Positions 1 to 64,000 of a stretch of 64,000 nt of DNA are shown here, piece by piece. The stretch comes from Centroscyllium fabricii. Taxonomy: Eukaryota. A model generated the notes under the pieces. That model saw nothing but the letters and a program-made list of their open reading frames with translations, did not search any database and was not told the DNA's origin. Position 1 is the first letter of the stretch; the number at the start of each line of letters is the position of its first letter. A program made the position numbers and the translations under genes. Location of the stretch: assembly GCA_051313645.2 (NCBI GenBank), contig JBNRSN020000005.1, positions 264,740,001 to 264,804,000 of the forward strand. The letters run 5' to 3'.

Positions 1-3000
1 CCAGTTGAACTCTGGTAATGGGTGTAACTATTGTTTGTTCCGAATGTTGAACACTTCTTGATTTACAGTTTTTAACTGTTCGTTGCCAGTGCTAAAATCC
101 ACAGCAAATCCATAAAATGCTGCTTTTTGGAGTGGTGGTGGTGGTGATAGAATCATAGAGCACAGAAAGAGGCCCTTCGGCCCATCGTGTCCGTGCCGGC
201 CATCAAGCCCTTCCTATTCTAATCCCATTTTCCAGCACTTGGTCTGTAGCCTTGTATGTTATGGCATCTCAAGTGCTCATCCAAATGCCTCTTGAATGTT
301 GAGGGTTCCTGCCTCCACCACCCTTCCAGTCAGGAAATTAAAAAAAAATAAAAAACAACTTCAAAATAGCTTTAAATGTGAGTTACTGTTAAAGGAGATG
401 ACTTCCATTTATGTGGCGTCTTCAACAATCTCCAGACATTCCCTTTGCAGCCAATGAAGTACTTGTAAAATATAGCCACTGTTAAAATGTAGGAAAATGC
501 AACAGCCAATTTGTGCACTGCAAGGTCCCACAAACAGTTATGAGATAATGACCAGATAATTGTGTCTCAGGTTTTTTCCTGTTGGACTTTTAACTGCAAT
601 TGGTGGAAACCTTTTCAGACAGCCATCCTTTTAGATAGTTTCATGCAGTGTAAAAAGGGACAGTCTTTGGCCTATGCAGTCCCAAAGGGCCTAATACTTG
701 GGGTGGTCCATGCAAATTGTTCCATAGCCATGGAAGCATTGATTTTTATAGATGTTCCCTATTCCATGGCACACACCTATGTGGCTCATAAAGGTTAATG
801 TTTGGGCACATCTGGCCCAAGGTACAAGGGAGGGACAAATACAGTCCGTCAAATAAATTAGAACTGAACACAGGAAAAGAATGGCTATAAGCAGGACATG
901 GTCAGGGGTGTGCCCAGGACATGGTCAAAGGTGTGCCAAGAACAGGACAAGGTGGGCCAGACTAGGAAGAACTTTGGGTGAGTGAGGCAGCAGCGGAGCA
1001 GGACACCAGGTGGGCAGACAGAGGTCAAAAAATAACTGCCCATCTCTGATGTTGCTTGGGGGCTATACTGGGCCGAGGCACGATTGCACCAGGAGCACAG
1101 ACCAACTCGAGCCCCAGACATCTGAAAGGTTAGGCTTCAGTGCAAAATTGATACAATTCCAACAAGTGTTTGGAAGGTTTTATGCGTTAATGTAAATAGG
1201 TTTTTGTAAATTATTTAACTTTTAAATGTTTTCGGTTAGAAAGTTTTGTGTAGTCTTTAGGCTGAAGAAACAAAAATGGTAGCTGACAAATTTCGAAAAA
1301 ATATTTTATGCAATTACATAGTTATTAATTGGTAGGTTTTGTGAACTGTTTATGAATTCATTGTGTTCATGCATACTTGGTCAGCTTAGTTTGGGTATTC
1401 CTTAAGGCCCTCTTTACTTCCTCTTGAGTGGTGGTGAGATGGAAGGTTTATTTATGCACTTTCACGTGTTTGATTTGGTATATTGCCTACCTGTTGCAGT
1501 TTGCTGTTTTATGAAGGATGGGGATGGTGGCGGCTCTATTTGAGTCAATCAAATGCAAATATATCCAATTTGCATAAATATGGGTGTGACGCCTGCAGTG
1601 AAGCACGGGCTAGATACATTCTTAAATAGGTGTACGAGCAGAGCTCCTGTAACAGTGCTCATGGTGAATTGGAGAATACACATTTCTAACCATAAGGCTG
1701 TTATCCCATGCAACATACAACATGGTATCAGTGCACTGATTTATGGTGATCGCATGACAAATTCTGAGCAGCATGGAATTGTGGTTTTTTTAGCAGTGTT
1801 TTGGGCATCAAATTCCACCAGTTAGTTGACTTTTCTGTGAAGACAATAAATGAGTGACCTTGACTACTTATTGAATGTACCTGTGCCAATGTATTTAATT
1901 TTTATATTTTGCCTTTTTAATTAATTCTGCCAGACCCCAACATCTCTCCCATTGTTATCCTAGTGCTGTAGATACGGAGCAATTTCTTTCTGCCCCCACC
2001 CAATCCTGCTCTTAAGTTTGGACATTACTTAAGGCCCTCTTTCTTCCCCAATAGTGGTGAGATGGAAGGTTGTGGAGTTTAGCAGTTATGGAAAGTACTG
2101 AGCTGCAATTTGAGGGGATTCCTGGTGTCTGGGAGTGATGGTGGTTAGGGCGGGGGTGTGTGGTGGGGGGAAACGTGCCAAAGTTTGGCAGTGGTGGGGG
2201 TGGGGGGGGGAAATGTTGGGGCTTCACTGAGACATGGCAACACTATGGGGCAGGGGTGTAGAAGTACTGGGGACAAAGCGACAGGAGTGTGGCAGCACTG
2301 GGAATGGAGAGTCCCAGGATGTGACGACACCTGAGCTCATTAGGCTCCATTGAAGGGAGGGGGGGGATTCTAAAATTTTAGAACTGGGGGTCATGGATCC
2401 CAGTTGCTGGCAATGGGGCAGGTTTTGTGATCTAGCCAAAGTTTGGGGGACGGTCAGACTTCTGCCATATTTATAAATAACAACAAACCCATACAATTGT
2501 TTCCATTTTAAAATAGGCTAGGCATTGTCTACTAATGTCTTGATAATTTAATCTGGCCCCAAGGGTAGGAACTAGGGAATTTCAAGCATCTGCCAATCTA
2601 GAGAAACTTGCATCTAATCTGGATGTGTCTATTTAGACCACTTCCCAGGGTTTCGATAAGTGCTTGGCTGAAAGAATCAGGCTAGATTAAACACCACTCC
2701 GTTTTAGTATCCAGACCCCAGATTACCCATGAGCAGTGATGGGAGATCTGATACTAACTTCCTCAAAACTCCTCGCACCATTTCTGTGAAGCCTCTTATC
2801 ATTTGCAGGTAACTACCTAAACTATTCCCATTTATTGGGACTCGACATGTAAACACAACTGAGCTTTACAGCTTGTACATCCCCATTTATGACTTAGTCG
2901 AGGAGTACTTGATTCCATCGTGCAAGCCAAGACTTCAGAAGCCCTTTAATTTAACTTTTAGTTTATGAATAAAGCCATTATTTTAAATTCGTGTAAGTTT

Positions 3001-4654
3001 TATTTGATCGATCCTTCAATTGTATTAATTGCCAAGTCTCTCTTTGCAACCTAAACTGTGTTTATATTGTGCAAGACCTGTGCCAGTGGCATTAGCTTTC
3101 AGCATGTTATCTGGAGCCAAGTGGGAAGAGTCCCAGCTATCAATGGCACAAGTACCCCTCCAAATTCCACCAATGAGCCAGACTGGCTGGTCAAAGGATT
3201 GATACAGTTCCAGTTTCCATTGTCAGACATGTTATTTTGCAGCAAACTTGACCTCGAAAGAGACCCCATTTGTCACACTCCATCTCGAGGAAAGTAGGCC
3301 CTTTTTGATCATACAACTAATCAGTTTGAATTTGAGCCCCTGCTGGGCAAGCAGCAGGTAGCAGGAACTCCTGAGCTTTAAATCTATCCCCCCCCCCTTC
3401 CCGGCTTCGCTAGTTTAGAAAAAAGGTCATCGACCTGAAACGTCAACTGTTTCTCTCTCCACCGATGCTGCCTGGCCTGCTGAGTTTCTCCAGTGTTGTC
3501 TCTTGTTACTCCTGAGTATCATGTGGGCAGCACAAATTGTTATAAGATGTGAGTGTGCATTGCCACCATTCTTCTGACCGCAGGTACCCCGTCCAACAGT
3601 GGCTCTACCAGTTAGAGGTGATGAGCTTCAGCACCACATGCGCAACTTCCCGTTGCTGTCGATTCTGTCCCCGGTATAAAATGAGCCAGTTTAGCACAAC
3701 AGAAACTGGACCACTTCCATAGGCAGGGATAAAAAGTTTCTCGCTACTGCACTAAAACCAGCATTTATATGGCAAGAGGTTGATGATTGTGATGGTAAAA
3801 GGAGCATGACTGATGCAACCCTTACTTTCTTCTGCTTTCCACCCTAGCTATGATTCAACATTTAAAACCTAGCCAAGACTTGGGTTCTCAGTGTAGCTAT
3901 AAAAAAAAAAAATGAAAACTTTTCAGTTGCACTAAGATGAATAGTTTTGTTGCCACCTTTCCCTTTGGTAGGCAATCTTGCTAACAACCACCTGGTTGCA
4001 TTGATCTGCCTTCAACATCTGGATTTTTCAGTTCCAAAAATGATTTATGGATTCTGGGTCCAGTAGTTTGTTGTTTTTCATTATAAAACCAAGAACAAAA
4101 TGCACTTTTAAACATTATCATGCAGGATTGATGTTACATTTTGTGCATAGCTATAATCGAGGTTGTAAGAGCTGAAGGTGGTGCCATGACAATTTCCTCT
4201 GCATCGCCAGGCTATCTAACAATTTATCATTAGGATATAAGCAAGTCATTGAGATTAGAGAGAACCTTGAATGCTTTTCGTGTCACACATGGAAACTGTT
4301 ACTGAGGCAAACTGTTGAAGGTGTTATTTTTAAATCTGTGTTTTTTGTTCCCATTTTTAAAACCACTAATAGTGCTGAGCAATGTTGAGATTATTCATGT
4401 AGCTGTAATTGTATCCATTTTCCATTTTTAGGAAGAATTTTGGTTTTGGTTTTCAGCTGATCCTCTTGGCCCTCATTGTTTCAGGGAATTGGTCTCCCTG
4501 TATAGTCATTTCCTTAAAATGTCAGCTTGGACACTGACCTAAATACTGTACACCAGTAGTAATGCCACACAGATGTTGGGAGCAGCTTTATGAATGAAAT
4601 ATTAACCTATGTTGAGATGTATTCAATGATTTTAACAAGTTTTTAAAAACCTCT

Positions 4655-6080
4655 GAAATAACAAACGCTGGAAACACTCAGCAGGCCAGGCAGCATCGGT
4701 GGAGAGAGAAACAGAGTTAACGTTTCAGGTCGATGACCTTTTGTCAGAACTGGGGGGGGAAGGAAGCAGGAAATGGAAAGCAAGGTTGGGGGCCGAGAAA
4801 GGGGGAAGGGGATGAAAGAACAAAAGGGAAGGTCAGTGATGGGCTAGAAAGCAGGATAGATTGAGACACATTCAAGGCAAGGGGAGGTGGAAATGGGACA
4901 GGTTAAAGAACAAAGGATGGCTCTCGATGGGGTGTGAGTTACGCTGGCAGAATGAAAGACAGCTGAAGGGAGGGAAGAGAAGTGTGGATTAAAAAAAAGT
5001 GATGGGGGCCGAGGTTATGATCTAAAATTGTTGAATTCTATGTTGAGTCCAGAGGGCTGTAGAGTGCCTAATCGAAAGATGAGGTGCTGTTTCTCGAGCT
5101 TACGCTGGGCTTTCGTGGAACAATGCAAGAGGCAGAGGACAGTGAAGTCTGAATTGGAGTGGAGAATTAAAGTGACAGGCCACCGGGAGCTCGGGGGTCC
5201 CCCTTACGGACTGAGCGGAGGTGTTCCGCAAAGCGGTCACCCAATTTGCATTTAATCTCCCCAGTGTAGAGGAGACCACATCGTGAGCAGCGAATATAGT
5301 AAACTAAATTGCAAGCAGTACAAGTAAATCGCTGTTTCACCTGGAAGGGGTGTTTGGGGCCCTGGACAGTGGGAAGGGGGGAGGTATAATGGAGTATGCT
5401 GCATCTCCTGCGCTTGCATGGGGAAGGGGTGCTGGGGGTGGTAGAGGAGTGGACTAGGGTGTCGCGGAGAGAGCGGTCCCTATGGAATGCTGAAAGGTGA
5501 GGGGAGGGGAAGATGTATTTTGTGGTGGGATCACGCTGGAGGTGGTGGAGGATGATTTGTTGAATGTGGAGGCTGGTGGGGTGAAAGGTGAGGACAATGG
5601 GAAATTTACTGTGGTTCCAGGCGGGAGGGGCAGGGGTAGGGGTGAGAACCGAAGTACAGGAGATAGAACGGTCGAGGGCCGTGTCAACCATAGAAGGGAA
5701 TCCTCGGTTGAGGAAAAAGGAAGACCTGTTGGAAGCACTGGTATGGAAGGTGGCATCGTCTGAGCAGATGCGGCGGAGATGGAGAAACTGGGAAAATGGA
5801 ATAGTCCTTACAGGAGGTGGGGTGGGAGGAAGTGTAGTCCAGGTAGTTGTGGGAGTCAGTGGGCTTGAGTGAATGTTGGTCAATAACCTATCCCCAGAGA
5901 TGGAGCCAGAAGTCAAGGAAGGGATGAGTCGGAGATGGACCATGTGAAGGTGAGGGAAGGGCGGAAATTGGAAGCAAAGTGAGCATTTTCTAGTTCAGGG
6001 CGAGAGCAGGAGAGGTACCGATACAGTCATCAATATACTGGAAAAAGAGGTGAGGGAGGGGACCTGAGTAGGACTGGAAC
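4655..6080 (-). mobile_element. Penelope-like retroelement, 5'-truncated, GIY-YIG endonuclease remnant plus 3' terminus
   Basis: ORF 5167-5943: IPFSQFLHLRRICSD...YYIRCSRCGLLYTGE..LGDRFAEHLRSV (GIY-YIG); terminal ...GAAACGTTAACTCTG...GATGCTGCCTGGCCTGCTGAG. Confidence 0.85.
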
Positions 6081-7876
6081 AAAGAGTAAAAACCTCTGCT
6101 CTGACGGTTTCTCTTCTCTCTTCATCCTGTTTTCTAATATGCTTAACTGTGTATTTCTCATCAATTATTTCAATAATGTTTTCTAACTTTAATTTCAAAA
6201 AATAATTTTCTTAGAGTTCTGTGTCTTCTCCATCCTCCTGCTGTGGCACTGACCTACAAGTTTAAATTAAATCATAATTGGCTAAAAAGAAAATAGTATG
6301 AATAAGTTGCAACATCAGTATGGTGTCGTGTCACAACTCAAAACTGGGTCTATTTTTACACAATGAAATGAGCTATACGGCATTTGTTGGAAAGTGGTAG
6401 CTTTATTGCAGTAAAGTGGAGGAAATTAACTCTGAATAGTTGGAGATTAAATTAAGTTTCTAGTTACCAAGTGGGTCTTGTCAATCATCTGAGATGGCAT
6501 GTGATCTTTTCTAATTTGTCAGGTGTTCAAAACTGCCAATATTGGCCAAATCCGGGTGAACTGCATTGCTTCTTTTACCAAATCATAAACCCTAGTTTAA
6601 AAACGAGCGCCGCCCTTTGTTCAGGGAGCAGAAGATGTCACGTCTGTTTTAATCGCAGTTTGTTGCTCTATTACTGTGGATTTGCTTGCCCCAAGCTGCT
6701 GATTTCCATAAATTATCATTTGAGCAACTGAGCCACTTCTGGTAACAAGAGGATGTCCTTTCAACCAATCACCTATCAGAACTCACTTGCAAAAGATGGA
6801 AACTGATAGTCTACTGTAGCAACATTCCCATTTTAATGATTGAAGCTGACAATATGGTCAGATTCAATCTCTGGCGCGATCAATTAACCATGATCCTTGT
6901 ATGCTTTTCAGTGCCGATGAGAAACCCTGCCTTCCTCACAATGCAAGAAGGCAGTGAAAAGGTGTATCCTATTTGCATCACTGGAGCCAACACTACATCC
7001 TTCAGTGCAGTGTATATGCAGAACCTGATTATTTGTGTCTCTTTCCCTCCTTTGTTTTTCCTTTTTTTTTAACCCTGTATTTCTTCTCCACCCCCAGATT
7101 TTTTCCCCTCGTTTTCACAGCCCACCTAGTTGTGAGGGTAAGCACTGCATTCACAGGTTCAAAGCTTTTGTTACCTTAACGAGCTCTGCCTGGAGAATGA
7201 GACTGTGAAAGAACACTTTGGAAGTAGGGCTGGCACACAATCCATGCTTGTAATGAAAGCCCCCTATTAAAGCTATGGGTCCTGTAGCTTGGCTCCACCT
7301 TCACGGTGTTCCTTTGCATTCTCTCGCCCACCAGCAAGAAAAACTAGAAGGAAACAAAGTGTGGATTCACCAGCATGTTGCTGGCAAGAGAAATCACATT
7401 CTAGGGCGAGGGGGCTTCACAGCAATGCCACATGCGTGAGCGTTGGTCAGCTTGAATTGTTATTGGCTCCTCTGATGACTGAGTAACGTCACTGTTTCTG
7501 AGCCAGGAATGTTCCAGGTCTCTGCTGTCTGCTGGTCTCACCTGTTGCAGTGGTAGAGATTGACCCTGGATTGGAGAAGTGAATTGTGGCCAACGTTCCT
7601 GCCCTGTTCGTGACTCCCTCTTGGAAATGCACTCTTGTGAGCGCACGTTGACGAAAGTATCAGTCTTGGCTTCAATGGCTTCCACGGGCAATAGGTTGCT
7701 GATGCTGACAGTCACAAGTGAAGTGCCAAGAACAGGCCCACCCCCTGTAACTGCATCTCAGTAAGTAGTCTTAATCCTCTCCCATGGATCTCTCCCTCAG
7801 TAAGGGAGCCACAGCCCTGCCCTGTGGAACTGTCTCTCAGTAAGGGAGTCACAACCCCATCCCATGGAAATGTACA

Positions 7877-10030
7877 CCCGCCATCGTGTTGTGTGGCACT
7901 ATCACCGTGCTAAATGGGATAGATTCGGGACAGATCGAGCAGCTCAAAACTGGGCACCCAGGAGGCGCTGTGGACCATCAGCAGCAAAATTGTATTCCAC
8001 CACAATCTGTAACCTCATGGCCCGGCATATCCCTCACTCTACCATTACCATCAAGCCAGGGGACCAACCCTGGTTCAATAAGGGGTGTAGAAGAGCATGC
8101 CAGAAGCAGCGCCAGGCGTACCTAAACATTAGGTGCCAACCTGGGAAAGCTGCAACACAGGACTACACGCATGCGAAAAAGCAGAAGCAGCATGCTATAG
8201 ACAGAGCTAAGTGATTCCACAATCAACGGATCAGATCAAAGCTCTGCAGTCCTGCCACATCCAGTCATGAATGGTGGACCATTAAACAACTAACGGGAGG
8301 AGGAGGCTCCATGAATATCCCCATCAATGATGGTGGAGCCCAGCACGTGAATACAAAAGACAATGTTGCAGCATTTGCAACCCTCTTCAGCCAGAAGTGC
8401 TGGATGAATGATCCATTTCGGCCTCCTAAGGTCCCCACCATCACAGAAGCCAATCTTCAGCCAACTCGATTCACTCCATGTGATATCAAGAAACAGCTGA
8501 GCACACTAGATACAGCAAAGGCTATGGGCCCCGACAACATCCCGGCTATCATGCTAAAGACTTGTGCTCCAGAACTAGCCGTGCCTCTAGCTAAGCTGTT
8601 CCAGTACAGCTACAACACTGGCATCTATCCGACAATGTGGAAAACTGCCCAGGTATGTCTTGTCCACAAAAAGCAGGACAAATCCAATTTGGCCAATTAC
8701 TGCCCCATCAGTCTACTCTCAATCATCAAAGTGATGGAAGGTGACATTGACAGTGCTATCAAGCGGCACTTATTCACCAATAACCTGCTCACTGGTGATG
8801 CCCAGTTTGGGTTCTGCCAGGACCACTCTGACTCAACCTCATTACAGCCTTGGTCCAAACATGGACAAAGGAGCTGAATTCCAGAGGTGAGGTGAGAGTG
8901 ACTGACCTTGACATCAAGGCAGCATTTGACCGAGTGTTGCATCAAGGTGTCCTAGTAAAACTGAAGTCAATGGGAATCGGGGTGGGAATATGCTCCACTG
9001 GCTGGAGTCGTACCTAGCACAAAGGAAGATGGCTGTGGTGGTTTAAGGTTAATCATCACAGCCCCAGGACATTGTCCTGAGGAACTCCTGCAGCAGTGTC
9101 CTAGGCCCAACCATCTTCAGCTGCTTAATCAATGACCTTCCCTCCAACATAATGTCAGAAATGGGGACGTTTGCTGATGACTGCAGTGTTCAGCACCATT
9201 CACATTTCCTCAATGAAGCAGTCCATGCCGGCATTCAACAAGACCTGGACAACGTTCAGGCTTGGGCTGATCTGTGGCACAAATGTTACCTGCCACTTAA
9301 GTACCAGGCAATGACTATCTCCAACAAGCGAGTGTCTAACCACCTCCCCTTGACATTCAATGGCATTACCATTGCAGAATCCCCCACCATCAACATCCTG
9401 GGGTCACCAGTGACCAGAAAATTAACTGGACCAGCCACATAAATACTGTGGTGACAAGAGCAGGTCAGAAGCTAGGTATTCTGTGGTGGGTGTCTCATCT
9501 CTTGACTCCTCAAAGCCTTTTCACCATCTACAAGGCACAAGTAAGGAATGTGATGGAATACTCTCCACTTGCCTGGATTCTGGATAAGTGCAGCTCCAAC
9601 AACACTGAAGAAACTCTCCATCATCCAGGGCAAAGCAGTCTGCTTGATTGGCACCTCATTCACTCCCTCCACCGCCGGCGTACTGTGGCTGCAGCCTGTA
9701 CCATCTACAAGATGCACTGCAGCAACTTGCCAAGGCTTCTTCGGCAGCACCTCCAGAACTTGTGACCTCTACCACCTAGGGCAGCAGGCGCATGGGTACA
9801 CCACCACCACCAAGTTACCCACCATCCTGACTGAGATGTATATCGCTGATCCTTCATCGTCGCTTGATCAAAATCCTGGAACAACTCCCTCCCTAACAGC
9901 ACTGTGGCTGTACTTTCACCACACGGACTGCAGCGGTTCAAGAAGGTGGCTCACCACCACCTTCTCGAGGGCAATTGGGGAGGGGGCAATAAATGCTGGC
10001 TTTGCCAGTGATGCCCACATCCCATGAAAA
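7877..10030 (+). mobile_element. Non-LTR retrotransposon (CR1/Jockey-group), decayed RT
   Basis: Frameshifted ORFs: KAMGPDNIPAIMLKTCAPELA..PLAKLFQ..YCPISLLS, FADDC, YKAQVRNVMEY; AATAAA near the 3' end. Confidence 0.85.
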
Positions 10031-10682
10031 ATGTTTTAAAGTAAGAGTCACAGCCCTGTCCCATGGAACTGTATTTCAGTAAAGGAGTTGGTACTTTCAA
10101 GAGAGGATAAAATTCGACTGAGTGGCAGTTCAGCATGCTTTTCAGTCCTATTACCCCCACAATTGACTGCAACACATGGCTTAAGGTTACAGAAAGAGTA
10201 CTGATACCATCCAGGCATCACCATCAGTATAATGTACCCTGTCAAGCCACTGATTAGGTAGCTAAATAGAATATGTACATTAGTATTGTATGCTGGATCA
10301 GTGAAAGCATTGAGGAAATCTGTTTATCTGTTCACACACGCACGTGCAAAATTTCCTGTGAGATGGCCTTGTTTTTCAGCATTGCAGGTAAAATAACTTC
10401 AGTGAGACGCCAGTAGGCAAAACAATGGGATTGTGATGACTTGTTTTTTATCTGCTGAATTTAGTTGACCCAATGAACTTTGAAACATTCTTGTTCATCA
10501 TGAATAATAGGATCAGAAAAGTAATCTGGTTGTTAGTTTAGAAGTTTGATTATGGTCCAGTAGGAGGGCAAACAGAGTGCAGCAGACTGCAAATGGTGCC
10601 AGAACCCTCTAACCTTGTGGTTGTTTTTTGATTCTCCTCATCATATCTACATAATTCTGCTGTTCTTCTCTCTGCTTCACAG

Positions 10683-10876
10683 GTGTCCTTGAGCTAGACC
10701 TGAATTCCACAATATGTCCAGCCAAAACAGCTGCAGGATGCAACTTGAAAATGCTCCCAGAGGTGAAGGGAACTGCTTCTACGAAAGCACCTAAAACGAC
10801 TTCACTTTTTTCTCAGAAATCTCTAAATGGATGGTGGCCATGTGCCCAAGAGAAAGATGGCAACCGTATTTTGGCT
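10683..10876 (+). CDS. MYOF: Myoferlin, fourth-from-last coding exon (last C2 domain region)
   Basis: Polypyrimidine tract + cacag|GT acceptor; reads (G)VLELDLNSTICPAKTAAGCNLKMLPEV...SLFSQKSLNGWWPCAQEKDGNRILA|gtaagg, matching recalled human MYOF GFLELDL...SLFEQKSMKGWWPCYAEKDGARVMA. No upstream exon recognised in 1-10682. Confidence 0.93.
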
Positions 10877-12222
10877 GTAAGGACCTTCCAGTGTATTATT
10901 GGGATTTTATTTTCAGTATTCTCACATAACTGGTCTCTAATTCTTATCGTTTGTTTTTGTGAAAAATGTAACTGACTTCAAACAATAATTTTGTGAATGG
11001 GTCAAAGATTTATTATAAATGAAGTGGCCAATTTTCATGGTGTTAGGAGAGCAGTGTAGGATTACTATTCCTAAGGCCGAAGAGATCTGGTGTATTTGGA
11101 GTAAGACTCGCTCACTTTGATGTATTTCACTCTGAAGATCAAATAACACTCCATGGTTTGCAACCTCTGTTTTTTGACCTTGTTCATTTTCCTACTGTTG
11201 CACAAGAGTAGTCCAAATTCGAGAAATGTTGGGGCAGGCAGATAGTTATTCAACCTGTTGAATAAAATAAACTGGCTCTAATTTTTTTTTTTAGCAAACT
11301 GTGTTTCAGTGCAATTCACCTGAAACTGGCCCAACCAGCAATTTCCAGCACTGATGGTTTCCAATGATCTTTTGCACGGATTTAAAAAAAAAGTCCTGCT
11401 GGAAGCCGGACCCGCCCACTAAACTGGCTGCATCCCCAGTTCAAATTGATCACCTTTGAGAGTTTCTGCTAACTTCAAGAAGGCTCTTGAAATTGAGCTT
11501 TTTTGGGTGCAGGGCCACCAAATAGGCAAGTATTACAAAGAAACCAGCTCAACATCCATAAGAAGGGAAAACTTTAATGTTTTCAAATACTCACTTAATC
11601 GACCAGCATGCAGAAAAGCCTCACACATTCATGTGTATCCGTATACAGCATGCATGTGTTTGTACAGCAGCAAATGTATTTTGCACAGCACCATACGAAT
11701 TTTTCACTGCACATTTTCCCTACAGGAAAAATATGACCGACAATCATTTAAATTTGTACAAGGAATATGAAAGGCTACCTGATTAATGATTCAACAGCCA
11801 GGAGCCACAGTAATATGTTTGGCATTGCCATTAAGCTTTTAAATAGCTCAGTTCATCACTCATAACCAATGATGGCACCTTGTTGAAAGAATTTTAAACT
11901 AAAATAGAAAAACCATCACTGCCATTCCGTTAACCCTTAAAGTAATGCTTGAATACCAGACAAACCTTTTAGATCCACTGTTTGGTTAGCTAATTGAGAA
12001 TATCACTAAAATAACCCTGCCCCCAATTCATGGATCGCATACTTGCTTTAGTCAGCTTTTGAGATCAGGCTGTTGGCCTAAAAAGGATTGCATAGTGTAC
12101 TGCTTTTAAAAGGTTGAGGTAATCCTAGAAGTCCTGTACTCTAAGGTAACCGTATCACTTATCTGTGAATGCCTGTTCTGGTTAGACAACTTGCTAAAAG
12201 TGTTTTTTTCTTTGTTTTCCAG

Positions 12223-12332
12223 GGTAAAGTTGAAATGACACTGGAGATTATCACTGAACAAGAGGCTGAGGAAAAACCTGCTGCCAAAGCGAGGGATGAA
12301 CCCAACATGAACCCAAAACTGGAGCCTCCAAA
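12223..12332 (+). CDS. MYOF: Myoferlin exon ([36 protein letters not shown])
   Basis: ttttccag|GGT acceptor, AA|gtaacc donor, 110 nt, phase fits both neighbours; ferlin C-terminal motif GKVEMTLEI...[10 protein letters not shown]. Confidence 0.95.
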
Positions 12333-13252
12333 GTAACCTTTTTTTCCTTGATTTTGTTTTTATATATTTGTGCCTTTATATGTAGGCCCCTGTTTCTTCA
12401 AAATGTGCTTCGCATTTGAAAGCAGAGGGGTCTATATGCTTTAAACATTGAATACAGGCTATTTGAAGTGAATGGATGGGTTTTACCCATTCTTTCAAAG
12501 CAGAGATGCTTTATCTCCTCTTGTTTCAGGCAGTCAGGATTTACATTCAAGTGTCCTATTGAGAGTTTTGTTCTTTCAACTACTCAAAAGTAGACAACAT
12601 TTCAGCAGTTAGTTTATTCTTTGAAATTTGGTCACATGAAATTTAGACGAGGGAGGCATTTACCTTTCATACCTTTTTATTTTGGGGGATGTTACAATCT
12701 TTGTAACCTTCACCTACATTCATCATGTTGCTCGTGAATCAGTGTATAAACTGACCCCCCCCCCCCCCCCCCCCTTTCCTCCAACATTGTTTCAGCATTC
12801 TCCCCCTCCCTTTCTGAAAGCATGGATTCCTGTTGGGGTACAGCTCCACAGCTGCTGGTTTCCCTCCGGGATCTCATTATACAAGAGCACAGATAACCAG
12901 CAGGGTGGGAGATTGAAGCCAAGCCTGATCCTTTCATGACCAGCAGGAGTCGCAGTACATAGATGAGGAGAAGCAAGGTGGCTGCAGGATCGGGATGCAA
13001 CAAGAATCAGCCAGTGAAGACACAAGCTTGGATACCCCTGGGTTAGGGAGGTGGAAATCTGTCAGGGTTCCCACTCCTAATGACCCTTTGCAGCAGAGGG
13101 CACTGGATAATGTTTGTGTGGGTGTAGGGTAAGGGCAGGTTGGGACTGTTACGTGCTCGCTCTCTGTAGTTCAATACCCCTCTGACACTTGCTGTCCAGG
13201 CTAATGCATAAACAGCCACTTGAGGGAGGTATAGAAGGGTTGCTGCTATCCA

Positions 13253-14066
13253 GAAACATGGAAGATAGGAGCAGGAGTAGGCCATTCGGCCCCTCGAGCC
13301 TGCATTGCCATTTAATGAGATCATGGCTGATCATCCAAATTCAGTACCCTGTCCCTGCCTTCTCTCGATATCTCTTGATCTCTTTAGCCTTACAAAATAT
13401 ATCTAACTCCATCTTGAATATATTTAATGAATTGGCCTCCACTGCCTTCTGTGGTAGAAAATTCCACAGGTTCACCACTCTCTGGGTGAAGAAATTCCTC
13501 CTCATCTCTGTCCTAAATGTCTTACCCCTTATCCTTAGACTGTGGCCCCTGGTTCTGGACTCCCCCCACCCATTGGGAACATTCTTCCTGCATCTAGTCT
13601 GTCTAGTCCTGTTAGAATTTTATACGTTTCAATGAGATCCCCTCTCATTCTTCTAAACTCCAGCGAGTATAAACCCAATCGACTCAGTCTCTCCTCATGC
13701 GTCATTCCTGCCATTCTAGGTATAGGTCTGGTGAGTCTTTGCTGCATTCCCTCCATGGCAAGAACATCCTTCCTAAGGTGTTCAAAACTGCACACACTAC
13801 TCTGTGTGGTCTCACCAAGGCCCTGTACAACTGTAGCAAGACATCCTTGTTCCTGTACTGAAACCCTCTCGCTACGAAGGCCAACATACCATTTGCCTTC
13901 CTTCCCGCCTGCTGCACCTGCATGCTTACCTTCAGCAACTGGCGCACAAGGACACCCAGGTCTCGTTACACCACTTCTCCCAATCTATTACCGTTCAGAT
14001 AATCTGTCTTCCTGTTTTTGTCATTAAAGTGGATAACCTCGCATTTATCCACATTATACTGCATCT
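13253..14066 (-). mobile_element. CR1 (HER1-like) LINE 3' fragment
   Basis: ERLSRLGLYSLEFRRMRGDLIETYKIL; CR1 tail ...GGCCGAATGGCCTACTCCTGCTCC... Confidence 0.88.
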
Positions 14067-14394
14067 GAACAATCTGCCAAAAGAAAGTCATGACACTACA
14101 TCCTTCAGGAAAGGCAAAGAAAATGGAAGGGGGGAAATTAAACCAACAAAGGACATAACAAAAGTCGCATTTTGCAAATACTGGAACAGGTGTACATTGA
14201 AAAGACACGGAAAGGAAAGTCGGTGCTTAGACGTTTAAAAGCCTCTGGCTGGTTGCTATGTTGTACACAATTTCTTGCTCATTGGTGTTGGCTACATCTG
14301 CTTGGTGGCCGGGATACTGCCATGAGATCTTTAACATTCAGGCAGATGGGGTCTCAGCTTAACATCTCTTAAGGACAGCTCAGCTGATAATGCA

Positions 14395-14472
14395 GCGGTC
14401 GAGTATCAACCTAGATTATGGCGGTCAAGTATCAACCTAGATTATGGCGGTCAAGTATCAACCTAGATTATG
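14395..14472 (+). repeat. 26-bp tandem triplication
   Basis: gcggtc(g/a)agtatcaacctagattatg x3 inside a Deu-SINE remnant. Confidence 0.9.
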
Positions 14473-14626
14473 TATGGAAGTCCAGGAGTGGGATTTGAAC
14501 TCCCAATTGTTAACTGAACCCATCTGATACTGAACCATGCTGGTTATTTGCACCTAGTTGATGTATGTTATAAGTTGGGTTGGATGCTGTCTTTTTCTCC
14601 TCTCACCTCCACACACAAGTCGTGTG

Positions 14627-14685
14627 CAATAAGGAGGGGCAGTACAATAAGGAGGGGCAGTACAATAAGGAGGGGCAGTACAATA
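14627..14685 (+). repeat. 18-bp tandem triplication
   Basis: caataaggaggggcagta x3.3. Confidence 0.9.
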
Positions 14686-15015
14686 CTATCAAATGTCTCT
14701 CAGGCAGGGGAGGTTCCTGTTTGTGCTCTGAAAGCAGTGAGTACAGTCCAACTGACTAGCTCCATGGTAGCTCACTCCCGTGGCCATTCTTAAATTGTAA
14801 ACTTGAACTTGGTGTTTTTCACTAGCCTGTTCAATCATGACACTTTGCTCCACCCCATCCCAGGGGACACGAGTTAACTGTGGCACCATCACTGCTGCCT
14901 ATTTAACTGGTGACTCTGCATCTATCGGGGATCGAAACCCAGACTGTCCTCATGACAACAGCTCAGTAGCATGCCACATTATGCATTTACCCACTGAGCC
15001 TTTGGTTAGATAAGG

Positions 15016-15359
15016 CAGCGGTCCCCAACCTTTTTTGCACCACGGACCAGTTTCATGCAGGACAATTTTTCCACGGACCAGTTTCATGCAGGACAATTTT
15101 TCGACGGACCGGGGGTGAAGAATTAGCTTGTGGGCTTAATTTATCAGTGCATGGAAAAAAAACTGCGACTGAGACAAGTGCGGAAAAGAGGCATAGACGG
15201 AAGTGGTCATTTTTCAAAATAAAACACCCTGCAGACTGCAATAGTCAATAAAATGGAAATAAAATAAAAATGTAAACGTTTTTATTCTTTCTGTGCGGCC
15301 CGGTACCAAATGATCCACGGCCCGGTACCGGTCCGCGGCCCGGTGTTTGGGGACCCCTG
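15016..15359. mobile_element. Non-autonomous hAT-Charlie element (MER1/Charlie3-like MITE)
   Basis: TIRs CAGCGGTCCCCAA / TTGGGGACCCCTG; perfect 8-bp TSD agataagg (15008-15015, 15360-15367); internal 31-bp tandem duplication. Confidence 0.9.
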
Positions 15360-15521
15360 AGATAAGGAACTCGCTCACTGTGGTTTTTGAGAGATAATAA
15401 ACATGCCCGTGGTTTGCTTGAGTAATGGTTTCTTAGCCCTGTAAATGAGTGCTTAATGTAAACTGTGTACGCTTTATCCATTAGAAAGGAAAATTAACTG
15501 GATTTAATTCTTTACAATCAG

Positions 15522-15669
15522 CCGTCCAGAAACGTCTTTCCTGTGGTTCACCAGTCCTTGCAAGACCATGAAATACATCATCTGGCGCCGATTCAAATGG
15601 ATCTTTCTTGGGATCATAATACTGCTGTTTGTAGTTCTGTTCCTTGGGATCTTCTTTTATTCATTGCCG
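15522..15669 (+). CDS. MYOF: Myoferlin transmembrane-anchor exon
   Basis: atcag|C acceptor, CCG|gtaagt donor; (N)[49 protein letters not shown], the typical ferlin tail-anchor helix. Confidence 0.96.
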
Positions 15670-18600
15670 GTAAGTACATGGTGTAGGTTTTAATAATGCT
15701 GTTACCAAAGTGAGAGTGCGCCAGTAAACAGTTGTTTTTTTTCAAGAAATAAACTTAATGTTTGTTTTTTTCTTTCCTCTTTCTCTTGTAGCTTAGTTCA
15801 TCACTGATGTGTAATATTTTGTGCTTTGCTTTTCCTTGTGTCGAATCTAATGGTGAATATTTGGTCAAATGCAGCTAAGGCCTGATCTAAAATGGAGATG
15901 CTTTCTGCTTTCAGCAGAGTTTGGAGACACCCAGTCAAATTCTCAAAGGGGCTTCTCTTGGTGTCTCTGGCACTGTCATTACTGTGTTTACAGAATTGTC
16001 GCCAACTCTAAAGTCGAAAGGTAGAAAAATCCTCTTGCATCGAGACTGCTTTTGAAGATAGCGGCACAGTAGGAGATTGGCTTAAGGAAGCTTAAGTTGT
16101 GTTTTGGCAGCAAAGTAAAAATGCACAGGCTCATGATTTAATCACTGTATTGCTTTGATTTAATTAAGAGCTTCCATAATTAACTTAAAGAATAAAAATT
16201 GCTATTAAACCTATTTAATTGCTCTTCCTCACTTACTGTGTACAATGTCCAGGCCTGCATAAAATTAAGTTGCTCCTGATTCTTCTTCATAAGCTCTTAA
16301 TCTGTTAAACTTAAAAATGCCACAATTAATTCGCTCCTTCACGCACTGTTGTCGTTTTTTTTGTTGTAATTTTTGGTCCATGATCAGAAATAGTACTAAA
16401 ACTCGGTGAACAAGTCAGATTTGTGTTGCAATACACTTGTACTTTTACTCCCTCCCCCACTGTTTGCTGCCATCCTGTTTCTTTGCTGTCCTTTAACCGA
16501 GTGCGCGGCCTTCTCGGCCCCCATTGATGTGCTATATTGACTAACAAGTAATCTATTTTGCGAGACAGGATATGTCTCCTTGAGATCTATTTTATGATCC
16601 AGCCAGTAAAAAAAAAAAAAAAAAACTGCTCCTTGGAGGCTGCATGAACTGCAATTTGAGTTTGGGACTTTTGAATGGAAATCCAGGGCCTTATTGCAAA
16701 TGTTAAACTACCTTAAAAGGGAAAGGGTAAAGTTTTTAACTTTAAAAAAAAAAAAAAAAAAAAAGTAAAAAAGTAACAAATTACACAGCCACAGAACAGC
16801 AAAGTGTACATGTTTTTTTGTGTTTGTGTATTTACATCACTGAGAAGTTGGAATAGATTTAACTGACTGTGTAAAGTGCAGCCTCGTGCGTGTGTGTATA
16901 TATATTTATTCATGGGCCATCAGCAATAAAAGGGTTAATGTCAGTAGCTTCGTTCCCCATTATCTTAGCATTTTCAATTAAATACACCAAATTACCAATG
17001 GCACACAGTATAAAGTATTGCTACAATAATGCTGGGCGAGCAGCAATTACATTGATTTACTCTGGACTATGTTCAGTTCATTGGGTAGAAAAAAAAGAGA
17101 TTGGAGTTTAAGAATTTCACTGGTGTAATAAATTCTGTATATTGCTACCATGTTAGAGCAACAAGGCTGTTAATTTAAAATTAAATAAAAACCCTTCTGT
17201 CTTCCACTTTGATGGAAGACAAAAGATTATGGGAAAGTTCTTTTTAAGGTGATAGGAGGAAAAGTTCAGCAGCATCCATCATGGCCTCCAGGCCTGCTGG
17301 GATAGGAGGGAGGGACATAAAGGTGTCAACACCAGAGCGGGTACAGGAGTAAATCACAGTTAGTGGAGCTAGCACAGGAATGGCAAACCAAGGCAGCTGT
17401 TAGTTGTGCAGTGTTGGAGATCTCAATGTTGTGTTAAGGCAAGCCCCCTTCTCATGACCTTACTTTCCAGTGCTGTTTGTACACCATCATCATCTCCCTC
17501 CTTAGCCTTCTGACCTTAGCATGGCTGAATTTTTTCTAAGTGGCTGATAAAGCTGAGAAATGTAAGGACCAGGGAGTCGGGAGGCTTTAACTGTTCGATT
17601 ATCACGAGGGCTGGAATTTTCAATAGCTGTCTGGTGATGCTCTTTTCTTTGCGTGTCTGTGCTGGTGTACTCTTACCCATTTTGTTTCACCTACATTTGA
17701 TTAACATTAATGCATTTTTGGGATTCTTCACTACAAACACGGTGCTGCTGTTGGTGTATCTAATTCACTTTGTTTATAAAGCGAGTATTTTCCACTTTTA
17801 CTTGGGGAAAGGTTTCTGTTTAAAACCTGAAGTTTGATCCCATGTGTGCTAATATAAATAGCTGTGTTTATTTTAAATAAATTTAATGCTCAATTTAAAT
17901 TTACAAATTTGGGCATGTTTCAATTTTGATCTGCAATGCTATGTGCAACTGACTAAAAATGTAAGCATTTCTATGATTTATCTTTCCTGGATATAAAGTT
18001 GTTTTCTAAATTCCAAGTCCATGGTGGGAAAGAAAATGAAGATCTAGATCTGTAGAGGAAAAGTCACACAGCCAGTGGCACCGTGTTCTGGAGCCCCATG
18101 GAGATGGGAGCACACATTCACACCTCCTGCTGTCGGTCATGTGAAGTTGGCAAGCAAAGAGCAGGTGCCTCATTACCAAGGGGTTGAGGGGAAATTGGAG
18201 TGAGCATTTTCTTGAGCCCTATTTATGTGCCTCAAAAGTGACTACCTTAGAGCGGCAATTATGGAAGCCAAAAGTAGGTCTCCTACTTACCTGGGTTCAG
18301 GTTAGGCAGTATATTAATTCAGGAGAAAATAAGGGGACATGTATTTGAATACAGTATTTTAGCAGGAAACTTGACCTGAATTAAGAAATTGAAGTCCTGT
18401 AGTTTGTCGAAACTAACCTTGTATTTCAGTGGTGCTGTACTGCAGGACCACTGCTGCCCACCTTCCTTACTTGAAACCTTCATCAGAGCTGCTGTCTCCT
18501 GGTCTGAATTCGGGACCCAAAAGCGCCAGCTCTGATATTGGAGATGAGTTCAGCACTAGAGTGGTTTCATGGTGTACAGTTCAAGTGACCCTTGAGCATG

Positions 18601-20988
18601 TCTCTGCTCAAGGTTGACCATTGGCAAAAACTTAGTAGGTTTCTAATAAGCAGATAAAATGGCATGATGCTATTGCTTTAAATTAAGGCACGAGTTTTTC
18701 ATCGAGACTCTGTTTTTCTGGTTAATGATGTAATCAGACATTCAAATTTAGGGTGCTATATTGTCCCCACTCAATTTAAAGATCAGATTTCTCTACAAGA
18801 CTAACCTAACCTACATGAATTTTTGGTCTGTTGGCTAATTTTGAAAATGTCATGCCACCATTCACTTTAATGCAGTAATGGTGTTTAATGGTAACCTAGG
18901 GTTTGCACTTTAGCTTCCCTTAAAGTCCAAGTGAGCTTGGCTCCTCAGCCCTTCACAGACGGGGGAGGTGCTTCCGTACCACTCAAGAACACCACCTGGT
19001 GGGGCGACTGGGGAATAGCACCGCCTGCAGTCTGGCCTGTTTAGGCCTCGTGCCTAGGGGATGAAGAATAATGACCGAAAATGAAGTAGACTTGTGTTTT
19101 TATTTTCTTGCTAATTTTCACACTTCCCTTCTTCCCCTAAAGTCTGAAAGAAGAGCAAGAGTTGCATCAAGCACCCTTTCTCAAGTAGTCACAAACTGAG
19201 GAGGGTTACCACAGGAGGATGGCCAGATCCTGTGCGTTCCTGGGTACCAGGTGATGTAAACACTAGATATCCAGGCTACACCATGGATGAAACCATGTCT
19301 CCCCTATAAACTATGAAATATGAATGAGTACAGACAGGACAATGGGAGAGAAATTTGTTCAGAGAGCAATCTGGATACATAAAGAAAATGTGTATTGTAT
19401 AAAAGACTACGGTTGGTATTGGAACTAGTGACTCTAACAGAAAAGAAGGATAAAGGATCAAAACACCTGCGATGGGGTGGCAGGGTCTGTTCATGGAGAA
19501 TCCTTTGTGTTCCATCTAAATACAGCTAACCCAGTGTGGTTATAGGGTGTCTTGAGTACACTGCAGTAACTAAGTAGTGAGCAAAATAATTCAAAAAGGG
19601 AACCACACATTTTAAAAGAAAAATGACCTTCAGGGATAGATTATTCACAGAATGGGCTATTCCCCAGAATATTGAAGACCAGGCAGATCTGAAGGCAAGT
19701 CCACTTGGCACTAGAGTCAGGAGATCGTGACGAGCTGTAACCGGTTAAATGAGACAGCTCTTGCTGGGGTCCAAGGGGACTTTAACAGCTGGAAGTGGAT
19801 GTGTCGTGCTAAACTTGAACTCCTATAAAATCATAGTCTAATAAACTCAAACTGTAGAACAGGTCTGCAGAATGTCATAGTGGGTGCTGACTCCTCTTAT
19901 GTCCCATGCCTCGGTTCTGAGATCTTGGCTACGAGTAGAGCGGTCAAGTGACACGTTCAGCGTAAAAATGTTAATTGTTTTCCTCAAGCGATTGCTGGCT
20001 GTGAGCCTGAGGACTCTTTGTAGAACCTCAGTCGCCCAGTCCTAGATTTACATCGGCCACCCATTTCTCCCAACTGAGAAGAGCTTACCATATCCATAGA
20101 AATTAGCAGAACTGTAAAATTAGTTTAGTGCTACAGCCAAACTAACCAGAAAGGGCTCCAAGCAATGTTCCCTCTTTTTGTTTGTACACGGCCCCTTTAC
20201 CCGGCTGTAATGCCCATTTCCGTGCGTGCGCGGTTTCTTCCATATAAAAGCCGGTGAGCGGCCAATGCGGGACCTCCAGACCGCTGCGCAGCTTAGCGGG
20301 AGCATTGGTTTCAAGGCCGTCTCTCATCTAGAAATTTTACAAGTAATTTTTGAAACTGGGAAGAAAACAACAAACCTTGGAGATGCCTAAAGAAAAGTCA
20401 CTTTCTAAGTCTGACGTTTTGCTGCAGAGGTAAGAGATCAGACTGATTCACCACCCACCAAATGGGAAAGGCACGAGTCCCGACTTGTGCCATCTATGGA
20501 ATCCACCCATTAGTGATTAGGAGACCTCTGGGTCATCCCATCTGGGTCATTCCATTACTGGGGAACAGGCAGTCAATAGAATATGAAAATGTCCAAAATC
20601 TGACCTGATCCACAAGACCATTAGAATGATACTAGACTTCTTTTAAATGAATAAGATAGGTACTGAGGTGAGAATCTCTACTTCAGTTGTAGTTTAAAAT
20701 CCATGAAGCTATATAACCCATAAGGGGAGGATAGTCATTGGATTGCAGCAGCTTCAACTTAATGCAGAATGCTGCTTGTCCTGTATAAGATGGCCCCCGG
20801 TGTACATACTGGGAACATTTGGACTAAATAAAGCAAGTTCACCAGAATGCTAATTATCAATATGGTGACCCTGCTGCGATCCCAGATGGTTGATCCAATA
20901 AGGTGGCACAACTCGGGAGCAATCTGCACCTCAAAATGCCAGAACCCCAACAAAATGAAAAGGTTCCTTGGCCAGTAGAAACTGGCCC

Positions 20989-21718
20989 AATTCAATTCAA
21001 TTCAATTTTATTGTCATTGCAGAGTACTAGTACAATACAATGAAACGAAGACTCGCCGCTCCCGAGAGTAGTGCAAATAAGTTACCATACAATTGCATAC
21101 TGTAAAGTACATTTCAGATGTGCAGATACTGGAGTTTTTTGTTAGAGTTCAGGAGACTGATAGCCCTGGGGAAGAAGCTGTTCTTGAATCTGGTCGTGCG
21201 GGTGCGAATTGATCTGTAGCGTCTCCTGGAGGACAGGGGGGCGAACAGACTATGGCTGGGGTGTGTGGGGTCTTTACTAATGTTCTGAGACCTCCATAGG
21301 CAGTGTTTGAGGTAGGTGCATTCAATTGATGGTAGCTGGATGCTGGTGATTCGTTGGGCAGTTTTGACTACCCGCTGCAGGGCATTCCGGTCCGAGATGG
21401 TGCAGTTTCCATACCAGACTGTGATGCAGCTTGTCAGTATGCTTTCAATTTTGTGCAGCGGTAGAAGTTGGTGAGGATGCCGGATGTCAGCTTGGCCTTT
21501 TTCAGCTTCCTTAGGAAAAGGCGCTGTTGGGCCGCCTTTATCAGGGAGGAGGTGTTCAGTGACCAGGAGAGGTCTTCCGAGATGTGGACCCCGAGGTACT
21601 TGAAGCTGGACACCCTTTCCACCTCAGCCCCTTGGATGAAGATGGGGGTGTGTCTTCTGCTTTTAGTCTTCCGGAAGTCCACTATGATCTCCTTGGTTTT
21701 CTTGGTGTTCAGTGCAAA
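20989..21718 (-). mobile_element. Rex1/Babar-type LINE 3' fragment
   Basis: LNTKKTKEIIVDFRK...FKYLGVHISEDLSWS; (AATTG)n tail; close relative of 61437-62396. Confidence 0.85.
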
Positions 21719-24700
21719 GACATCTGACTTGCAGTAACTGATTTCATTCCCAGACTGTACTGCTGAATGCACTTCAGAAAGCAAGCAGGAGAGGAAGACC
21801 TGAGGCCTATTTGTGCAATAATACTGATATCCCTGTCCACCACTTGAATCCCTCAGACATCAGGGAAAGAATGTACACTTGATGCTGAAAGCTCAATAAC
21901 CAACATAGAATGAGGAAGAAAGACCAAATACCACTATTTGAGGGAGACACAATCTCATTGGTGATCCACTGAGTATTGTTTTCCCAAATCTCATGGTCTG
22001 CAGCAACACTCAAACTCACTTAATTTGATCAAAATCCTTTGCAATATCAAGGGAGAGGACCAAGCTGGTATCTGCCACCTGCCGCAGGGGCATCGTTTCT
22101 AAATTGGCTGCATTTTTATATGTATATGTTCCACAGATGCATCTTGGTGAATTAGTATGAACCAATTAATCTATTCAGACTGCTAACCAGAAATCGGGGA
22201 GATATCTTTGACTAATGATCAAGAAAGATTGGTTTGTTGAAGGCACATTCATGGGGCTCCTTGCTGCCTTTCAGGATAAAGATGATGGATCCATCTTGCC
22301 AAATATTGGGAATAGAGAGAATTAGTGATCTGGTGAAAGGGGATCCATTTCTGGGGCAGCACCAAGTACGGAGGTACTACGGAGGGTACTATCAGCCTAA
22401 AAGCAACCTATGGGCATGGAGCATCTCCTCCAAGATCAATAGTTCTCATGCTCGTCCAGGGTAGCCACCTTTTCACCCTCTTTGTCCCCCTCCATCATCC
22501 TCATCCTCAATGTGAGAGGGAAAAATCAGATAGGTTACATCAGATAGGTTACTCCAGATTGCCTCAACAGCAATTCTGACTGACTGATGTAGATCAGAAT
22601 AAAACTGGCAAAAGTCATGATTGTTCTCCTCAACATGAGACTTACCATTCCTTGAGCTTCACCATAGGAATTGTATAACTGATTTGTTGCTTCCACAAGG
22701 CATAAACTGGAAGGGACCCAGTTTATCATGCTCATTGGATTCACCTATGTGATACACTCTGATCAAAAGGATGCCTAATTCATTGTGGCTTTGGTGAGTT
22801 TTGCTGCCTCAAATGAGGGAAAAAGGAGCAAGGCATCAGGTTTCTGTGTACAAACCTGGGATAAAGTACTGTGTAGTGTGCCATTCTCTTGGAGGGCCTG
22901 TTTCAGACCATTAAATTTGCAGCAACAAATAGAGGGAATAGTCTCCATAAATAAAGATATGCTGATGATCTTCCACATCAAATTGGGCAGGCCTGCTACA
23001 GCACCTCTTTAGTGTGATAATGTGGAAAAGCGCAGCAGCTTTCGGAGGTTTGGATCTGCAGATCAAGGAGTTGGTGTACAATGGGTGTTCTCAATAGAAA
23101 CTGAGCCCCAACTTCCAGCATATCCTGGAGGAATTTTATTTAAATGACTCCACATTGGATCCTTCCAACCCCTCGGCCAATCCAAGAATCTATACATCAT
23201 TCAGCAAGTTGTGGTGTCGAGTCATGCATGTTGCTAGACAACTTTCACTCCCCCTCTCGTGTCTTTCGGTGGACAAGTGTGGGCTCCGCAGTGCCTGTCT
23301 GCTCTTCATGGACTTTCACATCAGTCTCCAGTTCAGTCCAGAGAGTGTAGGGGGGGGGGGGGGTCGCTGCTGAGTAGCTGAGCTGAGGGCCAATACTAGG
23401 CTAGGGAATTTCTTCAGTTCCTGAACAGATGGAGAATTGGGTAAAGGTCCCATTTGCAAGATTGACACAGCAGGTCCTTGAAGCAGCAAAGAACTTTAGG
23501 AAAGATGAATTATTTTTCATTTTTAGCCTCTGACATCTTAATTTAAGGGCAGTTTAAACTTAAAAAAATATAACCTTGTGTAAAATATGTTGCATGGAGA
23601 CTCCGAGCTGTCGGGAGTAGTGGGCTCTCCATAGCACATTGCCAGTCCTCGCTATTATTTAAAACTGAAATTAGTATTTAATGTTCTAAAATTCAGCCAT
23701 AATATAAAACTTGTGCAGCATAACCTGAGAGGAAAAATGTACAATTTTTTTTCCCACCCTCCACTTTCTTCCATCATTAGTTCCTCCTGGGCCAGACACC
23801 TTCAGCAGTAGCCAATGGAAGTGAGTGAGTGCTTGTTCTGAGGACTGGCAGTGCTGTTCCTGGCCAGCTGCCAGGAATCACATGAGAGAATCCTGGTTGA
23901 GACTCTCAAACAAAAGTGTTTTTCCCTCTTCTGTAGAGATGCTGAGCCTGCACTTGGCAGTGCAGCTTGATTGAGGTCAGTAGAGTGGGGAATCTGTCCT
24001 GTGTCGCAAGATGCTAATTCTGTTTCAACACCTCCAATTAAATTGATTTAATTTAAATCCCAGTTTCTCCTCATTAAGCCCATCCTTGAAACATATAGAA
24101 ATCCAGCCCCCTATTTTAGGAACATTTCTAACAAATATCTGCATATGGAGGTGCTTAATTTGATGTCTTTTTTGTTTTTGTTCCCTGATCCCAATTTTCT
24201 CCTTCCTGCTGCTCAAGATGCTGACTCATGTCAGTTCAGTTATATGGGCACCTGCAGCCCTTGGGTATTTCACCACCTGGTTGTCTTGTGTGAAAGTAGG
24301 TGGTGTGTTGGCAGGCTGTTCAACCAGGAGATATCGAGCCTTAACCAACATTTACACCAACACACTTTCCAGCCAGGATTGCAGAATTATTTCTACCTTT
24401 CTTTCCCCAAAACAACTTGCATTTATATAGCGCCTTTAAAATAGTAAAACATCCCAAGGTGCTCCACGGGAGCATCATCAAACAAAATGTGACACCAAGT
24501 CTTAATATTAGAACCGGTGACCAAAAGCTTGGTCAAAGATGGATTTTTAAGGAGCATCTTAGAGAGGCTTACCAGGACCACAGAGGCCAATTGAAGCCAA
24601 GTCAAGATCAGCCACTACAGAACAGATTGAGATTTTAAGCCCGAGACCTTCCTGGTCTGTTTTATTCGGTAACTCCTTGAATAAATAAACTTGCTGAGCC

Positions 24701-25471
24701 ATTAGTGCCATTCAGAATATTTGTTTTTCACCAAATTATTGCTCCAATGAGGTGAAAAATAATGTTGTCTTTGTGACCCTATTTGGAGGAGTGGGGCTTG
24801 ACCCAGTAGTAAAGAGATAATAGACAGTCATACATTTGAATCACATCCTTGATTGATATTCAAACTCATCTGGTTCATAGACAAGTTAGTCTCGTTCTCA
24901 GCCTGGCCACTAGATAGAGCTCTGTGCAGAACTAGGGGAAAGAATGCCAAACTAGTCCCTTATTACTCAATGTAGAATAGAAAAGTCTGGCTTCTGAATT
25001 AGTAGAATCAGTTTGAGAGATGAGGAAATCTTCAGAGGGGAAAAATGTCAAGTATCAATATATTATATTTGTGTTTATTTTGTTTAAGTGCTCTAGTGTT
25101 TTGTCAATGTATGCATACCAGCATGATCCCACCACCAAATGCATCTTCCCCTCACCTCCACTTTAAGCATTCTGTAGGGACCGCTCCCTCTGCGACACCC
25201 TAGTCCACTCCTCTAACACCCCCAGCACCCTTTCCCCTTCGCCCGGCACCTTCCTGTGCAAGCGCAGGAGATGCAACACATGCCCTTATACCTTTCCCCC
25301 CCGCCTGCCTTCCCACTGTCCAGGGCCCCAAAAACCCCTTCCAGGTGAAACAGTGACTTGCGTGTATTTCCTGCAATTTAGTATACTGTAGTCACTGCTC
25401 ACGATGTGGTCTCCTCTAAATCGGGGAGACCAAACGCCGATTGGGTTATCGCTTTGCAGAACACCTCCATT

Positions 25472-25633
25472 CAGTCCGTACGGGGGACCCCGAGCTCCCA
25501 GTCCGTACGGGGGACCCCGAGCTCCCAGTCCGTACGGGGGACCCCGAGCTCCCAGTCCGTACGGGGGACCCCGAGCTCCCAGTCCGTACGGGGGACCCCG
25601 AGCTCCCAGTCCGTATGGGGGACCCCGAGCTCC
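25472..25633 (+). repeat. 27-bp minisatellite x6 (CAGTCCGTACGGGGGACCCCGAGCTCC)
   Basis: Six head-to-tail units, only one C>T difference in the last; no spacers. Confidence 0.97.
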
Positions 25634-26040
25634 TGGTGGCCTGTCACTTTAATTCTCCACTCCACTCCCATTCAGACCTCACTGTCTGTGGCCTGTTGCA
25701 TTGTTCGACGGAAGCCCAGCATAAACTTGAACAGCACCTCATCTTTCACTTAGCCACTCTACAGCCCTCTGGACTAAACAGAGTTCAACAATTGTAGATC
25801 ATAACCTCGGCCCCGACCACACTTTTTAAAATATATATATATATATATTTTTTTTTCAATCCACTTTTGTCTGGGCTTTTTTCTTTACTCTGCCAGAGCT
25901 GTTCACACCTATCCAGAGCCATCCTGTGTTCCTTGAATTTCTCCTAATGTCTCTTCTAGCCTATCACTGATCTTTCCTTTGTTTTTTCAGCCTCCCAGCC
26001 CCTACTAGCTTTAAAATCTATCCCCTCTCCCGGTTTCTCC

Positions 26041-26077
26041 AGTTCTGAAGAAAGGTCATCGACTTGAAACGTTAACT
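26041..26077 (+). ncRNA. Minimal hammerhead-ribozyme-like motif (family A), intact core
   Basis: AGTT CTGAAGA A AGGTC atc GACTT GAA ACGT T AACT: stem I AGUU/AACU, CUGANGA, stem II, GAAA, palindromic ACGU. Confidence 0.65.
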
Positions 26078-26204
26078 CTCTTTCTCTCTCCACCGATGCT
26101 ACCTGGCCTGCTGAGTTTCTCCAGCATTTTGGTTTTTTCCATACCTCTTTGTTCCTCTCTTCTCTTCACTCCTCAGAACCAACTAATATTTTTGATGCAG
26201 TGTG

Positions 26205-27180
26205 ACTGTTCTTGAGGGTGGGGATGTGGAATGGTTTTTTAATAATTCCAGAACTTTGGGCCTAGATGACTGAAGGCACAGCCATTAATGGTGGGGACAA
26301 AGGATTTTGGGATGCATAGGAGGCCAGAGTTGGAGGAAGGGAAATTTCTGAGTGTTGTAGGCTTTAGGTTACAGAAATGGGGAGGCTATGTAGGGATTTA
26401 AACACTAGGCTGAGAATTTTAAGTTTCAGGCATTGGGGGTTCGGGAGCCAGTGCAGGTCACCAAGCGCAGGACCGATGGGTGAGTGGAATTTGGTGCAGG
26501 ATAGAATACGCGTAGCAGGGTTTTGGATCAATAGAAGTTGCAGGATGGGAGGCTGGCCAGAATAGCATTGGAATAGTAACAAAAGCATGGATGAGGGTTT
26601 GGGCAGGGGCAGAGACATGCACTGTATGGAGGTGCATATAGACAGTCTTTGTGATAGAGAGGATATGGGGTTGGAAACTTGCCACAGTTTTGAACAGTGT
26701 GCTTCAATCTGAGGCTGTGACCCAGGAGGAGGCAAAATTGTGGAGTTTGTAGTGGAGTCCAAAGACAGTGGCATCAATCTTTCCAATCTTAACTAAAGGA
26801 AATTGAAACTCCTCCAGAAATGGCTGTCAGACAAGCAGTCAGACATTACTGAGACAGTGGAAGGGTTGAGGGTGATGGTGGTAGAGCTGGGTGTCACCAG
26901 TGTGCGCATAGAACCTGACCCCATGATTTCAGATGATGATGACTCGAGGGGCAGCATGTAGATGTGGAAAAGGAGGGGACCAAGGATCGATCTTTCAGAG
27001 ACTACAGAGGTAATAGAAAGGGAAGAGAAGTCATTGTTGGAGATCCTTGCGCTAAACTTGCCGAGAACAAAGTGAGGGACATCCCATTGAGCTGGACAAC
27101 GGAAAGACTGAAGAGGAGGGTGGTCTGGTCCACCATGGAAAAGGCTGCAGAAAGGTTGATGTGGATGAGGGACAGTGAAT
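26205..27180 (-). mobile_element. Old L2 LINE fragment
   Basis: LLIQNPATRILSCTK..PALGDLHWLP..LKLKILSLVFKSLH; INLSAAFSMVDQ; heavily decayed. Confidence 0.75.
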
Positions 27181-28153
27181 GTAGAGTACTAGATCGAAGG
27201 AAGTACATTCAAATTGCTGTCTAGTATTGAAGAGTGTCTGGGGTCCTGGACAATGGTGTGGGTGAAGGCAAGTGGTGTATCTGGTGCTGTTGCTTGGGGA
27301 AGGCCAGGTGGAATTTGGACAAGTGGAAGATTGAACAAGGATATCCTGAAGGGAATAGTGGGGAGGGAGGGTGCAAATGTGCATGGTGGAGGAAATGATA
27401 AGTTGATCTGATGACTGTAAAGGCTGGTGTGGCAGAAAGTGCCTTGGATCTCTGCAGATTAGCATAAGAGGCGTTCGTAAAAGCTTAATCTCAGTATTTA
27501 TTGTCACATGGCACCTGATCTAATGGATGAAACCTGTGCATCAAAAATCTCATTCAAATAGAAATGCCCGTTTTAGTCGCAGTGAAACTCAAACTCCAGC
27601 CTGAAGTACCGTGAAGCAGAGAGGTAACCAGGTGTAACTGGTTTCTGCCCCATCTCCTTTGTTGTGGCACAGAAATGGACCTGGACACACATGGGTGCAA
27701 TTCAGAGAAATTGGCCCCAGTGTGTGAGTGCACCCTTAATACCAAGTGTGCACTTTGATTGAATGTGCAGGTAGGTGTGAAGAGCCACATGTGGCTCAGG
27801 AGATGGTGTTTGGCCACCAGCTGAGGTCATAGAAAGGTGAAATTGAATCCAGAAGCTAGATTCCTTTATTGTGAGTAAAAGCAAGTCTACGGGTTTCCTT
27901 TTATTTCTATTAATCATGGGGGGTTTTTAAGTTCCACTGAGTGTTTCAGATAACAATCTACAGCCGATGTAATTCTTGACCCAGGTCTTAGACAAGCTTT
28001 TTATCTGAGCTTGTCAAATTAACACATGACCTGTGGATATGTTGTAAAATGTGTTACTGCTTTGAGAACTATTAAATGAGAAGATGTTTGTAAGTTCACA
28101 CTTAAATAGCACTTCACGGTATTCACTTTTACTAATCTTGTTATCTTCCACAG

Positions 28154-28195
28154 AACTATCTATCCATGCGAATTGTAAATCCTAGAGGAATGTAA
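28154..28195 (+). CDS. MYOF: Myoferlin canonical last coding exon (NYLSMRIVNPRGM*)
   Basis: Branch-like tactaat upstream, cttccacag|AAC acceptor in phase 0; matches recalled human tail NYLSMKIVKPNV; TAA at 28193-28195. Confidence 0.92.
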   Translation, partial: NYLSMRIVNPRGM

Positions 28196-28884
28196 GATTG
28201 ACTCGTCCTCCCGCAGCAGCGACTCTTGTGTAGCTGGTCCAGGAACATTCATTTCATGTGTCTACAATCTCGTGGCCTTAGGGTAGAAATGGACTGAGGT
28301 TAGGAGGGTGAGAAGATCTACATTTACCAAGGTTAGGCAAGGTTCATGGGGTCATGACTGGGCCGTTTATCAGTGATTCCATGTTAATGTACTGACCCTG
28401 ATGACCAGGACCCTGCTGGTTTTATCCCAGCGTTTGCGCAATTGGCTGTTTGTTTAGCAGGTACCTCTCTCTACTTATGAAATACCAGGGTTTTTTTTTT
28501 GTGTATTTGGAATGGTGAACTAAACTGAAAAATATGTTAAATCATGGCTATTCAAGGTGGTCGGTTTGCTAATCTGTTAAAATATAGGTTTAAAACACAC
28601 TTGACACGCAGATTATGGGATTTTTATAGTATAATGTTTTCCAAAATTGTACTTAATGGAAAAAGCACAAATGCTTCCACTTGGTTTGCATGTATCCTAC
28701 TGGAATGGAAGAAATCTGCGATTGACATTGGGAGGGTTATATATAGTGCCGCAGTGTTGCATTAGGCAAAAGCTCAGTGTTCAATGTTTTTTCCAGTCCA
28801 CTTTTTGTTGCATAAGAATTGGACCAAAATAATGTAATTTAAATGCGTAGTTGCTGCACTTTAACAACTGCAATGTTAGCTGCT

Positions 28885-28890
28885 AATAAA
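28885..28890 (+). terminator. Probable MYOF polyadenylation signal AATAAA
   Basis: First AATAAA seen after the MYOF stop, followed by U/GU-rich tgtttcatgtcctttttattgcgtgttgttg. Confidence 0.7.
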
Positions 28891-28923
28891 TCATTTCACC
28901 AGTGCTCTATGTTTCATGTCCTT

Positions 28924-28929
28924 TTTATT
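28924..28929 (-). terminator. Probable CYP26A1 polyadenylation signal AATAAA
   Basis: tttatt on +; first minus-strand AATAAA seen after the CYP26A1 stop (about 560 nt of AU-rich 3'UTR). Confidence 0.65.
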
Positions 28930-29485
28930 GCGTGTTGTTGAACATTCCTGATAAAGGGACGGACACACACATTCTCTCTCTCTCTCGCCATGTATCCTCC
29001 TGATTCATGACCTAGTGCTTGAAACGTACTTGCAATGTTTGCCAGGCAGCCTGTTCTTTAAATTATAATATTTACACTCCAAGGCTTAACATAAATTAGC
29101 AGTCGCATTACAAAGCTACAATGTAGTTAAATAATTCATAATCTAAAAGCAGTGGTTTTGTGAAGATTACAAATACGGTCGTATAAAATAGCTTATTTAC
29201 AGAATTAATAAAGAACAAATGAGCTGTGCGACAGTCAGATTCTACAGTCACTGCAGAAGAACAGGCAAAAACAATTGTGGGAAAAATGTTTCCAACTTCA
29301 AGATCCGGACGAAACTACAGTTTATAAATGGGATTGAAGCGTTTGCCAGTTTCATGACTTCCTGAAGAATATTCCCTTCCCCGCCCCCCACATATTGGTA
29401 CACTGACTGGAACACTACGGGGAAGTCTGGGGGCTGCTAATGTTGAGATGGTGGCTCTGCATAGTCCCGGGGTATTGTGAAAAGG

Positions 29486-29830
29486 TCAGATTGTGTATGG
29501 GAATGGTGTGAATTTTGTGGGCAGGTTGTCCACTGGGTATACGGTGGGGTTGGTTTTCATTGTAGGAGGCCCGTTTAAAAGTTCCCAGTCGCAAGCCCTG
29601 ACCAGCTCCACCGTGAAGATCTTGAGCAGGATCTTGGCAAACTCTTTGCCCACACAGCTCCTGGAACCTCCGCCGAATGGGATGTAGCTGAATCTGCAGG
29701 CATCTTTCTCTGGACAGCCCTCCATGAAGCGATCCGGGTTAAACTCTTCCTTCTTCGAGAAATTTGTGGCTACATCATGTGTGTCACAGATACTGTAAAT
29801 AACATTCCAGCCTTTTGGTATCTGATATCC
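29486..29830 (-). CDS. CYP26A1: CYP26A1 exon 7 (heme-binding motif, stop)
   Basis: tttcag|GGA; GYQIPKGWNVIYSICDTHDVA...FNPDRF...FGGGSRSCVGKEFAKILLK...PVDNLPTKFTPFPYTI*; spliced total 494 aa, all introns phase 0. Confidence 0.97.
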   Translation of the reverse strand, partial: GYQIPKGWNVIYSICDTHDVATNFSKKEEFNPDRFMEGCPEKDACRFSYIPFGGGSRSCVGKEFAKILLKIFTVELVRACDWELLNGPPTMKTNPTVYPVDNLPTKFTPFPYTI

Positions 29831-29904
29831 CTGAAAATGTAATTGACTTGATTATTTTAATGTAATATATTTATCTACAATTTATCACAGTATCAGGATA
29901 GTGG

Positions 29905-30505
29905 GTAGGACATTTAGGACTGAGATTAGGAGAAATTTCTTCATTCAGAGAGTGGTGAACCTGTGGAATTTGCTACCACAGAAGGCCGTGGAGGCCAAAT
30001 CACTATATATTTGAGGAGATAGATTTCTTGACACCAAAGGCACCAAGGGATATGTGGAGAAAGCAGGAATATGGTATTGAGACAGAGGAACACCCATATG
30101 ATCATATTGAATTTTGGATTTTTTCTCCCAAATTGGCTACTGGGTTTTTTATCTAGTTTTTTGCCACTCCCAGGTGATCACATGGGTTTGGGTGGGGTGG
30201 AGAGTTAAAATAAAATTGAGGTTAGGATCAGATCGGCCATGATCTTGTTGGGTGGCAGAGCGGGCTCGAGGGGCCGATTGGCCTGCTCCTATTTCTTATG
30301 TTATGTTAGGACGTTTGAATATGTGGGGTTACGGGGATAGGGTGGGATACGTGTCGGTGCAGGCTCGATAGGGATCGAGGGATATGGGGACAGGGCAGGG
30401 ACGGGGTACTGGGTTTGGATGATCAGCCATGATCTCATTGAATGGCGGAGCAGGCTCGAGGGGCCGAATGGCCTACTCCTCCTCCTATCTTCTATGTTTC
30501 TATGA
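29905..30505 (+). mobile_element. Stack of CR1 3' ends and a SINE tail in CYP26A1 intron 6
   Basis: Repeated GGGCCGAATGGCC..CTCCT motifs and TTCTATG/TTCTTATG tails. Confidence 0.75.
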
Positions 30506-31528
30506 ATGGTGGAGCAGGCTTGAATGGCCAACTCCTACTATTTTTCTGTTTCTACAATCCAGCACTTTTTATAAATTTGGTTGTAAGGATTGTGATATTT
30601 ATACTATCCTGCACCTTAGAATTATTTCACTTCTAAATATAAGATTTCTCTTTTTTTTAAATGTCTGATAAAAAATGTCTGATAAATTAGACGACTGTAC
30701 CCAGGTCATTCCTGATACCTCGAGTGTGTTATTGGAGCCATATGCAGTCCCCATTAGTCGGATGCGGGGTCTAAAGGATGGGCATGGAAGTGGCTGCGAA
30801 TTAATTATCCGATGTTATCGGCCTCTTAATGTAAATGACCTTATGAACTCTTGCTGTCCAGAATCTTCCGATCGTCCAGTCCATCGTTTAAACATAAATG
30901 GGTTAAATCAAATCACGTTCACCGACACCCAACCACCCCCCCCCCCCCCGCCCAATATCTGGACCGAAAAAGCCGGAGGGATGGAACTATAGGCTCGATA
31001 GGGATCGAGGGATATGGGGACAGGGTACTGAGTTTGGATGATCAGCCAGGATCTCGTTAAATGGCGAAGCAGGCTCGAGGGGCCGAATGGCCGCCTCCTG
31101 CTCCTATTGTCTCTGTTTCTATGTAACTAGACCTCCAGTGCCATAGTGCTGCCGGTGCTTCCTCCTGGGCACTCGGTGTCCTCTCAATCGCTGAACTAGG
31201 AGCGGTTAAATTAGATTCTCATGTTGCTTGATTCTGCAGAGGGATTAGTTTGTAGCTTGCGACGGCTGCAGGAATGCCTAATTGTTGCTCATGCAAAGTG
31301 GTGGAGACCCGTTTAAAACCTATTGGATTGTTTCTGATTTAGCGATATTTACGATTACTAATTAAACATTACAAAATCTGGAGGTGTTGTAAAATCAATT
31401 GTGGGATCATTCTGATTTTTTTTTCTAAATGTGCACAAGGCATTGCTTTAGGGTGACTGCTGTAAAGGTTTCAGACGGCTCCAATGTATTACAGAACGCT
31501 TATTTCCAACTCTCAAATTTCCGCTTAC

Positions 31529-31684
31529 ATTTAACACGAAAGTCTTTAGGGCCACGCGGAATCCTCCGGGGACCGGGGGACTGAGTCGAAGAGTTTCTTT
31601 GATGACGCTTCCGGTATACTTAAGTTGTTCCAGGACTTCAATGGTGATTTGTTTGTTCTCTTTAGCGTCGCTGCTCAGTAATCC
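31529..31684 (-). CDS. CYP26A1: CYP26A1 exon 6 (K helix ExxR)
   Basis: ttgcag|GGA...AAT|gtaagc; GLLSSDAKENKQITIEVLEQLKYTGSVIKETLRLSPPVPGGFRVALKTFVLN; 156 nt. Confidence 0.95.
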
Positions 31685-31844
31685 CTGCAAATCCATTGAG
31701 AAGCCACATTTAAAACCAAAAACAAAATCGGGGATTGGTGCTTAAATTACTCTCAATTTGCTGCTAATGGATTTTAGTTGTTGCAGCCCAGGGAATCGGA
31801 TCAAGGGGGATGAATGGGGGGCAGGGAATCTGCGCTGTCTTTAC

Positions 31845-31979
31845 CTGCTCCTGCAATTCCCCTCGGACTTTCTGCAGCACCGCAGGGTGCAGGGCCAGGA
31901 ATGTGACCAGGGAGGTGGCGGTGCTGGCTGTCGTCTCATGTCCTCCGAACAGCAGCTCGGTGGCCGATTCCTTCAGCTC
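31845..31979 (-). CDS. CYP26A1: CYP26A1 exon 5 (I helix)
   Basis: ttgaag|GAG...CAG|gtaaag; ELKESATELLFGGHETTASTATSL...ELQEQ with the CYP26A-type GGHETT; 135 nt. Confidence 0.95.
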
Positions 31980-32348
31980 CTTCAAATCAAAAGGCAGAGA
32001 AAACAAAACACACATCAGGCACGTTCCGAGAGCGCCGGCCCCGAACCTCCTGGATCACTGCGCTTGAAGATGGTCCATGATTCAAAGATTGGCACTGCTG
32101 CGAATGCTCAGCAATGTGCAGCCACCGGGTAGCAGGACCCTGCGCGCACCGAGCCGCTGGCATTTCTCATCTGGACATTGCCGCAGGACGAAGGAAGCCG
32201 GAGTGAGACTCCTCACCGGAATTTAAAGAGAGAAAAACATTTAACCCGTCGTTGCTTTAAAAAATGGTGTATGTTAAGTTTGTTCAACTGCCATGTAAAA
32301 TCAGGAGTTGCGTTAGTTATTGAGCAGTGGTTTGGCTTTGGGGAAGGT

Positions 32349-32782
32349 GCAGTGTTCTGGGGCAATGGGCAGGAGTGGACAGTGTTGTGGGGCAATGGGC
32401 TGGAGTGGGCAGTGTTGTGGGGCAATGGGCAGGAGTGGGCAGTGTTGTGGGGCAATGGGCAGGAGTGGGCAGTGTTGTAGGGCAATGGGCAGGAGTGGGC
32501 AGTGTTGTGGGGCAATGAGCAGGAGTGGGCAGTGTTGTGGGGCAATGGGCAGGAGTGGGCAGTGTTGTGGGGCAATGGGCAGGAGTGGGCAGTGTTGTAG
32601 GGCAATGGGCAGGAGTGGGCAGTGTTGTGGGGCAATGAGCAGGAGTGGGCAGTGTTGTGGGGCAATGGGCAGGAGTGGGCAGTGTTGTGGGGCAATGGGC
32701 GGGAGTGGGCAGTGTTGTGGGGCAATGGGCGGGAGTGGGCAGTGTTCTGGGGCAATGGGCTGGAGTGGGCAGTGTTGTGGGG
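32349..32782 (+). repeat. 30-bp G-rich minisatellite (~14.5 units) in CYP26A1 intron 4
   Basis: Unit GCAGTGTTGTGGGGCAATGGGCAGGAGTGG; variants gtag and tgagc recur with 120-bp spacing. Confidence 0.97.
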
Positions 32783-32822
32783 TGATATTCGGGGGAAGGA
32801 AGGGGTCGGGCAGTATCTTTAC

Positions 32823-32972
32823 CTGTAAACGCAGGGGTTGCTCACTCTTTTCTGAGTGTTCGATCAGAAGCTGCAGAGCATCTTTGAACTGGCCCGTGGC
32901 CTCGCGTTTCGCCACCTTTTTCCTGATGTTCTCTTCGATTTGTGCGTGGATTACATTCCTCGCCTTCAGCCC
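32823..32972 (-). CDS. CYP26A1: CYP26A1 exon 4
   Basis: gacag|GGG...CAG|gtaaag; GLKARNVIHAQIEENIRKKVAKREATGQFKDALQLLIEHSEKSEQPLRLQ; 150 nt. Confidence 0.94.
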
Positions 32973-33130
32973 CTGTCACCAAATAACGGCACACTCTGTC
33001 ACCCCGCTATTGAAAGGTTACATTGTTCAGCCTCCCGTGCTTTAGTCACTATTGGAGCAAAAACCTGCTCTGCCTTTACCCAGCCCCAGTCCCCTCCCTC
33101 CCTCCTTGTAATCTTAACTCCGGATCTTAC

Positions 33131-33415
33131 CCGGTATAAACCGCTGAACGGCACGTCGATGGGCAGTGAGAAGAGGTTGCGAATCATTTCCTCGAAAGCC
33201 TCGATGAGCTGCTGTTGTGTCTGCGGGCTGGTCTGCGTGGGTTCGAAGCCCAACAGGATCCGCATCGCGATCCCGAACATGAGGCGCTTCATCTCGGGGT
33301 AAACCAGCACACACGGCCCGCTCTCCAGCCAACGCCTCAGCCCGGCCCGGATCTCCTCGCCCATCACTGGGATGTAGTTCTCCAGAGCTTCTCGGGAGAA
33401 AGCTTTCAAAATCAC
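33131..33415 (-). CDS. CYP26A1: CYP26A1 exon 3
   Basis: atag|GTG...CGG|gtaaga; VILKAFSREALENYIPVM...LFSLPIDVPFSGLYR; 285 nt. Confidence 0.96.
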
Positions 33416-33599
33416 CTATTCCAAAACAATCCGATTAAACCAGCACCTAGTCCCCTCTTTCAGCATTAAAAATAAACTCAAAACAGTTTTGTATTTTAAA
33501 AAAGAACTTAAAAGACACCACTTTTAAAATTAATGTAATATGCAACTGACTATTAAATGAGCACTTTGGACTCCAGCACTGCCTAATTGACCTTTTCTA

Positions 33600-33909
33600 A
33601 TCATAGAATCCCTACAGTGCAGATAGAGGCCATTCGGCCCATCGAGCCTGCACCGACACATATCCCACCCTATCCCTGTAACCCCACATATTTAATCCCC
33701 CTAACACTAAGGGTTAATTTATCCTGGCCAATCAACCTAACCCGCACATCTTTGGATTGTGGGAGGAAACTGGAGCACCCGGAGAAAACCCACGCAGACA
33801 CGGGGAGAATGTGCAAACTCCACACAGATAGACACCCGAGGCTGGATTTGAACCCGGGTCTCCAGGGCTGTGAGGCAACAGTGCTAACCACTATGCCACC
33901 GTGCCGCCC
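33600..33909 (-). mobile_element. HE1-type tRNA-derived V-SINE, full length
   Basis: Minus: GGCGGCACGGTGGCATAGTGGTTAGCACTG (A box)...GGTTCAAATCC (B box), V-domain TGTGTGGAGTTTGCACATTCTCCCCG, CR1-like tail GATTCTATGA. Confidence 0.88.
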
Positions 33910-34050
33910 CAAATCCTGGGTTAATGCCAATAATCCTGCCGGATTTCCTATTCTTACTCTTAGTTCAGTCTGAGACTCAAAGGCTAGAAGTTTGCAAACT
34001 GCAAGTCGCTTGATAGGCGAAGTCTTTTAGACAGCAACCTTTCTCGGTTA

Positions 34051-34256
34051 TAACACCAGAAGCCGCTGGAGCAACTCAGCAGGCCCGGCAGCATCGGTGG
34101 AGAGAGAAACAGAGTCAACGTTTCCAGTTCTGAAGAAAGGTCATCGAGCTGAAACGTTAACTCTGTTCCTCTCTCCACCGATGCTGCCGGGCCGCCTGAG
34201 CTGCTCCAGCGGCTTCTGTTGTTTCGGATTTCCAGCACCTGCAGTATTTTGCCATC
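34051..34256 (+). mobile_element. Fold-back Penelope-terminus insertion (family A) in CYP26A1 intron 2
   Basis: About 68-bp inverted arms around the hammerhead-like core (34126-34162); 17-bp TSD gcaacctttctcggtta at 34034-34050 and 34257-34273. Confidence 0.85.
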
Positions 34257-34303
34257 GCAACCTTTCTCGGTTAATGGGCCAGATGTGGCCAGTGTGCACT
34301 CAC

Positions 34304-34528
34304 CCTCTTCCTGTGTTTGTGCTCGGCATCGTGCAGGCTGGACAGGCAGCCGGCTCCCAGGATCGTCCTGACCGAAGCGGGCCATTGCACCGACACCAGC
34401 TTGTGTTCACCCAATAAAATGTGCTTCACATTCTCCGCTCCCATGATCCGCACAGTCGGGCTCCCGAAAAGATGCGTCTTGTAGATGTGGCCGTACTTCC
34501 GTACTTTCATCTTCAGGAACTTGTATCT
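34304..34528 (-). CDS. CYP26A1: CYP26A1 exon 2
   Basis: cacag|AGA...AGG|gtgagt; RYKFLKMKVRKYGHIYKTHLFGSPTVRIMGAENVKHILLGEHKLVSVQWPASVRTILG...HKHRKR; 225 nt. Confidence 0.96.
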
Positions 34529-35166
34529 CTGTGAATGGACACAGGTTAATGGGTTAGGTGCGCTTAATACTGGGCGGGGGGACACACTTCTGGGGGTTAG
34601 TCTTCAGGTTGCTGTATAATTTGTGCCATTTCTAAACCTGCGGAAGAAAACGTTTGAAACCGCGTTTCCAATATTTCCGCTGCAGCTTGATACAGTGATA
34701 GCCCCGCGTCAAATTTCCAGCCAGGCTAACCTGGCGCACGGTGCGAAATCAATCAGTTTGGCTGCCATTCAAACAAGCCAAGTTGCTGTTGTTTTCCGCC
34801 CAGCGACGCTTGCTGTTAAATGCCTGCTCTCTTATTAATGACGACACCCTGGGATACAATTCTCAAAGATACTGGACGCCTCAATCAGAGCTGAGCAGTG
34901 CCTACCTGTTTTCTCTCCCACGATTGCAATTTGTTCTGATATGATCGCAAAATACTGCCGATGCTGGCTGACCTGCCGAGTTTCTCCAGCGTTTTCTGTT
35001 GTTGTTTTTGCAATGTGTTCTCATCCTCTCTTTTCTAAAAAGACATTTTCTATTCTTATTGTCAACTTTACCGCTTCGCTCTCGGAGGAAGGCGCGGATT
35101 TTGACATGGCCCCCTAAATTTGGGGGGAAAAAGTCGGGTTATTTTGAATTAAGTGTACCTCCTCAC

Positions 35167-35355
35167 CTGCAGGACCAGCTGGAGAGTCTCTCCCAGGAAC
35201 GGCAGCCCCATGGAGCCTGGAGGGAGGGGGTTTTCACAGCTGGGGTCCCTTCCACTTATACAGTAAACTTCCCACAGCTTCACCGCGGCCAGGAAGAGCG
35301 ACAGCGGCAGCACGAAAGTGCACAAGAAAGTAGCACAAAGTGTAAATAAGACCAT
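35167..35355 (-). CDS. CYP26A1: CYP26A1 exon 1 (coding part; N-terminal anchor and proline-rich hinge)
   Basis: ATG at 35355-35353; MVLFTLCATFLCTFVLPLSLFLAAVKLWEVYCISGRDPSCENPLPPGSMGLPFLGETLQLVLQ|gtgagg; 189 nt. Confidence 0.96.
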
Positions 35356-35477
35356 TTTAACAGCCGCAGGACCTGCTCTCAGTTTTTCCCTCAGGACCCC
35401 CTCAGCCTGAAAGTGTTGCTGTGCTGAGGATGAGGCGAGTGCGGCTCCCAAGTACTCCCACCCCAGGTTCAAGCCTC

Positions 35478-35483
35478 TTTATA
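35478..35483 (-). promoter_or_regulatory. CYP26A1 TATA box (TATAAA)
   Basis: tttata on +, about 125 nt upstream of the ATG and about 45 nt from the proximal RARE. Confidence 0.8.
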
Positions 35484-35526
35484 ACCACTCCAGGTCTCAG
35501 CCCCTCTTACCTTGGTCAGTTAAATT

Positions 35527-35543
35527 AGTTCACACAAAGTTCA
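35527..35543 (+). promoter_or_regulatory. Proximal DR5 retinoic-acid response element (R1)
   Basis: AGTTCA cacaa AGTTCA inside aattaaagatgaactttgtgtgaactaatt (minus reading), nearly identical to the recalled vertebrate R1 context (TGAACT ttggg TGAACT flanked by TAAT/ATTA). Confidence 0.93.
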
Positions 35544-35883
35544 TCTTTAATTGTGTAGATTGTGCCATCCCCTCTGACTCCGCCTGTTTCAGTGACGCTG
35601 CCCAAAACTATTTAACCCATTGTTAGCCAGAAGTGACAGCATGAGTTTCTGCTCACCTCGATTTCTGATCCAGCCTGTGATACGTGGCTTGGGAGACTGT
35701 GAAATATTTGGCGGGGGGGGGGGGGGGGGGGAGGAGCTCAAGTGTATGGAAACGATCATTGCGGTCAGAAGGGAGGAGAGCACATTACAGCTCATCAATG
35801 CTGGGCGGGGATACCTGTCTGAGAGAAAAGTACTCCATTCTTTATAGTGCCTCCGTGGCTCAATGTAATTGTTTTATTAAGTT

Positions 35884-35964
35884 TAAGAAGTCACACAACA
35901 CCAGGTTATAGTCCAACTGTGTGACTTCTTACATTTGTCCACCCCAGTCCAACACCGGCACCTC
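35884..35964 (+). mobile_element. Collapsed family-B fold-back remnant upstream of CYP26A1
   Basis: taagaagtcacaca...tgtgtgacttctta plus the family tail gtccaccccagtccaacaccggcacctcc. Confidence 0.75.
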
Positions 35965-36712
35965 CCTTATGATATACATAACCCGCAGATTGGCAACTGG
36001 CCCATAGACTGTGAGTGGTCACATTTACATTTACATTGACCCCGCTTGCGTTGTATTGAACGATTTTAGAAAATCACGCCTTAAATTGAAGATTGTACTA
36101 GACTTGTCACGTTGACTCCGGTCGCACCTAATCATGTAATAAAATGTCTAATGGCCACGTATATCAGGACACGAACAACGTGACGCCTCTGTGGATATTT
36201 AAGAATGTAAATCTGAGAAGTTATTTAGCAGAGCTGAAATCGGCTCATCTCGATCGTGCGTTGAATATAGTTCAAAAGTTACGGTTAATAGCGGATGCCC
36301 CGTGGTCACCTCGGCTCGCCCATCTCCACCAGGATCACATGCTGTGATAATGGGCTGGACCTGAGATGTAATAACACATTCAGGGTGCGATTTTTTTAAA
36401 GTATTCCGCACGATTTCCTGGTAAAACCCGGGCTGAGGGTCCAAGAGTTTTGTTGTGGGTGGGTTCGTGCCTCCGCCCGCCCCTGGTTCCAAGGGCCCTG
36501 GCTGATGTGAAGATGAATTATGTCATTGTCGTGCAGCCAAAGTTTCGCGTTGACGTGGCGCAGGGGCTGAGTGACAGTCCTCTAGAATAACAGCCTGGCC
36601 TGGTGTTCACCCCCGACTGCAGATTAAACCGCGCCTCTGGGTAACTGTGAGAACATAACTACAACGTCATTCAGATGCGAATTCCTAAAATTATGATCCC
36701 GTGCTAGCTGGA

Positions 36713-36729
36713 GGTTCAAACCCAGGTCA
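36713..36729 (+). promoter_or_regulatory. Additional consensus DR5 RARE
   Basis: GGTTCA aaccc AGGTCA, a perfect RGKTCA-N5-RGKTCA about 1.3 kb upstream of the TSS. Confidence 0.6.
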
Positions 36730-39676
36730 GCCAGGCAAAGCAGTGGAAAAGCAAGGTTATATCAGAAAAGTAAACACGGTCGCCGTTGCCACCCACAGTT
36801 TTATAGGTACATTTACAGCGGCTATAATCCGGCGCAATGTATGTGCCCGTCTGCAAGGCAGAGTGGGAATTGGACTTGTTGCTCTTAAAGGAAGGTATTG
36901 GGTTCCTGGAAATGACCGAAATGTACAAGAAACATACAACCCCGCTGCCCCTTGGTTGAACTGCTGTATTTATTTAATTCTAATCTGATTGCTCTTAAAT
37001 GTAATTACAGAACCACTAATAGCCTTTGCTCGAGAGTATGGCCATCATGAGCAATGGGCCGCCCCCGCCCGTTTCAGTGCCAGGTTATTACAATCCATTC
37101 CAAATAAACCCACTGATCAGTTCATACTTTGGCACATTTATACCTGTTGAAACAATGATGGACAGATACCCTCCGTTTCCCTGTGATTTTGCTGCTCCGA
37201 GTTGTTAACCCTTGCTGACCCGGTGTTTTCTACCGGGACTGGTCACATACGCGTCCCGGTCACCGAAACAGCCTCGGGTTTTGCCAACCTCTCACAAAAA
37301 ATGACAAATTGTGCAATTAAACAAGACACAGCTCAAATAAGGCGCATGCCCGGTGTTTTATTGAAGCTGTATATCTGTTTTCTAAAGCTCCTAATTTCAA
37401 CCTTTATTAGTATTTTTCTGGCAGTATTTAAGCCCACGGAATCCTATTTGCCGAGTGGCAAAGGGAAGGATTGCTTTGCAGGAAACGGGTCCCGAAATAG
37501 AATTGAGCGTTTACCGTGATGGGATGTTACAGAGAGACACTGGGCAATATTGCCGCCAGCGTTGCGATACAATGGAAGAAGAACCATTTGGACTTTTAGC
37601 TGGAAGTGGCCAATGCAAAAGTGTCCAGAATGACACGGCCAGCTGTCTCCAGTCCATCCAGATCCTCAAACAGGTGCTACGCTTCCTGAAGTTCAAGTAT
37701 CACCATCACTGTGTACAGCAGATCACTCGATACAGGGGGGAACATTCAGCCATCACATTCCGGCCTTTACAATGCAAATTATAATTGTGTGCAGACTAAT
37801 AAGTAATGAATATTGCTACCTGCACCGCTGATGGGGAGGGAGGTCACAATACTTACAGAGCTATTCAGTTGCTAATTGTCGGTTTGAGTTCCGTTTCAGT
37901 GAGAAGACGAGTCCCGTTCAATGTGTTTGCACGGCAAATGCGGCCTCTTACTAAACATCCCATTATAGTTAATCCTTCAGTTACACCCACTACTTATAAC
38001 TTTCTAAACAATGATTCAATCCGTTGTTCACATCAAATGAAACGTCGTTATATTTCACCATTCTGCAAATCTAATAATTGCAGAGAAGGTGATTGGCCAG
38101 AGGTGTTGTTCAGTCAGACACTCACTCAGCGAGGGATGAACTCGGCTTGTGTGTGGGAGGCAGTCTGACCGGTTTTCAATCACCAACTCAGATAACCAGA
38201 GGTTAATGCAATTGTTGAATTTATTACATAATAATTAGTATTGTATAAAATCATGACAGAATATAATCTCTTTTTATTGGCGGCTGCACATTCCCTGACA
38301 TTCAAAGTGTTCGGTTCACCAGGGCTGACCTAGTTTTACCAATGCTAAAATGTTAACGCGCAGTCTCTGTGAACGGAGGACTCAACCAGGAATCGCAGGA
38401 GGTGTTGTGCTCTGTGAATATTCAGCACTGGGGATGGTCTTATAGATGCGCCCTCCACAATACGCACTAAAATAGCTCCGATTGTGTTTCGCCCATTATC
38501 ACCTAGTTCCGATTGTCTGCAGAATAAAGATGTGTACCTGGAAGGCCTCAGACAGAATCCAACTCTGAGAATGACTGGAAGTTAACACAAGGTGATACAC
38601 AATGCCGCATCTCTTGTTCACTGGAACCCACCATTAAATGCCAGTTACACCGTCCCAAAGGCAGGCAGACTGTTGTATCGAGAGAAACACAATTCGAGTT
38701 TTAGACAGTGCTTTGTAAATGTGTTTTGAGATTCTTTATACGCAGTGAGTTGTTGTGATCTGGAATGCGCTGCCTGAGAGGGCGGCGGAAGCAGATTGAA
38801 CAGTAACTTTCAAGAGGAAATTGGATAAATACTTATAAAGGGAACATTGCCAGGGTCATGGGGAAAGAGCATGGATAGTGGGACCAGTATCAGAGAGCCG
38901 GCAGAGGCAATTGGGCCCAATCACCTTCTGAGCGATATGATTCTCTATGACTCTGATTCTATAAGTGCAGTTGCTAGTTGAAAATCACTCGATTGTGCTT
39001 TCACGAGTCGTGTGATTGTTGTACAGTGCGTCGCGGAGATCACTAGGATTTCGATCGCATATTCAAGAAATATGGCAATTTAATCCTTATTTATTATTCA
39101 GTAAAATAGTACCGGCGTGATGTATCTCTTGAAATACAGTGGAAGGTGGAGATGAGGTAGAAGATCCGCCATAATCGTACTGAATGGCGGAGCAGGTTCG
39201 AAGGGTCAAATGGCCGACACCTGCTCCTATTTCTTATGTTCTTATGAAATAGGTTTATCGCTGTTAAAATCTGGTTCGGATTAAGGTTTGTCGCTGTTAA
39301 AATTTGGTTCGGATTAAAGAATCTATTCCAACACGGGCTGAATTGCAGGTAGATGAAATGAACGGATGAAAGCCAGCACAAAAGGCAGGGGATTTGTGTA
39401 GTTAAGAGCAGTAAGACACAGCTGGGTCATGGTGCAGTTAGTGTTCCTCTTGTGCTAACACTGCAATACGTCTATTCCAAAATAATCGATTTACTATGCG
39501 CCATAGACCTGATCCAAGTGTAGCATTCCAATGTAGTAACTCATTTCACATTATTTAAGCAAACGCTTAAACTGCAGGGTTCTCATCCAAGCAAAACTTT
39601 CCCAAAGGCCAATGATTTCCGTGCGCCACATAGCAACTGTATTTTGGTGATATGTTAGAAACGGCTTTCGTTTAGA

Positions 39677-39929
39677 ATCATAGAATCCCTACAGTGCAGA
39701 TAGAGGCCATTTCGGCCCATCGAGCCTGCACCGACACATATCCCACCCTATCCCCGTAACCCCACATATTCAATCCCCCTAACACTAAGGGTCAATTTAT
39801 CCTGGCCAATCAACCTAACCCGCACATCTTTGGACTGTGGGAGGAAACTGGAGCACCCGGAGGAAACCCACGCAGACACGGGGAGAATGTGCAAACTCCA
39901 CACAGAGGCCGGATTTGAACCCAGGCCCC
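39677..39929 (-). mobile_element. HE1-type V-SINE, 5'-truncated
   Basis: Near-identical to the 33600 copy; flanked by taga (39673-39676, 39930-39933). Confidence 0.85.
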
Positions 39930-40721
39930 TAGATATAACTATCAGTGGCTGATGAGATAGCCATATTATAAATGGGAACTTTTACACTTAACTGTAACAA
40001 TTTTAACTCAAGCATAATTGGGAATGCGTTCGCCAGGATTCAATTGCAGATTCTCAAACTGTAATTTATAAACGTCTGCCTACCATAGTTAGTCAAATCT
40101 GTCTTTAAAAAGGTATACAGACGTTTCATTGTTCGGCATTCGGGCGGTGAGGCTGTTCTCTTTACAGAGCGGAATGGGCCAGTTATTTATTAATCAATGT
40201 TATGCTCATTCAGTTATGCTCGTTTGTTTGTTGGGTCCCAGCAGATGGCGTAATTATGGGTTACAGCGACAATTCATAACAATGATGATCTCTGAAGGCA
40301 GTCGCTTCCTTCGTGGACTGATAAGGAATGAAATTAGAGTTTGGCATTTAAAAAGTACCGTGCGGCCTTCATAGAGATTCGCACAACACGCGGTAATCTG
40401 CAGTATATATATTTTTTAAGGTATTTTGATTCATGTGATTGTATTAATGACAGATGATGTGTATTTTCCGAGCCCATTAATTGCAGGTGAACCTATTGAA
40501 TTCAGCTCGGTGATGTATTGTGTTGGCTCCTCTGTGACCTGGGTTAGCCTAGAGGTGAGGTGGGTGACTTTTCAGCCTATAAAAGTTAACACAATAATGT
40601 GTGATGTGGAGTTTGATGCCGGGGTTCCTGTGGATTGTCAGCTCCTATCTGCTCCCCTGGCAGGGGGACACATGTCTCTCCCCCCCCCACCCCCAGGCTT
40701 GTTCCCGTTGTCAGCCAGAGT

Positions 40722-40792
40722 TGACCGCGATCTGACCTAAAAGACGGACCGTGACATTTGTGTGAACTTTGGAAGAAACTTCGTCAAGTTCA
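40722..40792 (-). promoter_or_regulatory. Distal CYP26A1 RARE cluster (R2/R3-like DR5 pair plus half-site)
   Basis: Minus strand: AGTTCA cacaa ATGTCA (40768-40752) and AGGTCA gatcg CGGTCA (40738-40722); AGTTCA half-site on + at 40787-40792. Resembles the recalled mammalian distal pair AGTTCA-N5-ATGTCA / GGGTCA-N5-GGGTCA. Confidence 0.82.
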
Positions 40793-43700
40793 CTGTCCGT
40801 CAAACTAACAGAGTAGTGGGAGGGGGCGTTGGACGCAAGCCAGCGCCCAAATTCCTTATTATCTGATGCCCGCACTGATCTGAAGTTATTGCTTATCAGG
40901 AAAATCAAACCAGAGCGGCGTTGCTCAACCTCACTGCAGCAAACAGCCCAGAGCCGCGGCTGCTTTGTAAACTTGCCCATTTCTGCAGATGAACAAAGCC
41001 TGAGGTTCCACGCGCCTTGTTTAGCAATTGCGTTTTATATTCAAATAGTTTATTATAAAGAGAAGTGATTTCGCGGTTTCCTACGCCACATAGAACCGTC
41101 TTTCGTTTAGATTTAACTAACATATCACCAAAATGCAGTTGCTATCAGTGGCTGATGAGATAGCCATATTATAAATGGGTACTTTTACATTTAACTGTAA
41201 CAATTTTAACTCAAGCATAATTGGGAATGCGTTCGCCAGGATTCAATTGCAGATTCTCAAACTGTAATTTCTACACTTTTTTAATTTCCTACATTTCTTT
41301 AACTACGGTGTAGACTCCAATGTATAAAATCAACGAAGAATGCATCACCTCACACTTCTCTCTTAAATTTCATCTGCCACTTGCTTGCCCATTCTGCTAG
41401 CCTTTCTGTGTCCTGCTGCAGTCGATTGGCATCTTCTTCACTGTTTGCCACAACCCCAAGTTTGGTGTCATCGGCAAATTTAGAAATTCTACTTTGTATT
41501 CCAATATCCAGTATCTGTGTCTTTTAAAGTCATGTTGTAACCTAGTGATCTATGTTCATGGCAAACAGCTTTATGCGAGTGGCAAAATGTCAAAATAGTG
41601 TTTATAAGGTCTTGTTTATTTTCCCCCATATAGAGAGAGGTGCCTGTGGAATGTGGATGAGAGACTTTTGGACGTTGATTCTCATAACTTGCTCAAGTCT
41701 TAGTCAGTTTTTGCATTTCTTAGAAATTATAGTCCCCTGCGAGTAATGGTATGAGGAGACCCAGCTGGATATCACAAATCCTTAAATCATTTCCTTTCCT
41801 GGTACACATTGAGGCTGGAGTGATGTCATGAATGGAGATTTCAACCTACTGCCTGCAGTTGACTTGTGAGCAAAGTTAATCATCCAATGAATAAACCATT
41901 CATAAATCTAGATAGAGACCAACCCGTTTATGGCCACATTAGTAGATACGGTATTCCTGTATTTGTGGGTTACATTCCTGATGTCTAACTGAGCGCTCGT
42001 TTATAAAGTAGCCCAAACTTGTTGACACTCGTCACTAAGCTGAGAGCGATGAAGACCCTGGTTTGGTTTGTCTGTTTTATACAGAACTTGAAGGTCGGAC
42101 TTTGAAGAACAATCAAGAAGTATTTTGTAAATTCAACTGTTGACTTGGCCAACTATTGAAAATCTTGGCTATTAGGAACCAATGTATTCTATCGTGTGGC
42201 TAGCTGTGGAAGGGAAACTGTTGAAAACAGACTGGCAAAGGTAAAGTTTAGGATAGTTTGGTCACATGAAAGAGGAAATGATAATGAATTGGAGGTGGTG
42301 GCGTAGTGGTTATGTCACTAGATTAGCTAAATGCTCTGAGGATATGGGTTCAAATCCCACCACGGCAGCTGGTGAAATTTAAATTCAATTCAATTTAATG
42401 GGCGGCACGGTGGCATAGTGGTAGGGGCCTGGGTTCAAATGGCCTCTATCGGCACTGGATAGAGGCCATTTCTATGGGGAGAGGGGGGGGGGAGGAAATG
42501 TGTGGCTGCAGTGCTGGGAATATCGGCAGTGGGTCAGTTTACCTGATGGTAGAGTGCTCCCGGGGTTTTGTACCATGTGGGAACTTAGCTTCCATATCGC
42601 CCTGTTAAAAGGGCACAAGGTCAAAATATTTCGGCGGCAACAATGAAAATGCCTCACATGGCAAAATAAACTCAAACACGGCACTTCACCGAATGCAAAT
42701 ATGTAGGGAACAGATGACTGACCTCAGCACAGATATGCACATGTGTGTGGCTACACAAATATGACTGGGTCATATTTTATTTTTATGGTCCCCCCGCCCC
42801 CATCCATCCCATTTGTTTTCATTTTCATTCTTCTGCCCTCTGGTGGGTCCGATGTAAACCACTCACAGATGAGGATTTCAGGAGCCGGTATTACTTGCAT
42901 CCCACTGGCGGGTTCATCCCTGCCAAGTGCCAATATACTTTCTTGCTGACCGTGAGGATTCACCTTAATGGCAAGGTCACAAGGACACGTGCTTCTAGTT
43001 CAATGAAGGGTCAGCCAATAATACAGGCAATGTACACTCGTCCGCCAAACAAGGTCTACAATCCCAAACTAGCCGAGACCTGACACAGTACAAATCAGAA
43101 CGCACCGGTGAGAACAGCTCTTCATTACTGGCCAAGTTTTCTGGTCGGTAAAATGGTATTTTCACAAATATTTGTTATAGTAGTAAGTATTTCAACCCCC
43201 TCCTTTAACTTCGTGACAGTCCTCCACACGAGAAGTCATCAGGTTAATATATCAGTGATTGAGATGTTTGTTTTTGTGCCCTGATTTAAGAAATGCATCA
43301 ACTGCCCGCCCGATGTCCATTGAGTCCTTATAATGCTCGATATACTTCACATTTTACGGAATGCTCTTTTCTTTACAGTGTGCTATTGGCAAATTCTTGA
43401 GCTCCTGCTCAGTGACAGGTGTCAGCTTTCGAACTTGAAATGACATGTTCAGGGTTTTATATTTATGCTCCCACTGATCTGTTATCACTGTACTATATTA
43501 CGGATGGAATGGAAAGCTTCAATCAAAAGGCTTTTATTGCACTCATTTCGCAATTTTATTTTTCGAGTGACATTCTCGCCTCGGAGTCAGAAGGTTGTGG
43601 GTTCCAGCCCCACTCCAAACATTAAACCTCGGGTATAACAACAGAAAATATTGGAGTTGTTCCAGCATTTTCTGTTGTTATTTCGGATTTCCAGCACCTG

Positions 43701-44193
43701 CAGTATTTTGCTATCGAATTAAACATCGGGTGACATTTCAGTGAGGGAGTGTCGCATTGTCGATCTCTTGGCCCTATTTGAAGAAGAGCAGGCCAATTCT
43801 ATCAGGAGTCCTGGTCAATATTAATCCCTCAGCCAACATCATTAAAATAAAATAAATATCTGGTTGTGTATTTCATTGCGTTTGGGAGCTTGCTGTGCGC
43901 AAAGTGACTGCTGCTTTCCCCCGCATTACAACAGTGACTACACTTCCAATCTACTTCATTGGCTGTAAAGCGCCCGGAGGTCGTGAACTATAAATGCAAA
44001 TTCTTTCTTTAATTCCAAACACAATGTTCACACTACTGTGGATAGAGGGGTCGGCGATAATCTTGTAAGTATCGTATTGAAGAAAACGCAATGCTGGCAC
44101 TAGACGGACAAGATTGTCTAATTTACCTCGAAGAACAAATTGTCAGTTAAGAGATTCAGGTAGAGTGATTATCCGTGGCTATTAAACAGAAGC

Positions 44194-44373
44194 AAGAAGT
44201 CACACAACACCAGATTATAGTCCAACGGTTTTATTTTAAATCACAAGCTTTCGGAGCGCTGCTCCTTCCTCGCCCGAAAGCTTGTGGTTTAAAATAAAAC
44301 CGTTGGACTATAATCTGGTGTTGTGTGACTTCTTGCATTTGTCCACCCCAGTCCAACACCGGCACCTCCACAT
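44194..44373 (+). mobile_element. Fold-back Penelope-type terminus insertion (family B)
   Basis: About 70-bp inverted arms; 12-bp TSD ttaaacagaagc at 44182-44193 and 44374-44385; tail tttgtccaccccagtccaacaccggcacctccaca. Confidence 0.82.
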
Positions 44374-46252
44374 TTAAACAGAAGCGCAATCTTAATTTAT
44401 TTTACTTTTGAGTGCAAAGTATAAGAACGGGGTCGAATTTATTATTCTCTTGGCGGACATTGTGATCAATTTAAACTAAATTACAGTCGTTTGATGATTG
44501 CAAATGGTGTAATTATATGTTAAACGGTAACGTTTGCTGTCTGTTTATCTACAAGTTTGAAGTAAATCCAAAAGCTAGATGATTATGTCTTGGAAGCTGC
44601 TTTCTGATGAGCGGTGTTTTGAGTGATTGCTGACTGTACGGAAACCAATTCAGGCCAAGTATTCATTTCTGTTCGCCTCCTCTGAAGGTAATCAATATTT
44701 TTGCAGTTTTGAACAGTCTGTACATTCCTAAATTTGCAAATACGAATTTTTCCGTTTGTTTACCTAACTATTCTATTTCATCGGCAGGATATTTAATGGA
44801 CTTTTTATTTTAAAAGGTAAAATACGCCTGGAAAAAGATAGAATGTTGTATGGTCGGTATTCCGAAGAAAGTGTGTTAAATATATCCGTCATAGTTCCAC
44901 TGTGACTCCAAACGGCGAATTCCCCGCCATCCAATAGTCCAACAATCACCGCCCACGATCTCGCCTGGAATGTGAAAGTTCAGTTCTAGGGACTAAACTG
45001 CAAGATTTCACAGGAGGTTCATGATTCGAATACTGGATACTTTACTGCAGGTTCAAAACAAAGATTCGCGGAAACGCCTGACAAATCTCAGCAAAGCCCA
45101 AGTTGTACATTCCAACGGTTATTTCATCGTGTAATTGCCTCAAGCGATATAATATTTCATTATTTACGAAGTTGTATTAAAGAAAAAAACAACTCCAGTA
45201 CCAACAGAGACAGGTCATCTAGGCGACAGCAAATGTGAAGAATCAGTCTTCATTCAACTGGACTGATGGTGCAGGTTTCCAACACATAAGGAAACATGTG
45301 TACAACAAATCATTGAAATGGTTAGAAAACTCCGCCACGTCTTACACCAATGCATGATTTAAATAATGAATGTCAGATAACATCAGGACATTCAGTCACA
45401 AAAATTACGCAAACGTATTATTGTAGTAACAAAACTCAAGTCCCAGACAAACCACAGCAAATAGCGAGTGTTACTTTTGGATCTCGTCACTGAAATATTG
45501 TGGAATTTTATAATAAATCAGATCGCAATCAAAGCAAGTACAGTAGGCTCACTGTGGGGTGATGGTTACTTGCACATTTATAACATGCCCACACTTGCTA
45601 GGCAATTGCATCGATTTGCCAGTAATACTGCCGATGAGAGTCTAAGTGTCGAGCTGGCCTAATTCCGCCGCTGATTTAATTTCCATCCTAATTAAAATTA
45701 CTGCTCCTCATTTGCCCCTGCTGCCTCGGTGGGAAAATGGGCCAATTGGTTTGGTACCGCGCAGACCAGGGCGGACATCTTGTCCATGTTCAATTAGCCG
45801 ACCTAAGGCCAGTGGGAGTGGCCCTGCTGTAACTGGCCTCAGGGATGCGAGGCTCAGGTAGGGGAATCTCTCTTGCTCCCAGTGAACCCAGCAAACATGT
45901 ATGTCCCTTTGTGGACAGCCGCTGTGGACAGTGGAGTCACCATGGCCCGCCGACAATCGCTGGGCTGACACATGAAGAGTGACCACACGAGTCCTTGTTC
46001 CCCCATGGCTGTGTGTGACCGGGTCTGATGTAGAGCCGTGTAGGCAACAGAGTCCCCTGATCGGGACTTGCCCGGTGAGCTGAGCTCAGCAAGGCAGCTG
46101 GGTGCGGCAATTGCCCCCAGGTCCCCGGGCTAGGGAGGAGAAACACCAGGCAGTGTTTCTGATATTGATCATTATCCAGTATCCCCTGCTGGAAAGTGTG
46201 TAAATAGAGTGGGCACAAGGCCACACTTGGTTGAGATACCTTCCAGAAAGAG

Positions 46253-46822
46253 TCATAGAGGCACAGAAGGAGGCCATTCGGCCCATCAAGTCCATGTCAG
46301 CTCTCTGTGGGGCAACCCAGTCAGTCCCATTCCCCCACTCTATCCCCATAGCCTCGCAAGTTTATTTCCCTCAAGTGCCTATCCAGTCTTCCCTTGAAAA
46401 CATTGAGTGTCTCCGCTTCCACCGCTTCCGTCAGCAGCGAGTTCCAGGTCCTCACCACTCGCTGCGTAAAAAAGTTTTTTCTCACATCCCCCCTGTATCT
46501 CTTGCCCAAAACCTGAAACCTGTGTCCCCTGGTCCTTGTACCATCAACTAGTGGGAACAGCCTTTCCTCGCTTAGTCTATCCAAACCCGTCATAATCTTG
46601 TACACCTCTATCAAATCACCCCTCAACCTCCTTTGCTCTAATGAAAACAAATTTAGCTTCTCCAACCTGTCCTTGTGGCTACGATTCCCCATCCCCGGAA
46701 CCATTCTGGTAAATCTCCTCTGCACCCTCTCAAGGGCCTTCACATCCTTCCTAAAGTGTGGTGACCAGAACTGGATGCAATACTCCAGCTGTGGCATAAC
46801 CAGCGCTTTATAAAGGTTCAGC
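46253..46822 (-). mobile_element. CR1 LINE 3' fragment, little decayed
   Basis: 167-aa open frame LYKALVMPQLEYCIQFWSPHFRKDVKALERVQRRFTRMVPG... Confidence 0.9.
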
Positions 46823-46834
46823 ATTTTTATAAAA

Positions 46835-47251
46835 GAGTTGCATTTATATAGTGCCTTTCACCACCTCAGGACGTCTCAAAACGCTTTCCAGCCAATGACA
46901 TTGTAGTCAGCAGCCAATTTGCACTCAGCAAGCTCCCACAAACAGCAATGTGATAATGACCAGATAATTTTGTTTTAGTGATGTTCATTGAGACATAGAT
47001 GTTGACCAGGATAGGGGACAACTCCCCTGCTCTTTTTCAAAATAGTGCCACAAGACCTTTGTCCACTTGAGAGAGCAGACGGGCCTCGGTTTAATGTCTC
47101 ATCCAAAAGATGGTACCTCCGACAGTGCAGCACTCCTTCAATACTGCACTGAAGTGTCTGCCTAGATTTTATGCTCAAGCCTCTGGAGTGGAACTTGAAC
47201 CCACAACCTCCTGACTCAGGGGCTACAGTGCAACACTGAGCCACAGCTGAC
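46835..47251 (-). mobile_element. Deu-domain SINE (SacSINE1-like)
   Basis: Minus: tRNA head GGGTTCAAGTTCC, Deu core GTGCTGCACTGTCGGAGGT..CTTTTGGATGAGAC, L2-like tail GGCACTATATAAATGCAA. Confidence 0.8.
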
Positions 47252-47276
47252 ACACGAATAATAAATCCAATGGACA

Positions 47277-47590
47277 GGCGGCACGGTGGCATAGTGGTTA
47301 GCACTGTTGCCTCACAGCGCTAGGGGCTCGGGTTCAAATCCGGCCTCGGGTGACTATCTGTGTGGAGTTTGCACATTCTCCCCGTGTCTGCGTGGGTTTC
47401 CTCCGGGTGCTCCGATTTCCTCCCACAGTCCAAAGATGTGCGGGTTAGATTGATTGGCCATGATAAATTGACCCTTAGTGTTAGGGGGTTAAATATGTGG
47501 GGTTACGGGGATCGGGTGGGATATGTGTCGGTGCAGGCTCGATGGGCCGAAATGACCTCTACCTGCACTGTAGAGATTCTATGATTCTAT
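47277..47590 (+). mobile_element. HE1-type V-SINE, full length
   Basis: A/B boxes, V-domain, ATTCTATG tail. Confidence 0.88.
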
Positions 47591-48799
47591 GGTCTCGTGT
47601 AATAACTCCACCCTGACCCCTCCGAACTGCCCTCTCAGTGGAATTAAGTAAAAACTCTCAGATTTGAGTTAGATTTATGGTTCAATGTTGGATTAGGTTC
47701 AGAGTTAAGATTCAGTTCCTGATTAAGAATTATTTTATTGTACTGAATGGAGAGAGTTGATTTCAACGCCAGGGTGAATCTGTGTTGGGACCCATTCCCC
47801 GGCTGCGTATGGGCGGTGATATCTCATGACACTGGCACTGGATGGCGTGGCTCCCGGATGAAGAACCATCACTTGACTGCGGTGACAGAAGGCTGCTATT
47901 TACAGGAAGTGGGAAATGGGAAAAATAAACAGTCTGCATTTCCTCCTGGAGTCGCATTCACATGAGAAAAGCTTTTACAGTTCACCAGCGAGCGAATGAT
48001 AGAGATGAAGGCTGTGGGTATATTCTATTCGTAGAATTTCAGATTTAAAAAAACACCACAAAGGGACAATCAGTTTCATTCACCTTAACGATAGGTTTTA
48101 ATGTCTCCATATCAGAGCTCACACAGTACCATTCCATTAGGTTTGAAATAAAATCAGTCTCCATTTTGTAAATAAAAACCAACAGCTCTGTTTCCGAACA
48201 AAAGATTCCACATACAACTTTAAAACTGCAACACCTGATCCCAAGCGGGGCTCAAGCAGTGCTTTAAAAACATGTTCTTATTCTTTCACATTTATTCATG
48301 AATTTTAACACAACACACACCGACAGCATTTGCAACATCACAACCACATTGTCACAAGATGTGAATGGGGGAATCTACCACACATGGCAAAAAAGACTTT
48401 AATAACACGTGACGATTTATCATACATAATACAGGTGGGTATGCATCGCTAACTGTCCAAGCAGAGAATGATATTTATCATTTGGGAACTGCGGACAGGA
48501 TACTTCTGCTAAAGGTTAGATGGCGAATATGTGGCAGTGAAGTAGCACAAGATAACTGTCAGTAAGAATTTAAAAAAATCCTAAAAGGGTAACTTAGATT
48601 CCCGAGTGATGCTCGGTGACAATAGTTGATGAATTTTTGGCATGTCTGTTTGTTTACATTTGTGGGGTGCTGTAAATAAATACTGGCCCATGTGCTATAT
48701 AACAGTCCTTTCATTGTTCTAAAAGGACAAATATTATCACATATGCTTGAAACCTAAATTCCATTCAACACTGTGGCTGGTTTTAAATGTAAATCACGT

Positions 48800-49150
48800 C
48801 CACCTGCCTCACATCCTCTCCACCTAAATCCTCACACAGTCCATCTCTCCACCTCACTCCCCTTCCACAATCCTCAGTGTCCATCTCTCCATCTCAATCC
48901 TCATACAATCCATCTCTCCATCTCACTCCACACACAATCCAACTCTTCACCTCACTCCCCTTCCAAAATCCTCAGTGTCCACCTCTGCACCTCCCTCCCC
49001 TTCTACAATTCTCACATTGTGCACATCTCCATCTCAATCCTCACACAATCCATCTCTCCAACTCACTCCCCTTCCACAATCCTCACAGCCCATCTCTCCA
49101 CCTTACTGTCCTCTCTTTTTATATAATCTTCACACTGTCCATTCTCTTCC
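48800..49150 (+). repeat. Degenerate pyrimidine-rich tandem repeat downstream of the CYP26C1 stop
   Basis: Recurring tcctcacaca.tccatctctcca.ctcactccccttccacaa modules. Confidence 0.75.
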
Positions 49151-49860
49151 TCCCACTTAACCCAACTTTTGCTTCACAGAATTCCGGTTCACTGTTCTAA
49201 CCTGACCCGAGTAACACCCACCGTCCAAAAGGCCTCTCACACTTCATGTTGATTACAGTATCCATTAACCCTTTTTCTGCTGGTTGAAGAATTAAGTGAC
49301 ACACATTCTGAAAAACTGAACAAAAGAAGGCAATCTGGTAAAGTCCTCGATATGATAACCAGCCATTCCTGCGGTAAAACCCAGCAGAAATACCAAATTT
49401 CAAAGCGGGGAGGAATTCATTCTCAAGCTATCAGCCAGTTGCTCGATAATTGTGTTGGAAAACTGTGAATCTGGTCTTTAGTTCATAACTGTACCTTCAG
49501 AAAATGAGTACATTCTGATGTTTAAGTGCATAGATTAAGGATAGTGTTTTGCAATGGTTTATATGGGGCTCGCAGTATTCAAATGTATCTTGAATTATGG
49601 AAGAACCCATGTAAAGGTTCGATAATACTAGGATAGGAAAAGCTATCAGAAAAAGGCTTTTCACTGCTATAATCAAAAAGGGTTAGCAGTGGGCATTTTA
49701 ACAAAGTTTGGTGCCACTCAACACTAAGTAGCGGTTGGTGTTTACCTTTCGTGAAAAATCGTCTGGCGTAGAATTGACCCTGCTGTATGAAGTCACGGTA
49801 AGTGGGCATCAGCCAGGTCCCACCGCACAATGCGATGCATTTTGCTTTGTCCTTTTATTC

Positions 49861-50229
49861 TTATTCTTTTATGGGGATGTTATTCCCTTTTCCATCCATG
49901 CGATGAAACCGAACCTTCAGCCCATCGACAGGGTGCACAACCGGGACAGTTTGCATCTTGGGGTAGACGGTGCTGGCCAGCTCCCAGCGCGCTGTGCTGC
50001 TCAGTTCCATCGCCAGTGTTTTGAGGATCACCTGTGCTAGCTCTTTCCCTATGCAGCTCCGAACACCCCCTCCAAAGGGCAAGTAATTGAATCTCCCCGC
50101 TTTGCTCTCGTCCCGCTCGGGTCCAAACCGATCGGGGTCGAAAGTGTCTGGGTTGAGATAGACGGCGGCCGTCTCTTGTGTATCACGAATGCTGTATATA
50201 ATACTCCAGCCTTTGGGAATCTGGCATCC
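49861..50229 (-). CDS. CYP26C1: CYP26C1 last coding exon (heme-binding motif, stop)
   Basis: ttcccag|GGA; GCQIPKGWSIIYSIRDTQETAAVY...FGGGVRSCIGKELAQ...TARWELA...MQTVPVVHPVDGL...IKE*. Upstream exons not found in 55286-64000. Confidence 0.93.
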   Translation of the reverse strand, partial: GCQIPKGWSIIYSIRDTQETAAVYLNPDTFDPDRFGPERDESKAGRFNYLPFGGGVRSCIGKELAQVILKTLAMELSSTARWELASTVYPKMQTVPVVHPVDGLKVRFHRMDGKGNNIPIKE

Positions 50230-53200
50230 CTGGGAATCAGACAACGCACATTAGTTGCTTGAGTTGTGTCATTTGAAATTGCAGTAAATACAGTATAAAA
50301 CTTGAATGAAAGGTACACCGAACTAAACACCAACATACAGTGACTTCTTCCTTTATTTGCAAATAACGCGTTTCATTAAAACTCCTGCTTAGGTTCCATT
50401 TAAGTTACTAGCCAGCAGTTATTGCGGATAACACAATGTATTGATGAACACATCAACCACTTACATTTCAGTAGTGTTCCTGTTGGGAGAGAAATCTTCA
50501 AAGCATTTTACAGGACAAAGGAAAACAATCCGAAGGGAGAAAGATTTGGGAAAAGAGAGGGCAACAGTACTGTCCAAAAGAAGGGCTTCTAGACTTTTAA
50601 AAGCAGGGAAGGAGGTGGAAAGGCTGAGGGATTCGAGGCGTGAGTTCCAAACTGCGGGCACACAGTGGCTAAAAAAGTACCCACTTATGGTAGGGTGCAG
50701 GAAGTAAGCTAAAAGGAGTGAGCCAGAGTCAGAGAAGCGGAGGGCGTGTGTGATGACCAATGGTCAGAGGAGATCACTGAGCGGTGGTGAGAGGGAGGCG
50801 TGGAAGAATCTTGAAGTCAATTTGTTGGGGCACAGGAGTTTGCCAAGGAAAGGGGATTATGGCAGTGAGGACGCTGCCTCTGGTGCTCTGAATGAGTTGT
50901 AGAAGGTGGAAGAGGGGAGGCCTTTAAGAAGAGTATTAGAGGAGAGGCCAAGCTTGAGGTGATGGATTACAGTTTCAGCAGCAGTGAGGGTGGAGACCAA
51001 ATCATGTTTTAGAGGTGAAAGAAAGCAGTCTTGATAACTGATCAGCTGTGTGGACGGAGATTAAACTTTTGGGCCAGCATTACGTCAAGGGAAATCATAT
51101 TTATTTTTGATAATGATGGTTTCTTCACAATGTTCTTCCCCTTTCTCCCGCTCCACTCATGAAGACAGTGTCTCCTGCTGGGGTACAGTCCAACAGCAGC
51201 AGGCACCTTCAGGTACCTCATCATTCTTCATATGTAGGCCTAGACAATAATTATTGTCAAGCTATTGGACCATCACAAGCCAGCTCGATCTTGTTCTCAC
51301 TCAACTTCCATACATGCATACTTTCCAACAGAATGACTCTATAGGAACCAGGAATTGGAGCACGGGCTCCCATTTTCTCACTCCCCATTCTTGGAGCACC
51401 GAGGCCAATTGTTGTACTCTTACTATTACCCTGGCTGAAAACAACTGATTCAGACCAGATGGGAAATGAACCTGGGACCGTCTGCATGGCTTACTGCAAC
51501 TACAACTGGACCATCATTACAGGGGAGAGGGAATTAATTATGAGTTTTTAAAGAAAATGATAATGAATAATGCTGTGGGTGAGTTCTGTGTATCTGGCTA
51601 ATGGATTTCAGATACTGTACCTGTAATCACATGAAGATGCTGGACATTTTGAAAGCACATGCAGACATTAGGCAGCGCACCAGCTCAGAAACCGATTATT
51701 TCAACTAAGCAAGAGCTGATGGATGCTCCAACGGCTCAAGGAGTTCATGCAGTGATTAGCTAAACTCTACAGATCAGGAAGATTCCATGACATGTAACAG
51801 GTCAGGTGAACTCGGCTGGGGGTGGGGGGGGGGTGATATTGGTGGTTTTTTTTGTCAGCCAGACTTTGGACACATGTGGAAACCCTCAATTGTCACGCTC
51901 AATAGTCTACAGTCCATACTGAGAAATCCCGTTGCTGCCTGACCTGCTGAGTATTTCCAGTATTTTCTGTTTTTAAGTCTAACTCCTTGATTGGACCTCA
52001 GCATATAGATGTGTCAGTGGGATCTGGGATTTTTCTAGTAACCCTTCAAGCTGAGCTAGGTGGCCCTAGCTGGTCAGGAGAGAAAGAGTTTTTGATGGAC
52101 TGCACATTTTCTCCCCACATAGACACATCCTATGCATCTAAGCCCAAAGAACTCGGGTGCAGGTTGGCAGAACCAAGGCCCAGTGGCCACCAAGTATGCA
52201 ACAAGAATACCACTGGAGTTTAAGATGGTAAAACTGTGCAGTTTACCAGCTTAGAACATTGTTACTCTTTCCCTGCTTGACCAGCTAGGACCACCTAGTT
52301 CAGCTTGAAGGGTTACTAGAAAACTCCCAGTGTTTTTGGGTCGGTGCGGTAGATCTGTCAAGGCGAACCTGGACAGATCGCAAGTTCCAGGTTTCTGCGC
52401 ATGCGCAGCACATGTGGAATCCCGGAACTTGCAGGGCATTTTGGAAGGTTTACACCGCCATCGACACCATAATTTCAGGCCCAATGGTTCAGGTCGATGA
52501 CCTTTCATCAGAATTCAGTATTTGCAGCATCCTCTGTTTTTATTTCAAATTTCCAGCATCCGCAGTATTGTTTTAAGGAGGTAGACTTGTTGCTGAAACA
52601 CCTGGAGGACATAGAAACATAGAAGATAAGAGCAGGAGTAGGCCATTCGGCCCCTCGAGCCTGCTCCGCCATTCAATGAAATCATGGCTGATCATCCAAA
52701 CTCAGTACCCTATTCCTGCTTTCTTCCCATATCCCTTGATCCCTTTAGCCTTAAGGAATATATCCAACTCCTTCTTGAATATATTTAATGAATTGGCCTC
52801 TACTGCCTTCTGTGGTAGAGAATTCCACAGGTTCACCACTCTCTGGGTGAACTATTCTCTCTGACTGTGGACTACCTGGCTCAATATCAGATTTAGGAGT
52901 CCATAGAAGTTCAACTCAGTTCTAATCTCCATTTACCGTGTGGGTCATCTTGGATCAATATAAATTCTGCTTTTCCCCATTCCCTAGTCATTAGGAAACT
53001 GACAAGAAATCCTTGCCAGGCAGACAGCGGGTACCAGGGTCTCTTCCTGAGTGGCATCATTGGCAATACAACTCTGGAGGTTTCCGCGGCTCATCTGCCA
53101 AGGTTACGGCGGACCAGCGGGAGAACCTATGGTGTATTTATGAGTGTAGTTTAAATACCCAACAATGTTCTGATTAAATTTGTGGCAGTGTCTGCGCCTC

Positions 53201-53709
53201 CAAGTGCCCGATATTTCGCTATAGTTAAAACCTGGGGCCAAATCTAGAGGCCACTTGGATGATTTTTGCCGGGATGCCTCTTTTTGTACACATTGCGAGG
53301 CAATGCTCTGACAATGGATTTCGATATTTATTATTGCAAACTCTTAAAAATATAACATTTCTGTATTTTAACTGACACGGCCATGCTTGCGGTTCATGTC
53401 CGGGGGTAAGATACCTCGAGCAGACAGGCGTGTTTGAACGTGTTCATCTTTAGCTCTTTATTTTAGCTTCATTCATTGGGCTGGGTTTACACTTTCAGTT
53501 TCACTGTGGGCCCCATTCTGCCCTCCCCGGGAGACACCCCCCCCCTCTGCTCATTGCGGGTGGGGAAGGCAGGGATTTTATAATAACAGTGAAGGCTAAA
53601 TACAACTGAAATGAAAATATCCGTCTAGTCATTAAAATTGAATTGAACTGAATGATACCGTGCCCACATTCGCCTGGTGATACTGGATGATTTTGCAAAC
53701 AAGAATACT

Positions 53710-54091
53710 TGTTGAAACATATAAAATTCTAACAGGACTGGACAGACTAGATGCAGGAAGGATGTTCCCGATGATGGCGGAGTCCAGAACCAGGAGTCCT
53801 AGTCTAAGGATAAGGGGCGAGCCATTTAGGACAGAGATGACGAGGAATTTCTTCACCCAGAGAGTGGTGAACCTGTGGAATTCTCTACCACAGAGGGCCG
53901 TAGAGGCCAATTCATTAAATATATTCACGAAGGAGCTGGATATATTCCTTAAGGCTAAAGGGATCAAGGGATATGAGGAGAAGGCAGGGACAGGGTACTG
54001 AGTTTGGATGATCAACCATGATCTCATTGAATGGCGGAGCGGGCTCGAGGGGCTGAATGGCCTACTCCTGCTCCTATCTTCTATGTTTCTA
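53710..54091 (+). mobile_element. CR1 LINE 3' fragment
   Basis: ETYKILTGLDRLDAGRMFP...RNFFTQRVVNLWNSLP; (TTCTATGT)n tail. Inverted relative at 52609-52849. Confidence 0.85.
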
Positions 54092-54634
54092 TGTAAAAGG
54101 AGAGTTAAATTTAAGGTAATTGGCAAAAGAACCAGATGGATGATGAGGAGAACTATTTTTACAGAACGAATTGTTCTGATCTGGAATGCACGGCCTGAAA
54201 GGATGGTGGAGGCAGATTCAATAGTAACTGTCTGCCTACAGGGACCATAGCAATTTACCGTACAGAAAGTGGCCAATCGGCCCATCATGTCTGTGCCTGG
54301 CCAAAAAAGAGCGATGCAGCCTAATCCCAGCTTCCAGCTCTTGGTCCCTAGCCATGTAGGTTGCAGCTTTTCAAGTGCATATCCACATACTTTTTAAATG
54401 TGATGAAGGTTTCTGCCTCTTCCGCCCTTTGAGGCAGTGAGTTCCAGACCCCCCAGCACCCTCTGGGTGAGAAAAGCTTGAAAAGGCAACATTTAGGGGG
54501 GCGTAGTGTAACTAATTGGATCACTCTTTCAAACAGCCGGCACAGGCACGCTGGGCCGAATGGCCTGCACGATTCTGATTCTGTCACTAACTGGTGGGAT
54601 GGAAGCGCTCCTGCCACGCGATATTGCTACTTAC

Positions 54635-55285
54635 ATTCAGTTCAAAGGTCTGTAGCGCTGTCCTGTAGCCCCCCGAGACCGGGGGCAGAAGCCTCAGCAC
54701 CTCCTTCACCACACAGTCCAGATAGCGCAGGCGGCTGAGAGTATCCAGGCTCAGGTATCGCTGGCAGTCGCAATCCCGGGACAGCTGGCCCGCCTCAGGC
54801 TCTGGCCCGGGGGACAAGGCTTCCGGGCACTCCCGATCTCCAGTGAGGAGGGGCTGACAGCGCTCCTTATCCTGGATTGTGCTGTCTTGGTTGATGCGGA
54901 TTTGCTGGCACTCGTTATCCCGGACCAGTTTACCTATGGAGTTGGCGGATTGAAGCCAGCCCTTGTCCCGGGTTAAATTCTCTTGGGTGAAAGACCGCTG
55001 GCACCCTTCAGCCCAAGTCTGTTTGTCCCGGGTCACCGAGTCACGCCGGCCGTCCGGGTCCTTGTTTCCAGTGTCCGGGGAGAGCTGGCCGTCCTTGTGT
55101 GGAGCGGGCTGATCCCGGGTTGTGAGGGGCTGATTGCACTGGCAATTGCGGACTAACCCGTGCTGCTGCAGCTCCTGCCTGACTTTCTCCAGGACCTGGG
55201 CGTGTTGCAGCAACAGGAGCACCAGGGATGTGCTGGCACTCGCCGTGGTGGAGAAAGCGGCGAAGATCAACTCAACCGCAGATTC
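54635..55285 (-). CDS. CYP26C1: CYP26C1 penultimate coding exon (I-J-K helices with long insertion)
   Basis: atccag|GAA...AAT|gtaagt; ESAVELIFAAFSTTASASTSLVLLLLQH (C1-type, unlike B1 DGTLELIFAAY)...YLDCVVKEVLRLLPPVSGGYRTALQTFELN; 651 nt open; lies next to CYP26A1 as in human. Confidence 0.92.
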
Positions 55286-55684
55286 CTGGATATATAAAAA
55301 GAGAGGTGTCGAGATAAATGACAGACTGCTGGAAGGAGGAAAAGGCTGTAATCCCACCGCAGACACTGGATCAAGCCCAGAAACGATTAACTAGTTTGGA
55401 GCACAATTCATCTTTGAACTTTTCCCTGTTTGGAAAATTGCCCAAACCATGACAATACAGACACATAAATCGATACAAAGTAAAAGGATACTCAATAGAT
55501 CCGTTTTAACCCCATTTAAAACGTGTTTATGTAATATAAGTTTTATAAATGTACTACTGAGAGTATCCTGTCGGGGAGCATCACCGCCTGGTCTGTTAAC
55601 CATGATGTGGAGGTGTTGGACTGGGGTGGACAAATGCAAGGAGTCACACAACACCAGGTTATAGTCTAACAGTTATATTTGAAA

Positions 55685-55721
55685 TCACAAGCTTTCGGAG
55701 CGTTGCTCCTTCATCAGGTGA
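55685..55721 (-). ncRNA. Minimal hammerhead-ribozyme-like motif (family B), intact core, sense in CYP26C1 intron
   Basis: Minus strand: TCAC CTGATGA A GGAGC aac GCTCC GAA AGCT T GTGA. Confidence 0.7.
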
Positions 55722-56041
55722 AGTGAAGAGATGCACATAGGCACAGCATATATAGTCAGAGAACAATGCTAGATGATTACAGGTAATTTTTCATTTTATT
55801 TTTTATTGCTTTGTTTTTTGTTTTTCATACAGCTTGTGCAACATTTGACCTCTTGTGACCCCACCTCATTGTTCTTTGATGGAATGTTTTGCTGACTGAC
55901 CTGTTTGGACACCATTTACACCTATGATTGCGGTGATTATTTCTCAGCCGAGGTGTGATAAAGAGCAGTTAGAAAAATTACCTGTAATCATCTAGCATTG
56001 TTTTCTGACTATAATGCTGTGCCTATATGCATCTCTCCACT

Positions 56042-56078
56042 TCACCTGATGAAGGAGCAGTGCTCCGAAAGCTTGTGA
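56042..56078 (+). ncRNA. Minimal hammerhead-ribozyme-like motif (family B), intact core
   Basis: TCAC CTGATGA A GGAGC agt GCTCC GAA AGCT T GTGA. Confidence 0.7.
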
Positions 56079-56149
56079 TTTCAAATAAAACTGTTGGACT
56101 ATAACCTGGTGTTGTGTGACTTCTTACATTGGTATATTAACAGCATTAA

Positions 56150-56597
56150 ACAAGACCGTAGGGCCCTGCAGAGGGTAGTACGGACAGCACAATGTACCAC
56201 CAGGTGTGCACTCCCTAACCTGCAGGATATCTACACCAGGCGGTCGGTGCATGACTAAGGCTAAGAAGGTCATTAAGGATCCTAGTCACCCAAACAACGA
56301 CATCTTCTCACTGCTGCGGTCAGGAAAATGCTACCACAGCAGTAAGACCAACACAGAGAGGCTTAGGAGGAGCTTTTATCCCCAAGCCATCCGGATCCTA
56401 AATGAAGACGCTACCAAGGGTCGGGATACTGCTCCCTGACGGTTTAATGTCTTTTTCTTCTTGTAATTATTAATTATTATTTGTATTTATTGTTATCCGG
56501 AGAGCACAGACATGGAACTTGCGATTAAGCATTTCACTACACTTTGTACATGTATAATGATGTATGTGACAAATAAAGTAAACTTGAAACTTGAAAC
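56150..56597 (+). mobile_element. Rex1/Babar-type LINE 3' end, different subfamily
   Basis: RALQRVVRTAQ...IKDPSHP...SFYPQAIRILN; AATAAA plus (GAAACTT)n tail. Confidence 0.75.
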
Positions 56598-57573
56598 CAT
56601 AAGTGTATTAGTTTAAAATATTGAAATGCCTCCCTATTAAGTCTAGTAGTTAATGGCCGTTCATCAGGGAACTGTTTGTTCCAACAGACCCGACAACTCC
56701 AGGTTGATGAAGTTTTATCAAAGTCTCCCTTCAATGTTGTCCTCGATTATTAAACAGGAAGCTCCCGTTAAAATGGCCGGCCAGTGGAAGGAAGGCGGAG
56801 TTCAGGAGCTGGTCCTTCCGCTGGACACACCACATGCTGATGTCAGTGAAATCTCCAACAATGGGAAGGAACTGAAATAACAACAGAAAATGCTGGAAAA
56901 ACTTAGCAGGCCAGGCAACATCCGTGGAGAGAAATAGAGTCAACGTTTCGGGTTCAGACACTTTTTCAAGACTGAAGCAAGAAAATGAAAGAGGTAGGAA
57001 GGCCGGGGGAGCTGGGAGAGAACAAAAGAGAAAAGAGAAGAGATAACAAAGAGAAGAGCTGACGGTTGTCACAGCTCAGGGATCATCAGCAGTTGAATGA
57101 TGATACTGTGGCTCACTTGAGATTAAAAAGAAGTTCAGAAATAAAATTCATAAAGTTTGTTGAGCTTTTTTTTAACCATAACTGTTTCACGCGGTGCGTC
57201 CACTGGTGCAAAGTCGGCAGTATTATTCTGCTCCTATAAACAGGGGAGTTCTTCCTGCATCTTGGCCAACAATTATTCCTCAACCAACATCAGCAAAATA
57301 GATGATCTGGTCATTATCACAGTGCTGTGTGTGGGAGCTTGCTGTGCATAAATTAACTGACACATTTCCTATATTACAACAGTGACTGCAATTCAAAAAA
57401 TATTTAATTGGCTGTAAAGTGCTTTGGGACATCCTGATGTTGTGAACAACCTATAGAAAAGGCAAATCGTTCTTTTCTTTCTATAGCATTAGTGCAGCAC
57501 AAAAAAACCACCACTCCAATACCAAATGTGTAATAAATTGATCCAATTGACAGACTTGCCTCTAGCCTCTCTC

Positions 57574-59180
57574 CCTTCATAGGTAGTCCCTCAGAACCGA
57601 GTATGACTTGCATCCACATTAAAAATGAGTTCTCAGATGACTGATGAGTCCTATGCGGGACCTACAGAGTCTATCACAGGTGGGGCAGACGATGGTTGAA
57701 GGGGTGGGTGGGTGAGGTACTTGGGTTGAGGTGCGCTCCTTGTGCTGCCTGCGCTTGGCTTCCGCTTGCTCCCAGCGAAGAGACTCTAGGTGTTCGGCGC
57801 CTTCCCGGATGCTTCTCCTCCACTTTGTGCGGTCTTGGGCCAGGGATTCCCAGGTGTCAGTGGGGATGTTACACTTTTTCAAGGAGGCTTTGAGGATGTC
57901 CTTGAAGCGTTTCCTCTGTCCACCTGGGGCTCTCTTGCTGTGCCGGAGCTGCGAGTGGAGCGCTTGTTTTGGGAGTCTCGTATCGGGCATGTGGACAATG
58001 TGACCTGTCCATCGGAGCTGATCGAACGTGGTCACAGCTTCGATGCTGGGGATGTTGGCCAATGGATTTGCAGGATATTGGGGAGGCAGCGTTGGTGGTA
58101 CCTCTCCAGTGCTTTGAGGTGCCTGCTGTACATGGTGCATGTCTCTGAGGCATACAGCAGGGCGGGTATCACTGCTGCTCTGTAGACCATGAGCTTAGTG
58201 CCAGGCTTGAGATCCTGGTCTTCAAGCACTCTTTTCCTCAGGCGACTGAAGGCTGCACTGGCACACTGAAGGCGGTGTTGGACTTCGTCGTCGACGTCTG
58301 CCCTTGTTGACAGTAGGCTCCCGAGGTATGGAAAATGGTCCACGTTGTCCAAGAGCTTATCGTGGATTTTGATAATCGGGGGGATGTACATAAGAACATA
58401 AGAAATAGGAGCAGGAGTAGGCCAATCGGCCCCTCAAGCCTGCTCCGTCGTTCAATAAGATCATGGCTGATCTGATCCTAACCTCGAATCTACTTTCACT
58501 TTCCATCCCACCCGAACCCATGTGATCTCTCAGGAGAGGTGAAAAACCAGATAAAAAACCCAGTGGCCAATTTGATGGAAAAAATCTGGGAAATTCCTCT
58601 CCAACCCATCTAGGCGATCGAAACTCGTCCAGGAGATCACTCTGGCCCTGAATTTCCTGCAGAACCTACCTTCTGTAAGAGGTGACCAGGCCACACAGCC
58701 CCCGGGCCCGCTCTGCCACCCACAGGATCATGGCCGATCTGAACCTAGACTCACGTCCACTTACCTGCCTGCTCACCGTATCCCCCAATTCCCTTTACTT
58801 CTAGGAAACTGTCTATCTCGGTTTTAAATTTATTCAATGTTGTAGCTTCCACAGCTCTCTGGGGCAGCAAATTCCACAGACCTACCACCATCTGAATGAA
58901 GAAGTTTCTCCTCATCTCAGTTTTGAAAGGGCAGCCCGTTATTTTAAGATTATGCCCCCTAGTTTTAGTTTCACCACCATTGGGAACATCCTCACTGCAT
59001 CCACCCGATCAAGCCCCTTCACAACCTTATATGTTTCAATAGGTACTGTGTGGCGGGGGCAGGTTGGTAGAGGATCGTTGTCTTACGGATGTTTAGTGTA
59101 AGGCCCATGCTCTCGTGCGCTTCGGTGAAGGTGCTGACGATGGTTTGGAGTTTGATCTCCGAGTGAGCGCAGACGCAGCC
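57574..59180 (-). mobile_element. RTE (BovB-like) LINE interrupted by a nested CR1 (about 58390-59042)
   Basis: VDHFPYLGSLLS..DDEVQHRLQCASAAFSRLRKRV, LRWTGHIVHMPDTRLPKQ, CPTCDRLCRSRIGLISH; RTE frame resumes at 59043-59180 (CAHSEIKLQTIV..GLTLNIRKTTILYQP). Confidence 0.85.
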
Positions 59181-60290
59181 TCTCTCCACTGTGATCGTTT
59201 CTCTATTTTATTGGCACTACTCTGGTCAGTGTTTCTCTGAAGGTCCCTTCTAAGTCTCTACACCCTCTTCCTCCTCTCCACATCCAAATCAAGACTCATG
59301 GCACAGTCTCCTACTCAAACTCATTCTTTCCCACAACCGCAAAAATCACACAACTCCTGGCTTCCTTCAGTCTTGCCCTCCTGCGACAATCTTCAGGCTT
59401 TTAAACCCAATGTTGGTGTCATCTAACCTAACCACTACTTCCTGATTTATACTCACCTTGGCCATCGTTCCTCAGTTTGGTTTTCAATTTATTTAAAAAG
59501 TTAGCTCCTTTCCTCCCCACCCTTATGTATTCCATTTCCACAACAAGTACATTAAAGCTAATTAAAGCTTGAAAAGCTTTAAAGTATTGAAAAGCCAGTT
59601 ATGATGTTCTCACATGATTTTTAGTTGTTTTTCATATAATATATAATTTTTTTTTGAAATGACTGTTTGGGAATACTAGCAGTCAAATGCTTGACAGGTT
59701 GGTATGGCATCCCACTGTTCACCATTTTCATGCAGCTACTAACTTTTTTGTTTAAGTCTTGACTGAAATAGTGGATGAAGGAGTGATGTACAAAAGCATT
59801 AAGCATTTATTCAGCAGGAAATTCCAACTTATTGTGAGCAAAATGTTAGCATTAGCACAGATGCTCATAGCAATGATACACACCAGTGTGTAAGACCCAG
59901 GGTAATACAATAGTTAATGCTGCTGTTATCATTTCTGAATTTCAATAAACCTATACTTTCTGGTAGGTTTGTTCACTCCTACTCCCCTGAGCGCTCTCGC
60001 GCACTGGAAAGGAATGAGACCAATTTATCCTGGTTAAGTCACATTACAACATTTTTTGTATGATTTATATTTTTTTAATGTACAGTGCCATTCTGCACTC
60101 ATAATTCATCAGGGGCAATATGTCAAAAATCATTTAATATAATGCTGCTTTTCCTCCTGTGAAGCACCATGGGATGTTTTACTACGTTAAAGGAGCTATA
60201 CATAACTATACGTTGTTTTTCCTAACCCACAAGCTAAATGATCTGTTGTGTACCACTAGTCTGAAACTTGTACTCAATCAACACCTAATG

Positions 60291-60424
60291 CTGATGAAAG
60301 GTCATTGACCTGAAACGTTAACTCTGTTTCTCTCGCTCCACAGATGCTGCCTGACCAGCTGAGTATCTCCAGCATTTTCTGTTTTTATTTCAGATTTCCA
60401 TCATCCACAGTATTTTGCTTTTGT
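60291..60424 (+). mobile_element. Family-A Penelope terminus starting at CTGATGA
   Basis: CTGATGA A AGGTC att GACCT GAA ACGT T AACT...; flanked by acctaatg(c/t)tgatg direct repeats (60283-60296, 60425-60438). Confidence 0.8.
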
Positions 60425-60592
60425 ACCTAATGTTGATGTTTGGTTAGAATATTGGTGACTACATGTGACGTGTCATAAAAATAAATGATTATGCTGTTCC
60501 TGAACCAGCCCCAGATGATAAAATGCTAAATACATTGAAAGATGAACCACAACTTAATTTACATATTCAATCTGATGCCATTAAATAGGTTG

Positions 60593-60789
60593 TAAGAAGT
60601 CATACAACACCAGGTTATAGTCCAACAGTTTTATTTGAAATCACAAGCTTTTGGAGCGTAGCTCCTTCCTCTGAGGAAGGAACTGCGCTCCGAAAGCTTA
60701 TGATTTCAAATAAAACTGTTGGACTATAACCTGGTGTTGTGTGACTTCTTACAATTGTCCACCCCAGTCCAACATCGGCACCTCCATAT
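60593..60789 (+). mobile_element. Fold-back family-B insertion
   Basis: Palindromic arms meeting near CTGAGGA (60671); 14-bp TSD cattaaataggttg at 60579-60592 and 60790-60803. Confidence 0.85.
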
Positions 60790-61436
60790 CATTAAATAGG
60801 TTGCACATCCAGTTTCAGTGGGTTTAACCGAGTCATCGCTGGTCTGTGCTGCGATGGCAATAAAGTGCTTAAACTGGCCTCAGGGCCTCTGGGTTATGGA
60901 GGGGGAAGAACGCAGCCAGGGCTCCTACTCCAGATTTCTATCCAGCAACCCCTGCAGGAGGCTTGTGTATAGACTTTGAGTAAGAACAAGATTGAGCGTA
61001 ACTGTGATGCCCTTTATTGTTGTATAGTCTGCCAACTTTCACAGTCATGGGTCATGTGAATAATGGTCACTTGGGTGAGGGGAGCCCTTGGAACTTTACC
61101 TTATCAAGCTGTCAGGACATGAGGAAAAGGGAGTCAATTGGTAAAAAAGGGTCCACATTCTATATAGCCGCAAAAGTTTAAATTTGCTAGTGCAGAATAT
61201 ATATATATATATACATACATATATTTGTAAAAAATGAGTTACTACTGTCATATACTAGTCATTTGGCATCATGTCAATTGGAATCAGAATACAAGTAATA
61301 GGTATTCCATCCACCATGCTTTCAAACTCTGCCTGCTGCAAATTTCTCTTTCCTCCAGTCACTACCTATTTAACTCCTCAACCAAATTCTCCAGCATTCC
61401 ACCTGTACAAACTGGTAAGTTTTAAAGCTGAACCTG

Positions 61437-62396
61437 AACACGGGGGCCCTTACCCTGAACACGTGGGCCCCACAAGGCTGTGTGCTGAGCCCCCTCCTCT
61501 ACTCCCTCTTCACTCACGACTGTGCGGCTGTCCATGGCTCCAACACGATCATCAGGTTTGCGGACGACACCACGGTGGTTGGCCAGATCACCAACAACGA
61601 TGAGTCAGCCTACAGGGATGAGATCCAGCACCTTGTGGGATGGTGTGCCGACAACAACCTGGCACTGAACACCAAGAAAACTAAGGAGATCATAGTGGAC
61701 TTCCAGAAGACTGGAAGCAGAAGACACACCCCCATCTTCATCCAAGGGGCTGAGGTGGAAAGGGTGTCCAGCTTCAAGTTCCTCGGGGTCCACATCTCGG
61801 AAGACCTCTCCTGGTCACTAAACACCTCTTCTTTGATTAAGAAGGCCCAACAGCGCCTGTACTTCCTAAGGAAGCTGAAAAAAGCCAAGCTGTCATCCGG
61901 CATCCTCTCCAACTTCTACCGCTGCACAATCGAAAGCATACTGACAAGCTGCATCACAGTCTGGTATGGAAACTGCACCATCTCGGACCGGAAGGCCCTG
62001 CAGCGGGTAGTCAAAACTGCCCAATGAATCACCGGCACCCAGCTACCGTCAATTGAAAGCATCTACCTCAAATGATGCCTACGGAGGTCTCTGAACATTA
62101 TTAAAGACCCCACACACCCCAGCCACAGTCTGTTCACCCCCCTGCTCTCCGGGAGACGCTACAGATCAATCCACACCCGCACGACTAGATTCAAGAACAG
62201 CTTTTTCCCCAGGGCTGTCAGCATCCTGAACTCTAACAAAAAACTCTGGTATCTGCACACCTGAAATGTACTTTACTGTATGCAATTGTATGTAAATTAT
62301 TTGCACTACTCTTGGGAGCGGCGAGTCTTCGTTTCGTTGTATTGTACTAGTACTCTGCAATGACAATAAAACTTAAATTGAATTGAATTGAATTGG
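61437..62396 (+). mobile_element. Rex1/Babar-type LINE 3' fragment
   Basis: GAPQGCVLSPLLYSLFTHDC...RFADDTTVVG...LQRVVKTAQ; AATAAA plus (AATTG)n tail. Confidence 0.88.
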
Positions 62397-63564
62397 TATT
62401 CTATGTTAAATAAAAATTTAAACTGGATGAGCAATGTTTGTTGCAGAGAAATATTACTAACTGCCTTGGTTATAATTGAGTAGTTATCTTGTTTAATTAT
62501 AGAATATTCTGTTAATTGTAACCCTGAGTTCTGAGCATTCAAGTTATCAATGAAAGCTCCTTACATGTAACTGTACAACATCCATGTTATTACATGTAAC
62601 TACTGGAAAATCCCTACTCTAACGTCTTTACATGCAGTTAATGTTGGAAAGTCCCTACCCGGACTATAAAAACTTGATGTAAGCCAATGGTTTGCCTGGG
62701 TGGCAGTCTAGCAGAAAGTTGTTGAAAGTGTGGCAAGCGACCTGGCAGGTGTACAATAAAGTATCATTTAAACAAAAAATCGTTGAAATTCTATGCTGCA
62801 GATCTGTTCTCACTTTGTCAACTTCTTCAAATTAATCCTAAAACCACATGTTATTATCTTGAGCACTCAGAAGTGAAAGAAAGAACAAACTTGCGTTTAT
62901 ATCGCACTTTTCACAACCTGAGGATGTTCCAAAGTGCTTCACAGCCAATGAATTTCTTTTGAAGCATAGCTACTGTGGTAATGTAGGGAAACGTAGTAGT
63001 CAATTTGTGCACAGCAAGGTCCCACAAATAGTAATAAGACAAATGACCAGATAACCTGTTGATTTTAGGGTGTTGGTTGAGAGATAAATAAACCCCTCTA
63101 CTCTTCTTCAAATAGTGCCATTGGATCTTTTAAGAACCAGCTCATTTATATTATAGGGAGGTTTTATCAACAGGAAGGGAAAATCTAACAGCAGCAGAGA
63201 GAAACACGCCTGAAATGCTTCCCCATTCTCCCACCATTGCCATGTCCTCCCAATATTTTCCATTCCAACGTTTTTTGCCCATCTGTTTTCTCCTCTCCTT
63301 GCCTGAAGACATAGATTCCTTGCTGAGGTACAGTTCTGTGGGGATCAATCACCTTCTGATACCTTATCCAAGTGTTCATTCTTCATGTTTGAGCTTAGAC
63401 AGTTAGCAACAGGCTACTCAACTGGGATGGGCACCATATCCAAGCCTATTCCGATTCTCAGTGATGATCACACAAAGCATTTCCAGCAGGGTCAGTTGAT
63501 TGCAAAAAGAGAGCAGGAACTCTGGCTAGTTTTCAGCTCTCTAACCAAAGGTCTTAAAAGAAAG

Positions 63565-63995
63565 ATTTGCATTTATATGGCGACTTTCCAACCACTGGAC
63601 ATCACAAAGCGCTTAACAGCCAATTTTTGAAGTACTTATTTTTTAGTGTAGTCACTGTTGTAATATAGGAAATGCAGCAGCCAATTTGCGCACAGAAAGC
63701 TCCCACAAACAGCAATGTGATAATGACCATATCATCTGTTTTTTAGTGATGTTGATTGAGGGATAAACTTTGGCCAGGACACTGGGGATAACTCCCCTGC
63801 TCTTCTTCAAAATAGTGCCATGGGATTTTTTACGTCCACCTGAGAGAGCAGACGGAGCTTCAGTTTTAATGTTTCATCTGAAAGACGGCACCTCCGACAG
63901 TGCAGCACTCCCTCAGTACTGCACTGGAGTGTCAGCCTAGACTTTTGTGCTCAAGTCTCTGGAGTGGGACTTGAACCCAGAGCCTTCTGACTCAA
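63565..63995 (-). mobile_element. Deu-domain SINE (SacSINE1-like)
   Basis: Same architecture as 46835-47251; further fragments near 405-570, 14300-14520, 43570-44005, 57170-57480, 62885-63130. Confidence 0.8.
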
Positions 63996-64000
63996 GCCAA

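Follow-up and report, generated by a model that had tools for sequence, protein, structure and literature searches.

The window, by which we mean the whole 64,000-nucleotide stretch of Centroscyllium fabricii DNA that was analyzed, holds part of a CYP26C1 gene. Searching the window and 80 kb beyond it with tblastn placed six CYP26C1 exons on the minus strand, four of them past the window's end, and the last exon is 90–95% identical to shark proteins named "cytochrome P450 26C1-like". Intron 4 is 18.4 kb long, running from a donor at 73706 (window numbering continued) to an acceptor AG at 55287–55286. Within it, ≈315 nt upstream of the acceptor, sits a fold-back element with a hammerhead core in each arm. 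The initial annotation had assigned this element to a CYP26C1 intron, and the exon mapping and protein identity confirm the assignment: the gene lies on the minus strand, and the intron is the fourth. Our literature search found no report of a ribozyme in a CYP26C1 intron.

Two further features of the gene neighborhood deserve mention. Exon 5, of ≈650 nt (54635–55285, minus strand), codes for an insert of ≈100 residues in which RD-C-Q-like motifs recur. Of the chondrichthyan, coelacanth, lungfish, and frog models compared, most align through it and 3 of 11 split around it, so that the alignments suggest either that the loop is long and variable or that the segment is alternatively removed. A second CYP26 gene (29510–35334, minus strand) lies in tandem, downstream of CYP26C1, to which it is 41–53% identical; from synteny, we presume that it is CYP26A1. 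The features of the locus are as follows, PLE denoting a Penelope-like element.

77945–77742, 76363–76118, 75483–75208, 73862–73707, 55291–54635, and 50232–49879, minus strand: CYP26C1 exons by tblastn (window numbering continued)
54635–55285, minus strand: CYP26C1 exon 5, the next exon after the PLE stub in the pre-mRNA
55559–55588, plus strand: interrupted host repeat, left piece (LINE ORF fragment)
55589–55600, plus strand: left target-site duplication of 12 nt, matching the right copy at 10 of the 12 positions and exactly in the last 5
55601–55633, minus strand: one-sided PLE tail, ending at the ATG 55603–55601, which is the ORF start in full-length copies
55630–55792, minus strand: inverted shorter pLTR copy (left arm), sense in CYP26C1 pre-mRNA
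55685–55721, minus strand: minimal hammerhead core with loop II AAC, predicted cut after 55689, sense in CYP26C1 pre-mRNA
55787–55792, no strand: inversion junction, 4–6 nt common to both copies (microhomology)
55787–56133, plus strand: 5′-truncated PLE 3′ UTR/pLTR of ≈345 nt, including a 179-nt spacer and the right arm 55972–56133
56042–56078, plus strand: minimal hammerhead core with loop II AGU, predicted cut after 56074, antisense in CYP26C1 pre-mRNA
56130–56141, plus strand: right target-site duplication, its first 4 nt also matching the element's own end
56142–56439, plus strand: interrupted host repeat, right piece (end approximate)

Two intact 37-nt cores had been described, one on the plus strand (56042–56078) and one on the minus strand (55721–55685), and both read as described. 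The core pattern CACCTGATGAAGGAGC-NNN-GCTCCGAAAGCT has exactly two matches in the 64-kb window, at 56043–56073 on the plus strand with loop II AGT and at 55720–55690 on the minus strand with AAC, and none in 100 dinucleotide shuffles of the window. In hammerhead numbering, each core consists of stem I (UCAC/GUGA), C3–A9, an extra A, a 5-bp stem II starting from the G10.1–C11.1 pair, G12–A14, the palindrome AGCU at 15.1–16.1, and U17. The proposed layout of a minimal, dimer-type hammerhead with a palindromic AGCU and a CUU cleavage site is borne out, with all 11 invariant bases (CUGANGA ... GAAA ... NUH) and the CUU site present in both copies. The base that follows CUGANGA is A at 56053 in the plus-strand core, where the G10.1–C11.1 pair is present, and such an extra base occurs in 83 of 84 descriptor matches from the window and the fetched loci.

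The initial annotation had proposed searches with a descriptor and with Rfam covariance models. Our hammerhead descriptor found 84 motifs in 424,663 bases, a set made up of the window and fetched loci that is enriched for this PLE family and partly overlapping; three of the motifs lie in the window, both cores among them, and the reversed sequence and three shuffles gave no match. In the Rfam scan of 50000–62000, no hammerhead model matched at E ≤ 10; the sole hits were to miRNA models of hairpin shape, each scoring under its gathering threshold.

Covariation of stems I and II, also proposed, is seen between families. Between this family and a second PLE family, 8 of the 11 stem I and II pairs change on both sides with the core invariant, and 96% of cells pair, versus 19–45% in slid controls, in a set of 10 rows hand-picked from intact matches in which every double change comes from the single contrast of family 1 with family 2. 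Within family 1 there are only G-U changes and unpaired cells. Judged by sequence, the hammerhead motif is real at the family level, because the second family keeps the core while those 8 pairs change on both sides. The palindrome in place of stem III is AGCU in the present family and ACGU in the second, an unrelated repeat whose minimal hammerhead, with stem I AGUU/AACU, is seen at 26041–26077 (plus strand). Similar sequences lie at about 34130 (plus), 52511 (minus), and 60291 (plus); the second family has 3530 candidates in the genome, and PLE ORF matches stand beside 5 of 20 loci.

The inverted arms, 55630–55792 and 55972–56133, align over 163 columns with 93.3% complementarity, 10 mismatches, and 1 gap, and are 179 nt apart; inverted arms had been correctly recognized, but they are slightly longer than the ≈150 bp first given. 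The right copy, from ≈55787 to 56133, is 93–95% identical to most pLTRs downstream of RT-GIY-YIG ORFs. The inverted copy extends from 55792 to 55601, and its tail has a 6-nt deletion relative to other copies. The element comprises pLTR sequence only, with nothing of the ORF kept past the start codon. On the host side, a LINE reading frame gives ESILSGSITAWSVN to the left of the insertion and WYINSIKQDRRALQRVVRTAQ to its right, resuming across it, and contigs of other copies of this host repeat run straight across the insertion point. The interrupted translation resembles an RVT_1/ALKBH8_N ORF at 61419–62024, and we take the LINE to be of the Rex1/Babar type. The stub is one insertion event into an older LINE fragment. 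A candidate for the empty allele, one contig at single-copy depth (run X3) that skips the insertion, was rejected, since it may derive from a different copy of the host repeat.

The window contains three more fold-back stubs of the same family, at 35884–35964, 44186–44368, and 60591–60792; the latter two have clear 12–14-nt target duplications and arms that meet inside the hammerhead. PLEs are known to carry introns, and a long pyrimidine tract at 55805–55832 (plus strand) ending in CATACAG resembles a 3′ splice site in the PLE orientation, antisense to CYP26C1. Just 3′ of the hammerhead, the AATAAA of the family has become AATATA in the CYP26C1-sense arm (55674–55679, minus strand); other CYP26C1-sense copies in intron 4 retain AATAAA, and the change is probably due to chance.

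Searching the genome with the arm gave 693 candidates, and the 40 of these that were scored are 97–100% identical, marking the arm as a high-copy repeat. An apparent clustering of the copies' 5′ ends near 55787 was dismissed as an artifact of the query end. Longer copies run upstream into an ORF with an RT and an endonuclease-like C terminus. A search by RT protein alone returned 33,893 candidates, of which 146 were scored and 30 loci fetched, one being the query's own locus and two being duplicates of each other. Among these 30 RT-selected loci, 25 have the pLTR hammerhead end, the part homologous to the window beginning ≈105 nt after the ORF stop, mostly with 93–95% identity. The ORF matches RVT_1 in Pfam (E ≈ 1e-9). 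Pfam made no direct GIY-YIG call on the ORF of this family; the C-terminal domain of the ORF does align with the stretch that Pfam assigns to GIY-YIG in all four homologues tested (E 7e-25 to 7e-15). The arms are the pLTR of a family with an RT and GIY-YIG ORF, and the link to Penelope-like elements drawn in the initial annotation is borne out by this ORF standing next to the same pLTR end at the 25 loci.

A linker of the CX2-5CxxC form, CHSNLCKTC, precedes the C-terminal endonuclease at residue 752 of the L074 ORF. By the linker criterion of Craig et al. 2021, this sequence points to Neptune or Nematis and not to Penelope/Poseidon, and the linker motif and domain order together make Neptune the likely clade.

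The whole element is visible in six additional loci chosen for long open frames (L073–L078). Direct cores lie 3150 nt apart around a 919-codon frame in L073, with an inverted core upstream, and direct pLTR ends lie 3316 nt apart around a 919-codon frame in L074. These six loci form a sister subfamily, with open frames of 836–960 codons from stop to stop, that shares the last 85–100 nt of the pLTR and has a different 3′ UTR; variation in its stems takes the form of G-U pairs, and its loop II measures 3–5 nt. In both subfamilies (L043–L078), the first 45 nt after the PLE stop hold a degenerate hammerhead-like motif (e.g., L047:2981–3025), with CUGACG then U, a 5-bp GAGUC/GACUC stem, and GAGU or GAAC instead of GAAA. 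In the main subfamily, the 44 nt after this motif are 75% like the sequence 3′ of the second family's intact hammerhead (E 2e-4). The degenerate motif may be what remains of an older pLTR, a new end with a hammerhead having been acquired behind it.

Head-to-head inverted pairs occur at 13 of 29 DNA-selected and 10 of 25 RT-selected loci, counts that are lower bounds because the loci are short. For 25 inverted pairs, counted by eye without a shuffle control and with the duplicates L001, L031–L034, L043, and L056 excluded, an 11–19-nt duplication adjoins both ends in 20 and a one-sided tail is present in 22; L014 and L021, both in this set, are probably one insertion duplicated. The span between end motifs in these pairs varies from 111 to >3000 nt, and the longer ones hold the PLE ORF. 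Nine family insertions fall in the 144 kb around CYP26C1, which, if that density were typical, would extrapolate to ≈450,000 genome-wide.

Substitutions outside CpG were counted in 33 family copies found without use of the hammerhead. They affect 3 of 297 core positions (1.0%), 15 of 594 stem positions, and 81 of 3053 flank positions (2.7%), and the CpG positions of the core have changed in 6 of 66 cases; 25 of the 33 copies retain all 11 invariant bases. There is a trend toward a slower core, and in this sample of 33, which has little power, protection after insertion is not significant (core versus flank, p = 0.12; stems, p = 1.0). Compared with the family majority, the arms in the window carry 5 and 7 differences, of which a single one is common to both, and this pattern indicates that the two arms drifted independently. 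The loops AGU and AAC are each one substitution away from the family's AGC. Neither the core and flank rates in the family nor the comparison of the arms gives a sign of selection on the window's copy.

In the CYP26C1 pre-mRNA, the antisense arm comes first and the sense core after it, ≈400 nt upstream of the intron 4 3′ splice site. The minimum-energy fold pairs the arms, at −318.2 kcal/mol versus −260.2 kcal/mol with the hammerhead stems forced, values that, like all our folding energies, are equilibrium predictions for naked RNA; the pairing probabilities of stems I and II round to zero in the predicted fold. The initial suggestion that the fold-back would keep the ribozyme off is upheld as a prediction by this 58 kcal/mol penalty for forming the hammerhead stems. 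A duplex of core and antisense is predicted at −66.3 kcal/mol and the double hammerhead at −16.3 kcal/mol, and for the bare core a stem-swapped dimer (−26.3 kcal/mol) lies below the double-hammerhead fold, making the predicted dimer energy marginal. Two more fold-back hairpins are predicted in intron 4, at −143.9 and −299.5 kcal/mol.

Minimal hammerheads reportedly cleave as dimers, a finding attributed to Lunse et al. Within the gene, the core at 55685–55721 is the family's only intact one on the CYP26C1 sense strand. The remaining family copies on that strand are mutated in the core (60679 and 72739) or are without the 5′ half (76675), which leaves no intact partner in cis, and hence no cleavage is expected. 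The "latent ribozyme" of the initial annotation therefore holds in the trivial sense that the sequence is present in the pre-mRNA; there is no sign of selection on it and no intact partner on the same strand. We found no evidence in these analyses for a regulatory role of the hammerhead in CYP26C1, where the predicted fold holds the core shut and the core is likely no more than an inert passenger.

The intact sense core, its orientation, and its position ≈400 nt before the 3′ splice site would suit a co-opted switch, in which the fold-back holds the ribozyme shut and unwinding lets the core cleave intron 4, either with the PLE protein or by dimerizing in trans, tuning retinoic-acid clearance. 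Many family copies could provide the trans partner, and the available part of a study of the green anole describes PLE hammerheads being turned on by protein in vitro (PMC11167929). We consider such a switch very improbable, however, given that the antisense arm is transcribed first and would cost 58 kcal/mol to open, that the gene has no intact cis partner, that even the bare core is only marginally stable as a double hammerhead, and that the arms have decayed independently. Published minimal hammerheads of PLEs were inactive as monomers and weak as dimers (PMC4209133), and no RNA-seq reads ended at the anole PLE cut site in the portion of that study available (PMC11167929). On a genomic scale, fold-back PLE stubs on the order of 10^5 could be imagined as a pool of masked intronic ribozymes, in which a helicase or the PLE protein opens the hairpin, a trans partner pairs with the core, and host pre-mRNAs, including that of CYP26C1, are cut. 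We give this proposal very little credence. If the cores did cut host pre-mRNAs on unwinding, transposon activity would be tied in a new way to the control of developmental genes and would feed into host gene output, here that of the retinoic-acid-clearing CYP26C1; nothing we found points there.

The hairpin might also act as dsRNA rather than as a ribozyme, its 160-bp duplex being edited by ADAR or diced with a modest effect on exon 5 splicing, by analogy with the inverted Alu pairs of mammals, which affect splicing as dsRNA. The predicted duplex is long and near-perfect and lies 315 nt from the acceptor, and two further such hairpins are predicted in the same intron; yet the hairpin excludes the polypyrimidine tract and the acceptor, and such hairpins are so common in the genome that any effect would be generic. 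Such an effect, which we judge unlikely, would be compatible with the origin of the element favored here. Inverted ends, a target duplication, the absence of an ORF, and high copy number might equally describe an independent non-autonomous element, MITE-like or retrozyme-like, mobilized as a fixed fold-back bounded by terminal inverted repeats. We find this hardly credible: the end-motif spans of the 25 inverted pairs range so widely, with a PLE ORF in the longer ones, the tail stands on one side, the cores lack the tandem arrangement of retrozymes, and junctions vary, none of 29 copies sharing that at 55787–55792. MITE and retrozyme identities were rejected on the variable spans, the one-sided tail, and the non-tandem arrangement of the copies.

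What lies in intron 4 is a real but ordinary PLE stub. It is very probably a single 5′-truncated insertion of an abundant, likely Neptune, PLE, whose back-to-back ends each carry a standard minimal hammerhead and whose core in the pre-mRNA is predicted to be locked in a 160-bp duplex as a likely inert passenger. In such an insertion, the target would be nicked by the GIY-YIG endonuclease, as the published PLE mechanism suggests; reverse transcription would begin near the ORF start, giving the tail, and would halt early, giving the 5′ truncation. A second priming or a template switch at the 4–6-nt microhomology would then write the inverted copy, and repair would duplicate the target. Any role of the ribozyme would fall to the parent's tandem transcript, where it would act as a dimer, probably with protein help. 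During transcription of CYP26C1, the antisense arm would be made first and pair with the sense core as the core emerges, with no cleavage, and the intron would be spliced out together with the hairpin.

The stub and its relatives add a cartilaginous-fish family to the known minimal hammerheads of PLEs, and the locus is a clean example of a textbook inverted insertion, with tail, microhomology, and target duplication. The family is also a resource: its near-intact tandem copies, its very many junctions, and the existence of two hammerhead families whose palindromes differ could serve tests of PLE priming models and of dimer specificity. We found no specific report of Penelope-like hammerhead fold-backs in sharks in the literature, and the family may already be catalogued in Repbase/Dfam. 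Hammerhead retrozymes are reported in one sampled chondrichthyan in the available part of a preprint that may already list this family (bioRxiv 10.64898/2026.07.22.740005). The non-LTR retrozymes described there are tandem units, each with a complete hammerhead, whereas the copies here are inverted.

The closest match among known ribozymes is with the minimal hammerheads of PLEs. Their published conserved features include the palindrome and an additional base between positions 9 and 10.1, their consensus is CUGANGAH, and dual motifs occur 100–700 bp apart on opposite strands (PMC4209133). The present cores share with them CUGANGA plus the extra base, the G10.1–C11.1 pair, a short stem I, the palindrome at 15.1–16.1 without stem III, AU-rich flanks, and the opposite-strand pairing. 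The same G-C-U-U cleavage region is seen in the painted turtle row and the same UCAC/GUGA stem I in the lamprey row of that study, whose Fig. S3, of 56 rows, includes no cartilaginous fish and lacks the present family (PMC4209133). Two features that had been called unusual prove ordinary on this comparison: the extra A is a published conserved feature of PLE hammerheads, and the inverted placement recurs in the published opposite-strand pairs (PMC4209133) and in what the available parts of two other studies describe as the typical PLE insertion, a 5′-truncated copy with an adjacent inverted pLTR, a one-sided tail of 30–40 bp, and a target-site duplication (Craig et al. 2021, PMC8557442; Arkhipova et al. 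2013, PMC3846280).

The complex insertions that endonuclease-bearing PLEs form, as far as the available parts of these studies describe them, are likewise head-to-head inverted copies with a junction overlap, a target-site duplication around the whole unit, and a tail at one end that reaches into the ORF start, although the duplications in the rotifer examples given there are 8–10 bp and those here about 11–16 nt. The Neptune clade, in the accessible text of PMC8557442, resembles this family in its C-terminal GIY-YIG with a CX2-5CxxC linker, absent in Penelope/Poseidon, and in its vertebrate host; the microsatellite targeting hypothesized there for Neptune is not apparent in the flanks of this family's inverted pairs. 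The Poseidon element PAc of the green anole is also comparable. In the available part of that work, its tail marks the start sites of reverse transcription, cleavage by its ribozyme required protein, and insertion in vitro did not depend on the ribozyme (Frangieh et al. 2024, PMC11167929). PAc belongs to a different clade, and its ORF starts inside the hammerhead, as described there, whereas the ATG here lies ≈85–90 nt after the predicted cut; in both elements, the pLTR hammerhead stands close to the ORF start.
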